IMG/VR virus record: IMGVR_UViG_3300017917_001112
Location: 101,257 to 165,256 of that record
Source of the DNA: a virus
Strand: one strand, 5' to 3'
Length of the DNA stretch: 64,000 bases
Part shown: positions 1 through 64,000 of the stretch, piece after piece
Layout of the letters: each line of letters begins with the position of its first letter
How positions within the stretch are numbered: position 1 is the first letter of the stretch
Translations under genes and position numbers: made by a program
The notes under the pieces: generated by a model
What the model was told of the DNA's origin: nothing
Seen by the model: only the letters and a program-made list of their open reading frames with translations
Databases searched by the model: none

Positions 1-39
1 TTCCACGAAATGTTGCTGTGTTCAGCAGTAAATAATTGC

Positions 40-68
40 TTGACATTTAATTGGTAATTTGGTATAAT
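40..68 (+). promoter_or_regulatory. sigma70-type early promoter
   Basis: TTGACA-17 nt-TATAAT. Confidence 0.85.
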
Positions 69-91
69 TTAATTTTGTTATGGAGAATGTG

Positions 92-1240
92 ATGAATCAA
101 GAAGTGTTTGAATCTAAATTGTTCGAGATGTTCCCCGATGTTAAATCGTCAGGTACAGTTTCTCGTCAGCAAATTGTTTCCACCATGGAACAACTTGGCA
201 CCAACAAGTATCCCACATGGTTGATGGTAAATAAAGTTGGTCGTGGTCTTTATGCTATTGCTGGTGGCGCAAGTAATGCTGTTGCTAAACCTGCTGAAAC
301 TTTCGAGAATGATGTGCGAAAACTCAATTATGTAACTGAAGCAACTGTTGCTGCTCCCCTCGTCGATCCGAACTATGTTGCTTGGGGTAATCACAGCGAT
401 GTCGATGCTATTCTAAAATCTAAACTGTTCCATCCGATCTATATCACAGGTCCGACTGGTAATGGTAAGTCCACGATGGTCGAGCAGATTTGTGCTAAAC
501 ATAAAATCCCTCTCATTCGTGTTAACTTGAACGCAACCGATGACGAAGATAAACTGATTGCGTCTAAGACCCTTGTCGATGGCAATGTAGTTGTCGAAGA
601 TGGTCCAGTCGTTATCGCTATGCGTAAGGGTATTCCTATTCTGATTGACGAAATTGATGCTGGTGGCGCAAACCTGCTCATGTGTCTTCAGGGTGTTCTA
701 GAGGGCAAACCCCTATACATCAAAGCAAAGAACGAAATCGTGTATCCTCAACAGGGGTTCAATGTTATTGCAACTGCCAACACCAAAGGTAAAGGCAGTG
801 ATGATGGTCGATACATTGGTACCAATGTGTTGAATGAAGCATTCCTAGAGCGTTTTGCTATCGTTTTTGAGCAAGAGTATCCTGGTGCCAAAGTCGAAGC
901 GAAGATTGTTACTAATTTGATGAAGTCACTGAATTGTCTTGATGGCGAATTTACTTCAGTGTTAATCAAATGGGCAGATGCGATTCGTCGCACGTTCGAG
1001 GATGGTGGTGTTGACGAAACAATTACGACTCGTCGTTTGGTTCACATCGTGAAGAACTTTGCGATCTATAAGGACAAGCGTAAATCTGTTCAGTTGGCTA
1101 TCAATCGATTCGACAGCCACACCAAAGATGCATTCTTGGATTTGTTCGATAAAGTCGCAGCTGATCCGAATGTTGATTTGAACCCAGCACCGATCGAACA
1201 GCCTGTTGTGAAACAGCCTGATGAAGAAGTACCATTTTAA
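92..1240 (+). CDS. cobS: MoxR/CobS-like AAA+ ATPase of T4-like phages
   Basis: Walker A GPTGNGKS, Walker B ILIDEID, ATANTKGKG, NEAFLERF, TTRRL; GGAG SD before ATG 92 (alternative start 80). Confidence 0.85.
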   Translation: MNQEVFESKLFEMFPDVKSSGTVSRQQIVSTMEQLGTNKYPTWLMVNKVGRGLYAIAGGASNAVAKPAETFENDVRKLNYVTEATVAAPLVDPNYVAWGNHSDVDAILKSKLFHPIYITGPTGNGKSTMVEQICAKHKIPLIRVNLNATDDEDKLIASKTLVDGNVVVEDGPVVIAMRKGIPILIDEIDAGGANLLMCLQGVLEGKPLYIKAKNEIVYPQQGFNVIATANTKGKGSDDGRYIGTNVLNEAFLERFAIVFEQEYPGAKVEAKIVTNLMKSLNCLDGEFTSVLIKWADAIRRTFEDGGVDETITTRRLVHIVKNFAIYKDKRKSVQLAINRFDSHTKDAFLDLFDKVAADPNVDLNPAPIEQPVVKQPDEEVPF

Positions 1241-1241
1241 T

Positions 1242-1270
1242 TTGACAAAAAATCAAATACGAAGTATAAT
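1242..1270 (+). promoter_or_regulatory. sigma70-type early promoter
   Basis: TTGACA-17-TATAAT. Confidence 0.85.
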
Positions 1271-1300
1271 TTAATTTGAAAATTGATAAGGAGTTTTACT

Positions 1301-1672
1301 ATGTTGAAATATGCAGATCTTACTAAGTCTCAAAAGCGTTTTATTGATGCACTCGTTCGCGAGTTTCCTGCTGTTGCGAAAACAGGTCAGGTATCTCGTA
1401 AAGAACTCGAGTCTATCTATTGGACGCTGAACGAAAAGCGTACAACTGGTGGTGAGAAAGTTGGTTTTCCCAACTGGTTGACTGCTAAGAATAAAGTTGG
1501 TCGTGGTGTTTTCGGACTACCTTTGCCTGAAGCAACTGCTGCGAAGGTTAAGAAATCCGCACTCGAGGAAAAGACTAAGTTCGAGAAAATTATCGAAGAG
1601 TCTGGTAGCGATGACTACTACGACCAAGAAGTAGAAGATATTAAGACTAGCATTGCTCAGTCCAATATCTAA
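1301..1672 (+). CDS. hypothetical protein, paralogous to the N-terminal domain of the upstream AAA ATPase
   Basis: AGGAG SD; shares G.VSR...P.WL..NKVGRG.(Y/F). Confidence 0.75.
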   Translation: MLKYADLTKSQKRFIDALVREFPAVAKTGQVSRKELESIYWTLNEKRTTGGEKVGFPNWLTAKNKVGRGVFGLPLPEATAAKVKKSALEEKTKFEKIIEESGSDDYYDQEVEDIKTSIAQSNI

Positions 1673-1682
1673 TTGTTTTGAA

Positions 1683-1733
1683 GAGAGATGCGCATGTGGT
1701 CACCAGTGCGCATTTTCTCATTTGTGTGGTGAC
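1683..1733 (+). promoter_or_regulatory. predicted H-type pseudoknot in 5' leader
   Basis: stem GATGCGCA/TGCGCATT; loop GTCACCA complementary to TGGTGAC at 1727-1733. Confidence 0.5.
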
Positions 1734-1752
1734 AAAATAGGAGATCATGTAA

Positions 1753-2016
1753 ATGACTACTACGAAGAAAGCAATGCTGTTGAAGCATTTGGAAGCTGGC
1801 AAGGAATTTACTGCAAAGCAAATTTCTGCATCTTTCGGTTATAAGAACCCTTACCGTGCAGTAGAGTATCTACGTTCTGAAGGTCATTGTGTTTATGCAA
1901 ACACAAAGACACTAAGCACAGGCGAGCGTGTTGTTAAATACCGTATTGGTAAGCCAAGCAAGCGTATGGTAGCATTGGCGAACCAGATTATGGGTGCTGC
2001 TGCTTTTACTCGCTAA
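1753..2016 (+). CDS. small winged-HTH-like DNA-binding protein
   Basis: 87 aa, basic, FTAKQI...NPYRAVEYLRSEG pattern; AGGAG SD. Confidence 0.6.
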   Translation: MTTTKKAMLLKHLEAGKEFTAKQISASFGYKNPYRAVEYLRSEGHCVYANTKTLSTGERVVKYRIGKPSKRMVALANQIMGAAAFTR

Positions 2017-2032
2017 GTATTAAGTGAGTTGC

Positions 2033-2059
2033 GTCTGGATTCTTTTCGAGAATCCAGAC
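2033..2059 (+). terminator. strong hairpin (terminator or processing site)
   Basis: 11-bp perfect stem GTCTGGATTCT/AGAATCCAGAC, weak U-tail. Confidence 0.5.
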
Positions 2060-2089
2060 TCATTTGCATTTGGTAGTGAGGATAAAATA

Positions 2090-2461
2090 ATGGCGACAAG
2101 AAAAAGCAAACAAGTTAAAGATCAAATCACAGACGCAGTAACAGCATCGCAGAATGCAACAACAGGTGGGCGTAAGTTTGATGGAGGAAAACCACAGTAT
2201 GGTTTGCTTCCACCATTAGCATTAAGAGCTACTGTTGATGTGTTGACTTTTGGTGCAGTAAAGTACGAACCAGACAACTGGAAATATGTTCCTGATTCTA
2301 AGCGTAGATATTTTGATGCACTTCAGAGACATCTCTGGGCATATAAAGAGGGAGAACAAATTGATCCAGAGTCAGGTATGCATCATTTGGCGCACGCAAT
2401 GTGTTGTCTAATGTTTTTATACGAACATGATGTGAAATACTCTTTAGAGGAATCTAAATAG
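2090..2461 (+). CDS. dATP/dGTP diphosphohydrolase domain protein (DUF5664-like)
   Basis: GRKFDGGKP..LLP, GAVKY..DNW, RHL..., DPESGMHHLAHA. Confidence 0.8.
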   Translation: MATRKSKQVKDQITDAVTASQNATTGGRKFDGGKPQYGLLPPLALRATVDVLTFGAVKYEPDNWKYVPDSKRRYFDALQRHLWAYKEGEQIDPESGMHHLAHAMCCLMFLYEHDVKYSLEESK

Positions 2462-2488
2462 TTATGTATAAACAAGATGGAGGTTTCT

Positions 2489-2728
2489 ATGTCAGACGAA
2501 ATTCAAAAAGAACAACACTCAAAACGCATCCATCAAAGAAAAGTAAAAGAGCGAAAACAAGTAAAGATTGCTAAGTCGCATGGTATTGAAGTAGATAGTC
2601 CTCATCGTTTTTCTAAACATCATGCAATGGATTGTGGTAACCCAGAGTGTATGTTGTGTGGTAATCCTAGAAAAACTTTTGGTGAGAAAACTATTCAAGA
2701 AAAGAGATTTAATCAGATAGATGAGTAA
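2489..2728 (+). CDS. small basic Zn-binding hypothetical protein
   Basis: CGNPECMLCGNPRK; GGAGG SD. Confidence 0.65.
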   Translation: MSDEIQKEQHSKRIHQRKVKERKQVKIAKSHGIEVDSPHRFSKHHAMDCGNPECMLCGNPRKTFGEKTIQEKRFNQIDE

Positions 2729-3275
2729 TTTTAGATTTATAGAACATAATGTAGATGTAAGTAAAATCCTAAAACAATTGCAGGACAATCCTCAAGATTG
2801 GAAAGCAGTTTCTGGTTATGAAAGCACTGGTGGAGATAAAGATCCTTACGGATTTTTACCACTCACCATGGCAGTTGTAAGAAATCCTACGGATGATCCA
2901 AAAACAACAGAGATGCAAACAAACACACCAATGTTTACAAAATATTTTGAGATGATTCGTTGGTTGCGTTCTAGAGGAATTAAAGTAACTTCTCGTGCTG
3001 CTTTTTTTAAAATGGCAGTCGGTGACGAAGTTGGTCGCCATATTGATATTGGTACATACTATTTGACAAGAGATAGATTTCATTTATCCATTTCTGGTAG
3101 ATACTTGTATGAATGTGATGGCGAAGAACATATTATCGAACCAGGAACTTTCTTTTGGTTTGATAATAAAAAATATCACAGTGCTGTAAATATTGGTAAT
3201 TGTGATCGACTTACTTTTGTTTTCGATGTACCACATTCACATCACCATCCAAACAACAGTAAAAATTTTATTTGA
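2721..3275 (+). CDS. 2OG-Fe(II) oxygenase, aspartyl/asparaginyl beta-hydroxylase-like
   Basis: HID motif, RFHL, FWFDNKKYHSAVN, DRLTFVFD. Confidence 0.8.
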   Translation: MSNFRFIEHNVDVSKILKQLQDNPQDWKAVSGYESTGGDKDPYGFLPLTMAVVRNPTDDPKTTEMQTNTPMFTKYFEMIRWLRSRGIKVTSRAAFFKMAVGDEVGRHIDIGTYYLTRDRFHLSISGRYLYECDGEEHIIEPGTFFWFDNKKYHSAVNIGNCDRLTFVFDVPHSHHHPNNSKNFI

Positions 3276-3300
3276 CAAAAACACACAAACACAGTATAAT
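3272..3300 (+). promoter_or_regulatory. sigma70-type promoter
   Basis: TTGACA-17-TATAAT. Confidence 0.85.
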
Positions 3301-3347
3301 GATTATACATATTAATGTACCCATTTGAATTGAAGGAGAACCAACAA

Positions 3348-4007
3348 ATGAAACTATCTAAAGACACACAAAATTTACTTAAGAACTTTGCATCTATCAA
3401 CTTGAATTTGCTTTTGCGTGAGGGAAACAAACTCTCAACTATGAGCGAAAACAAAACAATCATTTCTGAAGTTACTGTTGCTGAACAGTTTCCGCAGAAT
3501 TTTGGAATCTATGATGTAAATGAATTTTTGGCTGTGTTGACATTGTTTAATGATCCCGATTTGGCATTCAGTAATGATGTTGTAACTGTCAAAGAAGGCA
3601 AGAATCAAATCGTTTACAAAGCAGCAGAAGAAAGCACTTTGAAAACACCAAGTAAGTCTATTCAATTCCCAGAAGCAGAGATTAATTTCTCACTGTCTGC
3701 TGCGGATCTAGAACACATTATCAAATCAGCAGGTATTCTTAAAGTTTCTGACGTATCATTTATCGGCAGAGATGGTAAGTTAGTTGCTCTGGTCATCGAT
3801 AAGAAAAATCCTCTAACAAATAAATTTGAAATTGATGTTGGCACAACAGATAAAACATTCCAAGCAAACATGAAAATTGAGAATTTTAAGATGTTGCCTG
3901 GATCGTATAATGTATCCATCGCAAAAATGAAAATCTGTCGTTTCAAATCAACAACCAATGATTTAACATATTACGTAGCAGTAGAATCTGATTCAACAGC
4001 TGAGTAA
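3348..4007 (+). CDS. 45: sliding clamp gp45
   Basis: MKLSKDTQNLLKNFASIN, FGIYDVNEFL, YYVAVE; position in 45-44-62-regA cluster. Confidence 0.93.
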   Translation: MKLSKDTQNLLKNFASINLNLLLREGNKLSTMSENKTIISEVTVAEQFPQNFGIYDVNEFLAVLTLFNDPDLAFSNDVVTVKEGKNQIVYKAAEESTLKTPSKSIQFPEAEINFSLSAADLEHIIKSAGILKVSDVSFIGRDGKLVALVIDKKNPLTNKFEIDVGTTDKTFQANMKIENFKMLPGSYNVSIAKMKICRFKSTTNDLTYYVAVESDSTAE

Positions 4008-4023
4008 TTGAAGGGATTATATT

Positions 4024-4965
4024 ATGAGTCGTGATGAATTTTTATGGTGCGAGAAGTATCGCCCAAAAACTATCGATGAATGTGTTCTTCCGCAACAACT
4101 GAAGGATACTTTTAAAGAATATATAAAGAACGGACAACTTCCAAATTTTATTTTTTCTGGAAGCGCAGGTGTTGGTAAAACAACAGTTGCACGTGCATTG
4201 TGTAATGAACTTGGAGCAGATTATCTTTTTATCAACGGATCGGAAGAGAGAGGTATCGATGTATTACGAACAAAAATTAAAAGTTTTGCCTCGTCTGTTA
4301 GTCTCACAGAGGCAGGAGCAAAAGTCGTCATCCTTGATGAAGCCGACTATCTCACGCCAGACACACAAGCAGCCCTGCGTGCTTTTATCGAAGAGTTTTC
4401 CAACAACTGTAGATTCATCCTTACCTGCAACTTCAAAAACAGAATCATCACTCCACTCCACAGTCGATGCTCAGTAGTTGAGTTTCGTATTGAGTCGGCT
4501 GAGAAACCTAAGATTGCTGCGAATTTCTTTCGCAGGATTGTAGATATTCTCAACGCAGAGAGTGTTGAATCTGATAATAAAGTTGTAGCGAAAGTTGTTG
4601 AGACATTCTTTCCAGACTTCCGTAGAGTTCTAAACGAACTTCAGCGTTATTCTGTTGGTGGTCGTATCGACACAGGTATCTTAGCAAATCTTTCTGATGA
4701 ATCCATGAAAGAATTACTCGGTTATCTAAAATCCAAAGATTTTATGAAAGCAAGACTGTGGGTTGCAAAGAACAATGATATTGAGACATCTGTATTGTTC
4801 CGTAGACTTTATGACACAGCAGCAGATTTTCTTGAACAATCGTCTATTCCAGTTTTAATTTTAACTCTGGCAGATTATCAGTACAAGGCAGCATTTGTGG
4901 CTGATGTCGAGGTTAATAATGTTGCTGCGTTGATGGAGATTATTGCTAATTGTAAATTCAAGTGA
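4024..4965 (+). CDS. 44: clamp loader large subunit gp44
   Basis: LWCEKYRP, GSAGVGKTT, ILDEAD, SRC motif. Confidence 0.95.
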   Translation: MSRDEFLWCEKYRPKTIDECVLPQQLKDTFKEYIKNGQLPNFIFSGSAGVGKTTVARALCNELGADYLFINGSEERGIDVLRTKIKSFASSVSLTEAGAKVVILDEADYLTPDTQAALRAFIEEFSNNCRFILTCNFKNRIITPLHSRCSVVEFRIESAEKPKIAANFFRRIVDILNAESVESDNKVVAKVVETFFPDFRRVLNELQRYSVGGRIDTGILANLSDESMKELLGYLKSKDFMKARLWVAKNNDIETSVLFRRLYDTAADFLEQSSIPVLILTLADYQYKAAFVADVEVNNVAALMEIIANCKFK

Positions 4966-4972
4966 GGTTTAT

Positions 4973-5356
4973 ATGACACCATTTGATTTTATTAATTCCA
5001 TCAATCAAACAAAAGATGCTAACATAATTAAGGAACCACAGGCTGAGAAAGACTACAAAGCATTCATTATTAACAGGGGTCTAGCATACTTCCCAGACAC
5101 TGTTTTACAAGCCAACGAAATGAATCGTCGTCCATGGACTCCAAGGGACTGGCAATTTTCGTTTTTGCTAAATAGTATTACCAAGAAAAAACGATTCAGT
5201 AAATGGGCTGAAAAACTGCCCAAGAACGAAGACTTGGACTTGGTTATGCAATACTATGATTATAGTAAACAAAAAGCAATGGCTGTTCTGAACTTATTGA
5301 CACCAGAGCAGTTGGCTATGATAAAACAAAAATTCGAAAAAGGTGGAAGACTATGA
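4973..5356 (+). CDS. 62: clamp loader small subunit gp62
   Basis: FIINRGLAYFPDTV..ANEMN, KKKRFSKW; synteny. Confidence 0.9.
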   Translation: MTPFDFINSINQTKDANIIKEPQAEKDYKAFIINRGLAYFPDTVLQANEMNRRPWTPRDWQFSFLLNSITKKKRFSKWAEKLPKNEDLDLVMQYYDYSKQKAMAVLNLLTPEQLAMIKQKFEKGGRL

Positions 5357-5778
5357 CAGTTGAAACAGTCTACTATGATTGGACTCCAGAAAGTATGCTC
5401 GAGGTGATACTCCCAGAACCAGATAACTTTCTAAAAATTAAAGAAACATTAACACGTATTGGTATTGCTTCACGCAAAGAGCATAAACTTTACCAATCGT
5501 GTCACATTTTGCACAAACAAGGCAGATATTTTATTGTGCATTTTAAAGAATTGTTCGCATTAGATGGAAAAGAATCTAACTTAACGAACAATGACATTGA
5601 GAGACGTAACACAGTTGCTGTGTTGTTGCAGGATTGGGGTTTGTTAAAAATTGCTAGTGCTGCTGCAGCAGAACCTCAAGCATCTTTATCTCAAATTAAG
5701 GTATTGTCCTTCAAAGAGAAAGATGAGTGGGAGCTTGTTCCGAAATATAATATCGGAAAAAAAGGTAGAATCAAGTAA
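5353..5778 (+). CDS. regA: translational repressor RegA
   Basis: FLKIKETLTRIGIAS, LYQSCHILHKQGRYFIVHFKELF. Confidence 0.96.
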   Translation: MTVETVYYDWTPESMLEVILPEPDNFLKIKETLTRIGIASRKEHKLYQSCHILHKQGRYFIVHFKELFALDGKESNLTNNDIERRNTVAVLLQDWGLLKIASAAAAEPQASLSQIKVLSFKEKDEWELVPKYNIGKKGRIK

Positions 5779-5826
5779 ACTAAGTTGCTCGTTCGAGCGT
5801 TAATGATATATGGAAGGTAAAATAAT

Positions 5827-6009
5827 ATGAGTGATAAAAATATAAAATTGGAATTGACAGCTGATGAAACGGATGTTATCCTATCTGCGCTAGGAGATCA
5901 ACCTTACATTAAGGTGCATGAACTAATCAATAAAATTCGTGTACAGGCAGTTCCACAGTGGCAAGCCATCCAGGAAGCGCAAAACCCTAAACAAAACTCC
6001 GAGGAGTAA
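5827..6009 (+). CDS. hypothetical protein
   Basis: 60-aa ORF with SD. Confidence 0.65.
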   Translation: MSDKNIKLELTADETDVILSALGDQPYIKVHELINKIRVQAVPQWQAIQEAQNPKQNSEE

Positions 6010-6011
6010 TT

Positions 6012-6326
6012 ATGAAATCATTAATTGCATTAGCAGTAACAACATTAATCTCAACTGCAGCATTTGCTCAAGCAGCAAAACAACCAGAAAATATTGGAAC
6101 AAAGCCAGCTACACCAGCTGAGAAAAAAGCAGAACCTGCTAAGAAAGCAGAACCTGCTAAGAAACCAGCAGCGAAAAAAGAAGAAGGTCCAAAACACGCA
6201 AGTGACAAGGTACAAGACAAGGTGTCTGCTAATATCGAGAAAAAGGTAGAAGCAAAGAAAGAGAAAGACGCCACTAAAAGTCAACCTAAAAAGGACGATA
6301 AAAAAGCAGAACCTGCTAAGAAGTAA
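6012..6326 (+). CDS. secreted Lys/Ala/Pro-rich low-complexity protein (acid-shock-protein-like)
   Basis: signal peptide ending AFA; KKAEPA repeats; GAGGAG SD. Confidence 0.7.
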   Translation: MKSLIALAVTTLISTAAFAQAAKQPENIGTKPATPAEKKAEPAKKAEPAKKPAAKKEEGPKHASDKVQDKVSANIEKKVEAKKEKDATKSQPKKDDKKAEPAKK

Positions 6327-6500
6327 TCCTTCTTTAGTATTCACTGATGACGAATACGAAGTCGACAGTGATGATAATTTACATAGAGGATATCGTCGTC
6401 CAGAGTTAGTCAAAAATGATAACGATGATGACGATCTTTCCGAATATGTAAAATTAAGACTTTTTTTAGCAAGATACATCGCTTTGGCAAAGTTTCATGC

Positions 6501-6508
6501 TATAAATA
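6501..6508 (+). promoter_or_regulatory. T4-type late promoter
   Basis: TATAAATA. Confidence 0.65.
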
Positions 6509-6513
6509 GTTAA

Positions 6514-6660
6514 TGTCCCATCGGGATGGGAACGTAAAGACTCTACTACCTTAGGAGCGTCTAACGCTGACACTACGATAAGGTGTCCCTGTACCACAGT
6601 AAGCAGGATTGACTATGCCAAATGGGTAGTCGTTTTTATTAACTCGCTGAAAAGGAGAAC
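6514..6660 (+). ncRNA. multi-hairpin structured leader ending in a ROSE-like thermometer hairpin
   Basis: stems TCCCAT/ATGGGA, AGCGT/ACGCT, GACAC/GTGTC, CCTG/CAGG, GACTA/TAGTC, then CTCGCT-GAAA-AGGAG. Confidence 0.55.
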
Positions 6661-6663
6661 AAT

Positions 6664-6888
6664 ATGTTATCAGCAATCAACACATCAATCGATACAGTAT
6701 CAGGTATCAAATCTAACTTCGTTAAGACATTCGTTCAAAACGAAGAAATCAAAAAACAACTCCAAACTTATATCGATGCTCAGCAATCATTTGCTAAGAA
6801 TGTCGCTAAGTCATCTGTAGATTTTTTTACTGCAGTTGGCATGTCGGCATCTTCATTTGATGCTAAAAAAGCATTCGCTACTAAGTAA
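6664..6888 (+). CDS. small amphipathic helical protein (phasin-like)
   Basis: 74 aa helical, AGGAG SD; family assignment tentative. Confidence 0.55.
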   Translation: MLSAINTSIDTVSGIKSNFVKTFVQNEEIKKQLQTYIDAQQSFAKNVAKSSVDFFTAVGMSASSFDAKKAFATK

Positions 6889-6897
6889 GGAGGAAAT

Positions 6898-7374
6898 ATG
6901 GGTCACGATTTCATCCCCACATTCTGGGGCACTAAAGATTTAGACAAATTCTTTGTTGGTTTTGAAGAGCCATTCGCTCGTCTACAAAAACTACATGATG
7001 ATGTAACCAAAAACATCCCAAACTATCCACCATACAACATTCGCAAGAATGATGATAACCATTATACCATTGAGATCGCTGTCGCTGGTTTCGGTCAGCA
7101 AGATATCGATATCGAAATGGCTGATGGTAAACTTATTGTTCGTGGAGAATTAAAGACTGATGAACAAAATGACTTCTTGTTCAAAGGAATCGCCAATCGT
7201 GCTTTCACTCGCTCATTCGTATTGAATGATGAAGTTGAAGTTAAGGATGCGGAGATGATCAATGGTATGCTTAAAATTTTCTTGGAGCGTTTAATTCCAG
7301 AACATAAGCAACCAAAGAAAATCGCAGTGAGATCTCGCAGCGAGAAGCAATTACTTACTGAGGATAAATCATGA
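6898..7374 (+). CDS. hsp20: small heat shock protein Hsp20 (IbpA-like)
   Basis: NYPPYNI, IEIAVAGF, KGIANRAFTRSF, NGMLKI. Confidence 0.95.
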   Translation: MGHDFIPTFWGTKDLDKFFVGFEEPFARLQKLHDDVTKNIPNYPPYNIRKNDDNHYTIEIAVAGFGQQDIDIEMADGKLIVRGELKTDEQNDFLFKGIANRAFTRSFVLNDEVEVKDAEMINGMLKIFLERLIPEHKQPKKIAVRSRSEKQLLTEDKS

Positions 7375-7505
7375 AAGCATTTTTCCGCAAAGTTTACATT
7401 GCTTTGAAGGGACTTGGTTATGCCAAAGCTGCTGCTGATCTTGCCAGAAATGGTAAGCATAAAGAAGCACAAGCATTAATGGCGAAATATGGAGAATGTA
7501 AATGA
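7371..7505 (+). CDS. small hypothetical protein (44 aa)
   Basis: MKAFFRKVYIALKGLGYAKAAADLARNGKHKEAQALMAKYGECK; GAGG SD; ATGA overlap. Confidence 0.6.
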   Translation: MKAFFRKVYIALKGLGYAKAAADLARNGKHKEAQALMAKYGECK

Positions 7506-7582
7506 ATAACTGGATCCCAATGACAGATGATGATTGGGATTGGGTAAATGGAAAAGTTCCAGCACCAAACCCAACTAAGTGA
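7502..7582 (+). CDS. 26-aa peptide
   Basis: MNNWIPMTDDDWDWVNGKVPAPNPTK; GGAG SD; ATGA overlap; ends just before terminator. Confidence 0.5.
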   Translation: MNNWIPMTDDDWDWVNGKVPAPNPTK

Positions 7583-7588
7583 TTAAAC

Positions 7589-7616
7589 AGGGGAGGAAAC
7601 TCCCCTTCATTTTTTT
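7589..7616 (+). terminator. rho-independent terminator
   Basis: AGGGGAG-GAAA-CTCCCCT followed by a T-run. Confidence 0.85.
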
Positions 7617-7635
7617 GGAAAGCATAAATATATGC

Positions 7636-7902
7636 ATGGAAGAAAAAAAAGTTACCATCAAAAATCGTGTTATATCTTACAGAACTGCTGTGAGAGGGAA
7701 TTGGGTAATCAAAGCATCCAATTACAACGATCAACAAGTCATTGTTATTGGTTATAACAAAGTATCTGCCCATTTTTTCACAAGAGTGTTTACCGACTTT
7801 AGAGAAGTTGTGGCTTTTATAGAGTTTGTCACGTTCAACCAGCTACCAACTCTTGATGGCGAAGAATTTCCCGAGTTTCAGGACCCCAAAAACGAACTGT
7901 AA
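7636..7902 (+). CDS. hypothetical protein
   Basis: ORF after CATAAATA late-promoter variant. Confidence 0.55.
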   Translation: MEEKKVTIKNRVISYRTAVRGNWVIKASNYNDQQVIVIGYNKVSAHFFTRVFTDFREVVAFIEFVTFNQLPTLDGEEFPEFQDPKNEL

Positions 7903-7924
7903 GCCCATTTTTTGGCTTTTCCAG

Positions 7925-7956
7925 CCCCAAACCCCTATACCAACCCCAAAAACCCC
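7925..7956 (-). other. G-quadruplex-forming motif
   Basis: minus strand GGGG-TTTTT-GGGG-TTGGTATA-GGGG-TTT-GGGG. Confidence 0.55.
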
Positions 7957-8037
7957 TCCAAGGACCCAAAAATCGTCCTGTAGGGGTCTTTTTTTGACCA
8001 AAAACCCCTATTTTTAGTAGGTTTTTCTAAAAAACCC

Positions 8038-8066
8038 TTGACATTTATTCGTTTTGGCTGTATAAT
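8038..8066 (+). promoter_or_regulatory. sigma70-type early promoter
   Basis: TTGACA-17-TATAAT. Confidence 0.88.
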
Positions 8067-8096
8067 TACTCTATAATGATTGAAAAAGGACTTGAT

Positions 8097-8462
8097 ATGT
8101 TAGTTTGGGAAGATATGACCGAAAAGCAGCAACTGGAATGTACCCTTTGGGATGCCTACAAAGATGCTCATGGTGTTCGTCCTCGTTTTATGAACATGGA
8201 AGTTATGTCTGTTGAAGAACTCAAACAAGAACTAGAGCGTTGTGTTGTTGTCATTGAAGAAAATGAAAAACAACGCAATGCTGATGAAGAGTGTGCTTCA
8301 CATGATTTTGAGATGCGTATGTTGGGTCTCATGCAGTGTGGTGCTAAGAATCGTGAACAAGCATTGCGCTGGGTTCACGAAGCAGAAGGCAGTGATGGCG
8401 ATGATGAGTATCTTTGCTTTCTGCTTGGTTTGCCGTATGGTTATTTTCGTAAAGTCGCATAA
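8097..8462 (+). CDS. hypothetical early protein
   Basis: WDAYKDAHGVRPR motif; AAGGA SD. Confidence 0.75.
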   Translation: MLVWEDMTEKQQLECTLWDAYKDAHGVRPRFMNMEVMSVEELKQELERCVVVIEENEKQRNADEECASHDFEMRMLGLMQCGAKNREQALRWVHEAEGSDGDDEYLCFLLGLPYGYFRKVA

Positions 8463-8473
8463 GGAGATTCGAC

Positions 8474-8938
8474 ATGGGTTTGGATATGTATCTGTCAGCC
8501 AAGAAATACATGAGTAGGTATTTCGATCCTTCTGATTCTGGCAAAATCGCCAGCATTAATGAGTTGTTTGGCGTACAAGGTGATGAGGAAAACGATTATG
8601 GAGCACAGGAAGTTATCTTTCGTGTAGCTTACTGGCGCAAAGCAAATGCGATTCACCAGTGGTTTGTTGAGAACGTGCAGGATGGTGTTGATGAATGCCA
8701 AGAAGCATATGTCTCTCGCGAGAAACTTGAAGAGCTGATGCAACTCTGCGAAAAGATTATCGCTGAGCCAAAACAAGCAATTGAGTTGTTGCCGACTCGC
8801 AGTGGTTTCTTTTTTGGTTCGACTGAATACGATGATTGGTATATGGGCGATGTGCAGTTTACTGCCGATCGCATCAAGAAAATATTGTCAGACCCTGCTT
8901 TTCAAAAGGCAGATTTTTACTATCAATCGAGTTGGTAA
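8474..8938 (+). CDS. conserved phage protein (MGLDMYL family)
   Basis: MGLDMYL, YWRKANAIHQWF, GFFFGSTEYD, YYQSSW. Confidence 0.8.
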   Translation: MGLDMYLSAKKYMSRYFDPSDSGKIASINELFGVQGDEENDYGAQEVIFRVAYWRKANAIHQWFVENVQDGVDECQEAYVSREKLEELMQLCEKIIAEPKQAIELLPTRSGFFFGSTEYDDWYMGDVQFTADRIKKILSDPAFQKADFYYQSSW

Positions 8939-9165
8939 TGGCAAATAATCATTTCCTTCGTAAGATGGCATCTGATGAACTTCGTGACACATTATTCTTC
9001 GCATCAGGAGAACTCGTCGCGAAAGAAAAAGGTAAAGACACTGTTACATTAAGTGTTCCGAATGTGACAGTTGTCATAAGACACAACAGAAACATAAAGA
9101 TTAATGGCGCAAGTCATAATTCTATTTCTGACGCAAAGAGAACACTACAGAGGATACTATGTTAA
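8938..9165 (+). CDS. hypothetical protein
   Basis: TAATG translational coupling. Confidence 0.6.
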   Translation: MANNHFLRKMASDELRDTLFFASGELVAKEKGKDTVTLSVPNVTVVIRHNRNIKINGASHNSISDAKRTLQRILC

Positions 9166-9287
9166 ATTTTATTTTCGGAATCTTTGTTGGTATTACTGTG
9201 TCAACAGTAGGATTTTCGGGTCTTGCGAACTATCTCGACAAAGCAGTTGATCAAACGAAAATAGTAATAAAAGAGAATGTAAAATAA
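9159..9287 (+). CDS. small membrane protein (42 aa)
   Basis: MLNFIFGIFVGITVSTVGFSGLA...; GAGG SD. Confidence 0.6.
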   Translation: MLNFIFGIFVGITVSTVGFSGLANYLDKAVDQTKIVIKENVK

Positions 9288-9288
9288 T

Positions 9289-9317
9289 TTGACAAAAATA
9301 AACCTACATAGTATAAT
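9289..9317 (+). promoter_or_regulatory. sigma70-type promoter
   Basis: TTGACA-17-TATAAT. Confidence 0.85.
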
Positions 9318-9340
9318 GATTGTATGTTTGTGGAGGATTT

Positions 9341-9517
9341 ATGTCAGGTGCTTATATTGTAACTGCTTATTATAAGGGTGTCCGAGTAAGAACAGAATAC
9401 TGTGATAACTGGTTAAGAGCAGAAACTGTTGTTTCAGAATTGAAAAACATGAGTTTTCAAATTGATGAAGTTCGAATGAAAAAGGTGGAGGATGATGATG
9501 CCGAATTGGTGCGATAA
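9341..9517 (+). CDS. hypothetical protein
   Basis: GGAGG SD. Confidence 0.6.
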   Translation: MSGAYIVTAYYKGVRVRTEYCDNWLRAETVVSELKNMSFQIDEVRMKKVEDDDAELVR

Positions 9518-10004
9518 CAGTGTGCGTCTTACGCATGAAGACAAAAGTAAAATAGATGCTCTTGAAATAGAACTTAAGAAATGGAATGACAACAACTTTC
9601 AAGATGGCGCACAAGTCTTTAACCATCTTCGTCCCCGTCCAGCAGATCAAGAAGAGAATTGGTATGACTGGAACATCAACAATTGGGGGTCTAAGTGGGA
9701 CGCCAGTATAATTGATTGGGATCGCGAAGATGACAACAACATTCATGTCTATTTTGATTCTGCTTGGTCACCACCTGTCACACTCTACGAATATCTAACA
9801 GAACAGGGTTGGCAAGTAAATGCAATTTATCATGAGGGTGGCATGGCATATATCGGTCAATACACAAGTGTAGATGGTGACGATTATTATGAATATGACA
9901 TTACTGATGAAGATTCTATTGAGAATTTACCAGAAGACCTGATCGAGTTTGCTGATTTGCGAACTGCTCATCAGGAGTGGAAAGAAAGCGAAGAACAAGA
10001 ATGA
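9498..10004 (+). CDS. YubB/Api92-like ferredoxin-fold protein
   Basis: MPNWCDN, WYDWNINNWGSKWD, FDSAWSPP. Confidence 0.75.
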   Translation: MPNWCDNSVRLTHEDKSKIDALEIELKKWNDNNFQDGAQVFNHLRPRPADQEENWYDWNINNWGSKWDASIIDWDREDDNNIHVYFDSAWSPPVTLYEYLTEQGWQVNAIYHEGGMAYIGQYTSVDGDDYYEYDITDEDSIENLPEDLIEFADLRTAHQEWKESEEQE

Positions 10005-10573
10005 TGTATATGTTTGATGTGGAGACTCTTGGCGTAGAGTCTACCACTGTCATTTTGTCAGCAGCAGCAATTAAGTTTGACCCAAATGATTTATCAAAAA
10101 AATATGATGATTATTTGGCGGAAGCATTTTTTGTGAAGTTTGATGTTCAAGATCAAGTAAAAAATTACAAACGTACTATTGATAAGTCTACTATGGAATG
10201 GTGGGCGAATCAACATGATTACGTTCGGAAAATTAGTTTCATTCCAAGCAAAAATGATGATGTTTCTGCGATTGACGGACTAAATTTATTATATGAGTAC
10301 CTTGGTCCTCAAGATGGTAGTAATACTTTTTGGGCACGTGGTTCTCTCGACCAGATGTCGATCGACAGTCTTTGCAAAGCAGTAGGAAAAGAATTAATCG
10401 CACCATACAACTGTTGGCGTGATGTTCGTACCGCATTAGATTGCCTTTGTGAGACAACTAAAAATGGATATTGTCAAATGAAGATTCCTTTTGACAAAAA
10501 CTCAAATGTTATCAAGCATCACCCTGTTCATGACTGCGCTTACGACATTATGATGCTACTTCACGGAAAATGA
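10001..10573 (+). CDS. dexA: 3'-5' exonuclease, DexA-like (DEDDh)
   Basis: FDVETLG, WARG..D, RDVRT, HHPVHDCAYD. Confidence 0.8.
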   Translation: MMYMFDVETLGVESTTVILSAAAIKFDPNDLSKKYDDYLAEAFFVKFDVQDQVKNYKRTIDKSTMEWWANQHDYVRKISFIPSKNDDVSAIDGLNLLYEYLGPQDGSNTFWARGSLDQMSIDSLCKAVGKELIAPYNCWRDVRTALDCLCETTKNGYCQMKIPFDKNSNVIKHHPVHDCAYDIMMLLHGK

Positions 10574-10576
10574 TGA

Positions 10577-13084
10577 ATGGAATTTTACACAAATGTTTTT
10601 CCCATGGGCAACAAGTTATGCGTCCGTGGGTACAGCAATGGTTTGCCGTACAAAGATAAGATAGATTTTCGCCCAACCCTTTACGTCTCGTCACCAAAGA
10701 AACATTATAGTGGCGAGATTTTTCGCACATTAGATGGTCAAGTTCTTTACGAAATCCAACCTGGATCTATCAAAGACACACGTGAATTTATTGATCGATA
10801 TAAGGGTGTTGAAAGTTTCCCTGTTTATGGTAACACAAATTACGCATACCAATATATCTCGGACACATATCGCTCAGAAATTAAATTTGATAAAGATTTA
10901 ATTAAGTGTTTCTCCATTGATATCGAAACAGCAACAGAAAGTGGTTTCCCTGATATTGAAACTGCTAATGAAGAGGTATTGTTAATTACATTAATGGACA
11001 ATAAGACAAAAGAGATTCATACTTTTGGTCGTAGTCCTTACACAGGAAACAAGGAAGTTATTTTCCATCATGTTGAAAATGAAAAACAACTTCTCGTTGA
11101 GTTTCTAACATTCTGGAAAGATAATTGTCCAGACATCGTTACTGGTTGGAATATTGGTTTCTTTGATATTCCATATCTAGTTAGACGCATCATGGTTTTG
11201 CTTGGCGAGTCACATGCAAAACAACTATCACCATGGGGTATTATCAACGAACGTCGTATTCATGTTAAAGGTAATGAAGAGATTACGTACGACATTGCTG
11301 GTGTTTCTGCACTTGATTATATTGATTTATACAAAAAGTTTACTTACTCAATGCAAGAATCTTATCGTCTTGATCACATTGCATTTGTTGAACTTGGCGA
11401 AAACAAACTAGACTATTCTGAGTATGATTCATTTAAAGATTTTTATACTCATGGTTGGAAGAAGTTTGTTGATTACAACATTCACGATACTGTTCTTGTT
11501 GACAAACTTGAAGACAAGATGAAATTGATTGAGTTGGCTATCGTTATGGCATATAACGCAAAGGTAAATTTCGATGATGTGTTTTCACAGGTAAGAATGT
11601 GGGATACGATTATCTACAATCACTTGCGTTCCAAAAACATTGTTATCCCAAACAAAACTAACAATGAGAAAGACAATGTTATTGAAGGTGCTTATGTTAA
11701 AGACCCACTTACTGGATTTCACAAGTGGGTTGTCTCATTTGACTTGAACAGTCTTTATCCGCATTTAATTATGCAGTATAACATTTCACCAGAGACTTTA
11801 ATCCAAGATTACAAACATATTGGTGGTGTTGGGTATTTCTTAGAACATGAGGAGCAAGGTGGATTTAAAGATCTAGATTATGCTTGTACAGCGAATGGTT
11901 ATTGCTATCGCAAAGACATCAAAGGATTTCTGCCTGAACTGATGGAAAAAATGTATGCTGACCGAAGTAAAGCAAAGAAACAAATGCTTGCGATTCAACA
12001 GCAGTATGAGAACACCAAGGACGCATCGCTAAAGAATGAGATTTCAAGATTGAACAATTTGCAGATGGCTTTGAAGATTGCTTTGAACTCTGCTTATGGT
12101 GCGTTGGCTAATCAATATTTCCGTTATTATGATAAACGCATGTCTGAGGGAATTACGACTTCTGGTCAGTTGTCTATTCGTTGGATCGCAAATAAATTTA
12201 ACGAATATTTTAACAAAGTAATGGGAACTGAGAAAGAAGATTATGTGATTGCTGTTGACACAGATTCTGTCTATCTTAGATTTGGACCATTGGTTGATTC
12301 TTTGTTTAGTCAGGAAGAACAGAAAGACAAAGATAAGATTGTTAAGTTTATTGACAAAATCTGTGAGGATAAAATACAGAAGTACATTGATAAGTGTTAT
12401 TCTGAATTGGCAAAGCGTCAAAATGCTTATGATCAGAAAATGATTATGAAGCGTGAAGTTATCGCAGACATGGGAATTTGGACTGCTAAAAAACGCTATG
12501 TTCTCAATGTGCATAACTCTGAAGGTGTGCAATATGCGCAACCCAAGATGAAGATTATGGGTCTTGAGATGGTTAAGTCTTCAACACCAATTGTTGTTCG
12601 CGACAAGTTGAAGGAAGCATTGAAGATTGTGATTGCTGGCGATCAACTAGAACTGCGTAAGTTTATCACTGATTATCGTAAACATTTCTATTCGTTGCCT
12701 GTTGAAGAAGTTGCTTTCCCAAGAAGTGTGAACAATCTTAAGGAATATTATGACTCTACTACCATTTATCGTAAATCGACACCGATTCATGTCCGTGGTG
12801 CTTTGATGTTTAATCATATTATCAAAGAAAGAAATCTTACGAACAAATATCAGCCAATTAAAGAGGGTGACAGAATTAAATTTATCTATCTTCGTGAGCC
12901 GAACACTATTCGTGAAGATGTAATTACATTCGCAAATGAATTACCAAAAGAGTTTGACCTACATAAATACATAGATTATGAGAAGCAGTTTGAGAAAGTT
13001 TTCCTTGACCCATTAACCGCAATTATGGATTCTATCGGATGGACAGTTGAAGAAAAGAACACTCTTGAAGATTTCTTCGCATAA
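10577..13084 (+). CDS. 43: DNA polymerase gp43 (family B)
   Basis: DIET exonuclease motif, SFDLNSLYP, KIALNSAYG, DTDS; C-terminal LEDFFA. Confidence 0.98.
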   Translation: MEFYTNVFPMGNKLCVRGYSNGLPYKDKIDFRPTLYVSSPKKHYSGEIFRTLDGQVLYEIQPGSIKDTREFIDRYKGVESFPVYGNTNYAYQYISDTYRSEIKFDKDLIKCFSIDIETATESGFPDIETANEEVLLITLMDNKTKEIHTFGRSPYTGNKEVIFHHVENEKQLLVEFLTFWKDNCPDIVTGWNIGFFDIPYLVRRIMVLLGESHAKQLSPWGIINERRIHVKGNEEITYDIAGVSALDYIDLYKKFTYSMQESYRLDHIAFVELGENKLDYSEYDSFKDFYTHGWKKFVDYNIHDTVLVDKLEDKMKLIELAIVMAYNAKVNFDDVFSQVRMWDTIIYNHLRSKNIVIPNKTNNEKDNVIEGAYVKDPLTGFHKWVVSFDLNSLYPHLIMQYNISPETLIQDYKHIGGVGYFLEHEEQGGFKDLDYACTANGYCYRKDIKGFLPELMEKMYADRSKAKKQMLAIQQQYENTKDASLKNEISRLNNLQMALKIALNSAYGALANQYFRYYDKRMSEGITTSGQLSIRWIANKFNEYFNKVMGTEKEDYVIAVDTDSVYLRFGPLVDSLFSQEEQKDKDKIVKFIDKICEDKIQKYIDKCYSELAKRQNAYDQKMIMKREVIADMGIWTAKKRYVLNVHNSEGVQYAQPKMKIMGLEMVKSSTPIVVRDKLKEALKIVIAGDQLELRKFITDYRKHFYSLPVEEVAFPRSVNNLKEYYDSTTIYRKSTPIHVRGALMFNHIIKERNLTNKYQPIKEGDRIKFIYLREPNTIREDVITFANELPKEFDLHKYIDYEKQFEKVFLDPLTAIMDSIGWTVEEKNTLEDFFA

Positions 13085-13088
13085 AAAC

Positions 13089-13117
13089 TTGCCTTTAAAT
13101 ACGACATATACTAAAAT
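13089..13117 (+). promoter_or_regulatory. sigma70-type promoter variant
   Basis: TTGCCT-17-TAAAAT. Confidence 0.55.
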
Positions 13118-13142
13118 TATATTAGAACACTAGGAGAAAGAC

Positions 13143-13388
13143 ATGACACAAGAAAATGAATTTCCGTCAATCGAAGACGTAGAAATTAAAACAACATCAT
13201 TGAACAACTTGCCCCCAAAAGTAATTTGTGAAAAACATGGAGAACTTAATGACGCATATGTGTTTAGAGTAAACATGCCAGAGTTTGGATATGAAAAAAA
13301 AACATATTGTTTAGTATGCGCAATCGAGTATCTTTCTATGATTGCTAATGAGGTTACATTCGAAGAACGTGAGGGAGAAACAAAATGA
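13143..13388 (+). CDS. hypothetical protein (possible Zn-binding)
   Basis: CEKH...CLVC; AGGAG SD. Confidence 0.65.
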   Translation: MTQENEFPSIEDVEIKTTSLNNLPPKVICEKHGELNDAYVFRVNMPEFGYEKKTYCLVCAIEYLSMIANEVTFEEREGETK

Positions 13389-14443
13389 GTTTTCTAAAAG
13401 ATATTGTAAAGGAGCTTGATAATGAATATGCGGGACTGGCTGATGATGGTGTTGTTGGTGATACATCTAATTTTATCGACACTGGTTCTTATACCCTTAA
13501 TGCTTTGCTCTCTGGTAGCATCTTTGGTGGTCTACCTGGGAACAAAGTTACAGCTTTGGCTGGTGAGTCTTCCACAGGAAAGACATTCTATGCTCTTGGG
13601 ATTGCGAACAATTTTCTTCGAACTGACGACAAGGCTGGAGTCATTTACTTTGAAACAGAAGGAGCGTTGACTAAAGATATGCTCGCTGAGCGTGGCATTG
13701 ATACTAAACGATTTATGATTGTTCCTGTGTCAACTGTTCAAGAATTTAGAACTCAAGCATCTAAGATTCTAGATGCGTATGAAAAAACATCAAAGAAAGA
13801 TCGCCCACCATTGATGTTGTTTTTAGATTCTCTTGGTATGCTCTCTACTTCTAAAGAAATGGAAGATACACTTGAGGGTAAAGATACTCGTGATATGACT
13901 CGTGCTCAATTGATTCGTGGCGCATTCCGTGTTCTTTCATTGCGTCTTGCTAAACTCGATGTCGCTATGGTTGTTACGAATCACACATATGCAGTTGTTG
14001 GTGCTTATATGCCAACCAAAACTATGGGTGGTGGTGACGGATTAAAGTATGCTGCTTCAACGATTGTTTTTCTTTCTAAGTCTCAGGACAAAGATGGAAC
14101 TGAAGTTGTTGGTAATATCATTAAATGTAAACTTGAGAAATCTCGTTTTACACGTGAGAAGTCTATGGTTGAAACTAAACTTTCCTTTACTAAAGGATTA
14201 GATCGTTATCATGGTCTAGCAGATTTGGCTGTTGAAGCAGGAATCTGGAAATCGCAAGGTGGACGAATTGAAGTACATGATGGTAGAAAAGTTTTCGGTA
14301 AAAACATTGCAAACAATCCTTCTGACTTCTTCACCGAAGACATCCTAAAGCAACTTGACATTTACTGTAAATCAAAGTATAATTATGGTTCAGATGATGT
14401 TGTTCAACAAGAAGAAGTAGAGGAAGAATTTAATGAGAATTGA
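13385..14443 (+). CDS. uvsX: RecA-like recombinase UvsX
   Basis: GESSTGKT, DSLGML, DMTRAQ, NHTY, GGG.GLKYAAS. Confidence 0.95.
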   Translation: MSFLKDIVKELDNEYAGLADDGVVGDTSNFIDTGSYTLNALLSGSIFGGLPGNKVTALAGESSTGKTFYALGIANNFLRTDDKAGVIYFETEGALTKDMLAERGIDTKRFMIVPVSTVQEFRTQASKILDAYEKTSKKDRPPLMLFLDSLGMLSTSKEMEDTLEGKDTRDMTRAQLIRGAFRVLSLRLAKLDVAMVVTNHTYAVVGAYMPTKTMGGGDGLKYAASTIVFLSKSQDKDGTEVVGNIIKCKLEKSRFTREKSMVETKLSFTKGLDRYHGLADLAVEAGIWKSQGGRIEVHDGRKVFGKNIANNPSDFFTEDILKQLDIYCKSKYNYGSDDVVQQEEVEEEFNEN

Positions 14444-15815
14444 AAATCAAATTTTTACTAATTTGATAACTCAGGAAGCGTATGCAAGAAAGGTTATTCC
14501 TTTTTTACTTCCTGAGTATTTCATGGATCGTAGCGATCGTGTGATTTATGAGGAATATAACAAATTCTTTTCGCAGTACAACACAACTCCAACTGTTGAT
14601 GTGCTGAAGATTGAGATTAGCAACAGAAAAGATATTTCTGAAGAAGAAGTAAAAAAAGTTAACGAAACACTTGATACTCTTAGCGATGAACAAACTAATA
14701 TTGATTGGATAACAGACAGCACAGAGAAATTTTGTAAAGACAAGGCAGTTTACAATGCTATCATCAACTCTATCAAAATTATTGAGGGCAGGGATAAAAA
14801 TCACAACCAAGATGCGATACCTTCTCTACTTTCTAAAGCATTGGCTGTTACTTTTGATTCTCACGTGGGTCATGACTATTTGGAAGACAGTGATGCTCGC
14901 TATGATTTTTATCATAGGGTTGAAGAGAAAATTCCTTTCGATATTGACTTGCTCAACAAAATCACGAACGGAGGACTCTCAAAGAAAACTCTAAACATTA
15001 TTCTTGCAGGAACAGGTGTTGGTAAATCTTTGGCTATGTGTCATTTCGCAGCATCATCTTTGCTTCAGGGTAAAAATGTGTTATACATAACTATGGAGAT
15101 GGCTGAGGAGAGAATCGCAGAGCGTATTGATGCCAATTTGCTAGAGTTGACTATGGATTCTTTAAAGATGGTTGAGAAACGTGTTTTCGATGCTAGACTT
15201 GAAAAGATTCGCAATAAAACACATGGTAAGTTGATTGTTAAAGAATATCCTACTGCTTCTGCCCACGCAGGACACTTCCGTGCTTTAATTGAAGAACTGC
15301 GTATGAAGCGTGATTTTACACCTGATATTATTTTTATTGATTATCTTAATATCTGTTCTTCTCAGCGTCTTCGTATGGGAGCAAATGTAAACTCTTATAC
15401 ATATATTAAAGCGATTGCTGAAGAGTTGAGAGGATTGGCAGGTGAATATAAAGTGCCTTTGGTGAGCGCAACGCAAACTACTCGTTCTGGTTATGCTAAC
15501 ACAGATCCAGGACTTGAAGATACTTCAGAGTCATTTGGTCTGCCAGCAACAGCAGATTTGATGATTGCGTTGATTGCCACTGAAGAACTTGATCAAATGA
15601 ATCAGATTATGGTTAAACAATTGAAAAATCGTTATTCTGATCCAAACTTCTATAAGCGTTTTGTTGTTGGCGTTGATAGAAAACAAATGAGATTATACAA
15701 TGTTGAAATGAGTGCTCAACTACATATAGAGGGACAGGGAACTGTTTCTGATGATACGCCACTATTTGACGCAACGAAATTTGGCAAACGCATTAAGAGT
15801 GAAGCATTCGAATAA
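14433..15815 (+). CDS. 41: replicative helicase gp41
   Basis: AGTGVGKS, ITMEMAEE, IDYLNI, SESFGLPATAD, KQLKNRY. Confidence 0.96.
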   Translation: MRIENQIFTNLITQEAYARKVIPFLLPEYFMDRSDRVIYEEYNKFFSQYNTTPTVDVLKIEISNRKDISEEEVKKVNETLDTLSDEQTNIDWITDSTEKFCKDKAVYNAIINSIKIIEGRDKNHNQDAIPSLLSKALAVTFDSHVGHDYLEDSDARYDFYHRVEEKIPFDIDLLNKITNGGLSKKTLNIILAGTGVGKSLAMCHFAASSLLQGKNVLYITMEMAEERIAERIDANLLELTMDSLKMVEKRVFDARLEKIRNKTHGKLIVKEYPTASAHAGHFRALIEELRMKRDFTPDIIFIDYLNICSSQRLRMGANVNSYTYIKAIAEELRGLAGEYKVPLVSATQTTRSGYANTDPGLEDTSESFGLPATADLMIALIATEELDQMNQIMVKQLKNRYSDPNFYKRFVVGVDRKQMRLYNVEMSAQLHIEGQGTVSDDTPLFDATKFGKRIKSEAFE

Positions 15816-15825
15816 GGAGAAAAAA

Positions 15826-17187
15826 ATGGTTCAGGTTATTGTAGCAGACAAACTTTATGATTCAGAACATCTACTTGGTATGTTCGTTGACGAATCGCAT
15901 TATGATATTCTTATTGAAGAAGATACGGATTGTTATCTCCCAGCTGATTGCGATATCGCAACACAAGCGAATTGTGATAAAGATTGTTCTGCTTGTGATA
16001 TTGGAGCCGATGAGCGTAGAATAGCATTTAAGTTTAGAAAGAACTTCTTCTCAAAAGAAGAACAAGAACAAGCATATGTTGGTTTGCGTGAAGCAGCAGT
16101 TCGTACAGAAAATCGTGGATTGGCTTCAGGAATTAAAGCAGGAACATCAGTAACAGGCGAAGGACGTGAGTGGGTTACTAATTATCAAGAAGAAATGATT
16201 AATGGAATTCTATCCTCAAGAACTGCTCAGTTGGTTGATGGGGATATTATTTTAGAAATTCGAGAAAAATATCCAACACCAGAATCACGTTTGAAAGCAT
16301 TGGGTTCTGGTAAGAACAATGTTTGGGTTATCTCACGTTTCCGTGGTAAATTTAATTTTGATGAATGGGTTGATTCAATCATTCCTTTAGATCGCGAAGC
16401 AAGAGCAAAAGCAACTGAAGAAGTTATGACAATGATTAGCGAAACTTCTTATGGCAATCCAGTTGACTCAGGTATCGCAGGTTGGTTTGACAGATATCCA
16501 CGTATTCCTTATGGTAGAGCAACAACATATACAAGAGATAATCCAGAAAAATTTGCTATGGCGTACCCATTTCTACAACATTTGGCAAAAGGATTTAAGG
16601 AGTTACTACCACAAAGATATGCTGCGCAAAAAGCAGCAACAGATAAAATTGATCCAAGATTCGTAATTCCTGAGACACCATTTACTACTGTAACTGTTAA
16701 CAAAACATTTAGAACTGCAGCGCATCGCGATGCTGGTGACTTTTCTGATGGTCTATCTAATTTGCTTACACTTTCTAATGATGGTAGATATACTGGTGGT
16801 TATTTGATTTTTCCAGAGATTCGTATAGCAGTTAATGTACGACCAGGAGATTTGCTTCTTGTGAATAACCATGAGGTAATTCATGGAAACACACCGATTG
16901 TTTGTGAAGAAGGTTCTGAGCGTGTTTCGCTGGTTGTTTATCTTCGTGAAAACATGTTAGAACTTGGTTCTTATGAATATGAAAATTCAAGATTCGAATT
17001 TGTTGAGTCACGCAGATTGAACAAAGAACATCCACTTTGGAAAAAATTGTGGAATGGTGTTTCTCCAGGAATGTGGGAAGAACAAGAATGGTACGACTTT
17101 TTAAAATCACGTCCGAATGGCGAACAAATGCTTGCGAAGTATCACCCGAAAGCACTTGAAGCATCTCTAGATGAATTCTTTGCTTGA
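15826..17187 (+). CDS. TET/JBP-family 2OG-Fe(II) methylpyrimidine dioxygenase
   Basis: FTTVTVNKTFRTAAHRDAGD (HxD), GGYLIFPE, GDLLL..NHEVIHGNT (distal His), ERVSLVVYLRE (2OG Arg); C-terminal LDEFFA. Confidence 0.82.
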   Translation: MVQVIVADKLYDSEHLLGMFVDESHYDILIEEDTDCYLPADCDIATQANCDKDCSACDIGADERRIAFKFRKNFFSKEEQEQAYVGLREAAVRTENRGLASGIKAGTSVTGEGREWVTNYQEEMINGILSSRTAQLVDGDIILEIREKYPTPESRLKALGSGKNNVWVISRFRGKFNFDEWVDSIIPLDREARAKATEEVMTMISETSYGNPVDSGIAGWFDRYPRIPYGRATTYTRDNPEKFAMAYPFLQHLAKGFKELLPQRYAAQKAATDKIDPRFVIPETPFTTVTVNKTFRTAAHRDAGDFSDGLSNLLTLSNDGRYTGGYLIFPEIRIAVNVRPGDLLLVNNHEVIHGNTPIVCEEGSERVSLVVYLRENMLELGSYEYENSRFEFVESRRLNKEHPLWKKLWNGVSPGMWEEQEWYDFLKSRPNGEQMLAKYHPKALEASLDEFFA

Positions 17188-17212
17188 CATTAATCTATAT
17201 ACATAGTAAAAT
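17184..17212 (+). promoter_or_regulatory. sigma70-type promoter
   Basis: TTGACA-17-TAAAAT. Confidence 0.65.
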
Positions 17213-17231
17213 ATAGTTTTGGAGATTTAAT

Positions 17232-18065
17232 ATGGCATGGCAATCAAGTTATTGGTCTTGTTCTAAATTTGCTGATTGGCTTCGTGGAACACCGAAGCCA
17301 GAAGCAGAAACAAGTAAAGGATGGCGTCTTTGGAGAGAAGCATCTGAGAAAGAACATCCATTTCGTTTTTGGTTGGCGGAAGAAGGACTTGATCACATTC
17401 AGGACTTCGTAACTTATCCAAGCAGAAAAGTAAACGATTTAATGTATTATTTGAATAATCGGTTTGTTACTAAAACGCATGCACTAACATCTCACCCTCG
17501 TGATATTCCTCGTGGCGAATGGCGAGATGTTGGTAATCGTTTTCTCCCCTGCCTGTTCAATGAACTTGTTGATTTTGTCGAGGTCGAACAAGCATGGCAT
17601 CACTGTATGTGGGATGACAAAGCACGAAAAGAATTTAAAGTGCCTTGGACACGCAGGGGTTTTTTACGTCTTAGAACTTGGCGTTGTCCAGAAGCAGGGT
17701 TGTCTTATCTGAATTGGGCAAAGGATTTGACTAATGCTGAGTTTCTTGATGAAGATAAGAAACATGAAGCAGAGTTGACACATCAAGCACTTGCTGCTCG
17801 CGAGATTCTAGAACTCTATCACTGGTGGAAAGAAGTTTATTCAAAACGTCTAGATCCATACGATTCTAGTGGTTGGTCTGCTATTTGCGAGAGAGAACGC
17901 AAAGAAGGACGTGACTTACTTGACATGGAAGACAGAAACGAAACAGAGCGTGAAGAGAGAAATAATTCTCTAGATCTTCTACGTAAAATAGAAGAAGAAT
18001 ACGAAAAGGAAGACGAAGAAATGATGATTCGTCTTATCAAAATCCGTCAATCACTGTGGACTTAA
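17232..18065 (+). CDS. conserved hypothetical Trp-rich protein
   Basis: 277-aa ORF with GGAG SD. Confidence 0.75.
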   Translation: MAWQSSYWSCSKFADWLRGTPKPEAETSKGWRLWREASEKEHPFRFWLAEEGLDHIQDFVTYPSRKVNDLMYYLNNRFVTKTHALTSHPRDIPRGEWRDVGNRFLPCLFNELVDFVEVEQAWHHCMWDDKARKEFKVPWTRRGFLRLRTWRCPEAGLSYLNWAKDLTNAEFLDEDKKHEAELTHQALAAREILELYHWWKEVYSKRLDPYDSSGWSAICERERKEGRDLLDMEDRNETEREERNNSLDLLRKIEEEYEKEDEEMMIRLIKIRQSLWT

Positions 18066-18069
18066 ACAT

Positions 18070-19413
18070 ATGAAAATCTTAATGGTAATGCATACCTTCA
18101 ATAACTTTGGAGGAATTATCAATCACTGCGAACATTTAATGGCAGGATTAAAAGAAATTGGTCACGAAGTAAATTTCGCATATCTTAAAGGCAACTCTAC
18201 TGTAAGACCAGTTGAAATTCCTTCTAAACTTGCCGAAGGTTATGAGATTGGTATTGGTTCAGGTTATCCAGTGCACCAAGGTGATGGATGGATTGCGCCA
18301 TACTATTCTTACAAAGTAAAAGAATCTGTTGACAAATTTGTTAAGACTGCCAATGAGCATGATATTGTGATTTGGCAGTCTATTTTTGGATTTAAAAACA
18401 AAGACACTGAGAAATACAAGGGTTGGTTGCCAATGGTTGAACAAGTCAAGGCAAAACAAGTTGTAATTATTCACGATGCTAATCTTAAAAAATTATATCC
18501 ATGGATTTCTCTTTATGAAAAACATTTCGCTGGTCTTGCTTGCGTTCATCCTGCAGCATACGATTCAGCAGACTTTATGTCCACACCTCGAGCGTTAATT
18601 TTGAACCCTCAGGATATTGATGGCGTACCACCTACTCCAGAGTTTGCTGGTCGCGAAAACAAAATCTTGTCAATACAGACATTCAAACGCTGGAAGCGTG
18701 TGGACGACCTTATTCGTGCTGTTCCTTACATGAAAAATGTCAAGACATTGGTAGGTGGTTATGGTATTGAGGCAGCATATATGATGTCGAAAGACAAGTG
18801 TAAAGACGAATACTTCGCAACAACACAATATGATCCAGACGTAACACCTGACCGAGAAGGAAAGCGTATTTGGGAAAACGCTGAAAACTCAGGAAATTTT
18901 GAATATCTCGGTTTTATTTCTGGAGCGAAACGTGATGAGATTCTACAAACATCTAAGTTTTTGGTTGACCCTTCTTGGAGCAATACTTTTGGTGAGCACT
19001 TCAATCGTGTTGTCGTGGATGCAATGCGGATTGGGACTGTGCCCATTGCTGTAAATTTTGGTGTTTCCAACAACGAAGAAGGTAATGGAGTTTTGTTGAA
19101 GGCTGGTGAACACTATTGTATGCTCCGCAAGGATTTTACTCCAAAACAATATGGAGAAGCAATCGCTAACTTCTGTAATATGAGCGAATCCGACTACAAA
19201 CGTATTCAGCTAAATAACTACGAACTAATCAAAAAGTTTGATCGAAAGGTAGTTGCTCAGCACTATATCGACTTGGCTATGGGTAAGGAAACAGGTTATC
19301 TAAACGAACTCAGAACCAAGACGAACCATGATCCATCTATTGTCCGAAATTCCATTAAAATGTTCGAAGAACACTTCGAACAGGCATCAGACTTGGACGA
19401 ATTCTTCGCATAA
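18070..19413 (+). CDS. GT-B fold glycosyltransferase, putative DNA-modifying
   Basis: MKILMV..FGGI..H, GHEV, IIHD, KRWKRVDDLIRA, EHFNRVVVDAMRIGTVPI; C-terminal LDEFFA. Confidence 0.8.
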   Translation: MKILMVMHTFNNFGGIINHCEHLMAGLKEIGHEVNFAYLKGNSTVRPVEIPSKLAEGYEIGIGSGYPVHQGDGWIAPYYSYKVKESVDKFVKTANEHDIVIWQSIFGFKNKDTEKYKGWLPMVEQVKAKQVVIIHDANLKKLYPWISLYEKHFAGLACVHPAAYDSADFMSTPRALILNPQDIDGVPPTPEFAGRENKILSIQTFKRWKRVDDLIRAVPYMKNVKTLVGGYGIEAAYMMSKDKCKDEYFATTQYDPDVTPDREGKRIWENAENSGNFEYLGFISGAKRDEILQTSKFLVDPSWSNTFGEHFNRVVVDAMRIGTVPIAVNFGVSNNEEGNGVLLKAGEHYCMLRKDFTPKQYGEAIANFCNMSESDYKRIQLNNYELIKKFDRKVVAQHYIDLAMGKETGYLNELRTKTNHDPSIVRNSIKMFEEHFEQASDLDEFFA

Positions 19414-19418
19414 ATGTC

Positions 19419-19447
19419 TTGACATCGAACACCTTTTAGGGTATAAT
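19419..19447 (+). promoter_or_regulatory. sigma70-type promoter
   Basis: TTGACA-17-TATAAT. Confidence 0.85.
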
Positions 19448-19467
19448 TATGCTTTAAGAGGTGAACG

Positions 19468-20139
19468 ATGAATAAAGGTAAATTTTTAGCAAATTACCAT
19501 GGGGATTTTGTAGATATTCTCAAGGTAGATTTACCAAGACTTGTTCCCAGTGTGTTGTGGGACAAACTAGACACATATCGAAATGACCCAGTGGGCATGA
19601 AGCGTTATTTGGCTAGACACCACAAGACTGTCCTCTATACAGAAAGATCCAAAAACAAAGAGTTTTATGTCTCTGGCGAGTTCGCCATGGACGAAGAGAA
19701 GATGCAACTGTTCACAGTTCGACCAAGATACTTTTCTGATAAGGCATGGGATGATTTCAAGTTTGAGGTAATTATTACATTGATGCATGAATATGTGCAT
19801 TTCATGCAGTGGTTGTGTCATGAAGACAAATATGAGTGGATTTTAATTCACAAAGAACACTCTGATAAAAAACTACAAGAAGAGCGTGATTATTATGCAG
19901 CATGGGGAGAGATACAAGCGTATGCTCATTGCATTTTAATCGAAATGAAAACCAGAAACATCAATAAACCAGCAGCCAAGATGTTGATGGCAAAAAGAGT
20001 TGGCTATTATTCACCAACACTGAAAACCATCAGAAAACAGTTCGATGGATTTGATATACCAATTCGTTATCTCTACAGAGAAGTTTTGCGTTGGGAGAAG
20101 CGTTACGAACGCCATGCCGAGCACCTAAATATATCATAA
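19468..20139 (+). CDS. zincin-like HExxH protein
   Basis: TLMHEYVHFMQ with downstream EIQAYA. Confidence 0.65.
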   Translation: MNKGKFLANYHGDFVDILKVDLPRLVPSVLWDKLDTYRNDPVGMKRYLARHHKTVLYTERSKNKEFYVSGEFAMDEEKMQLFTVRPRYFSDKAWDDFKFEVIITLMHEYVHFMQWLCHEDKYEWILIHKEHSDKKLQEERDYYAAWGEIQAYAHCILIEMKTRNINKPAAKMLMAKRVGYYSPTLKTIRKQFDGFDIPIRYLYREVLRWEKRYERHAEHLNIS

Positions 20140-20155
20140 ATTTGGGTTCATAATA

Positions 20156-21550
20156 ATGGCAAAAAAATATTTCCAAGGCGAAAGTGGATTCAAAATACTT
20201 GCTGGCACAAATACCAAACTAAAATCACTTTTCGCCAAATTAAAAGATTACAAGTTGCTTCTGTTTTTAGAAACAGAGGACGGGAAGACCTCAGGTATCC
20301 CAAGAATGAAACTTGTTTCTGAAGACATTAAAGTTTTCCAAGCCATCTTCAAAATCCTTTCATCAGACAAGGCTCTACAGTCTACACTAGAAAAAGCAAA
20401 CAATCAAGCATTGTTTGTCTCTGGTAATCAAAAGTTTAGATTGTATAAGTCAGGTGGTCGCTTGACTAATGTTATCGACAACGATGGCAACATGATCGGG
20501 AACAAAGTTCCTTCTACAGCACAACAAGAAGATGCGGTAAGATATATTTTAGAAGTTGGCTCAAAAGGAATGCCTTCTAAAGAATCAATCAATAAAGCAG
20601 CAGGATTTGAATTTGGTAAAGATTGGCACGATTCGTTTGTGAAAACATACGCAGCTGTTATTACTGTAATAACAAAAGCATCGTTGGCTCAGTATAATTT
20701 TTATCGTGACTCAAATCCAAAGAAAATTGCCTTTCTTAATCAAATGACTGACGAGAAGTATTTACCAGATAGTAAAGATAACTGGAATCCAGCAGACGTG
20801 TGGGCAGTTAAAAAGTCTGCCGAAGGCAAACTTGGAATGGATGTTGGTAAGATATACAATAAATTAAAAGAAGGTAAGGCAGGAATTGAAGATCTAAATG
20901 GCTTTGTTCAAAAGTCATTTGATAACAAAGATTTGATTGGTATTTCTCTTAAGAAAGTTGCTGGTCCAAAAGCAAAGATTATTAAAGTTCAAGTTGATAG
21001 CAACATGGAGAAAAGCATTAAGTTCTCTGGTGTGTCATCAAAATTTGTATATAATGTTGAAAATTCTTACTTTGATGCTTTGTTAAAATTTAAAGCATAC
21101 AAAGATGATGTTTTATATCGTTTCCGTTTCCGTCCTCGTGCTGCATCTGGTCAATTAAAAACTTATGGAGAAGGACAACCACAGGATGCTAAAGTTTGGG
21201 ATGGTGCTATCTCTTCAGATTTAATCAATAAACTATTTCCAAAAATCCAAGGTTGGACTAAATTCTGTGAATCTGAATTAAAACCAATGGACACAGTATA
21301 TAATACATTGATCGGACAAACAAAAGATAAAGATTTTGCGAACTATATTAAGAAAGGTTCGTATTCTTTAGTGACAGTTAATGGTATAAAAGATAAACAA
21401 GCAGATCCACAAAAAATACGCAGAGCATGTGTTCTGTTATATTACATTTGGCATTTAGAAACAACAAATCAAGTTACTTCGTTTCCTCAAATGTATATGG
21501 CTGCTAAAAAGATGAATGCGTTTTCATCTGTGCACTATAAGGTAAGTTAA
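20156..21550 (+). CDS. hypothetical protein, restriction-endonuclease-like fold suspected
   Basis: TAQQE...WNPADVW...IGISLKK. Confidence 0.55.
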   Translation: MAKKYFQGESGFKILAGTNTKLKSLFAKLKDYKLLLFLETEDGKTSGIPRMKLVSEDIKVFQAIFKILSSDKALQSTLEKANNQALFVSGNQKFRLYKSGGRLTNVIDNDGNMIGNKVPSTAQQEDAVRYILEVGSKGMPSKESINKAAGFEFGKDWHDSFVKTYAAVITVITKASLAQYNFYRDSNPKKIAFLNQMTDEKYLPDSKDNWNPADVWAVKKSAEGKLGMDVGKIYNKLKEGKAGIEDLNGFVQKSFDNKDLIGISLKKVAGPKAKIIKVQVDSNMEKSIKFSGVSSKFVYNVENSYFDALLKFKAYKDDVLYRFRFRPRAASGQLKTYGEGQPQDAKVWDGAISSDLINKLFPKIQGWTKFCESELKPMDTVYNTLIGQTKDKDFANYIKKGSYSLVTVNGIKDKQADPQKIRRACVLLYYIWHLETTNQVTSFPQMYMAAKKMNAFSSVHYKVS

Positions 21551-22759
21551 ATGTTTAATTTAAAAGGTTACATTGCGGAAGCAGCTAATGATACAACAAG
21601 ATTAAAACACTTGTCGCATTTAGAAGATCTCATTTTTGAAGAAGGTAAACAAGGTTTACAATTTGCTATTGATAGTATTCAAATATATGTAAACGCATTA
21701 TACAACAAATCTTCTGGCGCAACAATCACAACCAAATGGGATGGTTCTCCATCAATCATCGTTCATCAATCGGGAAATGATTATTGGGTCGCATCAAAAT
21801 CAGCATTTAACGCAACCCCAAAACTAAACAGAACTGATTCTGATATTGAAGCAAATCACGGACACTCTGCTGGTTTGGTTGAGAAATTAAAATATGCACT
21901 GAAATATTGTAAAGATCTTGGTATTAATGGAACTTTGCAGGGAGATTTCTTATATACTGATGGTGATTTAAAACCACAAACAATTGATGGAGTAAAACAT
22001 GTTACTTTCAAACCCAATACTATTACTTATGCTGTCGCTGTGGATAGCGACTTGGGGCGAAGAATCCTCGCTTCTAAGATGGGTATTATTTTTCACACTT
22101 ATTATACTGGCAATGACTTTACCACTATGAAAGCAAATTTTGGTTACTCAGTTGAGAAACTAAAAAAGTCAAGAAATGTTTTTGTTGATGATGCTATTCT
22201 AAAAGATAAAACAAAAGATCTAACTCTAACACAAGCAGAACAAGAAACGATATTGAATGCGCATGCTGAATTGAAGAAATTGAACATGGCTATACCAACA
22301 TCGTTTTTGTCTTGGTTGTCTACACATAAAATCGTATCTGCATTGATTGCAAAATATAACAATGCTAATGTGCGTGCTGGTAGTTACGTTGGTTCATCAA
22401 AGGCGCATGGTGTTTCGCAATTTATTCACGATGAGTTACAAAAAGAAATTGATAAAGTAAAGACAACAACAACTAAAACAAAAAAAGAAAACGAAAGACA
22501 ACAGATTTTAGATTTCGTTGATTCACATAAAATGGTTCTAGAGAAAGTATATGAAGCATTCTCTCTAGTTGTTGCTTGTAAAATGATTATTGTTTCGAAA
22601 TTAAATAGACTCGAGACTGGCGTATCTGGATTTGTGGAGAAAGGTAACGCATTGGTGCCAACAGCACCAGAAGGTTTCGTTGCGGTTCAAGGAGATCGTG
22701 TTGTTAAGTTGGTTGATCGACTTGAGTTTTCAAGAAATAACTTTTTGAGGCAGAGATGA
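21551..22759 (+). CDS. conserved T4-like protein (DUF6267-like) with ligase-type nucleotidyltransferase motifs
   Basis: HLSHLED, KWDG, QGDFL, EGFV, VKLVDRLEFS. Confidence 0.7.
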   Translation: MFNLKGYIAEAANDTTRLKHLSHLEDLIFEEGKQGLQFAIDSIQIYVNALYNKSSGATITTKWDGSPSIIVHQSGNDYWVASKSAFNATPKLNRTDSDIEANHGHSAGLVEKLKYALKYCKDLGINGTLQGDFLYTDGDLKPQTIDGVKHVTFKPNTITYAVAVDSDLGRRILASKMGIIFHTYYTGNDFTTMKANFGYSVEKLKKSRNVFVDDAILKDKTKDLTLTQAEQETILNAHAELKKLNMAIPTSFLSWLSTHKIVSALIAKYNNANVRAGSYVGSSKAHGVSQFIHDELQKEIDKVKTTTTKTKKENERQQILDFVDSHKMVLEKVYEAFSLVVACKMIIVSKLNRLETGVSGFVEKGNALVPTAPEGFVAVQGDRVVKLVDRLEFSRNNFLRQR

Positions 22760-23106
22760 AAACAATATTAACAGTTGTTATATTTACATTACTTACTGGC
22801 TGTTCTTTTATTATGCCAAAACCACATGACTCAGAAATGTTTGGTCGTTTGGTAGATGTTAAAATTGCAGTCGATAAGTTAGAGTGTGGTAATCCACTTA
22901 TGTTTCAGAACGCAGATGAACATATTGAGCGTCTAAGAATTTATGCTGAATTGAGAAAAGACCCACAAGCAGATTCAATACATAAGTTGCAGGATGCAAT
23001 TAAAAAAGCAGGAGAATCTAAAAATAAAGTTTTCTGCGAATCAGTTGTAAAAACAAGTAAGACTAGAATTGATGTTGTGGTTGACGCATGGAAAGGAAGA
23101 TTCTGA
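22756..23106 (+). CDS. lipoprotein
   Basis: signal peptide with LTGC lipobox. Confidence 0.7.
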   Translation: MKTILTVVIFTLLTGCSFIMPKPHDSEMFGRLVDVKIAVDKLECGNPLMFQNADEHIERLRIYAELRKDPQADSIHKLQDAIKKAGESKNKVFCESVVKTSKTRIDVVVDAWKGRF

Positions 23107-23336
23107 TGTTAGAACAATTAAGAGAAGTAGCTGGTCAAGGTGGACCAGCAGCATCACTAGCAAATGAGTTGTTAGTTATTCGTGACAATTTTGAAAAAGG
23201 AGAACTTTCTCAAGAAGAGTATCAGTTTCTTCTTAACGAAATTGCTGATATTAGAGCACAACAAGAATTAGCAAATGATGAAATCGCATGTCGCTGGATT
23301 GCTGAAGTCGCAAAGGGATTAGCAGCCGTAGTATGA
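23106..23336 (+). CDS. hypothetical protein
   Basis: TGATG translational coupling. Confidence 0.65.
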   Translation: MLEQLREVAGQGGPAASLANELLVIRDNFEKGELSQEEYQFLLNEIADIRAQQELANDEIACRWIAEVAKGLAAVV

Positions 23337-23980
23337 GTGATTTAAAAGAACTTTTCAGCGAATTTGCTAAAGCCAAAGCAGAAGCAAAAAAACTTCAAGA
23401 AGAAACACCAAAGGGTCAAGCACTTAAAGGTGTGAAGGAGAGACTCAAAGAAAATAATGAAATCGGAGAGTTGCTTGAGGTTTTTGTTGAAAAGAAAGCA
23501 CAACCAAAACAGGTTGTTAAAAAAATTATTAAAGAAATAATTGTTGAGAAAGAAGTAACAAATAAAGATTCATTTCAGCAACCAGCACCGCAACCAGTAG
23601 ATGCAAATATAGCTGGTATTATTAAAAAGATGCAGTTTCTTGAGCAAGCGATTGGTAGAATTGCTGCTCATGGTCCAGGTGGTGGTGCAGGAGATGTTGT
23701 TAATCTTGATCACCAAACAACACTGGTAACAACACCAACATATACTGTTGGTAGAAAAGACTACTACGTTGGCATCGATTATGCTGGCACAGTAACAATA
23801 ACACTACCAACCAATGTTAAAAATGGCAGATATGTCATAATTAAAGACGAATCTGGACGTTGTTCAAAATTTCCAATTATTGTTCTAGGAAATGTTGATA
23901 ATGACCCAAATGGTTTTATTTTAAAAATAGACAATGGTGGTATACAAATGATTTATAGAGATGGGTGGAGAATAGTATGA
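23333..23980 (+). CDS. hypothetical protein, likely structural
   Basis: GPGGGAG linker; C-terminal beta domain TITLP..GR..IIKDESG. Confidence 0.6.
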   Translation: MSDLKELFSEFAKAKAEAKKLQEETPKGQALKGVKERLKENNEIGELLEVFVEKKAQPKQVVKKIIKEIIVEKEVTNKDSFQQPAPQPVDANIAGIIKKMQFLEQAIGRIAAHGPGGGAGDVVNLDHQTTLVTTPTYTVGRKDYYVGIDYAGTVTITLPTNVKNGRYVIIKDESGRCSKFPIIVLGNVDNDPNGFILKIDNGGIQMIYRDGWRIV

Positions 23981-25203
23981 CATATTTGTTTCAAGAAAAT
24001 CAAAACATTGATGCGTTCGGTCGTGGTCGCACTAGTGAACCATTTACGCTTGGAGATTACAAACATCTATATGGATTAGATCCTAATTTTATAGATTATA
24101 CTGTTAATGGTGGAACTGTATCATTTCAGGAAAATAAAGCATGCGCAAGATTAACTACTACAAGTAATCCTTTATCTAGAGTTGTTCACCAAACCAAATT
24201 TTATCATCATTACATGCCTGGAAAAAGTCAGATTATTTTTTCTAGTTTTAACTTTTATACAGCAGTTGCTAATGTTACAAAAAGAACAGGCTACTACGAT
24301 GATAATGATGGTATCTATTTGGAACAAACAGGAAATGGCACATTAAATTTTGTCATCAGAAGTTATGTTACTGGTGCGCCAACCGAAAGAAGAATTCCGC
24401 AGTCTCAATGGAGCGAAGATAAGTGCGATGGAACTGGAGCCAGTGCTTTTAATTTAGACATTACAAAAACGCAACTATTTTGGATTGATTTCCAATGGCT
24501 TGGTGTTGGGAGAGTTCGTTGTGGTTTTGTTCACGATGGACAATATGTAATTGCTCATGTGTTTAATAACAGTAATAATCTAGCAACTGTCTATATGAGT
24601 AATCCAAACCTACCAGTTCGTTGCGAACTTCTTAATACAGGAGAAACAGCTGGTGGATTTTTTGATCAAATCTGTTCTACTGTTATGTCCGAAGGTGGAT
24701 ATATTGAGGCAGGAATTGATTGGGGTGTTACAAATACACCAAGATTATTAACTGCTGGAACAACTTCTCCTATTATGGCAATTCGTCTTAAGAACACCTA
24801 TAAAACATACAAAAACAGAATGATTGTTCGTATGGAAAATCTTAAGATGTTTAGTGATGGCGAAAATATTAAATGGCGTCTTTTAAAATTACCAAATTCT
24901 AGTTATTTGACTTTTACAACATGGAACGATGTAGATGATGACAGTGGAGTTCAATACAACACAGATTGTACTGCCTGGACCGATGGCGATGAGTTAGATA
25001 ATGGTTGGGTTGGAGCAAGCACTCAAGGTAGTCAAAAGGCTGGTGGATCTCCTGCAGCAAATTTACCTTCTGCAGCAAAGAAAAACTATATTGTTCAAAA
25101 TTTTGATTCCACAGATTCAGAGATTTATCTAGTTGTGGCGACAAATCTTGGATCACAGAATACCAACGTAGGTGTTGGATTCCAATGGAGAGAAGTTTAT
25201 TGA
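23977..25203 (+). CDS. virion structural protein (beta-rich, lectin-like)
   Basis: DAFGRGRTSEPFTL, YMPGKSQ, IDFQWLGVGRVRCGF. Confidence 0.6.
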   Translation: MTYLFQENQNIDAFGRGRTSEPFTLGDYKHLYGLDPNFIDYTVNGGTVSFQENKACARLTTTSNPLSRVVHQTKFYHHYMPGKSQIIFSSFNFYTAVANVTKRTGYYDDNDGIYLEQTGNGTLNFVIRSYVTGAPTERRIPQSQWSEDKCDGTGASAFNLDITKTQLFWIDFQWLGVGRVRCGFVHDGQYVIAHVFNNSNNLATVYMSNPNLPVRCELLNTGETAGGFFDQICSTVMSEGGYIEAGIDWGVTNTPRLLTAGTTSPIMAIRLKNTYKTYKNRMIVRMENLKMFSDGENIKWRLLKLPNSSYLTFTTWNDVDDDSGVQYNTDCTAWTDGDELDNGWVGASTQGSQKAGGSPAANLPSAAKKNYIVQNFDSTDSEIYLVVATNLGSQNTNVGVGFQWREVY

Positions 25204-25211
25204 TATAAATA
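25204..25211 (+). promoter_or_regulatory. T4-type late promoter
   Basis: TATAAATA. Confidence 0.7.
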
Positions 25212-25241
25212 ATTGATTATTACCTCATATAGATGGATTAA

Positions 25242-28163
25242 ATGAAAGCATATACCCAATTTCTGAAGGAATTGCCTTCTAAAAAAGTAGTTTTTGCGTT
25301 TGGTCGCTTCCAGCCACCAACGACAGGACACGAGTTGCTTGTAAAGGCAGTAGAAAAACTAGCCAAAGAACAAAACGCAGCCCATGTTATATATGCTTCT
25401 CACACACAAGATAAATCCAAAAACCCTCTTTCTGTAGACCGCAAGGTTTACTATCTCAAGCGCATGTTCCCAGAAGCCAATTTTAAGGCTGCAGGTGGAA
25501 CAACTCGAACATTCATCGAGGTTGCTAAAGAACTCAATAAAAAATATAAGAACATAATCATGGTTGCTGGTAGCGATCGTGTTCCAGAGTACAAGAAACT
25601 TCTAGAAAAATATAACGGAACAGAATTTAATTTCGACACAATCAGTGTTGTCTCTGCTGGCGAACGTGATCCAGATGCAGACAATGCATCAGGAATGTCT
25701 GGAACTAAAATGCGTGAAGCTGCTAAGAAGGGCGACTTCAACACATTTAAGAAAGGTTTACCACATACTTTAACCACTGTTGACGGAAAGCGTTTAATGA
25801 ATGAAATTCGTGAAGGCATGGGAATGGAAGTGGTGAAAGAGGAAGTTAAGTTTGCTAGAGATTGGCTTAGGGAATCTTATTTTCGTGGCGAAATCTATAA
25901 AATTGGACAATTCGTTGAATCAAACGGACAAAGATATGAAATCCTTGATCGTGGTAGTAACTATCTTACCGTTGTTGATGGTAATGGTAGCACATATCGT
26001 AAATGGATTACTGATGTAACATTAGTAGAAGATTATAATGTTCCACACCAAGACAGACCACCAGAAGATTTTGAAGCAACACAAATATCTTACAAGGGAT
26101 ATAAAACAAAACATTTCGATCACGACCCAGATGTATTTGTTGCATTCCATAGAACAACTCAATTACCAGATGTTGATCCAGTTGCAGTTTTAAATGCAAT
26201 TAAAACAACTGATCAATATTTGGAGATCTTAAAACAAGTTATGAATACTGATGAAGTTACAGAAGAACAACATCATGCATTTGATACTTACGTACAGAAA
26301 GCACAAGAATACTTGTTAAAGACTGGAGATTTACAACATCATGTTGATTACATAAACTCAGTGGTTCATATGTTTAATCAAGTAGAAGCACAATATCACA
26401 TGGAAAAAGACGAACAGATGGAAGAGTCTATGAAAACATTCAAAGAACTAATGGAGATGAAGTTTACTTCGTCAGACAAAATTAAAGTAGCCAGAATTAT
26501 TGCTGATGCCCTTGGCGTTCAGGATGTTGAAAAATCATCTAATGCTGAACAACTATTAAACAATGCATTGCGTAAAGTTAGAAACAAACCACTTCGTGCT
26601 GAGAATATTGCTATCATTAAGAATATGTTACAAACAGCAAAAGAAGCTGGTATTGGGTATGATGAGAAATTGGTTCCGCAAAAAGTTGATGAAGGATATG
26701 ATGAGATTCAAACTTCTGATACGAAATTAGACAAACATGGTAGAAAAGTTCATGCTCGTAAGTTGCGTTTTAGAAATGCAGACAAAGAGGATATGGATGA
26801 AGAAGCATCACCAATGATTAAACCACCATCAAATAGATTTGATAGTAAAAAAGAAGCATTTACTCATGCTAAGAAAACTGGTGGTAAAGTTTATCGTCAC
26901 GAATACATTAATCCAAGAACAGGCATAAAAGATACACATTTTGTTGTAAAAGAAGAAACAAAACTTGATGAATCGCACGTAGAGTTTAGAATTGATCATC
27001 GTCAGAAAATTGCTCCTGGTCATGAAAAAACATTTAAGGATCATGACGCTAAAGTTTCAGAAATAAGCGACAAAGCAACATATGTAAAAGTTCCTGCTGA
27101 TAAAGCAAATGCGTTTAAAGCAGCAATGAAGTCCAAACATAATACGCATTTAGAGCTTGCAGAAGAATCTTCTTCTGTTTACGATAGTCATATTAAAGGA
27201 AATTCTGATTATGGATCAATCGTTAAGAAACATGGTGTAGTAAAAACAAAACAAATAATTCGTCATTTGAAAACAGAAAGAGATTCTCTTAGAAAACATA
27301 CAGCTGACTGGGCAGGTCCTTCTCATTTAAAGAAACATGATTATGCTATTCGTGGGTTAAAGCGTGCATTGGGAGAAGAAAAAACTGAGCATGAAGAGCA
27401 CGAACAGTCTACATATGATGATAGTAAATTTGTTGTTGGAGATACAGGGAAACTTACTTATGACACTATGAAGAAATTTCTTGGTTTACAAGATATTCAT
27501 ACTTTAGAAACTGGTGAACTAAAAAATCCAAATGAAATTACTCCAGAACCAAAAACAACTGGAATTCCAGCATCACCATATCCTCTACGTGTAAAGCATC
27601 AGAGAATGCATGAAGAAAAAGAAGAGGAAGAAAAAGATGAATTTGAAGAACTTGATGATTCAGAATTTGATGACGAGTTGACAAATATGTCTGAACCAGA
27701 ACACGTTCTTGATGCATATGATGATGAAGAATTAGCAATTGTTGATGACGAAACTGGCGAAGAACTAGAGACAGATGATGACGAAGAAGATGAGAAAGAA
27801 GAAGAAGCAAAACTAAAAGAAGGAAAAATTGTAATTCTAGAAATTTCTCGTATGGAGCGTATTCGTCGAAAACAGCGTTTCGCAAGATCAAAATCTAAAC
27901 GTGAAGTAAGAGCAAAAATTGCTTTAAGAAGATCTTCTAATACAGCGACAATAACAAAGCGTTCACGTCGTTTAGCTACTTCAATGATCAAAAAGCGTCT
28001 ATTACGCAAAGACCCAAGTAAAGCAACATTGGCTGAAAAAGAAAGAGTTGAAGCATTTCTACAAAAGAGAAAGGCATTAGTAGATCGTCTTGCTCGTAGA
28101 GTTGCTCCAAGACTTAGACAAGTTGAAAAAGCAAGATTACAACACAAGAGGTTTACGAAATGA
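25242..28163 (+). CDS. cytidyltransferase-like (HIGH superfamily) domain fused to a long charged internal-head-type region
   Basis: FGRFQPPTTGH, KNPL, VAGSDR, SGTKMR; N-terminal MKAYTQFLKE. Confidence 0.75.
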   Translation: MKAYTQFLKELPSKKVVFAFGRFQPPTTGHELLVKAVEKLAKEQNAAHVIYASHTQDKSKNPLSVDRKVYYLKRMFPEANFKAAGGTTRTFIEVAKELNKKYKNIIMVAGSDRVPEYKKLLEKYNGTEFNFDTISVVSAGERDPDADNASGMSGTKMREAAKKGDFNTFKKGLPHTLTTVDGKRLMNEIREGMGMEVVKEEVKFARDWLRESYFRGEIYKIGQFVESNGQRYEILDRGSNYLTVVDGNGSTYRKWITDVTLVEDYNVPHQDRPPEDFEATQISYKGYKTKHFDHDPDVFVAFHRTTQLPDVDPVAVLNAIKTTDQYLEILKQVMNTDEVTEEQHHAFDTYVQKAQEYLLKTGDLQHHVDYINSVVHMFNQVEAQYHMEKDEQMEESMKTFKELMEMKFTSSDKIKVARIIADALGVQDVEKSSNAEQLLNNALRKVRNKPLRAENIAIIKNMLQTAKEAGIGYDEKLVPQKVDEGYDEIQTSDTKLDKHGRKVHARKLRFRNADKEDMDEEASPMIKPPSNRFDSKKEAFTHAKKTGGKVYRHEYINPRTGIKDTHFVVKEETKLDESHVEFRIDHRQKIAPGHEKTFKDHDAKVSEISDKATYVKVPADKANAFKAAMKSKHNTHLELAEESSSVYDSHIKGNSDYGSIVKKHGVVKTKQIIRHLKTERDSLRKHTADWAGPSHLKKHDYAIRGLKRALGEEKTEHEEHEQSTYDDSKFVVGDTGKLTYDTMKKFLGLQDIHTLETGELKNPNEITPEPKTTGIPASPYPLRVKHQRMHEEKEEEEKDEFEELDDSEFDDELTNMSEPEHVLDAYDDEELAIVDDETGEELETDDDEEDEKEEEAKLKEGKIVILEISRMERIRRKQRFARSKSKREVRAKIALRRSSNTATITKRSRRLATSMIKKRLLRKDPSKATLAEKERVEAFLQKRKALVDRLARRVAPRLRQVEKARLQHKRFTK

Positions 28164-28441
28164 TTTCATTTAAAGAATACATTCTAAATGAAGCAACATA
28201 TCAAGGAAAAACAGTACCACTTAACAAACCAATGAAGGGTGATGTTAAGAAGTCAAAAGTATATGTTGATCCAGATGGAGATGGTAAGGCACAAAAGGTA
28301 AACTTTGGTGATAAAAACCTATCAATTAAAAAACACATTCCTGCTCGTAAAAAGTCTTATTGCGCAAGATCATCTGGACAGGGAAATACAACTGATAAAA
28401 CAAGCGCAAATTATTGGTCTAGAAAGGCATGGGATTGTTAA
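28160..28441 (+). CDS. small basic conserved phage protein, probably capsid-internal
   Basis: MISFKEYILNE; KVNFGD, RKKSYCAR, SANYWS. Confidence 0.7.
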   Translation: MISFKEYILNEATYQGKTVPLNKPMKGDVKKSKVYVDPDGDGKAQKVNFGDKNLSIKKHIPARKKSYCARSSGQGNTTDKTSANYWSRKAWDC

Positions 28442-28875
28442 TGGAAGAACTATCGATAACACTAAAAATTGCTTTGGCTAATACATTTTGTATGTATTTT
28501 AAATCACACAGCCATCACTGGAATGTGGTTGGCATGAATTTTTCACAACTTCACGATTTCTTCGGAGATTTATACGAAGAATTGCATGGTGCTGTTGATG
28601 GATTAGCAGAAGAACTTAGAGCAATTGACCAACCTGCTCCAAGAACATTAAGTGAAATGTATCAATACAAGACAATTAATGAGGGAAATATCGCAATAAC
28701 TGCTCAAGAAATGCTTGAAGATCTCTTGATTGCGAACAACGGAGTAATAGATTCCCTAAATAAAGCAATGGAGAGCGCAACTGCTAGTAATGAGCAAGGT
28801 TTAATGGATTTTCTAGCAAATCGTCTCGATACTCATAAAAAACACGGCTGGATGATTAGGAGTCACCTTAAATGA
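28441..28875 (+). CDS. dps: Dps/ferritin-like protein
   Basis: HSHHWNVVG..F..LHDFF..LYEE...D.LAEELR, HKKHGWM. Confidence 0.9.
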   Translation: MEELSITLKIALANTFCMYFKSHSHHWNVVGMNFSQLHDFFGDLYEELHGAVDGLAEELRAIDQPAPRTLSEMYQYKTINEGNIAITAQEMLEDLLIANNGVIDSLNKAMESATASNEQGLMDFLANRLDTHKKHGWMIRSHLK

Positions 28876-30668
28876 ACCCATTTAGAAAAGTATACTTAGA
28901 ACAATTGAAAGGCGATCAGCACAAACTTGATGCTGATAAAGATGGTAAAATCGAAGGAGAAGATTTAGCCAAACTTCGTACATCTAAGAAAGTTAAAAAA
29001 GAAGCTACAGAAATTCCATTTTCTGGTCCATATACAAAAACACCAGCTGTTGTAACAGATAAATCTGGAGCAAAACACTCGCCAATGTCACGTGTTCGTC
29101 ATTTGGCTAGAGCAGCTGCTGCAACTGCTGCTAAAAAGACAGAGAAAACAGTAAAAGAAGATATCGATGAGGGGACTGTTCCTGATCACATGAAGGGTAA
29201 ACAAAAACCTTATGTTTCTTCTGATGGTAAAGGTAATTACGAAGTATTAGGTAATACTGGACAAACAAAGGCTACATTCTCTCGTAAAGAACATGGTATG
29301 GATGCTCAGAAAAAGGCACAACAGCATCTAAAGAAAAATTATGATTCTTATATGAAAGAAGAAGTTGAACAAATCGACGAAGTTGAAAAAGCAACTGGTG
29401 ATCTAAAAGATGCTTGCTGGAAAGGTTATACCGCAGTTGGTATGAAAATGAAGAATGGCAAAAAAGTTCCTAATTGTGTTCCAACAAATGAAGAAGTTGA
29501 AGAAATAGATGAGTTGACAAAATCTACTCTTGCTTCTTATGCTAAGAAAGCAACAAAAGACGCAAGAATGCAACAATCAATTGGCAAAGATTTTGAAGCG
29601 CAAGCCAACAAATCTAGAAAACCAGGTATGAAAGATGCTGCTCAATCTCTTGCAGACAAGTATAAATCTAAATCAAGAAGTCGTGAAGCTGGTATTGGTA
29701 AAGCCATTGATCGTTTAGCAAAAGAAGAGTTAACAGTTGAATCTGATAAAGCATATGCAGATGCAATGGAAAAACAAAGAGAAAAAATGTTGACACAAAA
29801 AGATCAAGATGCTCTTTCTAAAGTTCGTGCATTAATGGCTAAAGAAAAAGCAGCCAAGATGAAGAAGGAAGAAGTTGAACTAGAAGAAGGATGGTATGAG
29901 AAACCAGCATCTGCTTATCGTCGTAAAGGTGATGAGGTAAAGGATAAAAAACCTGTTGATCAAAAATCTGATAAAAAAATGAAAGAAGAAGTTGAACAAA
30001 TTGAAGAGCGCAACAAACAAAATGCATTAATGCGCAAGACAATGGACGCATCTCGTGGTGCTCGTTACAAAGCTGCTGGTAATCCAGTTCCAGATCGTGA
30101 TCCACAACATAAAACATCACAAGCACATAACAAAGCAATTGGTCGTGCTCTACGAAACGAGGAAGAAGAAATGGATTTTACACAAGAAGAACTACAACTA
30201 ATCGAGCAATTTATTGAGATTGCCGAAAAGATGAATCTTTCTAAAGCCACAATGGGTGATGTGATTAAAGATTTCAAGAAGTCAGATGCGCCACAATTCA
30301 AAGGTAAATCTGAAGAAAAAAAACGTCAAATGGCTATCGCTGCTAAATTACAAGCAGATCGAGAGACAAAAAAAGAAGAAGTAGAAACAACACTTTCTTT
30401 TAAATCTTATCTTGATGAAGTTAAGATGGCAGACTTGCCTGCTCGAAAAGTAACTGGTCGTGGATACGGCACAGAGTACTACAAGAAAGAAAAAGAGAAA
30501 GATGAAAAGGGATATGATGCAGATGATGATAAAGAACCAAGTGAGAAAAAGGGACGTGGTCGTCCAGCTGGTTCAAAATCTGGCGCAAGACAAAAAGGAT
30601 CAACAACTGGGAAGAAAAAGAGTGGAGTAGAAATGACTGGTTACCCACTGCACCTTCCAAATAGATAA
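28872..30668 (+). CDS. modular internal head (poly)protein
   Basis: basic modules separated by KEEVEQIDE-type repeats. Confidence 0.65.
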   Translation: MNPFRKVYLEQLKGDQHKLDADKDGKIEGEDLAKLRTSKKVKKEATEIPFSGPYTKTPAVVTDKSGAKHSPMSRVRHLARAAAATAAKKTEKTVKEDIDEGTVPDHMKGKQKPYVSSDGKGNYEVLGNTGQTKATFSRKEHGMDAQKKAQQHLKKNYDSYMKEEVEQIDEVEKATGDLKDACWKGYTAVGMKMKNGKKVPNCVPTNEEVEEIDELTKSTLASYAKKATKDARMQQSIGKDFEAQANKSRKPGMKDAAQSLADKYKSKSRSREAGIGKAIDRLAKEELTVESDKAYADAMEKQREKMLTQKDQDALSKVRALMAKEKAAKMKKEEVELEEGWYEKPASAYRRKGDEVKDKKPVDQKSDKKMKEEVEQIEERNKQNALMRKTMDASRGARYKAAGNPVPDRDPQHKTSQAHNKAIGRALRNEEEEMDFTQEELQLIEQFIEIAEKMNLSKATMGDVIKDFKKSDAPQFKGKSEEKKRQMAIAAKLQADRETKKEEVETTLSFKSYLDEVKMADLPARKVTGRGYGTEYYKKEKEKDEKGYDADDDKEPSEKKGRGRPAGSKSGARQKGSTTGKKKSGVEMTGYPLHLPNR

Positions 30669-30683
30669 GCAAGGAGAAAAACT

Positions 30684-31934
30684 ATGGCACTATGGGGCAA
30701 ACAAGACGCAGCTACTCCAACAGGAACATCAATTGATGTAACAAACGGTAGCGCAGCTGTTACTGGCACAGGAACAGCATTTTTAACTGATATCGATAAT
30801 GGTGACACACTTATTATTGGTACAACAAAATATAAGGTATTGTCTGTTACTAGCAATACTGCTTTAACATTAACAAGCAATTTTGAGGGATCGACTGCAA
30901 CACTTACGATTTCTTCAGAACCTGTTCGTGTTCAACAATCACCAAAGAACTTATCTTTAACAGATAAGCGTAATACATACGGTGTTGACGCAACTGAAGC
31001 ACAAGCTGGTGGCGACAATGTTGTTGATGTTAACATTTCTTTTGCTGGTACAAGATATCTCGGAACTGCACCAGCAGTAACATTCTCTGGTGGTGGTGGT
31101 TCATCAGCTGCAGCAACAGCAACTATTTCTGGTGGCGCAGTAACAGCAATCGCTGTGACAAACGTAGGTTCTTCTTACACATCAGTACCAACAGTTGCTA
31201 TTGCTAAACCTGCTCGTATTATTCCAACATCTGGAATAACAACTGCTGCTGATACTGTTACATATGCAACTCATGGTTTAGTTGCTGGAGAAGAAGTTAA
31301 ATATTTCCATGGTGGTGGTACTGCTGCAACTGGACTAACAAACAATACATCATATTATGTTGCTACTGCTAATTTCGCAACTGGTGTGTTTAGCGTAAAA
31401 GCTGCAAATACAACTGGTACTATTGCAGCAACTGTCGCTACTTCAGGAACTGGTGGTCAGTTTACTTGCGGCAATTCTTCATTAGCTGTTGGCGATCGTG
31501 TTACTATTACTGGGACATTAGGTGGAACAGGAACCATTACTGGATATACAAGTGGAACAACATATAAAGTATCTGCAGTAACTGGCACATCACCAAACGT
31601 AACTGGTTTTACTTTACAAACTAACGCTGGTTCTGCGATTGTTACAACTGCTGGTACATTGACTGGTCTTACATATACAACAGAAACTATTATTGACATT
31701 TCTGGTACAGGTAACAATGCTCAGTACTTTGAAATCCAAGCAGCTGCTGATCAAGCTACTGCGGTTGCAGAACTTGGTTCTGGCGAGCCAGCAGCAACTG
31801 TTTCTCCAGGATGGGTGCTAAGAACTGAAGGTACAGGTGGTCGTGCTGGTCGTGTTCAATACGAAACATTGGTTGCTGGACGTTCTCTAATCACTGGCGA
31901 TGCTGCTGATGATACTGAGTTCCCAGACTCTTAA
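30684..31934 (+). CDS. virion structural protein (Thr/Gly/Ala-rich, fibre or decoration)
   Basis: MALWGK..., GWVLRTEGTGGRAGRVQYETLVA. Confidence 0.65.
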   Translation: MALWGKQDAATPTGTSIDVTNGSAAVTGTGTAFLTDIDNGDTLIIGTTKYKVLSVTSNTALTLTSNFEGSTATLTISSEPVRVQQSPKNLSLTDKRNTYGVDATEAQAGGDNVVDVNISFAGTRYLGTAPAVTFSGGGGSSAAATATISGGAVTAIAVTNVGSSYTSVPTVAIAKPARIIPTSGITTAADTVTYATHGLVAGEEVKYFHGGGTAATGLTNNTSYYVATANFATGVFSVKAANTTGTIAATVATSGTGGQFTCGNSSLAVGDRVTITGTLGGTGTITGYTSGTTYKVSAVTGTSPNVTGFTLQTNAGSAIVTTAGTLTGLTYTTETIIDISGTGNNAQYFEIQAAADQATAVAELGSGEPAATVSPGWVLRTEGTGGRAGRVQYETLVAGRSLITGDAADDTEFPDS

Positions 31935-31966
31935 TAAATAATTGAACACTTAGAGAGGACTAAAAC

Positions 31967-32911
31967 ATGGCATCTAAAAAGATCTCAGAATTAAACTCAG
32001 CGTCAACGCTGACAGGTGCTGAGCGATTCCTTATCGTTCAGTCAGGCGACAATCGCCAATTAACATTAGACAGTTTGTTAGCTGGATTAACAACTTCAAC
32101 TGCTGTTAATCCAACATTAACACTTACTACCAATGCATTTATTGTAAAGGGCACTGGTGGTAATTCAACAAACGGTATTTTCCGTATTCAGGGTAATGCT
32201 TCCAACCTACCAACTATTTTATTAGCAAATGGAAGTGGAACCAAATTTACATTTGCTGTTGGTGATTTAGCAACAGTAGGTGGAAACAGCTTAACATTAA
32301 CAGAAACATGGAATGCTGGTGCGCAAACATTTAATACGATTGATTTGCAAATTACCAACACAGCGAGTGCTGTTGCTTCTCGTGCATTAAGTATTAAAAT
32401 TGGTGGAACTCAAGTTGCTGCTATTGATTTCGCAGGAAATATGTGGATGCAATCATTGTATCCAAAATTTGCTTCTATTGGTTTCGTTGGTACTCATAAT
32501 GGTATTACAACAGCAAGTAATGTTATTGCTGTCGCTTCTAACACTAACTTAACGTATGCTCAGTTAAACAATACTTCGTTAATTTACTTGAACCAATCTG
32601 GAGCTTTAAGTTATGATATTACTTTACCTGCAGCACCAAGTATGACCGATGCTGACTCTGGTAAAATTTGGACATTCGTAATCAATCAATCTACAGGAAA
32701 CTCACAATCTCTGTTCCCATCAAGCGCATCAGAGCGTGGAACAAAATACTTTAAATATCGTACTGCTGGTGTCACTGGCGCATACGTTATGCAGTTTGCT
32801 TGGTTGAAAATTGATGGAACAGGTCGTTGGTATGCAATATCTGGTGCTCCATACGCTGCTACTGGATCAACGACTGCGCCAGCGCAAGGTATTCAGCTAC
32901 ACGACGCATAA
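31967..32911 (+). CDS. tail-fibre-like structural protein
   Basis: MASKKISEL N-terminus, beta-rich; AATAAATA upstream. Confidence 0.55.
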   Translation: MASKKISELNSASTLTGAERFLIVQSGDNRQLTLDSLLAGLTTSTAVNPTLTLTTNAFIVKGTGGNSTNGIFRIQGNASNLPTILLANGSGTKFTFAVGDLATVGGNSLTLTETWNAGAQTFNTIDLQITNTASAVASRALSIKIGGTQVAAIDFAGNMWMQSLYPKFASIGFVGTHNGITTASNVIAVASNTNLTYAQLNNTSLIYLNQSGALSYDITLPAAPSMTDADSGKIWTFVINQSTGNSQSLFPSSASERGTKYFKYRTAGVTGAYVMQFAWLKIDGTGRWYAISGAPYAATGSTTAPAQGIQLHDA

Positions 32912-32917
32912 TATTTT

Positions 32918-33289
32918 ATGTTTAAAAGTGAGGCTGAGTTTTTACAATATGCGATGCACAATTATGACAATCCTCAATGTTCTACCGTAAAGGAGTTCGA
33001 AGAGGATTTAAAAAAGTTTTTGTATCTTAAGAAACTTTTTACACGTTATAAAAAGAACGATGAGTTGAAAGAGAGATTAATTCTTAATCATCTAATCGTT
33101 CTTTTTAACTTGTTTGGTGATGCATCTGTAAAAATGTTATTTTATAAAACTGATGTTGATGATTGGAATGTTCTTGCAACATTTCTAACATATATTGGTA
33201 GAATGCCAGATAAAGTTCCTGGAACTTCGCATCTAGCAACTGATATTGGACTAGACGAAAAAGTAATAACAGAGTTAAGGAAAATTTAA
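32918..33289 (+). CDS. conserved T4-like hypothetical protein
   Basis: YDNPQC...EF.EDL..F.YLK.L, ERLILNH. Confidence 0.75.
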   Translation: MFKSEAEFLQYAMHNYDNPQCSTVKEFEEDLKKFLYLKKLFTRYKKNDELKERLILNHLIVLFNLFGDASVKMLFYKTDVDDWNVLATFLTYIGRMPDKVPGTSHLATDIGLDEKVITELRKI

Positions 33290-33789
33290 TGGCTCAATTG
33301 GTTGATAACTTAATTGCCATTCGTATATTATACATGTTAGTAACACCTTTCGAAGAAACTGAATCTTATAAGAGAGGTATTATTGACAAAGATGGTAATC
33401 CATTAAAGAAATTGAAAGACATGACGTGGACTGAAAAAGACCACTACTCAATGTTGCACAGAATGATCTTTAGAATTAAAAAAATTATGAATAAAGTTCC
33501 TGTTGTAAATACCAAATTAGGAACACTTGCAACAGCATATTTTCTTGTAAAAGAATGTTACTCTGCGAATAAACTTCCAACAAATTTAGAAGAACAATTT
33601 GTTGATTTATTAAACAAGGTTCAAAAAGAAGATGTTATTCTTGTTGAAGAATATCTTCTTGTTGAACAATTTTTGAAAGAAGAATTACCAGCAAATGTAA
33701 CAGGCGAAAAGGTATCAACTGATACACCTGTTGTAAGAAAAAGAAAAAGAGACATTAAGTTTCTTAATCGTGCTGCGAAAGGGATTTAA
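33289..33789 (+). CDS. conserved T4-like hypothetical protein
   Basis: LVTPFEET..YK.GIIDKDG. Confidence 0.75.
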   Translation: MAQLVDNLIAIRILYMLVTPFEETESYKRGIIDKDGNPLKKLKDMTWTEKDHYSMLHRMIFRIKKIMNKVPVVNTKLGTLATAYFLVKECYSANKLPTNLEEQFVDLLNKVQKEDVILVEEYLLVEQFLKEELPANVTGEKVSTDTPVVRKRKRDIKFLNRAAKGI

Positions 33790-34392
33790 ATGTGGATGTT
33801 AAGTTTCATTCCTGATTCATTTCTGATATGGGCTGTTAATGCAATATTGGTTGCAGGTTTAATTGGCACATTTTCTAGTTATTTCATTCGTTTTATTCCA
33901 CCACTAATACCGTATTCGAATTTACTAAAAATTGCTGGCATTGCTTTATTAGTTGTTGGTGTTTATTTTAGAGGTGGCTATGGTGTTGAGATGGAATGGC
34001 GTGCTAAAGTTGAAGAGATGAAATTAGAAATTGCTAAGAAAGAAAAAGAATCAGCCGAAGTTTCGGAAAAAGTCGTAACAAAATATGTTGAAAGAGTAAC
34101 AGTTGTAAAGGAGAAAGGTGATGAAATCATCAAAGAAATACCTAAACTCATCTCTCAAAATGATGATGCTAAGTGTGCTGTGCCTAATGGGTTTGTCAGC
34201 GTGCACGACGCTGCCGCAAAAAATGAAGTTCCCGACACCACCAGAAGCATTAATGAAGGATCCTCAGGAGTTAAAATCTCTGAAGTCGCAGAAACAGTAA
34301 CAGAAAACTACACGACATGCCATCAGAATTCGCAACAACTAAAGTCGCTGCAAGAATGGATTCGTGAACAACAAAAGGTATTTAATAAATAA
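33790..34392 (+). CDS. Rz: Rz-like inner-membrane spanin
   Basis: N-terminal TM helices, coiled coil, VVTKYV...C.VP.GFV..HD.AA, NY..CH. Confidence 0.75.
   Translation: MWMLSFIPDSFLIWAVNAILVAGLIGTFSSYFIRFIPPLIPYSNLLKIAGIALLVVGVYFRGGYGVEMEWRAKVEEMKLEIAKKEKESAEVSEKVVTKYVERVTVVKEKGDEIIKEIPKLISQNDDAKCAVPNGFVSVHDAAAKNEVPDTTRSINEGSSGVKISEVAETVTENYTTCHQNSQQLKSLQEWIREQQKVFNK
34121..34300 (+). CDS. Rz1: Rz1-like outer-membrane lipoprotein spanin embedded in Rz (+1 frame)
   Basis: LSAC lipobox, Pro-rich mature part FPTPPEALMKDP; AGGAG/AAGGTG SD. Confidence 0.75.
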   Translation: MKSSKKYLNSSLKMMMLSVLCLMGLSACTTLPQKMKFPTPPEALMKDPQELKSLKSQKQ

Positions 34393-34393
34393 C

Positions 34394-34717
34394 ATGGACA
34401 CTTCAGAGAGACTAGCAAAAGTGGAAGCGCAAGTAGAATCGCTAAAGGAAGATATGACCGAAGTTAAGTCGGACATAAAAGATATCCATTCAAGAATCAC
34501 GACAGGTAATCGAGAGATTATGCAAAAGATCGATGATAAAATCGATGCACTTGCGAAATCGGACAAAGATCAACACGAATCTCTAAAATCAACAATGGAT
34601 CAAGTAAAACTAAGAGTCGATGTTCTTGAAAGATGGAGATGGATGATTGTTGGTGGAGCAATTGTTCTTGGTTATTTAATTGGTCATTTGGATTTCTTCG
34701 CCAAATTTTTAACATAA
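34394..34717 (+). CDS. coiled-coil protein with C-terminal TM helix (holin/XhlA-like)
   Basis: coiled coil then WRWMIVGGAIVLGYLIG; adjacent to spanins. Confidence 0.5.
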   Translation: MDTSERLAKVEAQVESLKEDMTEVKSDIKDIHSRITTGNREIMQKIDDKIDALAKSDKDQHESLKSTMDQVKLRVDVLERWRWMIVGGAIVLGYLIGHLDFFAKFLT

Positions 34718-34741
34718 TACTACATCAAACCAGACACTGAT

Positions 34742-34770
34742 ATTTTACAACATTCGATATTTTTTGTCAA
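34742..34770 (-). promoter_or_regulatory. antisense sigma70-type promoter pointing into the lysis cassette
   Basis: minus strand TTGACA-17-TAAAAT. Confidence 0.6.
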
Positions 34771-34796
34771 AATATATTTCGAAAGGCAATAAAAAC

Positions 34797-34825
34797 TTGC
34801 CTTTTTTTCATTTTAGTAGTATAAT
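34797..34825 (+). promoter_or_regulatory. sigma70-type promoter (primase, probably near-leaderless)
   Basis: TTGCCT-17-TATAAT, 6 nt before the ATG. Confidence 0.65.
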
Positions 34826-34831
34826 CTTATT

Positions 34832-35848
34832 ATGTTATATGTTGATCTTAAATTCGTTTCCCAATTAAGTACAAAACTTCGCAACTTCAAGCAGACGAAC
34901 ACGCATACATTTAATTTTTCTTGTCCTTTCTGTGGTGATAGTAAGAAGAATAAATTAAAAGCACGTGGCTATGTCTATGCGAAGAAGAACGATTTGTTTT
35001 ACAAATGTCATAATTGTGGTGTTGGAACCAATGCTGGAAATTTAATAAAGCAAGTAGACCCTTACTTGTATGAACAGTATGTTCTGGAGCGTTATCAGTC
35101 TACTGCAAATAAGAGCGTTTCTCATAAAAAAATAGATTATCCAGAAACAAAACCAGTGTTTGCAGAGCTGAAAGATGAGACTTTAGAGGGATTGCGTAGA
35201 ATCGATACCTTACCCCCTACACATCCTGCTAAACTATACGTGCAATCTCGTTTAATACCAGAAGAAAAATTTAATCTACTTTTTTATTGTCCAAAGTGGA
35301 AAAAATATGTAAACAGTGTTAAATATACATACACCTCGGAAGAAGAAAACGAACACCCTCGCCTTGTGATCCCATTTTATAATGACCATGGTAAAGTTTT
35401 CGCATTTCAAGGTAGAGCATTTGGTAATGAAGACCCACGTTATATGACGATTAAACTCGACGATAACATGGAAAGAATCTATGGTTTAGAGAGAGTTGAC
35501 TTTAGTAAAAAAGTTTATGCTGTTGAAGGACCAATAGATTCTTTATTCATTCCAAATTCAATCGCTGTAGCAGGTGCTAGTTTTGATTCACAATATCTTC
35601 GCAGTCTGTCGAGTAACTTGATTGTTGTTTTTGACAATGAACCAAGAAACAAAGAATTATGCAAACAGATTGAGAAATGTATTGATAATAGTTATACTGT
35701 TTCTCTTATGCCAGAAACAGGTTATAAAGACATTAACGATTTAGTCAAAGCAGGTTGGAGTGTTGACAAGATTATAAATTTAATTGACGAACATACAACT
35801 TGTGGATTAGAAGCGAAAGTAAGGTTCAACCAATGGAAAAAGATTTAG
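34832..35848 (+). CDS. 61: DNA primase gp61
   Basis: CPFCGDS..KARG, CHNCG, FQGR, VEGPIDSLF, DNEPRN, KDIND. Confidence 0.95.
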   Translation: MLYVDLKFVSQLSTKLRNFKQTNTHTFNFSCPFCGDSKKNKLKARGYVYAKKNDLFYKCHNCGVGTNAGNLIKQVDPYLYEQYVLERYQSTANKSVSHKKIDYPETKPVFAELKDETLEGLRRIDTLPPTHPAKLYVQSRLIPEEKFNLLFYCPKWKKYVNSVKYTYTSEEENEHPRLVIPFYNDHGKVFAFQGRAFGNEDPRYMTIKLDDNMERIYGLERVDFSKKVYAVEGPIDSLFIPNSIAVAGASFDSQYLRSLSSNLIVVFDNEPRNKELCKQIEKCIDNSYTVSLMPETGYKDINDLVKAGWSVDKIINLIDEHTTCGLEAKVRFNQWKKI

Positions 35849-35979
35849 ATAACACTGGTACAGATAAAGATGAGTATTATGACATATTATCAACTGAAGA
35901 ATGTTTAAAAGATAGTATGCACTTAGAAAAACCCACTGAAGAAATTATAGAAAAAATGGGAGAAGATGATGAAAGTTGA
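35833..35979 (+). CDS. possible small acidic protein (48 aa)
   Basis: ORF fills the primase-thyX gap. Confidence 0.3.
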   Translation: MEKDLDNTGTDKDEYYDILSTEECLKDSMHLEKPTEEIIEKMGEDDES

Positions 35980-36646
35980 ATTGATTAGTTATTCACAACC
36001 AGCAGAATATTTTGCTGAGAATATGACAGAACTTGTTGCTTTCTGCGCACGTGTTAGTAATCCAGGAAATCAAACAAACAAAGAGACAAGTGAAAAGTTA
36101 ATCAAGTATTTGATTAAGAATCAACATTGGTCGCCACTTGAAATGGTAAATGTTTGTTTAGAAATTGAAACTACACGTGATATTGCTAGACAGATGTTGC
36201 GTCATCGTTCGTTTTCTTTTCAAGAGTTTTCGCAGCGTTACGCTGACCCAACACAAGATTTAGATTTTGTCATTCGTGAGGCAAGACTTCAAGATACAAA
36301 AAATCGTCAAAACAGTATTGAGATATCTATTGAAGATGATGACAATAGACGTCTGGCATATCAGTGGGAACAGATGCAAAAGAATGTTATTGAAAAAGCA
36401 AAAGAAGCATATACATGGGCAGTTGAGCATGGTATCGCAAAAGAACAAGCCAGAGCAGTTTTGCCAGAAGGCAACACAGTAAGTCGTTTGTATATGAATG
36501 GAACATTAAGATCTTGGATTCACTATATACAATTACGATCAGGCAATGGCACACAAAAAGAACACATTGAGATTGCAAAGGCATGCGCCAAGGTAATCGC
36601 TACAGTTTTTCCTCTATCAAAAGAATTTATCGCACAGGAGCAATAA
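35966..36646 (+). CDS. thyX: flavin-dependent thymidylate synthase
   Basis: HWSPLE, RHRSFSFQEFSQRY, LRS.NGTQKEH. Confidence 0.95.
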   Translation: MMKVELISYSQPAEYFAENMTELVAFCARVSNPGNQTNKETSEKLIKYLIKNQHWSPLEMVNVCLEIETTRDIARQMLRHRSFSFQEFSQRYADPTQDLDFVIREARLQDTKNRQNSIEISIEDDDNRRLAYQWEQMQKNVIEKAKEAYTWAVEHGIAKEQARAVLPEGNTVSRLYMNGTLRSWIHYIQLRSGNGTQKEHIEIAKACAKVIATVFPLSKEFIAQEQ

Positions 36647-37080
36647 TGAAAACAATATCCTTCCTAGTTTTATCCTTACTCACATCAGTAGCATTGGCGA
36701 AAGAAATTAAGCCTGTTGGCTACGATTGGAAAGTTTTGCGTGTTCTTGATGGTGATACAGTAGAAGTTGAAGCAAAATTTTTACCAGCACCATTAAAACC
36801 AGTATTAAAAATTCGTGTTCTTGGTGTTGATACACCAGAAAAAGCACCACGTGCTAAGTGTGAAGCAGAAAATGCTAAAGCACAAATGGCAACTAAATTG
36901 ACAAAAGAAGCAGTTGCTAACGCAAAAACAATTAAAGTTTATATCGTTGATTGGGATAAATACGGTGGTCGTGTTCTTGGTGATGTGTTAATTGATGGCA
37001 AACAGTTAAGCACAAGACTCATTGAAGCAGGTTTGGCTCGTGAGTATTACGGAGAAGCAAAACAATCTTGGTGCAACTAA
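36646..37080 (+). CDS. SNase/thermonuclease-family protein with signal peptide
   Basis: DGDT, RVLGVDTPE, DKYGGRVL, GLAREY. Confidence 0.88.
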   Translation: MKTISFLVLSLLTSVALAKEIKPVGYDWKVLRVLDGDTVEVEAKFLPAPLKPVLKIRVLGVDTPEKAPRAKCEAENAKAQMATKLTKEAVANAKTIKVYIVDWDKYGGRVLGDVLIDGKQLSTRLIEAGLAREYYGEAKQSWCN

Positions 37081-37099
37081 ACTGTTTGGAGAAATATAA

Positions 37100-38899
37100 A
37101 TGGATGTGGTACATGGTATTAGGGTCGACTTCACCCGAGACAATCTATTTGATGCATTGGGCACCAAAAGATTACAAGAAAGTTACATGAGAGATGATGA
37201 ACATTCTCCGCAAGAAAGATTCGCATTCGTATCGTCGCAGTTCGGTACAAATCCTGAGCATGCGCAAAGACTATATGAGTATTCCTCACGTCATTGGCTC
37301 TCTTATAGCACTCCCATTTTATCTTTTGGGCGCAGTAAGCGTGGGATGCCTATTAGTTGTTTCCTTAACTATATTGAAGATACTGCAGAGGGTCTAGTTG
37401 ATAATCTTTCTGAAACTAATTGGTTATCTATGCTTGGTGGTGGGGTTGGTATTGGCTTTGGTATCCGTTCAGCAGATGACAAATCTACTGGTGTCATGCC
37501 TCACCTCAAGATCTATGACGCCAGTTCTTTGGCATACCGTCAGGGTCGTACTCGTCGTGGCTCTTATGCTGCTTACCTTGACATTAGCCACCCTGACATT
37601 ATAAATTTTTTGGAGATGCGTAAGCCAACAGGCGACCAAAATATGCGTTGTCTGAATCTTCATCACGCTATCAATATTCCTGATGCGTTTATGCAGATTA
37701 TCGAGAAGTGTATGCTTGATCCAGAAGCAGATGATTCGTGGGAACTTAAAGATCCGCATAGTGGTGAAATAAGAGAAGTTGTTTCTGCTCGTGCATTGTG
37801 GCAACAAATTTTAGAATTGCGTATGATGACTGGCGAACCATATCTTCATTTTATCGACACATCAAACAAACACCTACCGCAATGGCTAAAAGATAAAGGA
37901 CTAAAAATCCATCAATCAAATCTTTGTTCTGAAATTATTTTACCAACCAATGAAGAACGCACTGCTGTTTGCTGTCTCTCTTCATTAAACTTGGAGTACT
38001 ACGATGAATGGAAATCAGATCCTTTATTTCTTCGTGATGTTGCAGAAATGCTTGACAATGTTCTTGAGTATTTTATTTCTAATGCACCTTCCGCCATACA
38101 ACGTGCAGTTTACTCAGCCACTCGTGAACGCAGTATTGGCATTGGTGCGTTAGGATGGCATGCTTATTTACAGCAGCAAAACTTACCATGGGAATCAGCA
38201 TTAGCAGTAGGGAGAAACATACAAATATTTAAACACATTAGAGAGGGATTGGATCGTGCGAATAAAGAACTGGGATTGGAGCGTGGTGAAGCTCCTGATG
38301 CTAACGGCACTGGTAATCGTTTTAGTCATCTTATGGCTATTGCTCCCAATGCTTCTTCTTCCATTCTCATGGGCAATACTAGTCCTTCTATTGAACCTTT
38401 CCGTGCTAATGCTTATCGTCAAGATACTCTTAGTGGTTCTTCGTTAAATAAAAACAAATATCTTGACAAAATTATTCAGGAGAAATGCGATAATGATATC
38501 ACTGCAACCTTGGACTATAACGAAATCTGGTCAAGCATTATTGCAAATGATGGTTCCGTACAACACTTGGACATTTTGGATGAATGGACAAAAGACGTAT
38601 TCAAAACAAGTATGGAAATCGATCAGCGTTGGCTCGTTCAACATGCAGCCGATCGACAAGAATATATTGACCAAGCCCAATCTCTCAATTTATTCTTCAG
38701 ACCTGATGCGAATGTTAAATACATCCACGCAGTACACTTTCAAGCATGGAAAGAAGGATTAAAAACTTTATATTATTGCCGTAGCGAGAAGATTGGTAAA
38801 GCAGATAAAGTTGCTAAGAAGATCGAACGACAAGTCATTGAAGAAATCGATCTTAAAGCATTGGCTGAAGGAAACGAATGTCTAGCATGCGAAGGATAA
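37100..38899 (+). CDS. nrdA: class I ribonucleotide reductase alpha subunit (no ATP cone)
   Basis: SCFL, SNLCSEI, VCCLSS, APNASSS, LYYCR, C-terminal CLACEG. Confidence 0.95.
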   Translation: MDVVHGIRVDFTRDNLFDALGTKRLQESYMRDDEHSPQERFAFVSSQFGTNPEHAQRLYEYSSRHWLSYSTPILSFGRSKRGMPISCFLNYIEDTAEGLVDNLSETNWLSMLGGGVGIGFGIRSADDKSTGVMPHLKIYDASSLAYRQGRTRRGSYAAYLDISHPDIINFLEMRKPTGDQNMRCLNLHHAINIPDAFMQIIEKCMLDPEADDSWELKDPHSGEIREVVSARALWQQILELRMMTGEPYLHFIDTSNKHLPQWLKDKGLKIHQSNLCSEIILPTNEERTAVCCLSSLNLEYYDEWKSDPLFLRDVAEMLDNVLEYFISNAPSAIQRAVYSATRERSIGIGALGWHAYLQQQNLPWESALAVGRNIQIFKHIREGLDRANKELGLERGEAPDANGTGNRFSHLMAIAPNASSSILMGNTSPSIEPFRANAYRQDTLSGSSLNKNKYLDKIIQEKCDNDITATLDYNEIWSSIIANDGSVQHLDILDEWTKDVFKTSMEIDQRWLVQHAADRQEYIDQAQSLNLFFRPDANVKYIHAVHFQAWKEGLKTLYYCRSEKIGKADKVAKKIERQVIEEIDLKALAEGNECLACEG

Positions 38900-38902
38900 G
38901 AA

Positions 38903-39895
38903 ATGATTAAAAAAACAAAATTAAAACTAACTGATGAGCGTAGTTCATTTAAACCATTCCAATACCCATGGGCATATGATGCTTGGTTAAAACATGAACA
39001 AACGCATTGGTTGCATACAGAAGTGCCAATGTTGGAGGACGTGAAAGATTGGAAAAAGAAATTAACAAAAGAAGAAAAACATTTTCTTACAAACATCCTG
39101 CGCTTCTTTGTTCAAGGAGATGTGGATGTTGCGGGAGGTTACGTAACAAATTATCTTCCTTATTTCAAACAACCAGAAGTGAGAATGATGTTGCTGGGAT
39201 TCGCAGCAAGAGAAGCACTGCACGTTGCTGGTTACTCACATCTAATCGAAACTCTGGGAATGCCAGAGGGAATCTATAACGAATTCCTTGAATATTCAGA
39301 GATGAGAGACAAGCATGATTATTTCATCGATCTTTCAAATAAAAATGGCACAGTAGAATCTGTTGCAGCAAATATTGCTGCGTTCTCTGCTTTTACTGAG
39401 GGTATGCAGTTATTTTCATCATTTATCATGTTATTGAATTTTCCAAGACATGGTAAAATGAAAGGTATGGGGCAAATTATTACTTGGTCGATTGTTGATG
39501 AAACAATGCATGCTGAATCAATGATTAGACTGTTCCGTACATATGTTGAAGAAAACAAAGAAATTTGGAATGATGAACTAAAATCATCAATCTACACTAT
39601 TGCAGAAAAAATGGTTCAATTAGAAGATAAGTTTATTGACTTAGCATTTTCGAAAGGAACTATGGAGAATCTAACATCAGAAGATGTTAAGAAATACATT
39701 CGTTATATTGCTGATAGACGTTTAATTTCTCTTGGTCTAAAAGGAATATATAAAGTAAAGAAAAATCCTTTACTTTGGGTAGAGGAAATGATCAATGCAC
39801 CAACTCACACGAACTTCTTTGAAAATCGTGCTACTGATTACGCAAAGGGTGCTTTGACTGGTGATTGGCAAGATGTTTGGGGCAAAGCAGCATAA
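38903..39895 (+). CDS. nrdB: ribonucleotide reductase beta subunit
   Basis: EALH..YSH, EGMQLFSSF, DETMH, NFFENR. Confidence 0.95.
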   Translation: MIKKTKLKLTDERSSFKPFQYPWAYDAWLKHEQTHWLHTEVPMLEDVKDWKKKLTKEEKHFLTNILRFFVQGDVDVAGGYVTNYLPYFKQPEVRMMLLGFAAREALHVAGYSHLIETLGMPEGIYNEFLEYSEMRDKHDYFIDLSNKNGTVESVAANIAAFSAFTEGMQLFSSFIMLLNFPRHGKMKGMGQIITWSIVDETMHAESMIRLFRTYVEENKEIWNDELKSSIYTIAEKMVQLEDKFIDLAFSKGTMENLTSEDVKKYIRYIADRRLISLGLKGIYKVKKNPLLWVEEMINAPTHTNFFENRATDYAKGALTGDWQDVWGKAA

Positions 39896-39910
39896 TTGAG
39901 AGGAAAAACT

Positions 39911-40582
39911 ATGAATTTAAATGTTTCAGCAGTAGAAAGTTTAAACACAGCAGTAGCAGGTGTTCTTGGTAGAATGTCTGTTGGCATATTTGCTACAATG
40001 ATTTTTGCTTCTATTGTAGTTGGACTTGGAATAGTTCCACTGTTATTTTCTGGTATACTTGGATATGTTATTATATTTGCACCATTAGTTATGAGTTTGT
40101 TTTTGGCATGGAAAGGTTCTGAGATGTCAGAATCCACTATTAAACTTTGGTTCTTTGCTTTCGCAGCAGCAATGGGTCTTAGTTTAAGTTTATTATTCTA
40201 TGCATATACTAGTGCAAGTATCGTTACTGCTTTACTTGGAACAACTGTTTCTTTCGGTGCATTGGCTGGATGGGGTTATTTCACTAAACGTGACATTTCG
40301 GGGTGGGGTCCATTTTTGTTTGCTGGTGTAATCGGTTTAATCGTTGTTGGTATCATAAACATTTTTGTAGCATCAACAGCATTACAGATGACATTAAATG
40401 TATTAGCAATTCTCATTTTCTTAGGTCTTACTGCATATGACATGAATCGTATTCGTGATATGTTTTGGGGTGCTTCACAAGATGAAGTCGCACGCATGCA
40501 GTGGTTTGGTGCGTTAAGTCTCTACATTAATTTTATTAACATTTTTATTAGCATACTGCAGCTGTTTGGAAATAAGGAATAA
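39911..40582 (+). CDS. Bax inhibitor-1/YccA family membrane protein
   Basis: about 7 TM helices, TKRD, LTAYD, ALSLYINFINIF. Confidence 0.88.
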   Translation: MNLNVSAVESLNTAVAGVLGRMSVGIFATMIFASIVVGLGIVPLLFSGILGYVIIFAPLVMSLFLAWKGSEMSESTIKLWFFAFAAAMGLSLSLLFYAYTSASIVTALLGTTVSFGALAGWGYFTKRDISGWGPFLFAGVIGLIVVGIINIFVASTALQMTLNVLAILIFLGLTAYDMNRIRDMFWGASQDEVARMQWFGALSLYINFINIFISILQLFGNKE

Positions 40583-41220
40583 TGGCGCATATAGTAGCAA
40601 ATTTACCACCAGTAAAATGTTATGTGCGAAGGGAATTCCTTTATGATTTTGAAAAGGGATATGGAGAACTAGAACCATGCTGGTGGATAAGTATAAAGTC
40701 ACTGAGAGGACAAGCATTTCGTATTGAATCATATCTTAATCATTATGGCGCACTATATGATAAGTTGCCACTGCATGCTTATTGTTGGAAACCAATTGAT
40801 GGAGAACCACTCCCATTAGATTATTTGCAGTTATGGGACTGTCTTTCTTATGATATAACAGTTATCAAGAAAGCGCAGTTGCAGTCAATGAAGTGTAAAT
40901 TTAAACTTAAAGATGGGAAATGGATGTATGGAACTTATCTATTCACTGTTGATTCTGCTTCTCCTGACTTTAATATTCTTGATACTGGATTTGCTGAAGA
41001 TACCGAAGATCACAAATCTTACAATTTTATTATGTGTGATAATGGGCAGTTCGCTGCTCAGCCAAACAATCGTCTTATTATCCTCGAGCCTTCGTCTAAT
41101 CCTCGCGAATTAAAACTACCAGATTTCAAAGCAGCAACTAAACGCTGGTCTGTCGAAACAGATCCTAAATGGGCATTGGGAGATACCAATACCGTTATGT
41201 ACGAGAAGAAAGATGATTGA
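40582..41220 (+). CDS. conserved hypothetical protein
   Basis: YGALYDKLP, LQLWDC, GQFAAQPNNR. Confidence 0.75.
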   Translation: MAHIVANLPPVKCYVRREFLYDFEKGYGELEPCWWISIKSLRGQAFRIESYLNHYGALYDKLPLHAYCWKPIDGEPLPLDYLQLWDCLSYDITVIKKAQLQSMKCKFKLKDGKWMYGTYLFTVDSASPDFNILDTGFAEDTEDHKSYNFIMCDNGQFAAQPNNRLIILEPSSNPRELKLPDFKAATKRWSVETDPKWALGDTNTVMYEKKDD

Positions 41221-41917
41221 GTTAATATATTTACTTGTAGCAACACATATAACTATTGTTTGTGTAACATTGTATTTACACAGAGGTCAAACTCATAGAG
41301 GTATTGAATTTCATCCAGCAGTAGCGCACTTTATGCGTTTCTGGCTTTGGTTAACCACAGGTATGGTAACAAAGCAGTGGGTAGCAATACATCGTAAACA
41401 TCATCAATCTTCAGATAAAGAAGGCGATCCACATTCTCCACATGTGTTTGGGATTTGGAAAGTGTTGTTTGGTGGAGCATTGTTGTATCATGCAGCAAGT
41501 AAAGATAAAGATATGATTAATTCATATGGAGTTGGAACTCCTGACGACTGGATAGAGAAAAATGTTTATAGTAAACATTCTCGTGTTGGAATTACTTTGT
41601 TATTAGTGGTAAATTTACTTTGTTTTTCATGGTGGGGTCTTTTGCTTTGGGGCATTCAAATGATTTGGATTCCATTCTGGGCAGCAGGTGTTATAAATGG
41701 TATAGGGCACTACTGGGGTTATAGAAATGGCGAAACAAAAGATAGATCTAGAAACATCTTTCCTATTGGGATTATCGTTGGTGGTGAGTGCCTTCACAAC
41801 AATCATCATCTTGATCCTGCTAATCCCAAGTTAAGTAAGAAATGGTTCGAGTTTGATATTGGATGGATGTGGTTTAAGGTGTTAGAAAAACTAAAATTAG
41901 CAAGGATAAAACAATAA
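41213..41917 (+). CDS. membrane fatty acid (delta-9 acyl) desaturase
   Basis: His boxes HRGQTH, HRKHH, HNNHH. Confidence 0.92.
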   Translation: MIELIYLLVATHITIVCVTLYLHRGQTHRGIEFHPAVAHFMRFWLWLTTGMVTKQWVAIHRKHHQSSDKEGDPHSPHVFGIWKVLFGGALLYHAASKDKDMINSYGVGTPDDWIEKNVYSKHSRVGITLLLVVNLLCFSWWGLLLWGIQMIWIPFWAAGVINGIGHYWGYRNGETKDRSRNIFPIGIIVGGECLHNNHHLDPANPKLSKKWFEFDIGWMWFKVLEKLKLARIKQ

Positions 41918-41918
41918 T

Positions 41919-42068
41919 ATGGCAACAAAGCATTTTGATTGCGAAAATTGTGGTGCGCATGGAAAGATAACATTTAAAGAAGGCGACTATCAAATAAGCG
42001 ATGTCGTCTATTGTCCATTTTGCGGAGCAGATATTTACGAAGAAGAAGATATAGAGGAAGATGAGTAA
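41919..42068 (+). CDS. small zinc-ribbon protein with acidic tail (49 aa)
   Basis: CENC...CPFC, EEEDIEEDE; AAGGA SD. Confidence 0.7.
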   Translation: MATKHFDCENCGAHGKITFKEGDYQISDVVYCPFCGADIYEEEDIEEDE

Positions 42069-42715
42069 TGTTAAAACATTTAAATCTTGTTGTTGACTAT
42101 CACACAAATGCGATATTAACATTTCCAGTTTCTACCGCAACAGCTGTTCATGTTAGTTCTGGCATTCTAGACACATATACTACTAATATACCAACTGATT
42201 TGAAAGCTGTAAAGAATATCGTCAATCAATTTGATTTAGTAAATGATTTGCTACAATTATCCTATGACAAAGTTGATGGACAAATTCAATACCTTCGCCC
42301 ATTACCTGAACATTTACAAACAGATGAGTTGAAACAGAAAAGGGCACTCGCTAAGTTGCGTGCCAAATATATCTACTACCAAGAATCTTACTATCGCATC
42401 TACATAAATAGATCAGTTTTTGCTCCCAATTATACAATCATACCATATCTACTACAAGAATTGAATGATTGCGATTCAATAAACGATTCATACTCTGATG
42501 GTATTAAAGAATATTCTGAAATACTTGGTATTACAGAGAAAGAAGCGTATGATGAGTTAATGATATTGACAGAAAGCGCATCAATAATTAAGATGCGTTA
42601 TTTTGCTTGGTATATGAAAAATATTTCTGAAATAAACAAGTTATTTACCGAAGAAGATATGCAGAATTATTCTAAAACTGTTTGGGAAAACATTATTAAC
42701 GAACAGGTGTTGTGA
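42068..42715 (+). CDS. helical partner protein A1 (module 1)
   Basis: paralog of 43833..44459 (AILTF, QFDL.ND, R.LA.LRA.YI, EY..I..I....AY.E). Confidence 0.7.
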   Translation: MLKHLNLVVDYHTNAILTFPVSTATAVHVSSGILDTYTTNIPTDLKAVKNIVNQFDLVNDLLQLSYDKVDGQIQYLRPLPEHLQTDELKQKRALAKLRAKYIYYQESYYRIYINRSVFAPNYTIIPYLLQELNDCDSINDSYSDGIKEYSEILGITEKEAYDELMILTESASIIKMRYFAWYMKNISEINKLFTEEDMQNYSKTVWENIINEQVL

Positions 42716-43836
42716 TGCAGATTTATGCTGGAAACGTAAGCGATCTAACAACCCATAAAGCTGAGGGTGTAAGCGAATGGGGAAGCATATATAAACTCTT
42801 AGCAAATAATGTTGTTCTTGTTGATCGTTCTCAACAAATAACAATGCCGTTTGATATTAAAGTGTACGATAAATTTAAAATGCCAGAAATGGATATTACC
42901 TTTGACTCAACATATGAGCAATGTTGCGATCGCAGAGCAAATGAATTATATGAGTTATCAAAACAATTAGACAAACCAATATATCTTTTCTATTCTGGTG
43001 GTATCGATTCAACACTAGCATTTATTTCTTTTCTAAAAGCCATTCCTGAGAATGATAGAGATAGACTTGTTCTGTTGATGAACGCAGATAGTATTAAAGA
43101 GTATCCTCAAATGTATTATACGCATATCCGAGGAAAAATTAAAACTGTTTCTAGTAATAATTTCTCAAAGTATTTTGATAAATCTTGTATTCTTGTTGGT
43201 GGTGAATTTAATGATCAACTATTTGGTTCAGATATAGTTAAACTTGTGTATCAAAAGTTCGATTTCGCTACAGTGAAGATGCGTTATAGCAGAGAAATTA
43301 TTACAAAATTATTTTTAGATGTTGGTATGGATGTCGACTCTGCCAATATCTGGTATGACTTAATAGATGGTAGTTGTAAAGATTCTCCAATTGCGCTCAC
43401 AACTGTATTTGATTTTCTTTGGTGGTTAAATTTTAACTTCAAATGGCAAGCTGTTTTCTTTAGACTTGTTATTCGCTGCGACAAACAATATCAAAGTAGT
43501 ATCGATGAAGAATTCTTAAACACATATTACCACCATTTCTATGGCGAAGAATATTTCCAGCAATGGAGTATGACTAACCATGATTCTAAAATTCAAGATG
43601 AGTGGAATACTTACAAGTTTTTACCAAAACAAATAATTTACGAATATACCAATGATGCGCAATATCGTGACAATAAAACAAAGTTACCAAGTCTTTATAA
43701 ATTATTTGTGCAAAAGAAAACACCGCATGCACTCACAACTGAATTTGAGTTTTTAGATAAATTCACATTATCGGATACTGAGTCATTGTATTTACCACAA
43801 AATGATTTTATACCATTACCTTTAAATAAACAATGA
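42712..43836 (+). CDS. asparagine-synthetase-like PP-loop ATP pyrophosphatase B1
   Basis: YSGGIDST, GGEFNDQLFG; no glutaminase domain. Confidence 0.75.
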   Translation: MMQIYAGNVSDLTTHKAEGVSEWGSIYKLLANNVVLVDRSQQITMPFDIKVYDKFKMPEMDITFDSTYEQCCDRRANELYELSKQLDKPIYLFYSGGIDSTLAFISFLKAIPENDRDRLVLLMNADSIKEYPQMYYTHIRGKIKTVSSNNFSKYFDKSCILVGGEFNDQLFGSDIVKLVYQKFDFATVKMRYSREIITKLFLDVGMDVDSANIWYDLIDGSCKDSPIALTTVFDFLWWLNFNFKWQAVFFRLVIRCDKQYQSSIDEEFLNTYYHHFYGEEYFQQWSMTNHDSKIQDEWNTYKFLPKQIIYEYTNDAQYRDNKTKLPSLYKLFVQKKTPHALTTEFEFLDKFTLSDTESLYLPQNDFIPLPLNKQ

Positions 43837-44459
43837 AAAATTTGAATGCTGTTAAAGATATATCAACCCAAGCAATATTAACATTTACCAAATCATATAG
43901 TTCTGCTGTAGCTGTATCGCAGGGATTAATTAACACTGAACCACTAATTATTCCTACTGCTTTACCAAAAGTAACAACTATGGCAAAACAGTTTGATTTG
44001 ATAAACGATCATTTGGCATCTACGCCAGATGCTTGGTTGACTTCTCTACCAAAAAAACTAATCACACCAGAATATCTAACACGAAGAAAGTTAGCAAACC
44101 TTCGTGCTACTTATATCTTTTCACTAGAAACTCATTTAGAATCTGTTACTCAAAGAGGTAATATAAACTTTGATGATTCTGTAATGATGCATCTTATTCG
44201 AGCACATTCTATTTGCAGACCAGAAGAAAACTTTTACTCATATGGTGTTGTTGAATACGCCAACATTCAAAATATTGACCCAAAAACAGCATATCAAGAA
44301 ATTGGTTTAATGATTGAATCGTGTGGTTTAATTAAAATACGTTCTTTTGCGTGGATGCAAACTTGCATTAATAAAATAAATGCTGTTACTAATGTAAACG
44401 ATTTTGGTCCAGTATGGAAAGAATGCTGGGAAGTAGTAAAGCGTTCCGCTTACACTTGA
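43833..44459 (+). CDS. helical partner protein A2 (module 2)
   Basis: paralog of 42068..42715. Confidence 0.7.
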   Translation: MKNLNAVKDISTQAILTFTKSYSSAVAVSQGLINTEPLIIPTALPKVTTMAKQFDLINDHLASTPDAWLTSLPKKLITPEYLTRRKLANLRATYIFSLETHLESVTQRGNINFDDSVMMHLIRAHSICRPEENFYSYGVVEYANIQNIDPKTAYQEIGLMIESCGLIKIRSFAWMQTCINKINAVTNVNDFGPVWKECWEVVKRSAYT

Positions 44460-44466
44460 GGTTATT

Positions 44467-45564
44467 ATGACAGAACTATATCTCGCAAATGCTCAGAAAT
44501 TAAAAAACGAATCAAACGCTGGCGCAGCAGAATGGCTAGACATACACAACTTTATTAATGTGAATGTTTGTCTTGTTGATCGTTCTCAAAACTTGAAATT
44601 ACCATACAAATTTAAATTGTATGACAAGTTTAAAATGCCAACAGATTTATCTTCGCCACTAACCTATGAACAATGTTGTGAGCGTAGAGCATTAGAATTA
44701 TATGAAAAATCTAAATTATTCAATCTACCATTATATGTTTTTTATTCTGGTGGCATTGATTCGACACTTGTTTTAATTTCTCTGCTGAAAGTTATACCTG
44801 AACACGATTGGATGAGAATCGTTGTTGTTATGTCTTTGGATAGTATTCGAGAATTTCCAGAGTTTTATTACAAACATATTCGTGGTAAACTAGAAATAGT
44901 TTCTAGCGAAAATATGTCTGCGTTTTTCAATAAACAATGTTTAATTGTTGGTGGTGAGCATAATGATCAGTTATTTGGCACAGATGTAATCTCAAATCTG
45001 CAAAGCAAAATACCATTCGAAACTGTGTTCAAGAAATATGACAAAGATACTATCATGAAGTATTTTATTGAACACAAAATGACAGAAAAGAGTTCAGAAA
45101 TTTGGTATGACATTGTTCATGATAATGCATCAAAAGCACCATGCGAAATACAAACAGTTCATGATTTCTTTTGGTGGTTGAATTTTAATTTTAAATGGCA
45201 AGCTGTTTTCTTTAGGATGTTATTGCGTGTTGACAAACAGTATCGCCATTTAATCAATCAAGAGTTTGTTGATACATATTTTCATCATTTCTACAGCGAA
45301 GATTATTTTCAAGTTTGGGCAATGACAAATAAACACTTAAAGATAAGAGATAGTTGGGATTCGTACAAGTTTCACGCAAAAGATATTATATATGAGTACA
45401 CTAGTCATAAAGAATATCGTGATCATAAACAAAAGGCAAACAGTTTACACAAATTGTTTATCGCCAAAGACACCCCTGTTGCATTAACATCTAATTATGA
45501 ATACCTATATAAAGTGGACACGAACGAGTTATATGTTCCTGACAATGACTTTATAAAGGATTAG
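44467..45564 (+). CDS. asparagine-synthetase-like PP-loop ATP pyrophosphatase B2
   Basis: YSGGIDST, GGEHNDQLFG, WWLNFNFKWQAVFFR shared with B1. Confidence 0.75.
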   Translation: MTELYLANAQKLKNESNAGAAEWLDIHNFINVNVCLVDRSQNLKLPYKFKLYDKFKMPTDLSSPLTYEQCCERRALELYEKSKLFNLPLYVFYSGGIDSTLVLISLLKVIPEHDWMRIVVVMSLDSIREFPEFYYKHIRGKLEIVSSENMSAFFNKQCLIVGGEHNDQLFGTDVISNLQSKIPFETVFKKYDKDTIMKYFIEHKMTEKSSEIWYDIVHDNASKAPCEIQTVHDFFWWLNFNFKWQAVFFRMLLRVDKQYRHLINQEFVDTYFHHFYSEDYFQVWAMTNKHLKIRDSWDSYKFHAKDIIYEYTSHKEYRDHKQKANSLHKLFIAKDTPVALTSNYEYLYKVDTNELYVPDNDFIKD

Positions 45565-45565
45565 A

Positions 45566-45964
45566 ATGGCAGAAATATGGGTCCACAACAATAAAGAATT
45601 TACGGATCCTGAAGATTGGTACGGTTTTATCTATGAAATTACGAATAATATAACAGGAAAGAAATATATTGGTCGTAAATACTTTACTCAGTCAAAAACA
45701 AGACAAGTAAAGGGAAAGAAAAAACGATCAAGAGTCGAAAGCGACTGGCGTGACTACTGGGGTTCCAATAAATCTCTACTTGCCGATATTGATAAATATG
45801 GTAAGGAAAACTTCACACGCAAAATTTTATTGTTGTGTGAGTCTAGAGGAAACACGAATTATTGGGAAGCCAAATTCCAATTTGACAATAATGTTCTTTT
45901 AGACGATAATTATTATAATGATTGGATTATGATTAAAACTCACAGGAAACACATAAAAAAATGA
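45566..45964 (+). CDS. GIY-YIG nuclease-domain protein
   Basis: YGFIYEITN..TGKKYIGRK, Y.GS, YYN. Confidence 0.75.
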   Translation: MAEIWVHNNKEFTDPEDWYGFIYEITNNITGKKYIGRKYFTQSKTRQVKGKKKRSRVESDWRDYWGSNKSLLADIDKYGKENFTRKILLLCESRGNTNYWEAKFQFDNNVLLDDNYYNDWIMIKTHRKHIKK

Positions 45965-47154
45965 CATACCTACTATTTTCTTGCGGACTTGTATTGTCTG
46001 CAGTAGCAGCGTATTATTCTGTGATGGGTCTTATCGCTATTTTCTCTACTGCAGTAATCCCCATCGCCATTATGGGTTCTGTTCTCGAAGCCAGTAAACT
46101 TGTAGCAGCATCTTGGTTATATCGAAACTGGAAAACAGCCCCAAGTCTGCTAAAGTATTATTTCACAACAGCAGTAATCGTACTTATGTTTTTAACAAGC
46201 ATGGGTATTTTTGGTTACTTGTCAAAAGCACACCTAGACCAAGCAGTTCCAACAGGAGATGTTGCTGCCAAGGTCTCCATCATTGATGAAAAAATAAAAA
46301 CACAAAAGGAGAACATCGATGCAGCTCGTAAAGCAATTACTCAACTGGATGCGCAAGTTGATCAAACCCTCGCAAGAAGTAGTGACGAAAGAGGAGCAGC
46401 CAACGCAGTCGCCATCCGTCAGCGTCAAGCCAAGGAAAGAGCAAGTCTCATCGACCAAATCAGTAGGTCGCAAACCGAGATCGCAAAACTCAACGAAGAA
46501 CGTGCGCCAATCGCAAGCGAACTCCGCAAAGTCGAAGCCGAAGTCGGTCCGATAAAATATATCGCAGCATTAATTTATGGAGATGTGCTTGACGATACAT
46601 TGCTAGAAAAGGCAGTTCGTATTGTCATCTTGATGATTGTTTTTGTATTTGATCCACTAGCAGTTCTCCTTTTAATTGCAGCGAATAGAGAATTGATGAA
46701 GAAAGATGAAGATGATTCTGGTGTAAAACAATTTTTCGAAAGAGCAAGAGAAACTGCGATAAAACTTGATGAAGAACGTGACGAACAAGAAAAACTAAAA
46801 TGGAAAAGTATAGTTTCTTCTTTAACAAAAAATGATAAGACAGAGACAGAATCTTCTAATTTAAATTATGATTCATACACTGGCATGACTGTTGAGATGA
46901 TGAAAGAAAAACCTGAAGAAAGTAAATGGGAAATTCCTGAACCACCAGCTGAACCACCAGAAGAATTTAAAAAAGTAGTCAAAGATTATTTTCATCCAGA
47001 AAACAAAACTAATGAGACAATGCTTTATGTTAACGAAGAGCCAGAACCAAAATTTATTTTGAATCCTGACTTTGATGAAAAGGATGCGTTCTTGGAGAAG
47101 AAAAAATTGATTCCAGTCCGTCCAAACTCACGCAGAACCCCTACAACCGAGTAA
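45961..47154 (+). CDS. membrane protein with coiled coil
   Basis: three N-terminal TM helices, TSMGIFGYLSKAH, EAEVGPIKYIA, FDPLAVLLL. Confidence 0.8.
   Translation: MTYLLFSCGLVLSAVAAYYSVMGLIAIFSTAVIPIAIMGSVLEASKLVAASWLYRNWKTAPSLLKYYFTTAVIVLMFLTSMGIFGYLSKAHLDQAVPTGDVAAKVSIIDEKIKTQKENIDAARKAITQLDAQVDQTLARSSDERGAANAVAIRQRQAKERASLIDQISRSQTEIAKLNEERAPIASELRKVEAEVGPIKYIAALIYGDVLDDTLLEKAVRIVILMIVFVFDPLAVLLLIAANRELMKKDEDDSGVKQFFERARETAIKLDEERDEQEKLKWKSIVSSLTKNDKTETESSNLNYDSYTGMTVEMMKEKPEESKWEIPEPPAEPPEEFKKVVKDYFHPENKTNETMLYVNEEPEPKFILNPDFDEKDAFLEKKKLIPVRPNSRRTPTTE
46319..46555 (+). CDS. candidate overprinted basic protein (+1 frame)
   Basis: AAGGAG SD at 7-nt spacing; local shift to C-ending codons in the host frame. 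Confidence 0.45.
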   Translation: MQLVKQLLNWMRKLIKPSQEVVTKEEQPTQSPSVSVKPRKEQVSSTKSVGRKPRSQNSTKNVRQSQANSAKSKPKSVR

Positions 47155-47181
47155 ACTTTCGTTTTAAATCAATGACTTAGG

Positions 47182-47210
47182 ATACCCCTACCCAGTGTAG
47201 GGGTATTTTC
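47182..47210 (+). terminator. inverted repeat (terminator or operator)
   Basis: ATACCCCTAC-CCAGT-GTAGGGGTAT then TTTC. Confidence 0.6.
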
Positions 47211-47219
47211 ATTGGGGTA

Positions 47220-47248
47220 TTGACAATAATTCGGTTTTCCAGTATAAT
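47220..47248 (+). promoter_or_regulatory. sigma70-type early promoter
   Basis: TTGACA-17-TATAAT. Confidence 0.88.
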
Positions 47249-47277
47249 TATCTTATGATAATTGAAAAGGAAATCGA

Positions 47278-47514
47278 ATGAAAGTCTTATATACCAGCCC
47301 TGTCTTTAAAGATGCCGATGGCTCTGCTCGTCAAGTGTTGATTCCTCTGCATGCTGTCGAAACCTATGCCAAACGTGATGCTGCTCTGTTGGCTATGATT
47401 GCTCTTGGTGGCATCAATGCTGATCCCACTCCCGAGTTTATGGCTTTCCGCAAAACGATGATGTCTGCGAAACGCAAGATCGAGCGCAATGGTTGGTACT
47501 CTCGCGAAGTTTGA
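47278..47514 (+). CDS. hypothetical early protein
   Basis: AAGGA SD. Confidence 0.65.
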   Translation: MKVLYTSPVFKDADGSARQVLIPLHAVETYAKRDAALLAMIALGGINADPTPEFMAFRKTMMSAKRKIERNGWYSREV

Positions 47515-47523
47515 GGTGATAAT

Positions 47524-48201
47524 ATGAAACTACTTTCAACTGGTAATCCAAAACTTCTCAAAGGCGAAAAGAAAGGCTACATGTCTTTCGTCCTTCACCT
47601 GTCGCCTGCGAATGTGTCTGGCTATGAAACCTGCCCCAAACGCACTGCTGGTTGCACTGCTGCTTGTCTGAACACAGCTGGTCGTGGTGGTATGTTCAAG
47701 AAAGGCGAAACTACTAACATGATTCAGGAAGCACGCAAGCGTAAGACACGCATGTTCTTTGAATCACGCGAACAGTTTCTAGTCGATCTTGAAGCAGATA
47801 TCCGTCTCGGAATCAAGCAAGCAGAGAAGAAAGGGTTGATTCCTTGTTTCCGTCTCAATGGAACCAGCGATATTGCTTGGGAAAAGTATGGTATTATCGA
47901 GAAGTTTCCGAATGTGCAGTTCTATGATTATACGAAGATGCGCAATCGTAAAGTTTCTCACCTGAAGAACTACCACCTGACTTTCTCTAAGGCAGATGGT
48001 AACGACATGGACGTGCGTCTTGCTGCTCAAGCAGGCATGAATGTGGCAGCTGTATTCAAGTCTATGCCTGAGACTTATATCGGTCGTCCTGTTATTGATG
48101 GCGACGAAACCGATTTGCGTTTCCTTGACCCAAAGGGTGTTATCGTTGGACTCAAAGCCAAAGGTAAAGCGAAGAAAGATACAACAGGATTTGTTGTATA
48201 A
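47524..48201 (+). CDS. Gp88-like Cys-cluster protein
   Basis: CP..T.GC..ACLNTAGRG, RLNGTSDI, FYDYTK, DGDETDLRFLD. Confidence 0.7.
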   Translation: MKLLSTGNPKLLKGEKKGYMSFVLHLSPANVSGYETCPKRTAGCTAACLNTAGRGGMFKKGETTNMIQEARKRKTRMFFESREQFLVDLEADIRLGIKQAEKKGLIPCFRLNGTSDIAWEKYGIIEKFPNVQFYDYTKMRNRKVSHLKNYHLTFSKADGNDMDVRLAAQAGMNVAAVFKSMPETYIGRPVIDGDETDLRFLDPKGVIVGLKAKGKAKKDTTGFVV

Positions 48202-48207
48202 AATAAC

Positions 48208-48236
48208 TTGACATTTATTAAAGAGTGAGGTATACT
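48208..48236 (+). promoter_or_regulatory. sigma70-type promoter
   Basis: TTGACA-17-TATACT. Confidence 0.75.
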
Positions 48237-48242
48237 TATCTT

Positions 48243-48623
48243 ATGGGATTAATGCCAGCATTTTATACAACTACGAATACGAAAAAGCGTAAGCAGAAAT
48301 TCAAGTCTGCTGAGCAGAAGCGTAAACACGAAAAACTTGCCCAAGATTGGGAAAACTTGAAAAGGAAATATAATGTCGAATCTTCAAAACGCAGTAACGA
48401 CTTTCAAACTTACAGCCCAAAACGCAATGCTCCACCTCGGGGAGAATCTGTCCACTATCCTAGTCGTGACAGCCATGTTGCTGGTGGCACTGTTCCAATA
48501 GATGGTAAGAAAGTCTATACTGGTACCAAAATGATTGGTATTGGCACTTTACATAAATCAAATGCAGTTCCAATTTTCTCAGACGATGATGCCAAGGAGA
48601 TTGCTCGAATGCGTAGAGGGTAG
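48243..48623 (+). CDS. conserved basic hypothetical protein
   Basis: YTGTKMIGIGTLHKSNAVPIF. Confidence 0.7.
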   Translation: MGLMPAFYTTTNTKKRKQKFKSAEQKRKHEKLAQDWENLKRKYNVESSKRSNDFQTYSPKRNAPPRGESVHYPSRDSHVAGGTVPIDGKKVYTGTKMIGIGTLHKSNAVPIFSDDDAKEIARMRRG

Positions 48624-48624
48624 T

Positions 48625-49479
48625 ATGAAAATAGCAGTATGTTCAGATTTACATCTTGAGTTTGCGCCACTAACATTGCAAAATGAAAGTGGTGCAGATG
48701 TTTTAATTCTATCTGGAGACATTCTTGTCGAGAACGATCTAGATGAATGGAACGAACAACAAGCCGAGAGTGGTTTCTCTCGTCGCCGTTCGGTGATGTA
48801 TCACACATTCTTTCAAGAGTGCGCTCAAGCATTTCCGCATGTTATCTACATCGCTGGGAATCACGAACACTATCATGGCGACTTTAGATATACGCTTTCT
48901 TCGCTAAAACACAAGTTCAAATACTTGCCAAATGTTTATGTTCTTGACAAAGAGATTGTTAAGATTGATGGTGTGACATTTGCTGGTGGAACTTTGTGGA
49001 CTAATATGAATAAAGAAGATCCAATGACATTGTATCATATTAAAAGTATGATGAATGATTTTAATTGTGTAAAAAACAGTAATCGTGAGGTTCACTATAA
49101 AGATCCAGAGGGCAAACGACACACACGTGTTTCTAAATTTAGTCCAGAAGATGCTGTTGAAGAAAACAAAAAATGTTTTGAATTTATAAAACACATTGTA
49201 TCTGAGAATGATAAAGTTGTTGTAGTTGGTCATCACACACCATCAAGACAGTCTATGCATCCTCGTTATTCGCATGATGAATATATGAATGGTGGTTATC
49301 ATAACAGCTATGAAGAATATATCATGGATCATCCACAAATTAAATTGTGGACACATGGTCATACTCACGAAAGGTATGATTATATGATTGGTGATACACG
49401 TGTTGTTTGTAATCCACGTGGGTATAAGGGATACGAAAGTATTTCTGATGATTTTGAACTAAAGATCGTGGAGATTTGA
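48625..49479 (+). CDS. calcineurin-like metallophosphoesterase
   Basis: SDLH, GDI, GNHEHY, HHTP, HGHTH, NPRGY. Confidence 0.9.
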   Translation: MKIAVCSDLHLEFAPLTLQNESGADVLILSGDILVENDLDEWNEQQAESGFSRRRSVMYHTFFQECAQAFPHVIYIAGNHEHYHGDFRYTLSSLKHKFKYLPNVYVLDKEIVKIDGVTFAGGTLWTNMNKEDPMTLYHIKSMMNDFNCVKNSNREVHYKDPEGKRHTRVSKFSPEDAVEENKKCFEFIKHIVSENDKVVVVGHHTPSRQSMHPRYSHDEYMNGGYHNSYEEYIMDHPQIKLWTHGHTHERYDYMIGDTRVVCNPRGYKGYESISDDFELKIVEI

Positions 49480-49480
49480 A

Positions 49481-49816
49481 ATGAGAGAGTATACACCAGA
49501 TAGTTGGGTAATGTTGCAGATTAAATCTAATGGACAGACTGTTTATAAAGTTTTGGCTGGCTGGGGTGGTAGCTACCTTTATGGCGCAAGCTGGAAACTG
49601 AACAGTGGTGTCACGAAGATTGAGGAAGATGGACAGTGCTATTTGTTCCATGGTTCTAGTGGCAGCGTGTATCGTTGTCGTAAGAACTGCTATGGATTGA
49701 GTGGCTACACTGCAGGAATTCTTGCAAATTTCCGAAATGAAGTTGAGGGATCTGATGGAGTTTCGCTAGATATGTTACCTGAAGAAACTAATTTTATGGA
49801 AATAGAATATGCTTGA
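49481..49816 (+). CDS. conserved phage hypothetical protein
   Basis: YKVLAGWGGSYLYG.SWKLNSG, SGSVYRC. Confidence 0.75.
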   Translation: MREYTPDSWVMLQIKSNGQTVYKVLAGWGGSYLYGASWKLNSGVTKIEEDGQCYLFHGSSGSVYRCRKNCYGLSGYTAGILANFRNEVEGSDGVSLDMLPEETNFMEIEYA

Positions 49817-50093
49817 TTTGTTTAGACCTACATTTGAATGGATAAAAGATGACTGGAACAGCAATCCTTTTCGCTTTGTTGCCGAGCTTATTGCTTGGGC
49901 TATTAGTATTGGCTGTAGTATTACAATGGCACTTACCGTACCAACACCTCCCCTCTTGGTTCTTTACCCTGTGTGGATTCTTGGCTGTGCTATCTATGCT
50001 TGGGCTGCTTATACTCGGAAATCATTTGGCATGTTGGCTAACTACATCTTGTTAACCACTATTGATACTGTTGGTTTGATTCGTATGCTTTAA
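49809..50093 (+). CDS. small membrane protein
   Basis: three hydrophobic segments. Confidence 0.7.
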   Translation: MLDLFRPTFEWIKDDWNSNPFRFVAELIAWAISIGCSITMALTVPTPPLLVLYPVWILGCAIYAWAAYTRKSFGMLANYILLTTIDTVGLIRML

Positions 50094-50103
50094 GGAGAAA
50101 AAT

Positions 50104-50334
50104 ATGGCAAAACAAAAACAAAAAAAAGAAGTTATCGACTACATTCCGTATGAGTTGAAACCTGATAAAACTTTCAGGATGAATTCACAAACGAAACGTA
50201 TACTAGCACTAGGAAATTTTAGAACTGAAGAAGATCGTAATGCATGGAAACGTGCAATGATTAAAGCACAGTTGCATGAAGAGTACGCAAAACGAAGTTC
50301 ATTGAAGAGAGATAAAGAAGATGTATCCTCATGA
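50104..50334 (+). CDS. hypothetical protein
   Basis: AGGAG SD. Confidence 0.7.
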   Translation: MAKQKQKKEVIDYIPYELKPDKTFRMNSQTKRILALGNFRTEEDRNAWKRAMIKAQLHEEYAKRSSLKRDKEDVSS

Positions 50335-50506
50335 GATTGAACATGCATCTTCGAAAATCCTAGAAATATTAGAGATTGACATTAATTCACTTTCCGAGGT
50401 AAAATATAAAGAGTTGGGAGAATTTGTTTCAGCACTCACAACTGTTCATTACTCGAAAGGACATGATGATGGTTACACGCTATGCTCTGGTTATTCAAGA
50501 AAGTAA
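50321..50506 (+). CDS. hypothetical protein
   Basis: overlapping ORF in operon. Confidence 0.5.
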   Translation: MYPHEIEHASSKILEILEIDINSLSEVKYKELGEFVSALTTVHYSKGHDDGYTLCSGYSRK

Positions 50507-50621
50507 GCCAAGAAATTGGGTTGCTAAGGATCTTCGCACACCGAAATATCGTCAACGTGTAGAATTGAGCAAAAAGAAATATACTCGTAAGGAGAAACAT
50601 CGTGGGATTGAATCGCTTTGA
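50463..50621 (+). CDS. ArfA-like small basic protein
   Basis: NWVAKDLRTPKYRQRVELSKKKYTRKEKH resembles ArfA (P.FRQRVE...Y.RK.KH). Confidence 0.5.
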   Translation: MMMVTRYALVIQESKPRNWVAKDLRTPKYRQRVELSKKKYTRKEKHRGIESL

Positions 50622-51285
50622 TAAATCTATGGACGAAGAGATCCATAAACATTTAGAGATCGACAAAGGAGATACTGTATTGACAATCAGTGTCTTCGAT
50701 ACTCCATCGACAGGAGATATTGAAATCGATATATGCAGAACCGATAAAGAAGAGAAATTAAAATTTAATTCTTACAAGATGTTTTTGACAAAAGAGCAGT
50801 TAAAAGAATTCGCATATTTCTTTTCTGATATTGAACGAAAAGTTTCTATTCGCAATTCGCATGAATTTCTTGAAGACATTCGTCTTGATATGATTGCCGA
50901 AAAAGAAAAGCAAATAGATTTACATGAAGTTGACGACGATCATGTCAACTTGAATTGTCCAAATCTTTTTAGAGATGTCATTGATAGTCAAACTATCAAA
51001 AGTAAAATGCGAGCAAGTAAAGATTATTGCAAGCGTTTCTATGCTGCAATGTGTAATACTGACTTGTATAAAGTTGGCTCTGCTGGCGAGTATGGTTTCA
51101 GCTGGAGATCTGCTGGTGGATTGGTTGCCGACATCCTCGGAGAAGGCGATTATCTAGACTGGTATTGTTCTGGTAATGAGGGTTTCGTTGATGATGAAAT
51201 TGCTGATGACTTGAACGCTATCGGCTGGGTTGCTGTGCCGATGGAGGTTGATGTGACAGAGGAGAACCAAAGGAATTTGTTATAA
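50602..51285 (+). CDS. hypothetical protein
   Basis: SWRSAGGLVAD, DYLDWYCSGNEG; AGGAG SD. Confidence 0.7.
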   Translation: MGLNRFDKSMDEEIHKHLEIDKGDTVLTISVFDTPSTGDIEIDICRTDKEEKLKFNSYKMFLTKEQLKEFAYFFSDIERKVSIRNSHEFLEDIRLDMIAEKEKQIDLHEVDDDHVNLNCPNLFRDVIDSQTIKSKMRASKDYCKRFYAAMCNTDLYKVGSAGEYGFSWRSAGGLVADILGEGDYLDWYCSGNEGFVDDEIADDLNAIGWVAVPMEVDVTEENQRNLL

Positions 51286-51614
51286 TGTTTGATTTAGTTT
51301 TGCTTATTTTGGGTTGCTATTTAATTTTTAATGTTTGGCATGCTTTGACTCTTATAAGAAAGAGAGAAGAATACAAAGAAGAAGTTGGTGATTTGATTGC
51401 GAAAGCACAAGAAGAATTGAAGAAAATTCTTGTTGTCCGTGTCGAGAAACATGGAGAAATGATGTATTTGTATAATCAAACAAATAATGAGTTTATTTGC
51501 CAAGGTAAAGATTTAGAAGAAGTAAGAAAAGCATATTTACTTCGTTACCCGAATAAACGTGCTTTAGTTGATGATGGTAAAGAATTGTTGTTTAAGGAGA
51601 AAGTCAATGTCTAA
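51285..51614 (+). CDS. membrane-anchored hypothetical protein
   Basis: N-terminal TM helix; FICQG. Confidence 0.65.
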   Translation: MFDLVLLILGCYLIFNVWHALTLIRKREEYKEEVGDLIAKAQEELKKILVVRVEKHGEMMYLYNQTNNEFICQGKDLEEVRKAYLLRYPNKRALVDDGKELLFKEKVNV

Positions 51615-52026
51615 TGATATTATTGATGTAGAAGTTAATGAAGTTCCAGATGAGGAACAAGTTAAAAAGGAGTTGAACCATCCAAACTTTAAAAACTGGT
51701 TTGCTGGTTTGTTGAAAGAGACTGAAGTAAATCTTAAATTTGTAAAAGCCAATGGCGAAATGAGGGAGATGAGGTGTTCATTAAATGAAGATTTTATTCC
51801 AGAAGATAAAAGACCAAAAGATTCTGGCAGAAAACAGCCAGAAGATTCTATTGCTGTTTTCGACATTGAGAAACAAGATTGGCGTTCTTTTAGATATGAT
51901 TCTATCAAAGAATTCGATTGGGAGTTACCTAGCGATTCTGAGTATCCATCTGCGCCAATGCCTGTTTTCTTTGACGAAAACGGAAACGAAATCAATGAAG
52001 AGGAGGAAACCAATGGACAACAGTAA
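51607..52026 (+). CDS. WYL-like/Sm-SH3 (DUF2693-type) protein
   Basis: FVKANGEMREMRCSL...VFDIEKQDWRSFR. Confidence 0.75.
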   Translation: MSNDIIDVEVNEVPDEEQVKKELNHPNFKNWFAGLLKETEVNLKFVKANGEMREMRCSLNEDFIPEDKRPKDSGRKQPEDSIAVFDIEKQDWRSFRYDSIKEFDWELPSDSEYPSAPMPVFFDENGNEINEEEETNGQQ

Positions 52027-52243
52027 TGTATTTGTGTCAGCAGCAGCAATTGTTATTATTGCTGTTTCTGGTTGTATTACATATTCACATATTGTTGATA
52101 GCAACAACAATAAAGAGATTGTATCACGTGCGATTGAGAGAGGTATGGATCCAATTCAAGCATCATGTGCTGCAAATATCTCAACCAATAGTAGAGATAT
52201 TCGTTCTACTTGTGAAAAAATGGCAATCATAAAAGGTAAGTAA
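52013..52243 (+). CDS. small membrane-anchored protein
   Basis: N-terminal TM helix; GMDPIQASCA. Confidence 0.65.
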   Translation: MDNSNVFVSAAAIVIIAVSGCITYSHIVDSNNNKEIVSRAIERGMDPIQASCAANISTNSRDIRSTCEKMAIIKGK

Positions 52244-52244
52244 T

Positions 52245-52427
52245 ATGAAAGTTTTTCTGTTGATTCTGTTGGTTGTCGCTATATTCATTGGTGCGCCGAT
52301 TGCGACACTTTGGTCTATCAATACCCTATTTCCTGTTGTGGCGATCCCATACACGCTGGAAACTTGGTTGGCAGCGTTTATCCTCTTTGCAGGGGTCACT
52401 GGACTTGGGGTTTCGAACAGAAAATAA
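52245..52427 (+). CDS. small membrane protein
   Basis: two TM helices, WSINTLFP. Confidence 0.65.
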   Translation: MKVFLLILLVVAIFIGAPIATLWSINTLFPVVAIPYTLETWLAAFILFAGVTGLGVSNRK

Positions 52428-52430
52428 TGC

Positions 52431-52459
52431 TTGACATTTATTCCCTTTCGAGGTATAAT
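52431..52459 (+). promoter_or_regulatory. sigma70-type promoter
   Basis: TTGACA-17-TATAAT. Confidence 0.85.
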
Positions 52460-52482
52460 ATATACTTGAAAGGAGTCAAAAA

Positions 52483-53592
52483 GTGACTAAAATAAACGAA
52501 GCGAAAGCAAGAAAGCGTCAAGAACTTATTGATCGTGTTTCTGGTAAAACAGATGAACCATTAATTGTTCTTGACGCAGACAAATCTTATAACACTCAAC
52601 TTCATTCTGCGTTGAATTGGTTTGCAAACCATGCCGATTCAAAACAACGCAAAGCATGGGTATTGTCTTACTACAAGAAACTCAAGAACACTGACTACGT
52701 AGAACACTTTTCTGAGTTACCTGATTTTGATTTTCACTCACTTGGAGTTTTACTGCGAATGAAGAGTCGTGGTTCATTCCTTGCTGAGAAAGAAGAACAG
52801 TTTATTGCTGAGAAAGTTTCAGAACTGTTACAGAAACAGGTTGCCAAGAAAATGGTAGTCACATCTAAACCAACCACAGCTGTTGTTATCAATATTCAAG
52901 ATCGAATCTTAGAGAAAGCCAAAGAGGTTGCTGGCGAACTAGATGGTCAACTTGATGATTTTATGCTTGCTGGTAAACCTGCTGGTTTCAAACTAAACTT
53001 CACAAATCTAAATTCTGCCATCGCGAAGCAAGTTGCTCCGATGTATAAGACACAACTCGCAGAAATTGAAGAAGCAATTGAAGGCGAAGATGAACAGCTG
53101 GTTGAGGGTTACTCAAACTTTACAAAGCCACAGCTGAAACGATATCGTGATTTGCTACAGTCAATCATTGACCAGTGCGAACAAGCGAAGAAGATCGTGC
53201 GTAAGCCACGTGTTCGTAAAGCAAAACCTGCTGGTGAAGTTGTCAAGCGTCTTAAGTTTAAGAAAGAAGATACTGAACTTGGTCTTAAGTCTGTTTCTGC
53301 TCCGACCATTGTTGGTGCTACAGAGTTGTGGGTGTATAATACAAAGTATCGTAAACTTCAAGTATATCGTGCCATTGAGAACAGTTCTTTGACTGTTAAG
53401 GGGACATCTATCTTGAATTATGACACTAGCACTTCTGGTTCTAAGACTTTGCGTAAACCAAAAGAACAACTGACAGCTATGTTGTCGATGACAAAACGAC
53501 CACTGGGTGCTGCGTATAAAGCCATCAAAGGCAAAGAAGCAACACCAAATGGTCGTATTAATGAAGAATGTATCCTGTTGAAAGTATTTTAA
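52483..53592 (+). CDS. conserved T4-like hypothetical protein
   Basis: QLVEGYS, LWVYNTKYRKL, KTLRKP, NGRIN. Confidence 0.75.
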   Translation: MTKINEAKARKRQELIDRVSGKTDEPLIVLDADKSYNTQLHSALNWFANHADSKQRKAWVLSYYKKLKNTDYVEHFSELPDFDFHSLGVLLRMKSRGSFLAEKEEQFIAEKVSELLQKQVAKKMVVTSKPTTAVVINIQDRILEKAKEVAGELDGQLDDFMLAGKPAGFKLNFTNLNSAIAKQVAPMYKTQLAEIEEAIEGEDEQLVEGYSNFTKPQLKRYRDLLQSIIDQCEQAKKIVRKPRVRKAKPAGEVVKRLKFKKEDTELGLKSVSAPTIVGATELWVYNTKYRKLQVYRAIENSSLTVKGTSILNYDTSTSGSKTLRKPKEQLTAMLSMTKRPLGAAYKAIKGKEATPNGRINEECILLKVF

Positions 53593-53593
53593 A

Positions 53594-54487
53594 ATGATTC
53601 TAATTGATTACTCGCAAGTAGCACTTGCATCTATCCTAACTTTCCAGGCAGACTTGAAGAGTGGCGACCCAGAAAAGGTTATCAATCTGATTCGTCATGT
53701 GACATTGTCATCGATCAAGTCATTTAAGAAGAAATATGGAAAAGAATATGGCGAGATTGTTCTTTGTTGTGATGGTCGTAAGTACTGGCGTCGTGATGTG
53801 TTCCCACACTACAAAGCCAATAGAAAGAAAGCAAGAGATGCCAGCGATCTACCTTGGACACTGATTTTTGATACACTCAATCAGATGCGTCAAGATGTTG
53901 CTGAACATTTCCCCTACCGTGTTCTTCACATTGATGAAGCGGAAGCAGACGACATCATCGCTGTTCTTTCGAAATATTGTCAGGAGAATGAGCTGTTGGA
54001 TATTGGTTTGGTTTCTGAGCCACAAAAGATTTTGATTCTCTCATCAGACCATGACTTTATACAACTTCAGAAGTATCCGAATGTGACACAGTGGTCTCCA
54101 AATACCAAGAAGTTTGTAAAAGCAACTCATAAAGAAATTCATGAGAAGCGTATTACGCATATCGTAAAGGCAGGCGACGATGGTATTCCAAACATCTTTA
54201 GTAAAGATGATGTGTTCGTCAACAATGAAAGACAAAAACCTGTCAGCGCAAAACGTCTTCAGGAATTTATTGAGAATGGTTTCATCGCATGTAAGAATGA
54301 CGAAGAACGTCGCAACTGGCAACGCAATATTCAGTTGGTAGATTTCGATTTTATTCCTGATCAAATTTCTAATAAAATCATTGATGCGTATCTAAATAAT
54401 AAACCAAAAGGCGATAAGATGACTGCCATGAAATACTTGATGGACCATCGTTGTCGATTACTACTTGAAGAAATTGAGGAGTTTTAA
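53594..54487 (+). CDS. rnh: RNase H / 5'-3' exonuclease (T4 rnh)
   Basis: ILIDYSQ, YWRR..F..YK..R, EADDII, SSDHDF.QL, DGIPN. Confidence 0.93.
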   Translation: MILIDYSQVALASILTFQADLKSGDPEKVINLIRHVTLSSIKSFKKKYGKEYGEIVLCCDGRKYWRRDVFPHYKANRKKARDASDLPWTLIFDTLNQMRQDVAEHFPYRVLHIDEAEADDIIAVLSKYCQENELLDIGLVSEPQKILILSSDHDFIQLQKYPNVTQWSPNTKKFVKATHKEIHEKRITHIVKAGDDGIPNIFSKDDVFVNNERQKPVSAKRLQEFIENGFIACKNDEERRNWQRNIQLVDFDFIPDQISNKIIDAYLNNKPKGDKMTAMKYLMDHRCRLLLEEIEEF

Positions 54488-54967
54488 ATGAGTAAACAAA
54501 CTAAGTATATCCCAGAAGTTTTTGAAGAAATTACTAAAGATCCAAAGAAGGCAGTTGAATATAAAGATGATTTCGCATTTAAAACAATTTTGAAATGCGC
54601 ATTTGATGCAGATTATAAATTCAATCTTCCTAATGGTGATCCTCCATTCAAACCTGCTGCACAACCAATAGGAATGACAAGTTCGAATTTCCGTCAGGAA
54701 ATGCGTAGAATGTATATCTTCACTAAGTTTAGTGATGTTACATCAAAGATGCGTCGTGAGCAATTATATGTTCAGTTGCTAGAAACAATCCATCCTTCTG
54801 AAGCAAAAATTTTAAATGCGATGAAAGATCAGAAATTAGATGCTCTCTATCCAAAAATTACGGCAGAGTTTGTTAAGAAAAACTTTCCTGATGTTCTGCC
54901 AGAAGGAGTGGTGGTAGCAGAACCAGCAAAAAAATTGAAAGTGAAAAGTGCAGAAAAAGTGGATTGA
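54488..54967 (+). CDS. conserved T4-like hypothetical protein
   Basis: LP.G.PPFK, RREQL..QLLE.IHP.EA. Confidence 0.75.
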   Translation: MSKQTKYIPEVFEEITKDPKKAVEYKDDFAFKTILKCAFDADYKFNLPNGDPPFKPAAQPIGMTSSNFRQEMRRMYIFTKFSDVTSKMRREQLYVQLLETIHPSEAKILNAMKDQKLDALYPKITAEFVKKNFPDVLPEGVVVAEPAKKLKVKSAEKVD

Positions 54968-55379
54968 TGCGTATCTTGACATGGCTGAAAGGTTCGCCGA
55001 ACTCAGCCACGCAAAACGTCTCAGAGTTGGAGCAATTGTGGTCAAAGACAATAGAGTCATATCCATCGGTTATAATGGAACGCCAGCAGGATGGGATAAT
55101 GTCTGCGAAGAAGTTGTCGAAACGCATGAAGATGGTGGTGTGGTTACGAAAACTAAGGATGAAGTAATCCATGCAGAAGCAAACGCAATTAGTAAACTCG
55201 CTAGAGATGGTGAAGCAGGTTTGGGTTCATCTATGTTTTTAACCCACGCACCTTGTGTTCAATGTGCGAAAATGATTTATGGAGCAGGTATTAACACTGT
55301 TTATTACAGAAACAGTTATCGAGATGAAGCTGGTATAAATTTTTTGAAGAAGTGTAACTTGGAGGTTATTAAATCATGA
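54948..55379 (+). CDS. cd: dCMP deaminase
   Basis: GYNGTP, HAEANAI, PCVQC. Confidence 0.92.
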   Translation: MQKKWIDAYLDMAERFAELSHAKRLRVGAIVVKDNRVISIGYNGTPAGWDNVCEEVVETHEDGGVVTKTKDEVIHAEANAISKLARDGEAGLGSSMFLTHAPCVQCAKMIYGAGINTVYYRNSYRDEAGINFLKKCNLEVIKS

Positions 55380-55618
55380 TTCTTGAAACATTGATTCGAC
55401 AGAAAAGATATTTCAATGAGAAATCTAAAAAAGATATAGATGTTGCTCGAATGTTTTTCCAAGATCATACTTGGGGTAATAATGGTTGTCCATTTATTTT
55501 GGAATATCCATATTTGTCTATACCAGATATGATTAAGGATAAGATGATTCACAAATCATTAGGCATAAAATTTGACAGAAGGCATCATTTTGTTGGTGAT
55601 ACGGTGAACTATGGATGA
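55376..55618 (+). CDS. hypothetical protein
   Basis: CPFILEYPY; GGAGG SD. Confidence 0.65.
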   Translation: MILETLIRQKRYFNEKSKKDIDVARMFFQDHTWGNNGCPFILEYPYLSIPDMIKDKMIHKSLGIKFDRRHHFVGDTVNYG

Positions 55619-55823
55619 ACAAAAATTTAATGAATTATATACAAGAATTCGTAAAGATTATGATGAGATGGTATACAAAGATGGAACATCGCCAATGAGT
55701 GTGTTCGGTGTATATCTTGGTATAATTGCTCAAGAATTTAAAGACAACTCAAGCAAAGAAGAATTTGAGAGATTTTTAAAAGAAATGATGAGAGTTGATT
55801 GGCCAGAAAAAACGATAAACTGA
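55611..55823 (+). CDS. hypothetical protein
   Basis: coupled ORF. Confidence 0.6.
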   Translation: MDEQKFNELYTRIRKDYDEMVYKDGTSPMSVFGVYLGIIAQEFKDNSSKEEFERFLKEMMRVDWPEKTIN

Positions 55824-55825
55824 AT

Positions 55826-56266
55826 ATGAACACTTGGACTGTTACCGTAGAAGAAGATGAGAATGGCGAATTGGTTTTACCATTCAGTCAAGATATTATG
55901 GATGCTGTTGGTTGGAAAATTGGCGACACAGTTAACTGGCAACAAAATGAAAAAGGAGAATGGACTTTGACTAAAGTTGAAAAGAAAGAATGGGTGCTTG
56001 TTGAGACTGTTCAACAATTTCGTCATCGCTACATGGTAGAAGTTCCTGTTGGTAAAAAAGATTGGGCACTTGATACTGTAACACTTGATGAAGCAAAAGA
56101 GTTCTCTCAACTACATCTTGGAGAAACAATCGTTTCGCATCGTGTTGTTACAGAAGAGGAAGCACTGAGAATTTGTGATGAGGACAATGACTATTGTAAA
56201 ACTTGGAATGATGATCACAAAATAAATGTTTTCTTTACAAAAGAGGGTGAGAAACGTGAGGACTAG
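55826..56266 (+). CDS. AbrB/MazE-like N-terminal domain fused to a conserved phage domain
   Basis: GELVLPF..DIM..VGWKIGDTVNW; EFSQLHLGE. Confidence 0.55.
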   Translation: MNTWTVTVEEDENGELVLPFSQDIMDAVGWKIGDTVNWQQNEKGEWTLTKVEKKEWVLVETVQQFRHRYMVEVPVGKKDWALDTVTLDEAKEFSQLHLGETIVSHRVVTEEEALRICDEDNDYCKTWNDDHKINVFFTKEGEKRED

Positions 56267-56465
56267 AGAAACAGAAAAAACTTCTGTTTGGATGTATGTT
56301 TCTGCTATGTTGTTGTCAATATGTTGTTTGCTTGTAATCTTAATGTTCGCAGATAAAATTGACGGAATACATAAAGTAGTTTATAATTGTGAACTAGCAG
56401 AGATTAGTCCAGATTATCCAATAGAAGTTAAAAATCAATGCAGAAAACTTAGGAGTAATAAATGA
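56256..56465 (+). CDS. small membrane-anchored protein
   Basis: TM helix then YNC.LAEISPDYP.EVK..CR. Confidence 0.6.
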   Translation: MRTRETEKTSVWMYVSAMLLSICCLLVILMFADKIDGIHKVVYNCELAEISPDYPIEVKNQCRKLRSNK

Positions 56466-56830
56466 AATTTATTTTTAAATCAAAGTTTCAAGGATTTGGT
56501 AGTCCAGAAACAACAATGGAATTTGAAGCAGATGATCTAAATGATGTCTTGATGTATTTTACAGACTTCCTTCGTGGCGCAGGTTATACGTTTGATGGTG
56601 TTGTTGACATTGTTCCATTAGAAACCAATTCAGAATTCGATGAAGAAGAACAACAAACGCAGAATGGTGTTTGGCCATTCAATAAAGATGAATATGAGTA
56701 TGAAAAAGAAGAACTACCGTTTCCAAATTATGGTGGGGAAAGATGTTCAGTTTGTGGTATAACACGGCAAGAGATGGGTCAAAATATTTGTTATGATACA
56801 CGTTGCGCTTTGGGGTTGAATCGTGTCTAA
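56462..56830 (+). CDS. hypothetical protein
   Basis: FLRGAGY; AGGAG SD. Confidence 0.65.
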   Translation: MKFIFKSKFQGFGSPETTMEFEADDLNDVLMYFTDFLRGAGYTFDGVVDIVPLETNSEFDEEEQQTQNGVWPFNKDEYEYEKEELPFPNYGGERCSVCGITRQEMGQNICYDTRCALGLNRV

Positions 56831-57197
56831 AGTATTTACAGACGTAGAAGTTTTTTTGCGTGCAGTTGGACACACACCTCCACCATTCAACGCTAATGAA
56901 TCAGAACAATCAGAGTTGTATAGAAAACTAATTACTGAAGAATACTCTGAATTTATTGAGGCTGTCAATAATGATAATGACGCTGAAAAATGTGATGCAT
57001 GTTTTGACATGATTTGGGTCATTGTTGGATATATGCGGTCACGTGGTTGGGATTGTGAACGAATTTGGGATGAGGGATCAAAATCGAATCTTTCTAAAAT
57101 TGATCCAGTAACTGGATTGGTTCGTCGTCGTGAAGATGGGAAAATTTTAAAACCAGAAGGATGGCAACCACCAAATTTCCAAAAATTTGTCAAATAA
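56823..57197 (+). CDS. MazG-like NTP pyrophosphohydrolase
   Basis: LITEEYSEF, DACFDMIWV, SNLSK, REDGKILKP. Confidence 0.85.
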   Translation: MSKVFTDVEVFLRAVGHTPPPFNANESEQSELYRKLITEEYSEFIEAVNNDNDAEKCDACFDMIWVIVGYMRSRGWDCERIWDEGSKSNLSKIDPVTGLVRRREDGKILKPEGWQPPNFQKFVK

Positions 57198-57198
57198 T

Positions 57199-57227
57199 TT
57201 GACAAATATAACACATTGAAGTATAAT
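57199..57227 (+). promoter_or_regulatory. sigma70-type promoter
   Basis: TTGACA-17-TATAAT. Confidence 0.85.
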
Positions 57228-57233
57228 ATTGAT

Positions 57234-57734
57234 ATGATTACACTATATCTTGACATGGATGGAGTTGTTGCGAACTTTGATAAAGCGTATCGTGAATACG
57301 ATCCGTTAAAAGAAGATCGTAAAAAATTTAGAAGCGCAGTTATGGATGGTAAAATCTTTGAAGATTTAGAGCCAATGCCAAATGCTAACATTCTACTTTC
57401 ACATGTATCAAATCTTCGTGATGTTCATATTGAAATGCTGACATCAATGGGAACATTTGATATCTCACAAGGTGCTGAAGCGAAAAGACAGAAACTTGTA
57501 TGGTTGCGTAAACACAACATCAAGTATAAAGCCAATTTCGTTAGAAGTAAACAAGAGAAAGCGAATTACGCAACGCCAAAATCTATTTTGATTGACGACT
57601 CCGTTGGATGTGTTGATCCATTTACACGTGCTGGTGGTCATGGTATTTTACATAATGATTCAGTAATTCGTCATACTCTTATGACACTTGACACTATTAT
57701 TTTACAACTTCGTGCTATTGATGCTTTGCGATAA
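57234..57734 (+). CDS. HAD-family 5'(3')-deoxyribonucleotidase
   Basis: LDMDGVVANF, K..WL, LIDD. Confidence 0.85.
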   Translation: MITLYLDMDGVVANFDKAYREYDPLKEDRKKFRSAVMDGKIFEDLEPMPNANILLSHVSNLRDVHIEMLTSMGTFDISQGAEAKRQKLVWLRKHNIKYKANFVRSKQEKANYATPKSILIDDSVGCVDPFTRAGGHGILHNDSVIRHTLMTLDTIILQLRAIDALR

Positions 57735-57736
57735 TT

Positions 57737-58294
57737 ATGAACATTTTCTTTCTAGACATATGCACCAAAAGTTGCGCTGAACAGCATGTAGATAAACATG
57801 TTGTTAAAATGATCTTGGAGTATGCACAACTTCTATCAACAGCACATAGACTTCTAGATGGATCAGAATATCTAGATAAAACTGCTAATGGTAGAAATAT
57901 TAAACGCTGGAAATTGGAAGATTACAAACTAGATTCAATTCTATTTAAAGCATCTCATATAAATCATCCTTCTGCTAAATGGGTTCGCGAAAGCAGATCT
58001 AATTATCGTTGGCTTGCTTCATTGTTGGAAAATCTTTGCGCAGAATACACACATCGATATGGTAAGGTTCACTCTGTTCAGCGTAGTGGTCTTGCTTCTT
58101 TATTGAGAAACAATTTTCCTAGAAATTTTCCAGATAGTGATATTATTACAAGAACTGACCCACCACCTGCTATGCCAGATGAATGTAAAGTTCCAGGCAA
58201 TTCTATTCAGTCGTATCACAATTACTATATAATGAAGAAGAACCACTTTGCAAAGTGGACTAAACGTGATGTTCCTGAATGGTATACTGTATGA
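57737..58294 (+). CDS. pyrimidine-dimer DNA glycosylase-like protein
   Basis: MNIFFL...DKHVVKMILEYAQLLSTAH, HINHP, EYTHRYGKVH, AMPD. Confidence 0.75.
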   Translation: MNIFFLDICTKSCAEQHVDKHVVKMILEYAQLLSTAHRLLDGSEYLDKTANGRNIKRWKLEDYKLDSILFKASHINHPSAKWVRESRSNYRWLASLLENLCAEYTHRYGKVHSVQRSGLASLLRNNFPRNFPDSDIITRTDPPPAMPDECKVPGNSIQSYHNYYIMKKNHFAKWTKRDVPEWYTV

Positions 58295-58977
58295 GCGATG
58301 AAGTAAATCTACTTGATAATTATCGTGTAATATTCAATTTAATTTCTTTAAAAGCAAAAAATCTTCATGCTGTTTTGTGTAAAGAAACAGGTAGGATTGT
58401 TTGTTTTACTAATTGGATGCAGACAGCGAAAGCGATAGAATCTGATCCATCATTAAGGGTTTGGTACTTTATCAATCATGCCAAACTTATTCCAAGTAAT
58501 GTGAATTTAAACACACCATATGAGGTTGTGTTTGATGCCATCACTGGCGCATTCTTTGTCAAAGAAATAACTCAGGAAGAAGTAAACAGATTTATCGTTA
58601 TAAGCGAAAAAGCTGCAGTTCTAGACATCGTTCACAGAACAATAAATCAAGAACGTGATCACATTCGAGCAAATCTTGCATTACAAGAATATGTCTATGA
58701 AAAGAAATATGAAGAAGCGTTAGAGGTGATTGATGGTGGGTTTGATAGAGAGAAACACATCTATATTTGTTCTGAATCGAACGAAAAGAATATCAATCCA
58801 GTAAAATTGGCAAGAGCAATTATCGATAAGAGAAACTTCGCAGAATCTAGATTGTTTCATACAGAACAACTTCGTGTAAAATACACAAATATGTTGAAAC
58901 AATGTAACAGTTTACTTAAAGTAAATGAGATTTTAGACGAGTTCAATAGAGAGTCAAGTATATATGGCAGATTCTAA
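58291..58977 (+). CDS. helical partner protein A3 (module 3)
   Basis: same size and position as A1/A2; N-terminal L.AV.....I..F; helical C-terminus. Confidence 0.6.
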   Translation: MSDEVNLLDNYRVIFNLISLKAKNLHAVLCKETGRIVCFTNWMQTAKAIESDPSLRVWYFINHAKLIPSNVNLNTPYEVVFDAITGAFFVKEITQEEVNRFIVISEKAAVLDIVHRTINQERDHIRANLALQEYVYEKKYEEALEVIDGGFDREKHIYICSESNEKNINPVKLARAIIDKRNFAESRLFHTEQLRVKYTNMLKQCNSLLKVNEILDEFNRESSIYGRF

Positions 58978-60124
58978 ATTCATCTATGTCAACACAAGTA
59001 AATTGTATGTTGAAAAAACATATAAAGAGATTCCATCATTTAAGCCAGTGAGAAGAACTAGATTGTTTAGTGATGAGAAATATAATGAAATTCCAGGAAT
59101 TGATTTATACAAGAAGTTCTCATATTATTTTGGGAACAATATTGTTTCCATTGATAGAACAAACACAATCATAACTCCATTTAAAACAACATTGGCACCT
59201 TTCCTTTCTATGCCAGAATATGAGAAACAAGATCTTTCTTATTCTGAATGTTGCGATAACAGAGCAAAGGAACTGTTGTCATTTGATAAGACATTATATG
59301 TCATGTATAGTGGTGGGATTGACAGTACGACAATGCTTTCGGCATTACTAAACAATTCAACAAAGAATCAACAAAAGAAAATAAATGTTTTATTGTCTAA
59401 CGAAAGTATAATCAATAATCAGAAATTTTATGATGACATTATATGTGGTAATTTGAAAACAATTCCTTCTTATGAATTTGTCGAATATATTGGTCTCGAC
59501 CAAGAAAGCATTTTCCTAACAGCAGAAAACAACGATGAATTATTTGGAACAAATCTAGTCTCTTCTTTTATACATAGACATGACTTTGACATTCTATTTG
59601 AAGAACCAACAGTTTCCAATTTGTTTAAAGTTTTAGAAAAGAGAACAATCATTTCTTCAGAAGAAGAAAAAAAAGATATGAGAAAATGTATTGATCTTAT
59701 GTTGTCAGTCGCTGAAAAATCTCCAGTAAAACTAGATACAATTTATAAATTATTTTGGTGGTTGAATTTCAGTTTAATGTGGAATGTTTCCTATACAAGA
59801 TTGCTCGGATTTGTTAAATACAAAACATATCCAGAGTGTAACTTTCATTCTTTCTTCTCAACAAAAGAATTTCAATTATGGTCAATGAATAATGTTGATA
59901 ATCTAATTGGTTCTGATTGGAAAACAGCAAAACAACATGCAAAAGACTATATAAATGAGTATCACAAAAATGAACATTACAGAGTTTCTGCTGTGCCAGG
60001 AAGTAATCTTAGTAATATTTGTTACAACAAACCTGCACCATTTGCCATTGGAACTGATATGATCAAGTGGAACATTGGAGATAGCATTGACCATTTTATT
60101 GAGCCAAATAATTCATTCCTATGA
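58964..60124 (+). CDS. asparagine-synthetase-like PP-loop ATP pyrophosphatase B3
   Basis: YSGGIDST, AENNDELFG, FWWLNF, FQLWSM. Confidence 0.75.
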   Translation: MADSKFIYVNTSKLYVEKTYKEIPSFKPVRRTRLFSDEKYNEIPGIDLYKKFSYYFGNNIVSIDRTNTIITPFKTTLAPFLSMPEYEKQDLSYSECCDNRAKELLSFDKTLYVMYSGGIDSTTMLSALLNNSTKNQQKKINVLLSNESIINNQKFYDDIICGNLKTIPSYEFVEYIGLDQESIFLTAENNDELFGTNLVSSFIHRHDFDILFEEPTVSNLFKVLEKRTIISSEEEKKDMRKCIDLMLSVAEKSPVKLDTIYKLFWWLNFSLMWNVSYTRLLGFVKYKTYPECNFHSFFSTKEFQLWSMNNVDNLIGSDWKTAKQHAKDYINEYHKNEHYRVSAVPGSNLSNICYNKPAPFAIGTDMIKWNIGDSIDHFIEPNNSFL

Positions 60125-60783
60125 TTAAAAGTAAATTCTTAATAGACAAGATGGAAACAATGTATCCATCACTCGCACACTACGCAGATGTAAATGAGTT
60201 GGGAGATCTTGGGTATTTGTATACGCAAGCACTTTCTACAACCTATGGTTATGTGTTGGAGGGCGAGGCAAATTTCGAAGGCGAAGAATCAATCACAGCT
60301 GGTAAGTATTTCTGCAGATGGACAAAGGAACAAACAAGAATAAACTATACAGGAAAACTTGTTTTGTTTATTAGAGTTGGATTTAAAGGACAAAATTTAA
60401 TTGGTGGACCAATTGAGGAAGGTGGGCGTCTATCATATATTGATGGTTGTTCAGATACTATTCTTGTGTATCCTCCAAGACTTGGCGACCCATCTCTAAA
60501 TGTTTTATATTTTCCAAAGGGAGTTGACCAAACATTCCACACACATCCCTCGATCCGCATGGGTGTGGTTGTATCTGGTGCTGGGTATGCCTCATTGGAC
60601 GAAACCGAAGAACACGATGTAATTCTTACAACAGGCGATATGTTTTGTTTAGAACAAAACGAAAGACACAGATTTAGAACAACTGGAAACGCAATGGTCA
60701 TAATTGTTTATCATCCAGATGGAGACTGGGGTCCAACTGACCATGACCACATTATGAAAAACAGAACTTACTTAACTAAATAG
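60121..60783 (+). CDS. cupin-domain metalloprotein
   Basis: HTHPS.R.G.V..G, E.H.F, HPDGDWGPTD. Confidence 0.75.
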   Translation: MIKSKFLIDKMETMYPSLAHYADVNELGDLGYLYTQALSTTYGYVLEGEANFEGEESITAGKYFCRWTKEQTRINYTGKLVLFIRVGFKGQNLIGGPIEEGGRLSYIDGCSDTILVYPPRLGDPSLNVLYFPKGVDQTFHTHPSIRMGVVVSGAGYASLDETEEHDVILTTGDMFCLEQNERHRFRTTGNAMVIIVYHPDGDWGPTDHDHIMKNRTYLTK

Positions 60784-60787
60784 AGAT

Positions 60788-61030
60788 ATGCCTACATACA
60801 CTTTTAAAAATAAAGAAACAGGGGAAGTCTTTGAGAAATTTATGGGTATCTCTGCTCGTGAAGAATATCTCAAAGAAAATCCAAACTTAGAAACAGTTAT
60901 CAATGGTGCTCCGACTCTTGGCGACCCAGTTCGTCTTGGAATTCGTAAAGTGCCAGATGGATTCAGGGAGGTATTAAACAAAGTACACGAGAGGATGCCA
61001 GGAAGTACGTTAAAAGATAACATCAGATAA
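60788..61030 (+). CDS. FmdB-like small protein
   Basis: MPTYTF....TGE; DGFREVL. Confidence 0.65.
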   Translation: MPTYTFKNKETGEVFEKFMGISAREEYLKENPNLETVINGAPTLGDPVRLGIRKVPDGFREVLNKVHERMPGSTLKDNIR

Positions 61031-61045
61031 AAGGAAAGATCCCCA

Positions 61046-61813
61046 ATGGCAAAAAGAGCAGCTGTAGTAAAGATTGATAATGCTGTGAGTGAACCTAAAA
61101 CGCCAAATTCGAGACAAACAAATTCGTTAAAGATTAGGATTGATGAACTAAAAACATTTCAACCATTAACACAAAATCAAAAATTATTTTACGATGCGTA
61201 TAAGAGAGGGGATTATTTTGTTGCACTACATGGTGTAGCAGGTACAGGAAAATCATTTATCGCTGTATATAAAGCACTAGAAGAAGTACTAGATAAAGGA
61301 AACCCATTCGATAAGATTGTTATTGTTAGATCAGCAGTTCAGTCTAGAGAAATTGGGCATCTTCCAGGAGATATTGATGAGAAGATGGAAATTTATCAGC
61401 AACCATACAGACAAATATGTGAAACTCTGTTTGGTCGTAAAGATGCTTACCAAAGATTGTGTGAGCAAGGACATATAGAATTTGTTTCTACTTCGTTTAT
61501 TCGAGGTATGAGTTTTGATGATTGTATTATTATCGTTGATGAAATGCAGAACATGTCATTTGAGGAACTTGATACAGTTATGACACGTGTTGGTCATCGT
61601 TCGAAAATTATTTTCTGCGGTGATTATCGTCAGACTGATCTTAAGAAAGGTAATGACAAGTCTGGTTTGTTCAAATTCTTTGACATCGCTCATCATATGG
61701 GCGCATTTACAAGAATTGAATTTACTCCAGATGATATTGTTCGTAGTTCATTAGTTAAAGATTATATCCTCGCAAAAATAAAATACGAGGATAACATAGA
61801 AAAAGGAAATTAA
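61046..61813 (+). CDS. phoH: PhoH-like ATPase
   Basis: GVAGTGKS, IGHLPG, RGMSF, VDEMQN, GDYRQTD, IVRS. Confidence 0.93.
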   Translation: MAKRAAVVKIDNAVSEPKTPNSRQTNSLKIRIDELKTFQPLTQNQKLFYDAYKRGDYFVALHGVAGTGKSFIAVYKALEEVLDKGNPFDKIVIVRSAVQSREIGHLPGDIDEKMEIYQQPYRQICETLFGRKDAYQRLCEQGHIEFVSTSFIRGMSFDDCIIIVDEMQNMSFEELDTVMTRVGHRSKIIFCGDYRQTDLKKGNDKSGLFKFFDIAHHMGAFTRIEFTPDDIVRSSLVKDYILAKIKYEDNIEKGN

Positions 61814-62443
61814 ATGGCACATGTAACATTAGAACTATTGCAAAGAATTGCTCCACAAACCAAAGTTGAAAAACTTGAGGGATTCGTAGAGGGGTTGCAA
61901 ACTGCTTGCGAGAAATTTGAAATTAACACAGTATCTCGTATGGCTTGTTTCTTGGCTCAAGTTGGTCACGAATCTGGTGGTTTCAATGCTGTTAAAGAAA
62001 ATCTAAACTATGGCGCAAAGGGTTTACGTGGGACATTCCCAAAGTATTTCCCAACAGATGAACTTGCGCTTGAGTATGAAAGACAACCAGAAAAAATTGC
62101 CAACAGAGTCTATGCCAATCGTATGGGCAACGGAGACGAGGCTTCAGGCGATGGTTTCAAATATCGTGGTCGTGGTTTGATTCAGTTGACAGGATGTAAT
62201 AACTACACATCATTCGCAAACGACATTGGTCTTTCAATGGATGAAACAATTGAATACTTAGAAACATATGAAGGTGCTGCTATGTCAGCTGGTTGGTTCT
62301 GGTGGAAAAATAATCTAAACCAATGGGCAGACCAAGAAGATATGCTCAACTTGACTAAGAGAATCAATGGTGGTACTATTGGTTTACAAGATCGTATTCA
62401 TCACTTTGAGATGGCAAAAGGAGCGTTAGAGACGCAAATTTAA
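61814..62443 (+). CDS. GH19 (chitinase-like) endolysin
   Basis: FLAQVGHESG, ENLNY, YRGRGLIQLTG, TKRINGG. Confidence 0.9.
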   Translation: MAHVTLELLQRIAPQTKVEKLEGFVEGLQTACEKFEINTVSRMACFLAQVGHESGGFNAVKENLNYGAKGLRGTFPKYFPTDELALEYERQPEKIANRVYANRMGNGDEASGDGFKYRGRGLIQLTGCNNYTSFANDIGLSMDETIEYLETYEGAAMSAGWFWWKNNLNQWADQEDMLNLTKRINGGTIGLQDRIHHFEMAKGALETQI

Positions 62444-62446
62444 TTT

Positions 62447-63100
62447 ATGATTACACATATACATCATGATTTACAGCGATTACAACGTGTTACAACAGAG
62501 GAGGGTAGGTTCTATCAAACGCCAAGTGGTAGAGCCTATCCTTCAGTCACAACCATTACAGGATTGCTTAACAAACAAACAATCATCGAATGGAGAAAGA
62601 GAGTTGGAGAAGAAGAAGCCAACCGAATCTCAACAAGAGCAGCCAATCGAGGAACCAAAATTCATTCCCTCTGTGAATCATATCTCAATAATGTCGATGT
62701 TGAACCAGATATCTTTCACAAAGAGATGTGGGATTCATTATTACCAGAACTTAGAAAAATAAACAATGTTCATTGTTTAGAATCACCATTGTATTCTGAT
62801 CATTTAGAAGTTGCAGGAACTGTTGATTGCATTGCTGAGTATGATGGTAAACTTTCTGTTGTTGATTTTAAAACATCAAAGCGAATAAAAGACAAAGAGG
62901 ACATATCAAATTACTTTATGCAGTGTTCGGCATATGCTGTAGCGTTCGAAGAACGAACAGGAATTCCTGTTAGTCGTTTAGTGATTATTATGGGAGTGGA
63001 TGACGAACAATATCCACTCGTCTTCAAGGAAAAGCGTGATGATTGGATTGGCAAGTTTATTGATTTGAGGAGAGAATATCGTTATTTAAAAAATCACTAA
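62447..63100 (+). CDS. PD-(D/E)xK exonuclease (Cas4-like, T4-like phages)
   Basis: YPSVTT, RGTKIH, AGTVDC, VDFKTS, QCSAY. Confidence 0.85.
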   Translation: MITHIHHDLQRLQRVTTEEGRFYQTPSGRAYPSVTTITGLLNKQTIIEWRKRVGEEEANRISTRAANRGTKIHSLCESYLNNVDVEPDIFHKEMWDSLLPELRKINNVHCLESPLYSDHLEVAGTVDCIAEYDGKLSVVDFKTSKRIKDKEDISNYFMQCSAYAVAFEERTGIPVSRLVIIMGVDDEQYPLVFKEKRDDWIGKFIDLRREYRYLKNH

Positions 63101-63215
63101 TTGTCATTAAAAAATTAAATTAAAAAAAACTTGCTAATTAAAGATTTTTATTATAAAATATATACGTGGGGTTGAAAGAGACCTCTTTATTTTTTACAAT
63201 TTATTGGAGATATAA

Positions 63216-63791
63216 ATGAAAACTGTTGGAGAAAAACTTGAGCCATTCGTGGTAACTGGTGTCAAGCCAGGAGCATTGACACCTGATAATGCTTTTGAAT
63301 CAATTAATGAGGGTTCTTTTGGTGGTAAATGGAAAGTAATTGTATTTTATCCTAAAGATTTCACTTTCGTGTGCCCAACTGAAATTGTTGCGTATGATAA
63401 GTTGAATCAGGATTTCGCTGATCGTGATGCTGTTCTTTTGATTGGTAGTACAGATAACGAATTCTGTAAATTAGCATGGCGTGCTGCACATGAAGATCTA
63501 AAGAAAACAAACAGCTGGATGTTTGCTGATACCATTCGTGATGGTCTGTGGGATGAACATAATGACAAGTATCGTAGTGGTCTTGCTGAACAACTTGGTG
63601 TTTTCTACGAACCAGCAGGTGCTGCTTTGCGTGCAACATTTATTGTTGACCCAGCTAATGAGATTCAACATGTGACTGTGAACAACTTGAATGTTGGTCG
63701 CAATCCAGAAGAAACTCTACGTATTCTTGATGCTCTTCAGACTGGAGAACTCTGCGCATGTAATCGTAAAGTTGGTGGAGAAACACTATAA
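63216..63791 (+). CDS. ahpC: 2-Cys peroxiredoxin AhpC
   Basis: FYPKDFTFVCPTE, RATFIVDP, GELC. Confidence 0.95.
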   Translation: MKTVGEKLEPFVVTGVKPGALTPDNAFESINEGSFGGKWKVIVFYPKDFTFVCPTEIVAYDKLNQDFADRDAVLLIGSTDNEFCKLAWRAAHEDLKKTNSWMFADTIRDGLWDEHNDKYRSGLAEQLGVFYEPAGAALRATFIVDPANEIQHVTVNNLNVGRNPEETLRILDALQTGELCACNRKVGGETL

Positions 63792-64000
63792 TGGCATTCA
63801 TTGACACAGTCAAAGAAGCATTGCCAGACTATGCAAAAGACACCAAGTTAAATCTTGATGCTGTCCTTTTGCGTAGTACATTACCTGTTGATGAAGCGAT
63901 TGGTTGTGCTGTCGCTGCATTAGCTGCAACTGGCAATGGTAAATTACTAGCTGTATTACTTGCTGACGCACCTGCTGATGCATCTGCTGCAATGACTGCT
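63791..64000 (+). CDS. ahpD: alkylhydroperoxidase AhpD (5' part, truncated by the window)
   Basis: MAFIDTVKEALPDYAKDTKLNLDAVL; coupled to ahpC. Confidence 0.8.
   Translation, partial: MAFIDTVKEALPDYAKDTKLNLDAVLLRSTLPVDEAIGCAVAALAATGNGKLLAVLLADAPADASAAMTA

Follow-up and report, generated by a model that had tools for sequence, protein, structure and literature searches.

A long-form TET/JBP (5mYOX) dioxygenase and a GT-B glycosyltransferase encoded by a freshwater T4-like phage end in the same kind of 7-residue tail as the phage's own gp43 DNA polymerase. We consider it probable that these tails are gp43-type clamp-binding motifs that tether oxidation and glycosylation to the sliding clamp, the binding to gp45 being inferred. 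Because both enzymes share the end peptide of the polymerase, the masking of phage DNA is probably carried out on the sliding clamp of newly copied DNA, for which there are no binding data.

Replication cluster and its shared C-termini

The stretch of DNA that was analysed (64,000 nucleotides, hereafter the window) belongs to a genome of 165,256 bp that is rated complete and carries terminal repeats. Protein identities were assigned by Pfam and PHROGs, and by these assignments the genes of the gp45 clamp and the gp44/gp62 loader all lie inside the window (Table 1). The clamp matches those of RB69 (1b77/1b8h, the latter being the RB69 clamp-peptide structure) and T4 (1czd) with E ~1e-29; its ORF opens at 3315, yet homology begins at 3348.

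Table 1 Features of the replication and modification cluster (window coordinates)
Feature	Position	Strand	Assignment or remark
gp45-type sliding clamp, proposed docking partner	3348..4007	+	Pfam gp45-slide_C and DNA_PPF, phrog_223
Clamp loader gp44	4024-4965	+	phrog_168 (3e-119), Gp44_lid
Clamp loader gp62	4943-5356	+	phrog_225 (6e-39)
gp43 family-B DNA polymerase	10577..13084	+	DNA_pol_B and exonuclease domain, phrog_262
gp43 tail TLEDFFA, presumed clamp-binding motif	13061..13081	+	
UvsX recombinase	13385-14443	+	context gene, without tail
gp41 helicase	14433-15815	+	context gene, without tail
Long-form TET/JBP (5mYOX) dioxygenase	15826..17187	+	Tet_JBP PF12851, phrog_24024
TET tail SLDEFFA	17164..17184	+	after a variable linker of 6-12 residues that follows conserved YHPxA
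277-aa Trp-rich helical protein, without tail	17232..18065	+	between TET and GT-B
GT-B (GT1/GT4-type), presumed DNA glycosyltransferase	18070..19413	+	PF00534 (8e-10), PF13692
GT-B tail DLDEFFA	19390..19410	+	
ThyX thymidylate synthase	35966..36646	+	PF02511 (1e-44), phrog_85

The first-pass annotation had ascribed a common tail to gp43, the oxygenase and the GT-B enzyme and had regarded it as unique in the window. All three tails were recovered at the expected positions, and their uniqueness extends to the whole genome, in which no further ORF ends this way. The pattern L[DE][DE]FF occurs 3 times in the 53,488-residue proteome, each time at one of these three C-termini, against a chance expectation of 0.14 occurrences anywhere in the proteome. 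For L[DE][DE]FFA at a C-terminus the chance expectation is 4e-5 and the probability of at least three cases is ~1e-14. The codons of the common residues differ between the genes (gp43, CTT GAA GAT TTC TTC GCA; TET, CTA GAT GAA TTC TTT GCT; GT-B, TTG GAC GAA TTC TTC GCA) and the DNA 3' of the three tails shows no mutual relation, so the tails are not a DNA repeat. To judge from these letters, selection on them acts at the level of the protein. A coincidental resemblance, or a by-product of a repeated element at gene ends, has next to no credibility and is ruled out by the probability of three exact C-terminal matches, by the differing codons and unrelated downstream DNA, and by the conservation of the tail across hundreds of homologs.

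The tails make up the final 7 residues of their proteins, lie outside the folded domain and follow a variable linker, properties that we required of a gp45-binding motif. In the AF2 model of the dioxygenase (pLDDT 85 overall) the score of the last ~13 residues drops to 65/48, and the tail is predicted to lie outside the fold, as a low-confidence segment behind its variable linker.

The C-terminal peptide of T4 and RB69 gp43 binds gp45. The C-terminal region of gp43 from this phage aligns end to end with that of RB69 gp43 ('..EKNTLEDFFA' and '..EKKASLFDMF'), and the T4 C-termini read ..EEKASLDFLFG (gp43) and ..SLDFLYEAND (gp55). The TET and GT-B tails share the pattern of the cognate polymerase tail, which is itself a homolog of the RB69 gp43 peptide that has been crystallised, as membership in this class of motif demands. 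Like T4/RB69 gp43, gp55 and gp33, the proteins studied here finish, at their very C-terminus, in a short peptide of hydrophobic/aromatic character borne on a flexible linker, and genes for a gp45-type clamp and a gp44/62 loader lie nearby; they differ in that the carriers are base-modifying enzymes rather than replication or transcription factors, and in that binding is inferred. The gp55 of this phage (C-terminus NNLESFLGDENGS / ..NLESFLGDENGS) has the same motif type, and its gp33 homolog (..ELNYFPKQATLDV) matches the motif only loosely. According to PMC7892883, the motif of gp55 and gp33 sits on a linker and binds the clamp.

These comparisons also bear on the possibility that the tail docks the polymerase and both enzymes on another common partner in the replication factory, such as gp32, the helicase loader or an unknown scaffold. 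No binding data are available for the tails, tail variants differ inside one genome, and the gp32 homologs of this phage, C48C1 and Cr30 share a conserved C-terminus that is acidic and contains D[LM]S[YF]F, so short aromatic peptides serve several replisome proteins. We nevertheless give such a partner only a small chance, since the tail of gp43 is a homolog, by position, of the RB69/T4 gp43 peptide that is known to bind gp45, and since gp55, a known clamp client, has the same type of motif (PMC7892883).

Conservation and covariation of the tails

A survey of homologs, proposed in the first-pass annotation as a check, found the tail to be kept in the TET, GT-B and gp43 families. It was present in 171/180 long-form TET homologs, in all 22 gp43 sequences (22/22), and in 116/120 and 132/135 GT-B homologs in two separate counts; these homologs are not phylogenetically independent. 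The three tail profiles are nearly identical ([STD]-L-[ED]-[EDS]-F-F-x(0-1)-end), FF being followed by 0-1 residues in 170/171 TET and 132/132 GT sequences, and conservation in TET and GT holds to ~40% identity. The tail is missing from some long-form TETs (P0136, P0140 and S-CBWM1), and short-form (~300 aa) TET/JBP representatives are mostly without it. Across 80 IMG/VR loci, the tail was carried by 106/123 unique polymerase or modification-enzyme sequences versus 6/836 others, and by none of the 28 helicase and 24 UvsX unique sequences from related loci.

The tail was also found on other enzymes. These comprise TAGT enzymes (DLP6, ..LSSFFN; Cr30, ..DLSKLF; L089, ..TLESFFG), amino-acid:DNA transferases (ADDT; ..GLEALW and ..GLEKFFT) and a GNAT (..SLEEFLV) of related phages, together with a Dam methylase of C48C1 (..TLDAFFG) encoded directly after a gp43 ending in ..TLEDFFG. 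At least 8 unrelated enzyme folds, all acting on DNA, have gained the tail independently. The aromatic positions need not agree inside one phage: L099 combines gp43 ..SLEDFFS with TET ..TLENMFA and ADDT ..GLEALW, and across the freshwater clade the match of the aromatic pair is not strict.

In other lineages the tail is of a different type altogether. CBA120 has a VNL[LM][ST][ML][ML] type on gp43 (..VNLLSMMGKKG) and ADDT (..VNLMTLLKR), and Vibrio phage D533 has a K[KR]LW type on gp43 (..ARKLW), ADDT (..TRKLW), HMUDK_hel (..TKRLW) and HMUD2 (..TKKLW); gp45 homologs are present in both phages. The hypermodification enzymes of CBA120 and D533 thus copy the tail of their own polymerase even where it is quite different, which satisfies the test of covariation. 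No gp43 or gp45 match and no such tails were found in S-CBWM1, mycobacteriophage VioletZ and Glutamicibacter phage Montesquieu. The cognate clamp and loader are present in the phage under study and the tail is missing where gp43/gp45 were not found, as expected of a clamp-binding motif; this negative-control sample is small (three phages). T4 alpha-GT (..KEQFDIITK), beta-GT and Dam have no polymerase-like C-terminal tail.

This behaviour of the tail also weighs on whether it could mark proteins for degradation or turnover from the C-terminus, so timing when early enzymes are removed, and be common to the three proteins because all are early. Hydrophobic C-termini with a final Ala can act as protease tags, and the three genes sit in an early replication cluster behind sigma-70-like promoters. 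That reading is very unlikely, as the early proteins UvsX, gp41, gp44, gp62, RegA and gp59 lack the tail, the helicase and UvsX counts are nil (0/28 and 0/24), and the tail switches wholly between lineages but matches the polymerase, which host proteases would not require. The earlier proposal that both enzymes ride the clamp is supported by the comparative tests, namely conservation, spread, covariation and absence without gp43/gp45, and all of these favour a putative docking peptide of gp43/gp45 type that the proteins have in common and that is under selection. The binding to gp45 that the proposal assumed stays an inference.

Modification enzymes and their presumed substrate

The dioxygenase belongs to the Tet_JBP family (PF12851; 83.4 bits with a cut-off of 34.9, E 1.4e-23) and consists of an N-terminal domain of ~200 aa and a DSBH catalytic domain. 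Its longest ORF begins at 15751, and homolog N-termini favour a start at 15826. The iron triad HxD...H (H300, D302 and H353) is intact and invariant among 33 sequences. The best Foldseek matches of the model were CcTet (8jkk), NgTET1 (4lt5/5cg9), CMD1 and TET2 (E ~1e-10), and its double-stranded beta-helix resembles that of solved TETs, as required of a family member.

The glycosyltransferase meets the family threshold of Glycos_transf_1 (PF00534; 38.9 bits, cut-off 26.4) and scores 27.1 bits against PF13692 (cut-off 27). Its gene adjoins that of the TET in related loci too. That its acceptor is DNA instead of a cell-wall precursor or glycolipid is inferred and supported only by this adjacency, the shared tail and published DNA GT-Bs. 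The T4 alpha-GT family was not matched among the Pfam hits of the enzyme; a relationship to T4 alpha-GT was rejected for lack of a family match and of a shared docking element, leaving a functional analogy only. The protein encoded between the two enzymes has no match in Pfam or PHROG and a poor AF2 model (pLDDT 60); at least 11 related loci conserve it in this place.

No homolog of a C5-methyltransferase (PF00145) or of a ThyA-type enzyme (PF00303) was found in the genome. The phage makes dTMP via ThyX, and hence thymine for its DNA. From this gene content we infer that the TET most likely acts on thymine and not on 5-methylcytosine, giving 5hmU and then glycosyl-5hmU, the nature of the sugar being inferred as well. 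Where no C5-MT is encoded next to them, phage 5mYOXs have been predicted or shown to be T-dioxygenases (PMC13229309), and GT-A and GT-B enzymes encoded beside 5mYOX genes glycosylate DNA (bioRxiv 10.1101/2023.12.21.572611). The tails might bind the clamp while the enzymes act on 5mC (5mC to 5hmC to glycosyl-5hmC) or another non-thymine target, as the nearest structural matches, CcTet, NgTET1 and TET2, are 5mC dioxygenases and some phage 5mYOXs use both T and 5mC (PMC13229309). This has a small chance of being correct; it has to contend with a complete genome that lacks a C5-methyltransferase and a ThyA-type dCMP/dUMP-modifying enzyme and encodes ThyX, and with related loci in which the same TET is paired with ADDT enzymes, which belong to the thymidine hypermodification pathway (PMC8989533).

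Proposed clamp recruitment and its significance

In the proposed mechanism, gp44/62 would load gp45 trimers at primer-template junctions on replicating phage DNA; each trimer would offer three pockets, and clamps would remain on completed DNA. The dioxygenase would dock through its flexible tail, slide with the clamp and convert thymine to 5-hydroxymethyluracil, and the GT-B would dock likewise and add a sugar to the new hydroxyl, yielding a base-J-like nucleotide. Tethering may provide speed and processivity and confine the chemistry to DNA bearing phage clamps. The first-pass annotation had modification restricted to phage DNA and occurring right behind the fork; these are plausible consequences that have not been shown, and the timing at the fork is inferred.

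The chemistry of TET/GT hypermodification has already been published. No publication on such tails was found; in PMC8256090, PMC13229309 and bioRxiv 10.1101/2023.12.21.572611 we found no mention of clamp-binding tails, and polymerase, helicase, gp45 and clamp genes appear there only as neighbours. The present system shares enzyme families and neighbourhood logic with the phage 5mYOX and GT pathways of these reports and differs in its long-form TET, which has the extra ~200-aa N-terminal domain and no ParB partner. The nearest precedent for the tails is the binding of T4 alpha-GT to gp45. According to PMC13216743, which cites Sommer 2004 and tested the contact again, alpha-GT co-purifies with gp45, and to that extent it resembles the present enzyme as a phage DNA glycosyltransferase associated with the clamp and proposed to modify alongside replication. 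It differs in belonging to another family, in lacking a polymerase-like tail and in acting on pre-replicatively incorporated hmC. Since the contact between alpha-GT and gp45 is not the main determinant of glucosylation share in T4 (PMC13216743), clamp docking may matter less than modelled. The 5-hmdU DNA kinases and amino-acid:DNA transferases of the ViI/CBA120 type likewise act on 5hmU in polymer DNA (PMC8989533), with tails of the VNLLSMM or K[KR]LW type and 5hmU that is supplied pre-replicatively; no thymidine hypermodification enzymes of this type were found in the genome.

We lean slightly towards a general clamp-client code in gp45-clamp phages, by which base-modifying enzymes that work on polymer DNA (TET/JBP, GT-B and TAGT glycosyltransferases, amino-acid:DNA transferases, 5-hmdU DNA kinases, GNAT and Dam) are recruited by polymerase-mimicking tails that co-evolve in each lineage. 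A eukaryotic likeness is DNMT1, a PCNA client with a PIP box that performs maintenance methylation: there too a short linear clamp-binding motif brings a DNA-modifying enzyme to new DNA. The motif and clamp lineage are unrelated and the outcome is maintenance methylation, not protective hypermodification, so the parallel would be one of convergent logic.

Enzymes that act after synthesis must find and fully cover phage DNA ahead of host nucleases, which is an open problem, and the rationale of post-replicative hypermodification 'remains a mystery' (PMC13229309). A polymerase-like clamp tail offers a concrete, testable answer, namely recruitment to clamps on new phage DNA. Polymerase-like protein ends also provide a sequence rule for unknown DNA-acting phage enzymes, which flagged a GNAT and a Dam methylase, and phage TETs and DNA glycosyltransferases might gain processivity in vitro with their own clamp and loader. 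If true, the clamp-client code would explain how these pathways protect DNA fast enough, and the clamp, whose loading is confined to phage DNA under replication, would be both self-marker and processivity factor for post-replicative hypermodification.

Three proteins with a common C-terminus

The first-pass annotation had claimed that the gp43 polymerase, a TET/JBP dioxygenase (TET) and a GT-B glycosyltransferase (GT) share a C-terminal heptad, proposed to be a peptide that binds the gp45 sliding clamp, and that no other ORF in the window ends this way. The ends TLEDFFA (gp43), SLDEFFA (TET) and DLDEFFA (GT) were confirmed. Across the 218 called proteins (53,488 residues) the pattern L[DE][DE]FF occurs only three times, each as the penultimate five residues of gp43, TET or GT, against an expectation of 0.14 anywhere in the proteome and of 4e-5 for C-termini formed by the full heptad. 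A DNA repeat or terminator artefact was ruled out as the source of the tails; the codons used for Leu, Asp/Glu, Phe and Ala are unlike among the three genes and the DNA 3' of the stop codons is unrelated, and selection therefore acts on the peptide rather than on a DNA element. A looser pattern, any end in FF, also catches a gp51-like baseplate protein (PF12322), whose end is G[IL]x[DSN]FF in each of the 4 complete phages (this phage, G000:C1:24723-25433 on the minus strand of its contig, DLP6, C48C1 and Cr30). Because the Pfam profile extends to the last residue, this end is a family-intrinsic feature and not a clamp tail.

The phage genome (165,256 bp), whose final 64 kb make up the window, has direct terminal repeats and is rated complete. 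Genes of the region lie on the + strand in a T4-type replication cluster, with a gp45 homolog whose matches to the clamps of RB69 and T4 have E-values of about 1e-29. The TET and GT genes lie downstream of the helicase, as had been stated, in the order gp41, TET, ORF 17232-18065, GT. Three sigma-70-like sites, considered as consensus matches only, suggest that the TET/GT region may be co-expressed with the replication genes.

Replication and modification genes and promoter-like sites (window positions)
Feature	Position	Strand	Remark
gp45 clamp	3348-4007	+	
gp44 (clamp loader)	4024-4965	+	
gp62 (clamp loader)	4943-5356	+	
RegA	5353-5778	+	
gp43 polymerase	10577-13084	+	
UvsX	13385-14443	+	
Promoter-like site	14355-14383		before gp41; perfect or near-perfect TTGACA-17-TATAAT
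gp41 helicase	14433-15815	+	
TET/JBP dioxygenase	15826-17187	+	
Promoter-like site	17184-17212		before ORF 17232, overlapping TET stop codon; perfect or near-perfect TTGACA-17-TATAAT
Conserved unknown protein	17232-18065	+	
GT-B glycosyltransferase	18070-19413	+	
Promoter-like site	19419-19447		before gene downstream of GT; perfect or near-perfect TTGACA-17-TATAAT
ThyX	35966-36646		

Over the whole of its final 199 residues gp43 aligns with RB69 gp43, placing ..EKNTLEDFFA opposite ..EKKASLFDMF. The T4 record has ..EEKASLDFLFG at the end of gp43 and ..SPSLDFLYEAND at that of gp55, the late sigma factor; ends of this type are classical clamp-binding motifs, carried on a linker and binding a hydrophobic patch of gp45 (PMC7892883). 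The gp55 of this phage (genome 83814-84374) ends ..NNLESFLGDENGS; its tail stands in the relation to the polymerase tail that is seen in T4, which makes gp55 an internal positive control. The homolog of gp33, a clamp client in T4, ends ..ELNYFPKQATLDV (genome 18743-19006) and was left out of the count, its motif being only loosely similar. Separately, the gp32 homologs of this phage (G000:C1:20616-21584), C48C1 (112190-113137) and Cr30 (137797-138750) have acidic C-termini that contain D[LM]S[YF]F (..EEDDLSYFQKLANE), a further conserved short aromatic peptide within the replisome.

The dioxygenase and its likely pathway

Against PF12851 the dioxygenase reaches 83 bits, and H300, D302 and H353 are invariant across 33 homologs. 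Its predicted fold (mean pLDDT 85) finds CcTet, NgTET1, CMD1 and TET2 as closest structural matches, and the protein is of the long form, extended at the N-terminus by about 200 residues. Over the final 13 residues pLDDT falls to 65 and then 48, and the segment from the conserved YHPxA to the motif differs among homologs in both length and sequence. A low-confidence end behind a variable segment matches the expectation for a flexibly linked docking peptide, for which there are no binding data.

Neither a C5-cytosine methyltransferase nor a ThyA-type enzyme was found in the complete phage genome, which encodes ThyX; searches of the genome likewise returned no amino-acid:DNA transferase (ADDT), TET-associated glycosyltransferase (TAGT), GNAT or 5-hmdU kinase. 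Phage TET/JBP dioxygenases (5mYOXs) without a neighbouring C5-cytosine methyltransferase are post-replicative thymine dioxygenases (PMC13229309), and GT-A/GT-B enzymes encoded beside 5mYOX genes glycosylate DNA (2023 preprint 10.1101/2023.12.21.572611). The pathway inferred is likely thymine to 5hmU to glycosyl-5hmU. ORF 17232-18065, between TET and GT, encodes a tail-less, Trp-rich, all-helical protein of 277 aa that is conserved in this position across at least 11 related loci, with many invariant W, R and D. It matched no family and no named atlas cluster, its AF2 model is poor (pLDDT 60), and it could be an accessory factor in the pathway.

Tails in homologs and on other enzymes

A survey of homologs supported conservation of the tail. 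With only a few exceptions the 120 closest TET clusters (68-98% identity) have kept it, as have 116/120 GT-B homologs, and among 50%-identity TET cluster representatives it is present down to about 40% identity. Motif-anchored profiles of the three families are almost identical, [STD]-L-[ED]-[EDS]-F-F followed by 0-1 residues, and the motif is present in 171/180 TET, 132/135 GT-B and 22/22 gp43 sequences. A few long-form TETs are tail-less (e.g. the homologs P0140 and P0136, which count neither for nor against the clamp reading), and the short forms (~300 aa) mostly lack the tail. Many short-form cluster representatives (P0135, P0166, P0190, P0210, P0218, P0231, P0244, P0247, P0256 and others) end in another recurrent motif, [KR]xxG[DET]P[LI][YWF] (GDPLY, GTPLFD, GEPLY), which may dock these proteins to a different partner; ParB-dependent 5mYOXs possess an essential C-terminal extension (PMC13229309).

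Clustering of 1,326 ORFs from 80 IMG/VR loci that surround TET homologs showed the tail on 52/55 TET, 22/22 gp43 and 18/19 GT-B unique sequences, and also on PF18724 ADDTs (G-L-E-x-[FL]-x type), PF20691 TAGTs and a GNAT acetyltransferase. Helicase, UvsX and some thirty further families of these loci have no tail. The totals are 106/123 polymerase and modification-enzyme sequences versus 6/836 others; since the sequences are related, the p-value is merely indicative, and the real argument is the number of unrelated folds that carry the tail. The cultured relatives DLP6, C48C1 and Cr30 show this pattern again.

The GNATs adjoining TET and ADDT genes carry ..SLEEFLV (L085:12014-12655, L095:3485-4156, L081:3254-3895) and suggest that a group borne on the DNA is acetylated. 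In C48C1 a D12-class N6-adenine DNA methyltransferase directly 3' of gp43 (L005:3995-4879) ends ..ESTLDAFFG, copying the polymerase ..ATLEDFFG; this would be a clamp-tethered Dam. A 563-aa nucleotidyltransferase fusion adjoining TET in DLP6 (L001:7274-8965) and a UDP-galactopyranose mutase homolog two genes 3' of TET in C48C1 (L003:11375-12385) suggest lineage-specific sugar donors. Both lack the tail, as expected of enzymes that make no contact with DNA.

Published work already covers both the chemistry and the gene neighbourhoods, and the 5mYOX/hypermodification papers mention the genes for polymerase, helicase and clamp merely as neighbours. Within an incomplete coverage of the literature, no paper was found on polymerase-like tails of TET, GT, ADDT or kinase enzymes. 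As the nearest precedent, the alpha-glucosyltransferase of T4 co-purifies with gp45 (Sommer 2004; re-tested in PMC13216743); this contact was judged not to be what mainly sets the extent of alpha-glucosylation in T4 (PMC13216743). T4 alpha-GT, beta-GT and Dam have ends unlike that of T4 gp43, and the rule may have gone unnoticed for this reason.

Covariation with the polymerase tail

C-terminal ends of polymerases and modification enzymes in related and distant phages
Phage	Polymerase	TET	Other
Stenotrophomonas phage DLP6	..TLDSFFA	..TLGDFFV	TAGT ..LSSFFN
C48C1 (OQ984149)	..TLEDFFG	..SLEEFFV	D12 Dam methylase ..TLDAFFG
Caulobacter phage Cr30	..DLSSLFD	..GATLF	TAGT ..DLSKLF
Escherichia phage CBA120	..RRVNLLSMMGKKG		ADDT ..KSVNLMTLLKR
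Vibrio phage D533	..KEKKARKLW		ADDT ..KAVKTRKLW; HMUDK_hel protein (PF18723) ..KKKSTKRLW; 5-hmdU DNA kinase 2 (PF18747) ..LAKTKKLW

Strict covariation was not found within the freshwater clade, where tail variants differ within one genome: the phage of locus L099 has a polymerase ending of FF type, a TET of MF type and an ADDT of LW type. In contigs whose TET tails are of LF/MF type, a search found no gp43, the contigs being fragmentary or without a match; gp43 was found in two contigs with other TET tail types (L099, L075). Convincing covariation comes instead from distant lineages. Apart from these, a Logan contig (SRR10915314; L150:10001-13090) of a myovirus with T4-type structural genes has three consecutive genes (long-form TET, ADDT, P-loop kinase 3) whose products have no common tail; its replication module appears different (965-aa Toprim protein).

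ADDT homologs in distant phages provided the strongest test. For a mycobacteriophage and a Glutamicibacter phage no gp43/gp45 match was found, and the ends of their ADDTs are unrelated; Synechococcus phage S-CBWM1, also with no gp43/gp45 match found, has a TET homolog without the tail. CBA120 and D533 encode gp45 homologs. The polymerase tail also occurs there on small phrog_4789 proteins (D533 L141:17591-17890, 99 aa, ..KTKRLW; CBA120 L131:9731-9943, minus strand, 70 aa, ..VNLLSLMSK), which may be gp33-like clamp clients. As for charge complementarity between clamp and tail, the net charge of gp45 is -23 in D533 (basic tails), -4 in this phage and -13 in C48C1 (both with acidic tails). Binding to gp45 remains an inference; three very different tails, each matching the polymerase of its own phage, are hard to explain unless all carriers bind one co-evolving partner.

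Follow-up and report, generated by a model that had tools for sequence, protein, structure and literature searches.

In kinetoplastids, base J is made by the thymidine hydroxylases JBP1/JBP2, which convert T to 5-hydroxymethyluracil (5hmU), and by the glucosyltransferase JGT, an enzyme of the TAGT/GT-A type, which then O-glycosylates it. In T-even phages the hydroxymethyl base is made at the nucleotide level before replication by the gp42 dCMP hydroxymethylase, and is modified by alpha/beta-glucosyltransferases. It was only in 2021-2026 that thymine oxidation after replication became established in phages, for the thymine dioxygenases of 5mYOX clades C1/C2 (O'Toole et al., PNAS 2026, PMC13229309) and for TET89 (Burke et al., PNAS 2021, PMC8256090). 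Formation of 5hmU has been demonstrated for phage 5mYOXs with no C5-methyltransferase beside them, and only about 6% of phage TET clusters pair with one (O'Toole et al. 2026, PMC13229309); the premise of an earlier sequence-only reading of the present locus, that such a methyltransferase accompanies the described phage TET clusters, is therefore outdated. Characterised 5mYOX enzymes can oxidise both T and 5mC, and no sequence rule that separates T-oxidising from 5mC-oxidising members is known (Burke 2021, PMC8256090). The 5mC-dioxygenase pathways of phages (clades A/B; Burke 2021; bioRxiv 2023.12.21.572611) also rely on a 5mYOX that acts after replication and on a subsequent GT-A or GT-B transferase, giving glycosylated hydroxymethyl-pyrimidines, but they need an adjacent GpC-specific C5-methyltransferase. 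As to how such enzymes target and cover a genome, a ParB-like activator is the known answer for one subclass.

The window analysed here comprises the final 64 kb of a virus record of 165,256 bp, which has direct terminal repeats and is rated 100% complete, so that absences could be tested genome-wide. Its source is a T4-like phage. A gene for a TET/JBP-family 5-methylpyrimidine dioxygenase (5mYOX; 453 aa, 15826..17187) and one for a GT-B glycosyltransferase (447 aa, 18070..19413), on the + strand like all features reported below, lie downstream of gp41 inside the replication genes, a setting that distinguishes the module from those of clades C1/C2. The gp45 sliding clamp (3348..4007; PF09116, 39.9 bits, and PF02916, 24.6 bits) and the clamp-loader subunits gp44 (4024-4965) and gp62 (4943-5356), located by tblastn with the annotated DLP6 subunits (1e-120 and 7e-23, respectively), are encoded near the pair, and the 835-aa gp43 DNA polymerase is encoded at 10577..13084 (phrog_262, E=0).

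The presence of dTTP supply genes, as claimed in the sequence-only reading, was borne out, with the flavin-dependent thymidylate synthase ThyX, for canonical dTMP supply, at 35966..36646 (PF02511, 148.9 bits) and dCMP deaminase at 54948..55379 (PF00383, 74.5 bits). That reading also found neither a C5-methyltransferase nor a dCMP hydroxymethylase in the window, which holds for the entire 165-kb genome, and its caveat that a methyltransferase might lie outside the window can be dropped: the complete genome gave no match at E<=1 to PF00145 (C5-methyltransferase), to PF00303 (ThyA, dCMP hydroxymethylase and dCMP methylase), to PF01555 (N4/N6 methyltransferase), to PF02086 (Dam-type methyltransferase) or to the ParB-like PF02195. 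Because ThyX and dCMP deaminase are present and a ThyA-type hydroxymethylase is missing, the phage DNA would be copied from canonical dNTPs. Like the T-even phages, this T4-like phage would put a sugar on a hydroxymethyl-pyrimidine, but it differs from them in having no ThyA-family enzyme, so that oxidation must occur on the DNA polymer.

The dioxygenase ORF begins with an ATG 7 nt after AAGGAG. Its product scored 83.3 bits with PF12851 (Tet_JBP; cut-off 34.9), or 85.9 bits when the genome was scanned, and matched phrog_24024 over its full length (1.4e-146). The HxD...H triad for Fe(II) and the 2-oxoglutarate-binding Arg are present (H300, D302, H349/H353 and R366), all five residues being invariant in 41 orthologues, and the HRD motif aligns with that of TET2. 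The top Foldseek matches of the AF2 model (pLDDT 76.5) were CcTet, TET2, NgTet1 and CMD1 (E 1e-9 to 1e-6, probability 1.00, TM 0.37-0.53), and the predicted fold is the double-stranded beta-helix of solved TET enzymes. The protein is a member of the TET/JBP (5mYOX) superfamily. Its features include an enlarged insertion (residues ~103-182), an optional Cys-rich insert (~38-60), a C-terminal extension (392-453) and a tail ending SLDEFFA. No Pfam family except Tet_JBP scored above its cut-off, and neither a J-binding nor an SNF2 domain was found; homologues are labelled 'SNF2 DNA repair protein' in GenBank, but the Pfam scan of the present protein gave no SNF2-family match to support this. By description, not phylogeny, the enzyme resembles those of clades C1/C2, which are likewise TET/JBP-fold Fe(II)/2-oxoglutarate phage enzymes with a variable insertion domain, no neighbouring C5-methyltransferase, adjacent glycosyltransferases or GATase/AADT machinery and a predicted post-replicative 5hmU product, but at ~450 aa it is longer (~290-300 aa in those clades) and its insertion is much larger. 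Among isolate phages, the closest counterpart of its catalytic core is a TET encoded next to ParB in pelagiphage HTVC112P (43% identity over 209 aa). With the ParB-dependent 5mYOX subclass the present enzyme shares the C-terminal extension, whereas the genome has no ParB gene and the tail, of gp43 type, suggests gp45 as the DNA-bound partner. The dioxygenase was found in 127 IMG/VR stretches.

Thymine is probably the favoured substrate of this enzyme. PF00145 was also missing from 10 further orthologue-bearing genomes, among them four IMG/VR genomes of 90-100% completeness and the isolates DLP6, Cr30, C48C1 and S-CBWM1; the methyltransferase that the 5mC pathways need was thus found neither in the genome studied nor in these relatives. 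The neighbourhood sample comprised 79 loci with a dioxygenase orthologue of at least 55% identity, and at 35 of them the dioxygenase heads an operon of GATase, GNAT and amino-acid:DNA-transferase (AADT) genes, with GATase and/or AADT adjacent (PF18724, PF18746). The orthologues in these thymidine-hypermodification operons are 55-60% identical, the family name of PF18746 is 'glutamyl/putrescinyl thymine pyrophosphorylase', and GATase, kinase and AADT have been described as 'known T-hypermodification machinery' (O'Toole et al. 2026, PMC13229309). A TET-associated glycosyltransferase (TAGT, PF20691) lies beside the dioxygenase at 7 of the 79 loci, in sister lineages only.

The lack of PF00145 in the complete genome and the 10 other carriers, the lack of any ThyA-family gene in the complete genome and the tie of the orthologues to AADT/GATase thymidine machinery together make it unlikely that the dioxygenase oxidises 5mC from a host or unrecognised phage C5-methyltransferase and that the transferase then yields glycosyl-5hmC, as with the clade A/B TETs (Burke et al. 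2021). In principle 5mC could come from a C5-methyltransferase of the host, some T-dioxygenases oxidise 5mC too, and the chemically characterised phage TET-plus-GT pathways all give 5hmC glycans so far (bioRxiv 10.1101/2023.12.21.572611; PMC8256090). The orthologue carrier DLP6 is moreover listed as 'restriction enzyme resistant', in a source whose text is garbled, with a test panel in which T-free sites, for example that of HpaII, are represented; resistance at such sites is not explained by T-only modification, and DLP6 may carry other modifications.

Three tetramers are strongly avoided in the 165-kb genome, where CCGG occurs 0 times, GGCC 8 times and CGCG 35 times, although base composition predicts about 191 of each; they have the lowest Markov observed/expected ratios of the 256 tetramers. 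Host restriction-system methyltransferases for the purged sites CCGG and GGCC would find almost no target, which speaks further against a 5mC origin. The CCGG/GGCC purge had been read as fitting a thymine target. It is real and extreme, but the same purge is seen in 50 kb of cyanophage P-RSM4, which lacks TET (CCGG 0, GGCC 4), and non-cyanophage dioxygenase carriers do not show it; since a TET-less relative shares it, the purge is not evidence on the target base. The T-containing AGCT and GTAC are also depleted (0.40-0.49), so that protection at T-containing sites would be partial at best. A thymine target with glycosyl-5hmU as product remains the best-supported reading, given the lack of a C5-methyltransferase and the thymidine-hypermodification operons, although three of the arguments put forward for it fail.

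The GT-B (GT1/GT4-like) transferase matched PF00534 (Glycos_transf_1) at 38.9 bits against a cut-off of 26.4 and PF13692 at 27.1 bits against 27, but not PF20691, the JGT/TAGT type. The proposed two steps, T to 5hmU by a TET/JBP dioxygenase and then O-glycosylation, are analogous to those of base J, and to this extent the earlier term 'base-J-like' is apt; the enzymes differ, as the transferase is of the PF00534 GT-B type and not a JGT/TAGT, TAGT partners occurring in sister lineages, and the dioxygenase has no J-DNA-binding or SNF2 domain. Gene context and the C-terminal tail point to DNA as the acceptor, and the protein is a putative DNA 5hmU glycosyltransferase; on balance, we favour the placement of the sugar on 5hmU. 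The GT-B gene directly follows the dioxygenase gene at 25 of the 79 loci, overlapping it in some, the same position is held by a DNA-modifying TAGT or AADT in other lineages, and 113 of 116 full-length GT relatives (cluster representatives) keep a gp43-type tail, sensible only for a protein that acts on DNA. It is consequently improbable that 5hmU, or a further oxidised form of it, is the end product and that the transferase serves a cell-envelope, protein or small-molecule acceptor, even though its sole source annotation is 'glycosyltransferase involved in cell wall biosynthesis', it has no sequence similarity to solved DNA glycosyltransferases and no match among 50,697 phage records, and unrelated glycosyltransferases are frequent in T4-like phages. 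More than 300 protein clusters contain the GT-B transferase.

Between the two genes lies an ORF for a 277-aa Trp-rich helical protein (17232..18065), which matched no family in Pfam or PHROG, ParB included, and gave a weak AF2 model (pLDDT 56.7). Its family comprises 1848 clusters, its homologues occur in phage contigs without TET or GT, and the gene is missing at loci where TET and GT directly abut; it is probably a passenger outside the modification pathway. A candidate sigma-70-like promoter, proposed from 11/12 consensus matches (17184..17212), shares bases with the stop codon of the dioxygenase gene and precedes both the 277-aa ORF and the transferase gene.

The dioxygenase and the transferase end in the same type of peptide as gp43, of the form [ST]L[DE]xFF: SLDEFFA (codons 17164..17184), DLDEFFA (codons 19390..19410) and TLEDFFA, respectively, the last serving as the reference clamp-binding tail. 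Among the 932 ORFs of at least 40 aa in the genome, only these three end in L[DE][DE]FFA. The tail is kept in 41 of 42 dioxygenase, 13 of 13 transferase and 13 of 13 gp43 orthologues; L448 and F452 of the dioxygenase tail are at least 90% conserved, the linker before it is variable, and variants such as TLDDMFG, SLEEFFG and DLESLFG are found across orthologues. The dioxygenase tails of DLP6 and C48C1 nearly match those of their own gp43, that of Cr30 does so loosely only, and in genome G001 gp43 ends in SLEDFFS and the dioxygenase in TLENMFA, so tail identity is not strictly lineage-matched. A gp43-type tail is also present on the partner TAGT, GNAT and AADT enzymes of other lineages, and it is missing from homologues of non-T4-like phages. 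The gp45 clamp itself has 375 homologues and is 34-38% identical to the clamps of DLP6 and Cr30.

In T4 and RB69 the gp43 C-terminus binds gp45, and in T4 the gp45-binding epitopes are interchangeable acidic-hydrophobic C-termini of gp43, gp55 and gp33 (PMC2988020). The peptides described here are equally short, form the very C-terminus beyond a variable linker and are common to the polymerase and other proteins, but the proposed clients are DNA base-modifying enzymes, with binding being putative. As the tail is the same as that of gp43, is conserved, occurs on partner enzymes and is missing in non-T4-like phages, it points to tethering to the clamp, and we consider it probable that the tails of both enzymes bind gp45.

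The shared peptide could instead tag the proteins for degradation or assembly, contact some other partner that they have in common or have arisen as a side effect of promoter-like DNA after each gene. The T4 alpha- and beta-glucosyltransferases are not known to use such a tail, a baseplate protein also ends in a relaxed version of the motif, and a TTGACA-like element lies within 10 nt after each of the three tailed genes. However, the codons of the tail differ among these genes, the peptide is conserved across orthologues despite many sequence variants, and it tracks T4-type gp43 and gp45, being missing in homologues of phages without them. The gp55 of the studied phage also has NLESFLG near its end, and the T4 gp43, gp55 and gp33 tails are experimentally established gp45 ligands (PMC2988020). 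A role other than clamp binding is therefore rather unlikely, if less so than either of the alternatives weighed above.

Taken as a whole, the pair is somewhat better explained as a module for thymidine hypermodification after replication in a T4-like phage, with its enzymes docked on the clamp, than otherwise. In this proposal the Fe(II)/2-oxoglutarate dioxygenase would hydroxylate thymine in DNA at its C5-methyl group, yielding 5hmU, and the GT-B would add a sugar to its hydroxyl to give O-glycosyl-5hmU. Because both enzymes end in the acidic-hydrophobic peptide of gp43, they would dock on gp45 clamps already loaded onto newly made DNA, so that modification would be coupled to replication. 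The idea of thymine oxidation followed by sugar transfer in phages is not new, as publications of 2021-2026 describe phage T-dioxygenases, frequently encoded next to glycosyltransferases, and we found no chemical demonstration of glycosyl-5hmU in a phage in the literature searched. The apparently new part is the gp43-type tail on modification enzymes; that literature gave no description of DNA base-modifying enzymes as gp45 clients.

The dioxygenase/GT family is abundant in environmental T4-like phages, and a clamp-docking tail is a simple mechanism for coupling modification to replication. More tentatively, T4-like phages may own a third, clamp-dependent class of thymine dioxygenases with gp45, not a ParB-like activator, as the DNA-bound partner, in which interchangeable tailed toolkits (GT-B, TAGT, GNAT, AADT) work from a clamp 'toolbelt' behind the fork. 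The eukaryotic DNMT1, with its PCNA-binding PIP box, offers an analogy for such a tether. A practical prediction is that gp45 and its loader may have to be supplied in heterologous assays, and the isolated carriers DLP6, Cr30 and C48C1 make a first step accessible in culture. If true, a clamp-dependent class could explain the inactivity of some ParB-less phage 5mYOXs expressed alone in E. coli, and would give prokaryotic viruses a counterpart to PCNA-coupled maintenance methylation.

The IMG/VR record is 165,256 bp long with direct terminal repeats and a completeness rating of 100%, and the window is its final 64 kb, in which nearly all genes are carried on the + strand. A T4-type replication module was found there, including the gp45 sliding clamp (3348-4007), the clamp-loader subunits gp44 and gp62 (4024-5356), the gp43 polymerase (10577-13084), UvsX (13385-14443) and the gp41 helicase (14433-15815). 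Located directly 3′ of gp41 are three ORFs: a 453-aa TET/JBP dioxygenase (15826-17187; PF12851, 83.3 bits) with AAGGAG preceding its ATG, a 277-aa ORF without family match (17232-18065), and a 447-aa GT-B glycosyltransferase, GT (18070-19413; PF00534). In the TET-less cyanophage P-RSM4, mazG occupies the place of the TET module after gp41; the module is therefore part of a variable island. Sigma-70-like promoters, as consensus matches only, were located upstream of gp41 (14355-14383, 12/12 matches), at the dioxygenase stop (17184-17212, 11/12), where the TGA lies inside the TTGACA box, and directly 3′ of the GT stop (19419-19447, 12/12). A 170-aa ORF (9492-10004) just 5′ of an exonuclease-like ORF and gp43 matched PF18406, a ferredoxin-like domain of Api92-like proteins (28.1 bits).

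The whole genome encodes cobS, phoH, hsp20, regA and thyX, and no homologues of psbA, talC, mazG, pstS or dam of P-RSM4 were found in it (window positions 61046-61813 and 80-1240 are also cited). The phage is T4-like and related to Kyanoviridae; its host is uncertain and may be something other than a cyanobacterium, although the replication genes are Kyanoviridae-like.

Alignment of the dioxygenase with 41 non-redundant IMG/VR orthologues (55-96% identity) revealed that H300, D302, H349, H353 and R366 are invariant. The best structural matches of its AF2 model (pLDDT 76.5) were CcTet, human TET2, NgTet1 and CMD1; a PDB sequence search gave only marginal matches, and none for GT. The isolated T4-like phages DLP6, Cr30 and C48C1 carry full-length homologues of 42-48% identity, annotated as 'SNF2 DNA repair protein' or hypothetical. 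The N-terminal segment and core are shared with the shorter enzymes of HTVC112P and P12024L (288-302 aa), which lack both the large insertion (residues ~103-182) and the C-terminal extension of 62 residues that the dioxygenase has. No description of this long T4-like family was found in the literature searched.

The sequence-only reading had proposed that the dioxygenase may act on thymine, in a base-J-like pathway leading to glycosyl-5hmU. The genes and absences on which it drew were confirmed, and the absences extend beyond the window: profile searches of the complete genome found no C5-methyltransferase (PF00145), and no member of the ThyA family (PF00303, which spans dCMP/dUMP hydroxymethylases and dCMP methylase) and no N4/N6 or Dam methyltransferase was found genome-wide. 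ThyX and dCMP deaminase are both encoded. Since no ThyA-family enzyme is present, the known ThyA-type route of nucleotide-level hydroxymethylation is excluded. Ten further genomes with a dioxygenase orthologue, including four isolates and four IMG/VR genomes 90-100% complete, were also found to be free of C5-methyltransferases. The premise that phage TET clusters pair with such an enzyme did not hold, as it occurs in only ~6% of 5-methylpyrimidine dioxygenase (5mYOX) pathways, GTs being frequent neighbours (O'Toole, PMC13229309).

The neighbours of the orthologues also point to thymine. In 35 of 79 orthologue loci the dioxygenase is followed by a GATase and/or an amino-acid:DNA transferase (AADT), often with a GNAT; both GATase and AADT are described as 'known T-hypermodification machinery' by O'Toole et al. 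(PMC13229309), and thymine is favoured on this account. The AADT partner matches PF18724, and PF18746 is named 'glutamyl/putrescinyl thymine pyrophosphorylase'. A TET-associated glycosyltransferase (TAGT, PF20691) was found in 7 loci and a GT-B as here in 25; in 10 cases the contig is too short to tell, and just 3 loci have none of these partners. For the catalytic core, the closest relative in an isolated phage is the HTVC112P enzyme, encoded directly behind a ParB-like gene, which is the gene order of the experimentally proven ParB-dependent T-dioxygenases. Active-site residues were left out of the assignment, because no residue rule separates T- from 5mC-specific enzymes (Burke 2021, PMC8256090).

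Several characterised enzymes oxidise both T and 5mC (including Burke 2021, PMC8256090), and 5mC may be supplied here by a host methyltransferase. A review lists the DNA of DLP6 as resistant to a panel of restriction enzymes, some of them with T-free sites, which a modification of T alone would not explain; the digest sentence of the primary paper is garbled, and DLP6 may carry other modifications. Against a supply of 5mC by the host, the 165 kb genome contains 0 CCGG and 8 GGCC, so that restriction-system methyltransferases for such sites would be left nearly without substrate. The scarcity of these sites had itself been taken as fitting a thymine target, an argument that we reject. CCGG, GGCC and CGCG (35 copies) are the three most avoided tetramers of the genome, with ~191 expected for each, but AGCT and GTAC, which contain T, are avoided too. 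TET-less P-RSM4 likewise has 0 CCGG and 4 GGCC in 50 kb, so the avoidance cannot be used to argue the target base; it is missing from the non-cyanophage TET carriers DLP6, Cr30 and C48C1, and looks like a trait of lineage or host. The region of Stenotrophomonas phage DLP6 examined (KU682439.2), at 55% GC, has 0 GGCC in 17 kb.

Taken together, the lack of a C5-methyltransferase, the partner enzymes and the HTVC112P relative make thymine the probable, though unproven, target of the dioxygenase. TET89 forms 5hmU (Burke 2021, PMC8256090), ParB-independent and ParB-dependent T-dioxygenase subclasses have been defined (O'Toole 2025/2026, PMC13229309), and many 5mYOX-GT contigs were suggested to make 5hmU in a 2023 GT preprint (bioRxiv 10.1101/2023.12.21.572611); with phage T-dioxygenases already published, the proposal has a sound basis but has lost its novelty. 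Its parallel to base J is limited to the chemistry.

Metagenomes commonly contain the GT family (314 clusters, the contigs reaching 173 kb), and no relatives were found in 50,697 deposited phage genomes. In other lineages the slot directly behind the dioxygenase is taken by TAGT or AADT enzymes, which argues for DNA as the acceptor of GT. The final product may well be glycosyl-5hmU, for which no chemical demonstration in a phage was found in the literature searched.

For the 277-aa ORF between the two enzymes, the roles of ParB-like activator and of module component were considered and rejected. Its Trp-rich, helical product, whose end MMIRLIK[IV]R[QH][SG]LWT is invariant, had no Pfam or PHROG match and no structural assignment; the AF2 model (pLDDT 56.7) could not support a fold search, an Atlas search returned viral hypotheticals only, and no relatives were found in the 50,697 deposited phage genomes. 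Its family, a very large one of 1848 clusters (50% identity), is found in varied phage contexts, with members far from any TET or GT, and the gene is absent from many TET-GT loci. It is treated here as a passenger gene.

The dioxygenase and GT were found to share their C-terminal peptide with the polymerase. L[DE][DE]FFA ends exactly three of the 932 ORFs of at least 40 aa in the whole genome: gp43 (TLEDFFA), the dioxygenase (SLDEFFA) and GT (DLDEFFA). Only this strict form is exclusive to the three proteins, as the loose pattern is unspecific, with ~3.6 chance occurrences expected per genome. The tail codons differ between the three genes, and the shared tail is therefore no DNA repeat. The tail is kept in 41/42 dioxygenase, 13/13 GT and 13/13 gp43 orthologues, and in 113 of 116 GT cluster representatives. 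The sole tail-less dioxygenase orthologue (L036:8001-10696), with GQNLMEMDL as its terminus and ~100 nt shared with the GT ORF, seems to result from a frameshift or an error of assembly rather than to be a natural variant. In the dioxygenase alignment the linker before the tail varies, whereas L448 and F452 are conserved, a layout shared with T4 gp55 (PMC2988020).

Similar tails were found on partner enzymes of other lineages: TLESFFG on TAGT, SLEEFLV on GNAT, and GLEKFFT or GLEALW on AADT. In sister lineages the dioxygenase heads a GATase-GNAT-AADT operon or a TAGT (L055:9320-11674, L069:9295-13760, L084:13050-14030, L059:6547-7335). Two conserved members of these operons (~298 and ~443 aa) have no family match; the expected kinase might be among them. 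Among the isolates, the dioxygenase and polymerase end alike, with ATLGDFFV and ATLDSFFA in DLP6, where the dioxygenase has no adjacent GT, and SLEEFFV and TLEDFFG in C48C1; in Cr30 the likeness is loose (GATLF versus DLSSLFD). Strict lineage-by-lineage co-variation of the two tails was not seen. The tail is missing from homologues in HTVC112P, P12024L and S-CBWM1, phages without a T4-type replisome.

In T4/RB69, gp43, gp55 and gp33 end in acidic-hydrophobic peptides that are experimentally defined, interchangeable ligands of gp45 (PMC2988020). On this precedent, the simplest reading of the tails is that the dioxygenase and GT would dock on gp45. Outside the window, the late sigma factor gp55 (G000:C1:83814-84374) has NLESFLG near its end (terminus NLESFLGDENGS), with five extra residues behind the clamp-type motif, and a gp33-like protein (G000:C1:18734-19006) ends ATLDV, its hydrophobic end being much shorter than that of T4. 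The loose tail pattern also hits a T4 baseplate protein (PF12322; G000:C1:24723-25433, - strand, outside the window; L092:5095-5808), whose end in three related genomes is [IL]DSFF, either a chance resemblance to the clamp tail or a conserved end in its own right.

No report of clamp-binding tails on DNA-modifying enzymes was found in the literature searched. The proposed docking resembles the ParB-dependent 5mYOX systems in that a DNA-clamping partner would support the 5mYOX, and it predicts that gp45 and its loader would be needed in heterologous assays. The putative clamp tether is the most interesting and most testable feature of the system.
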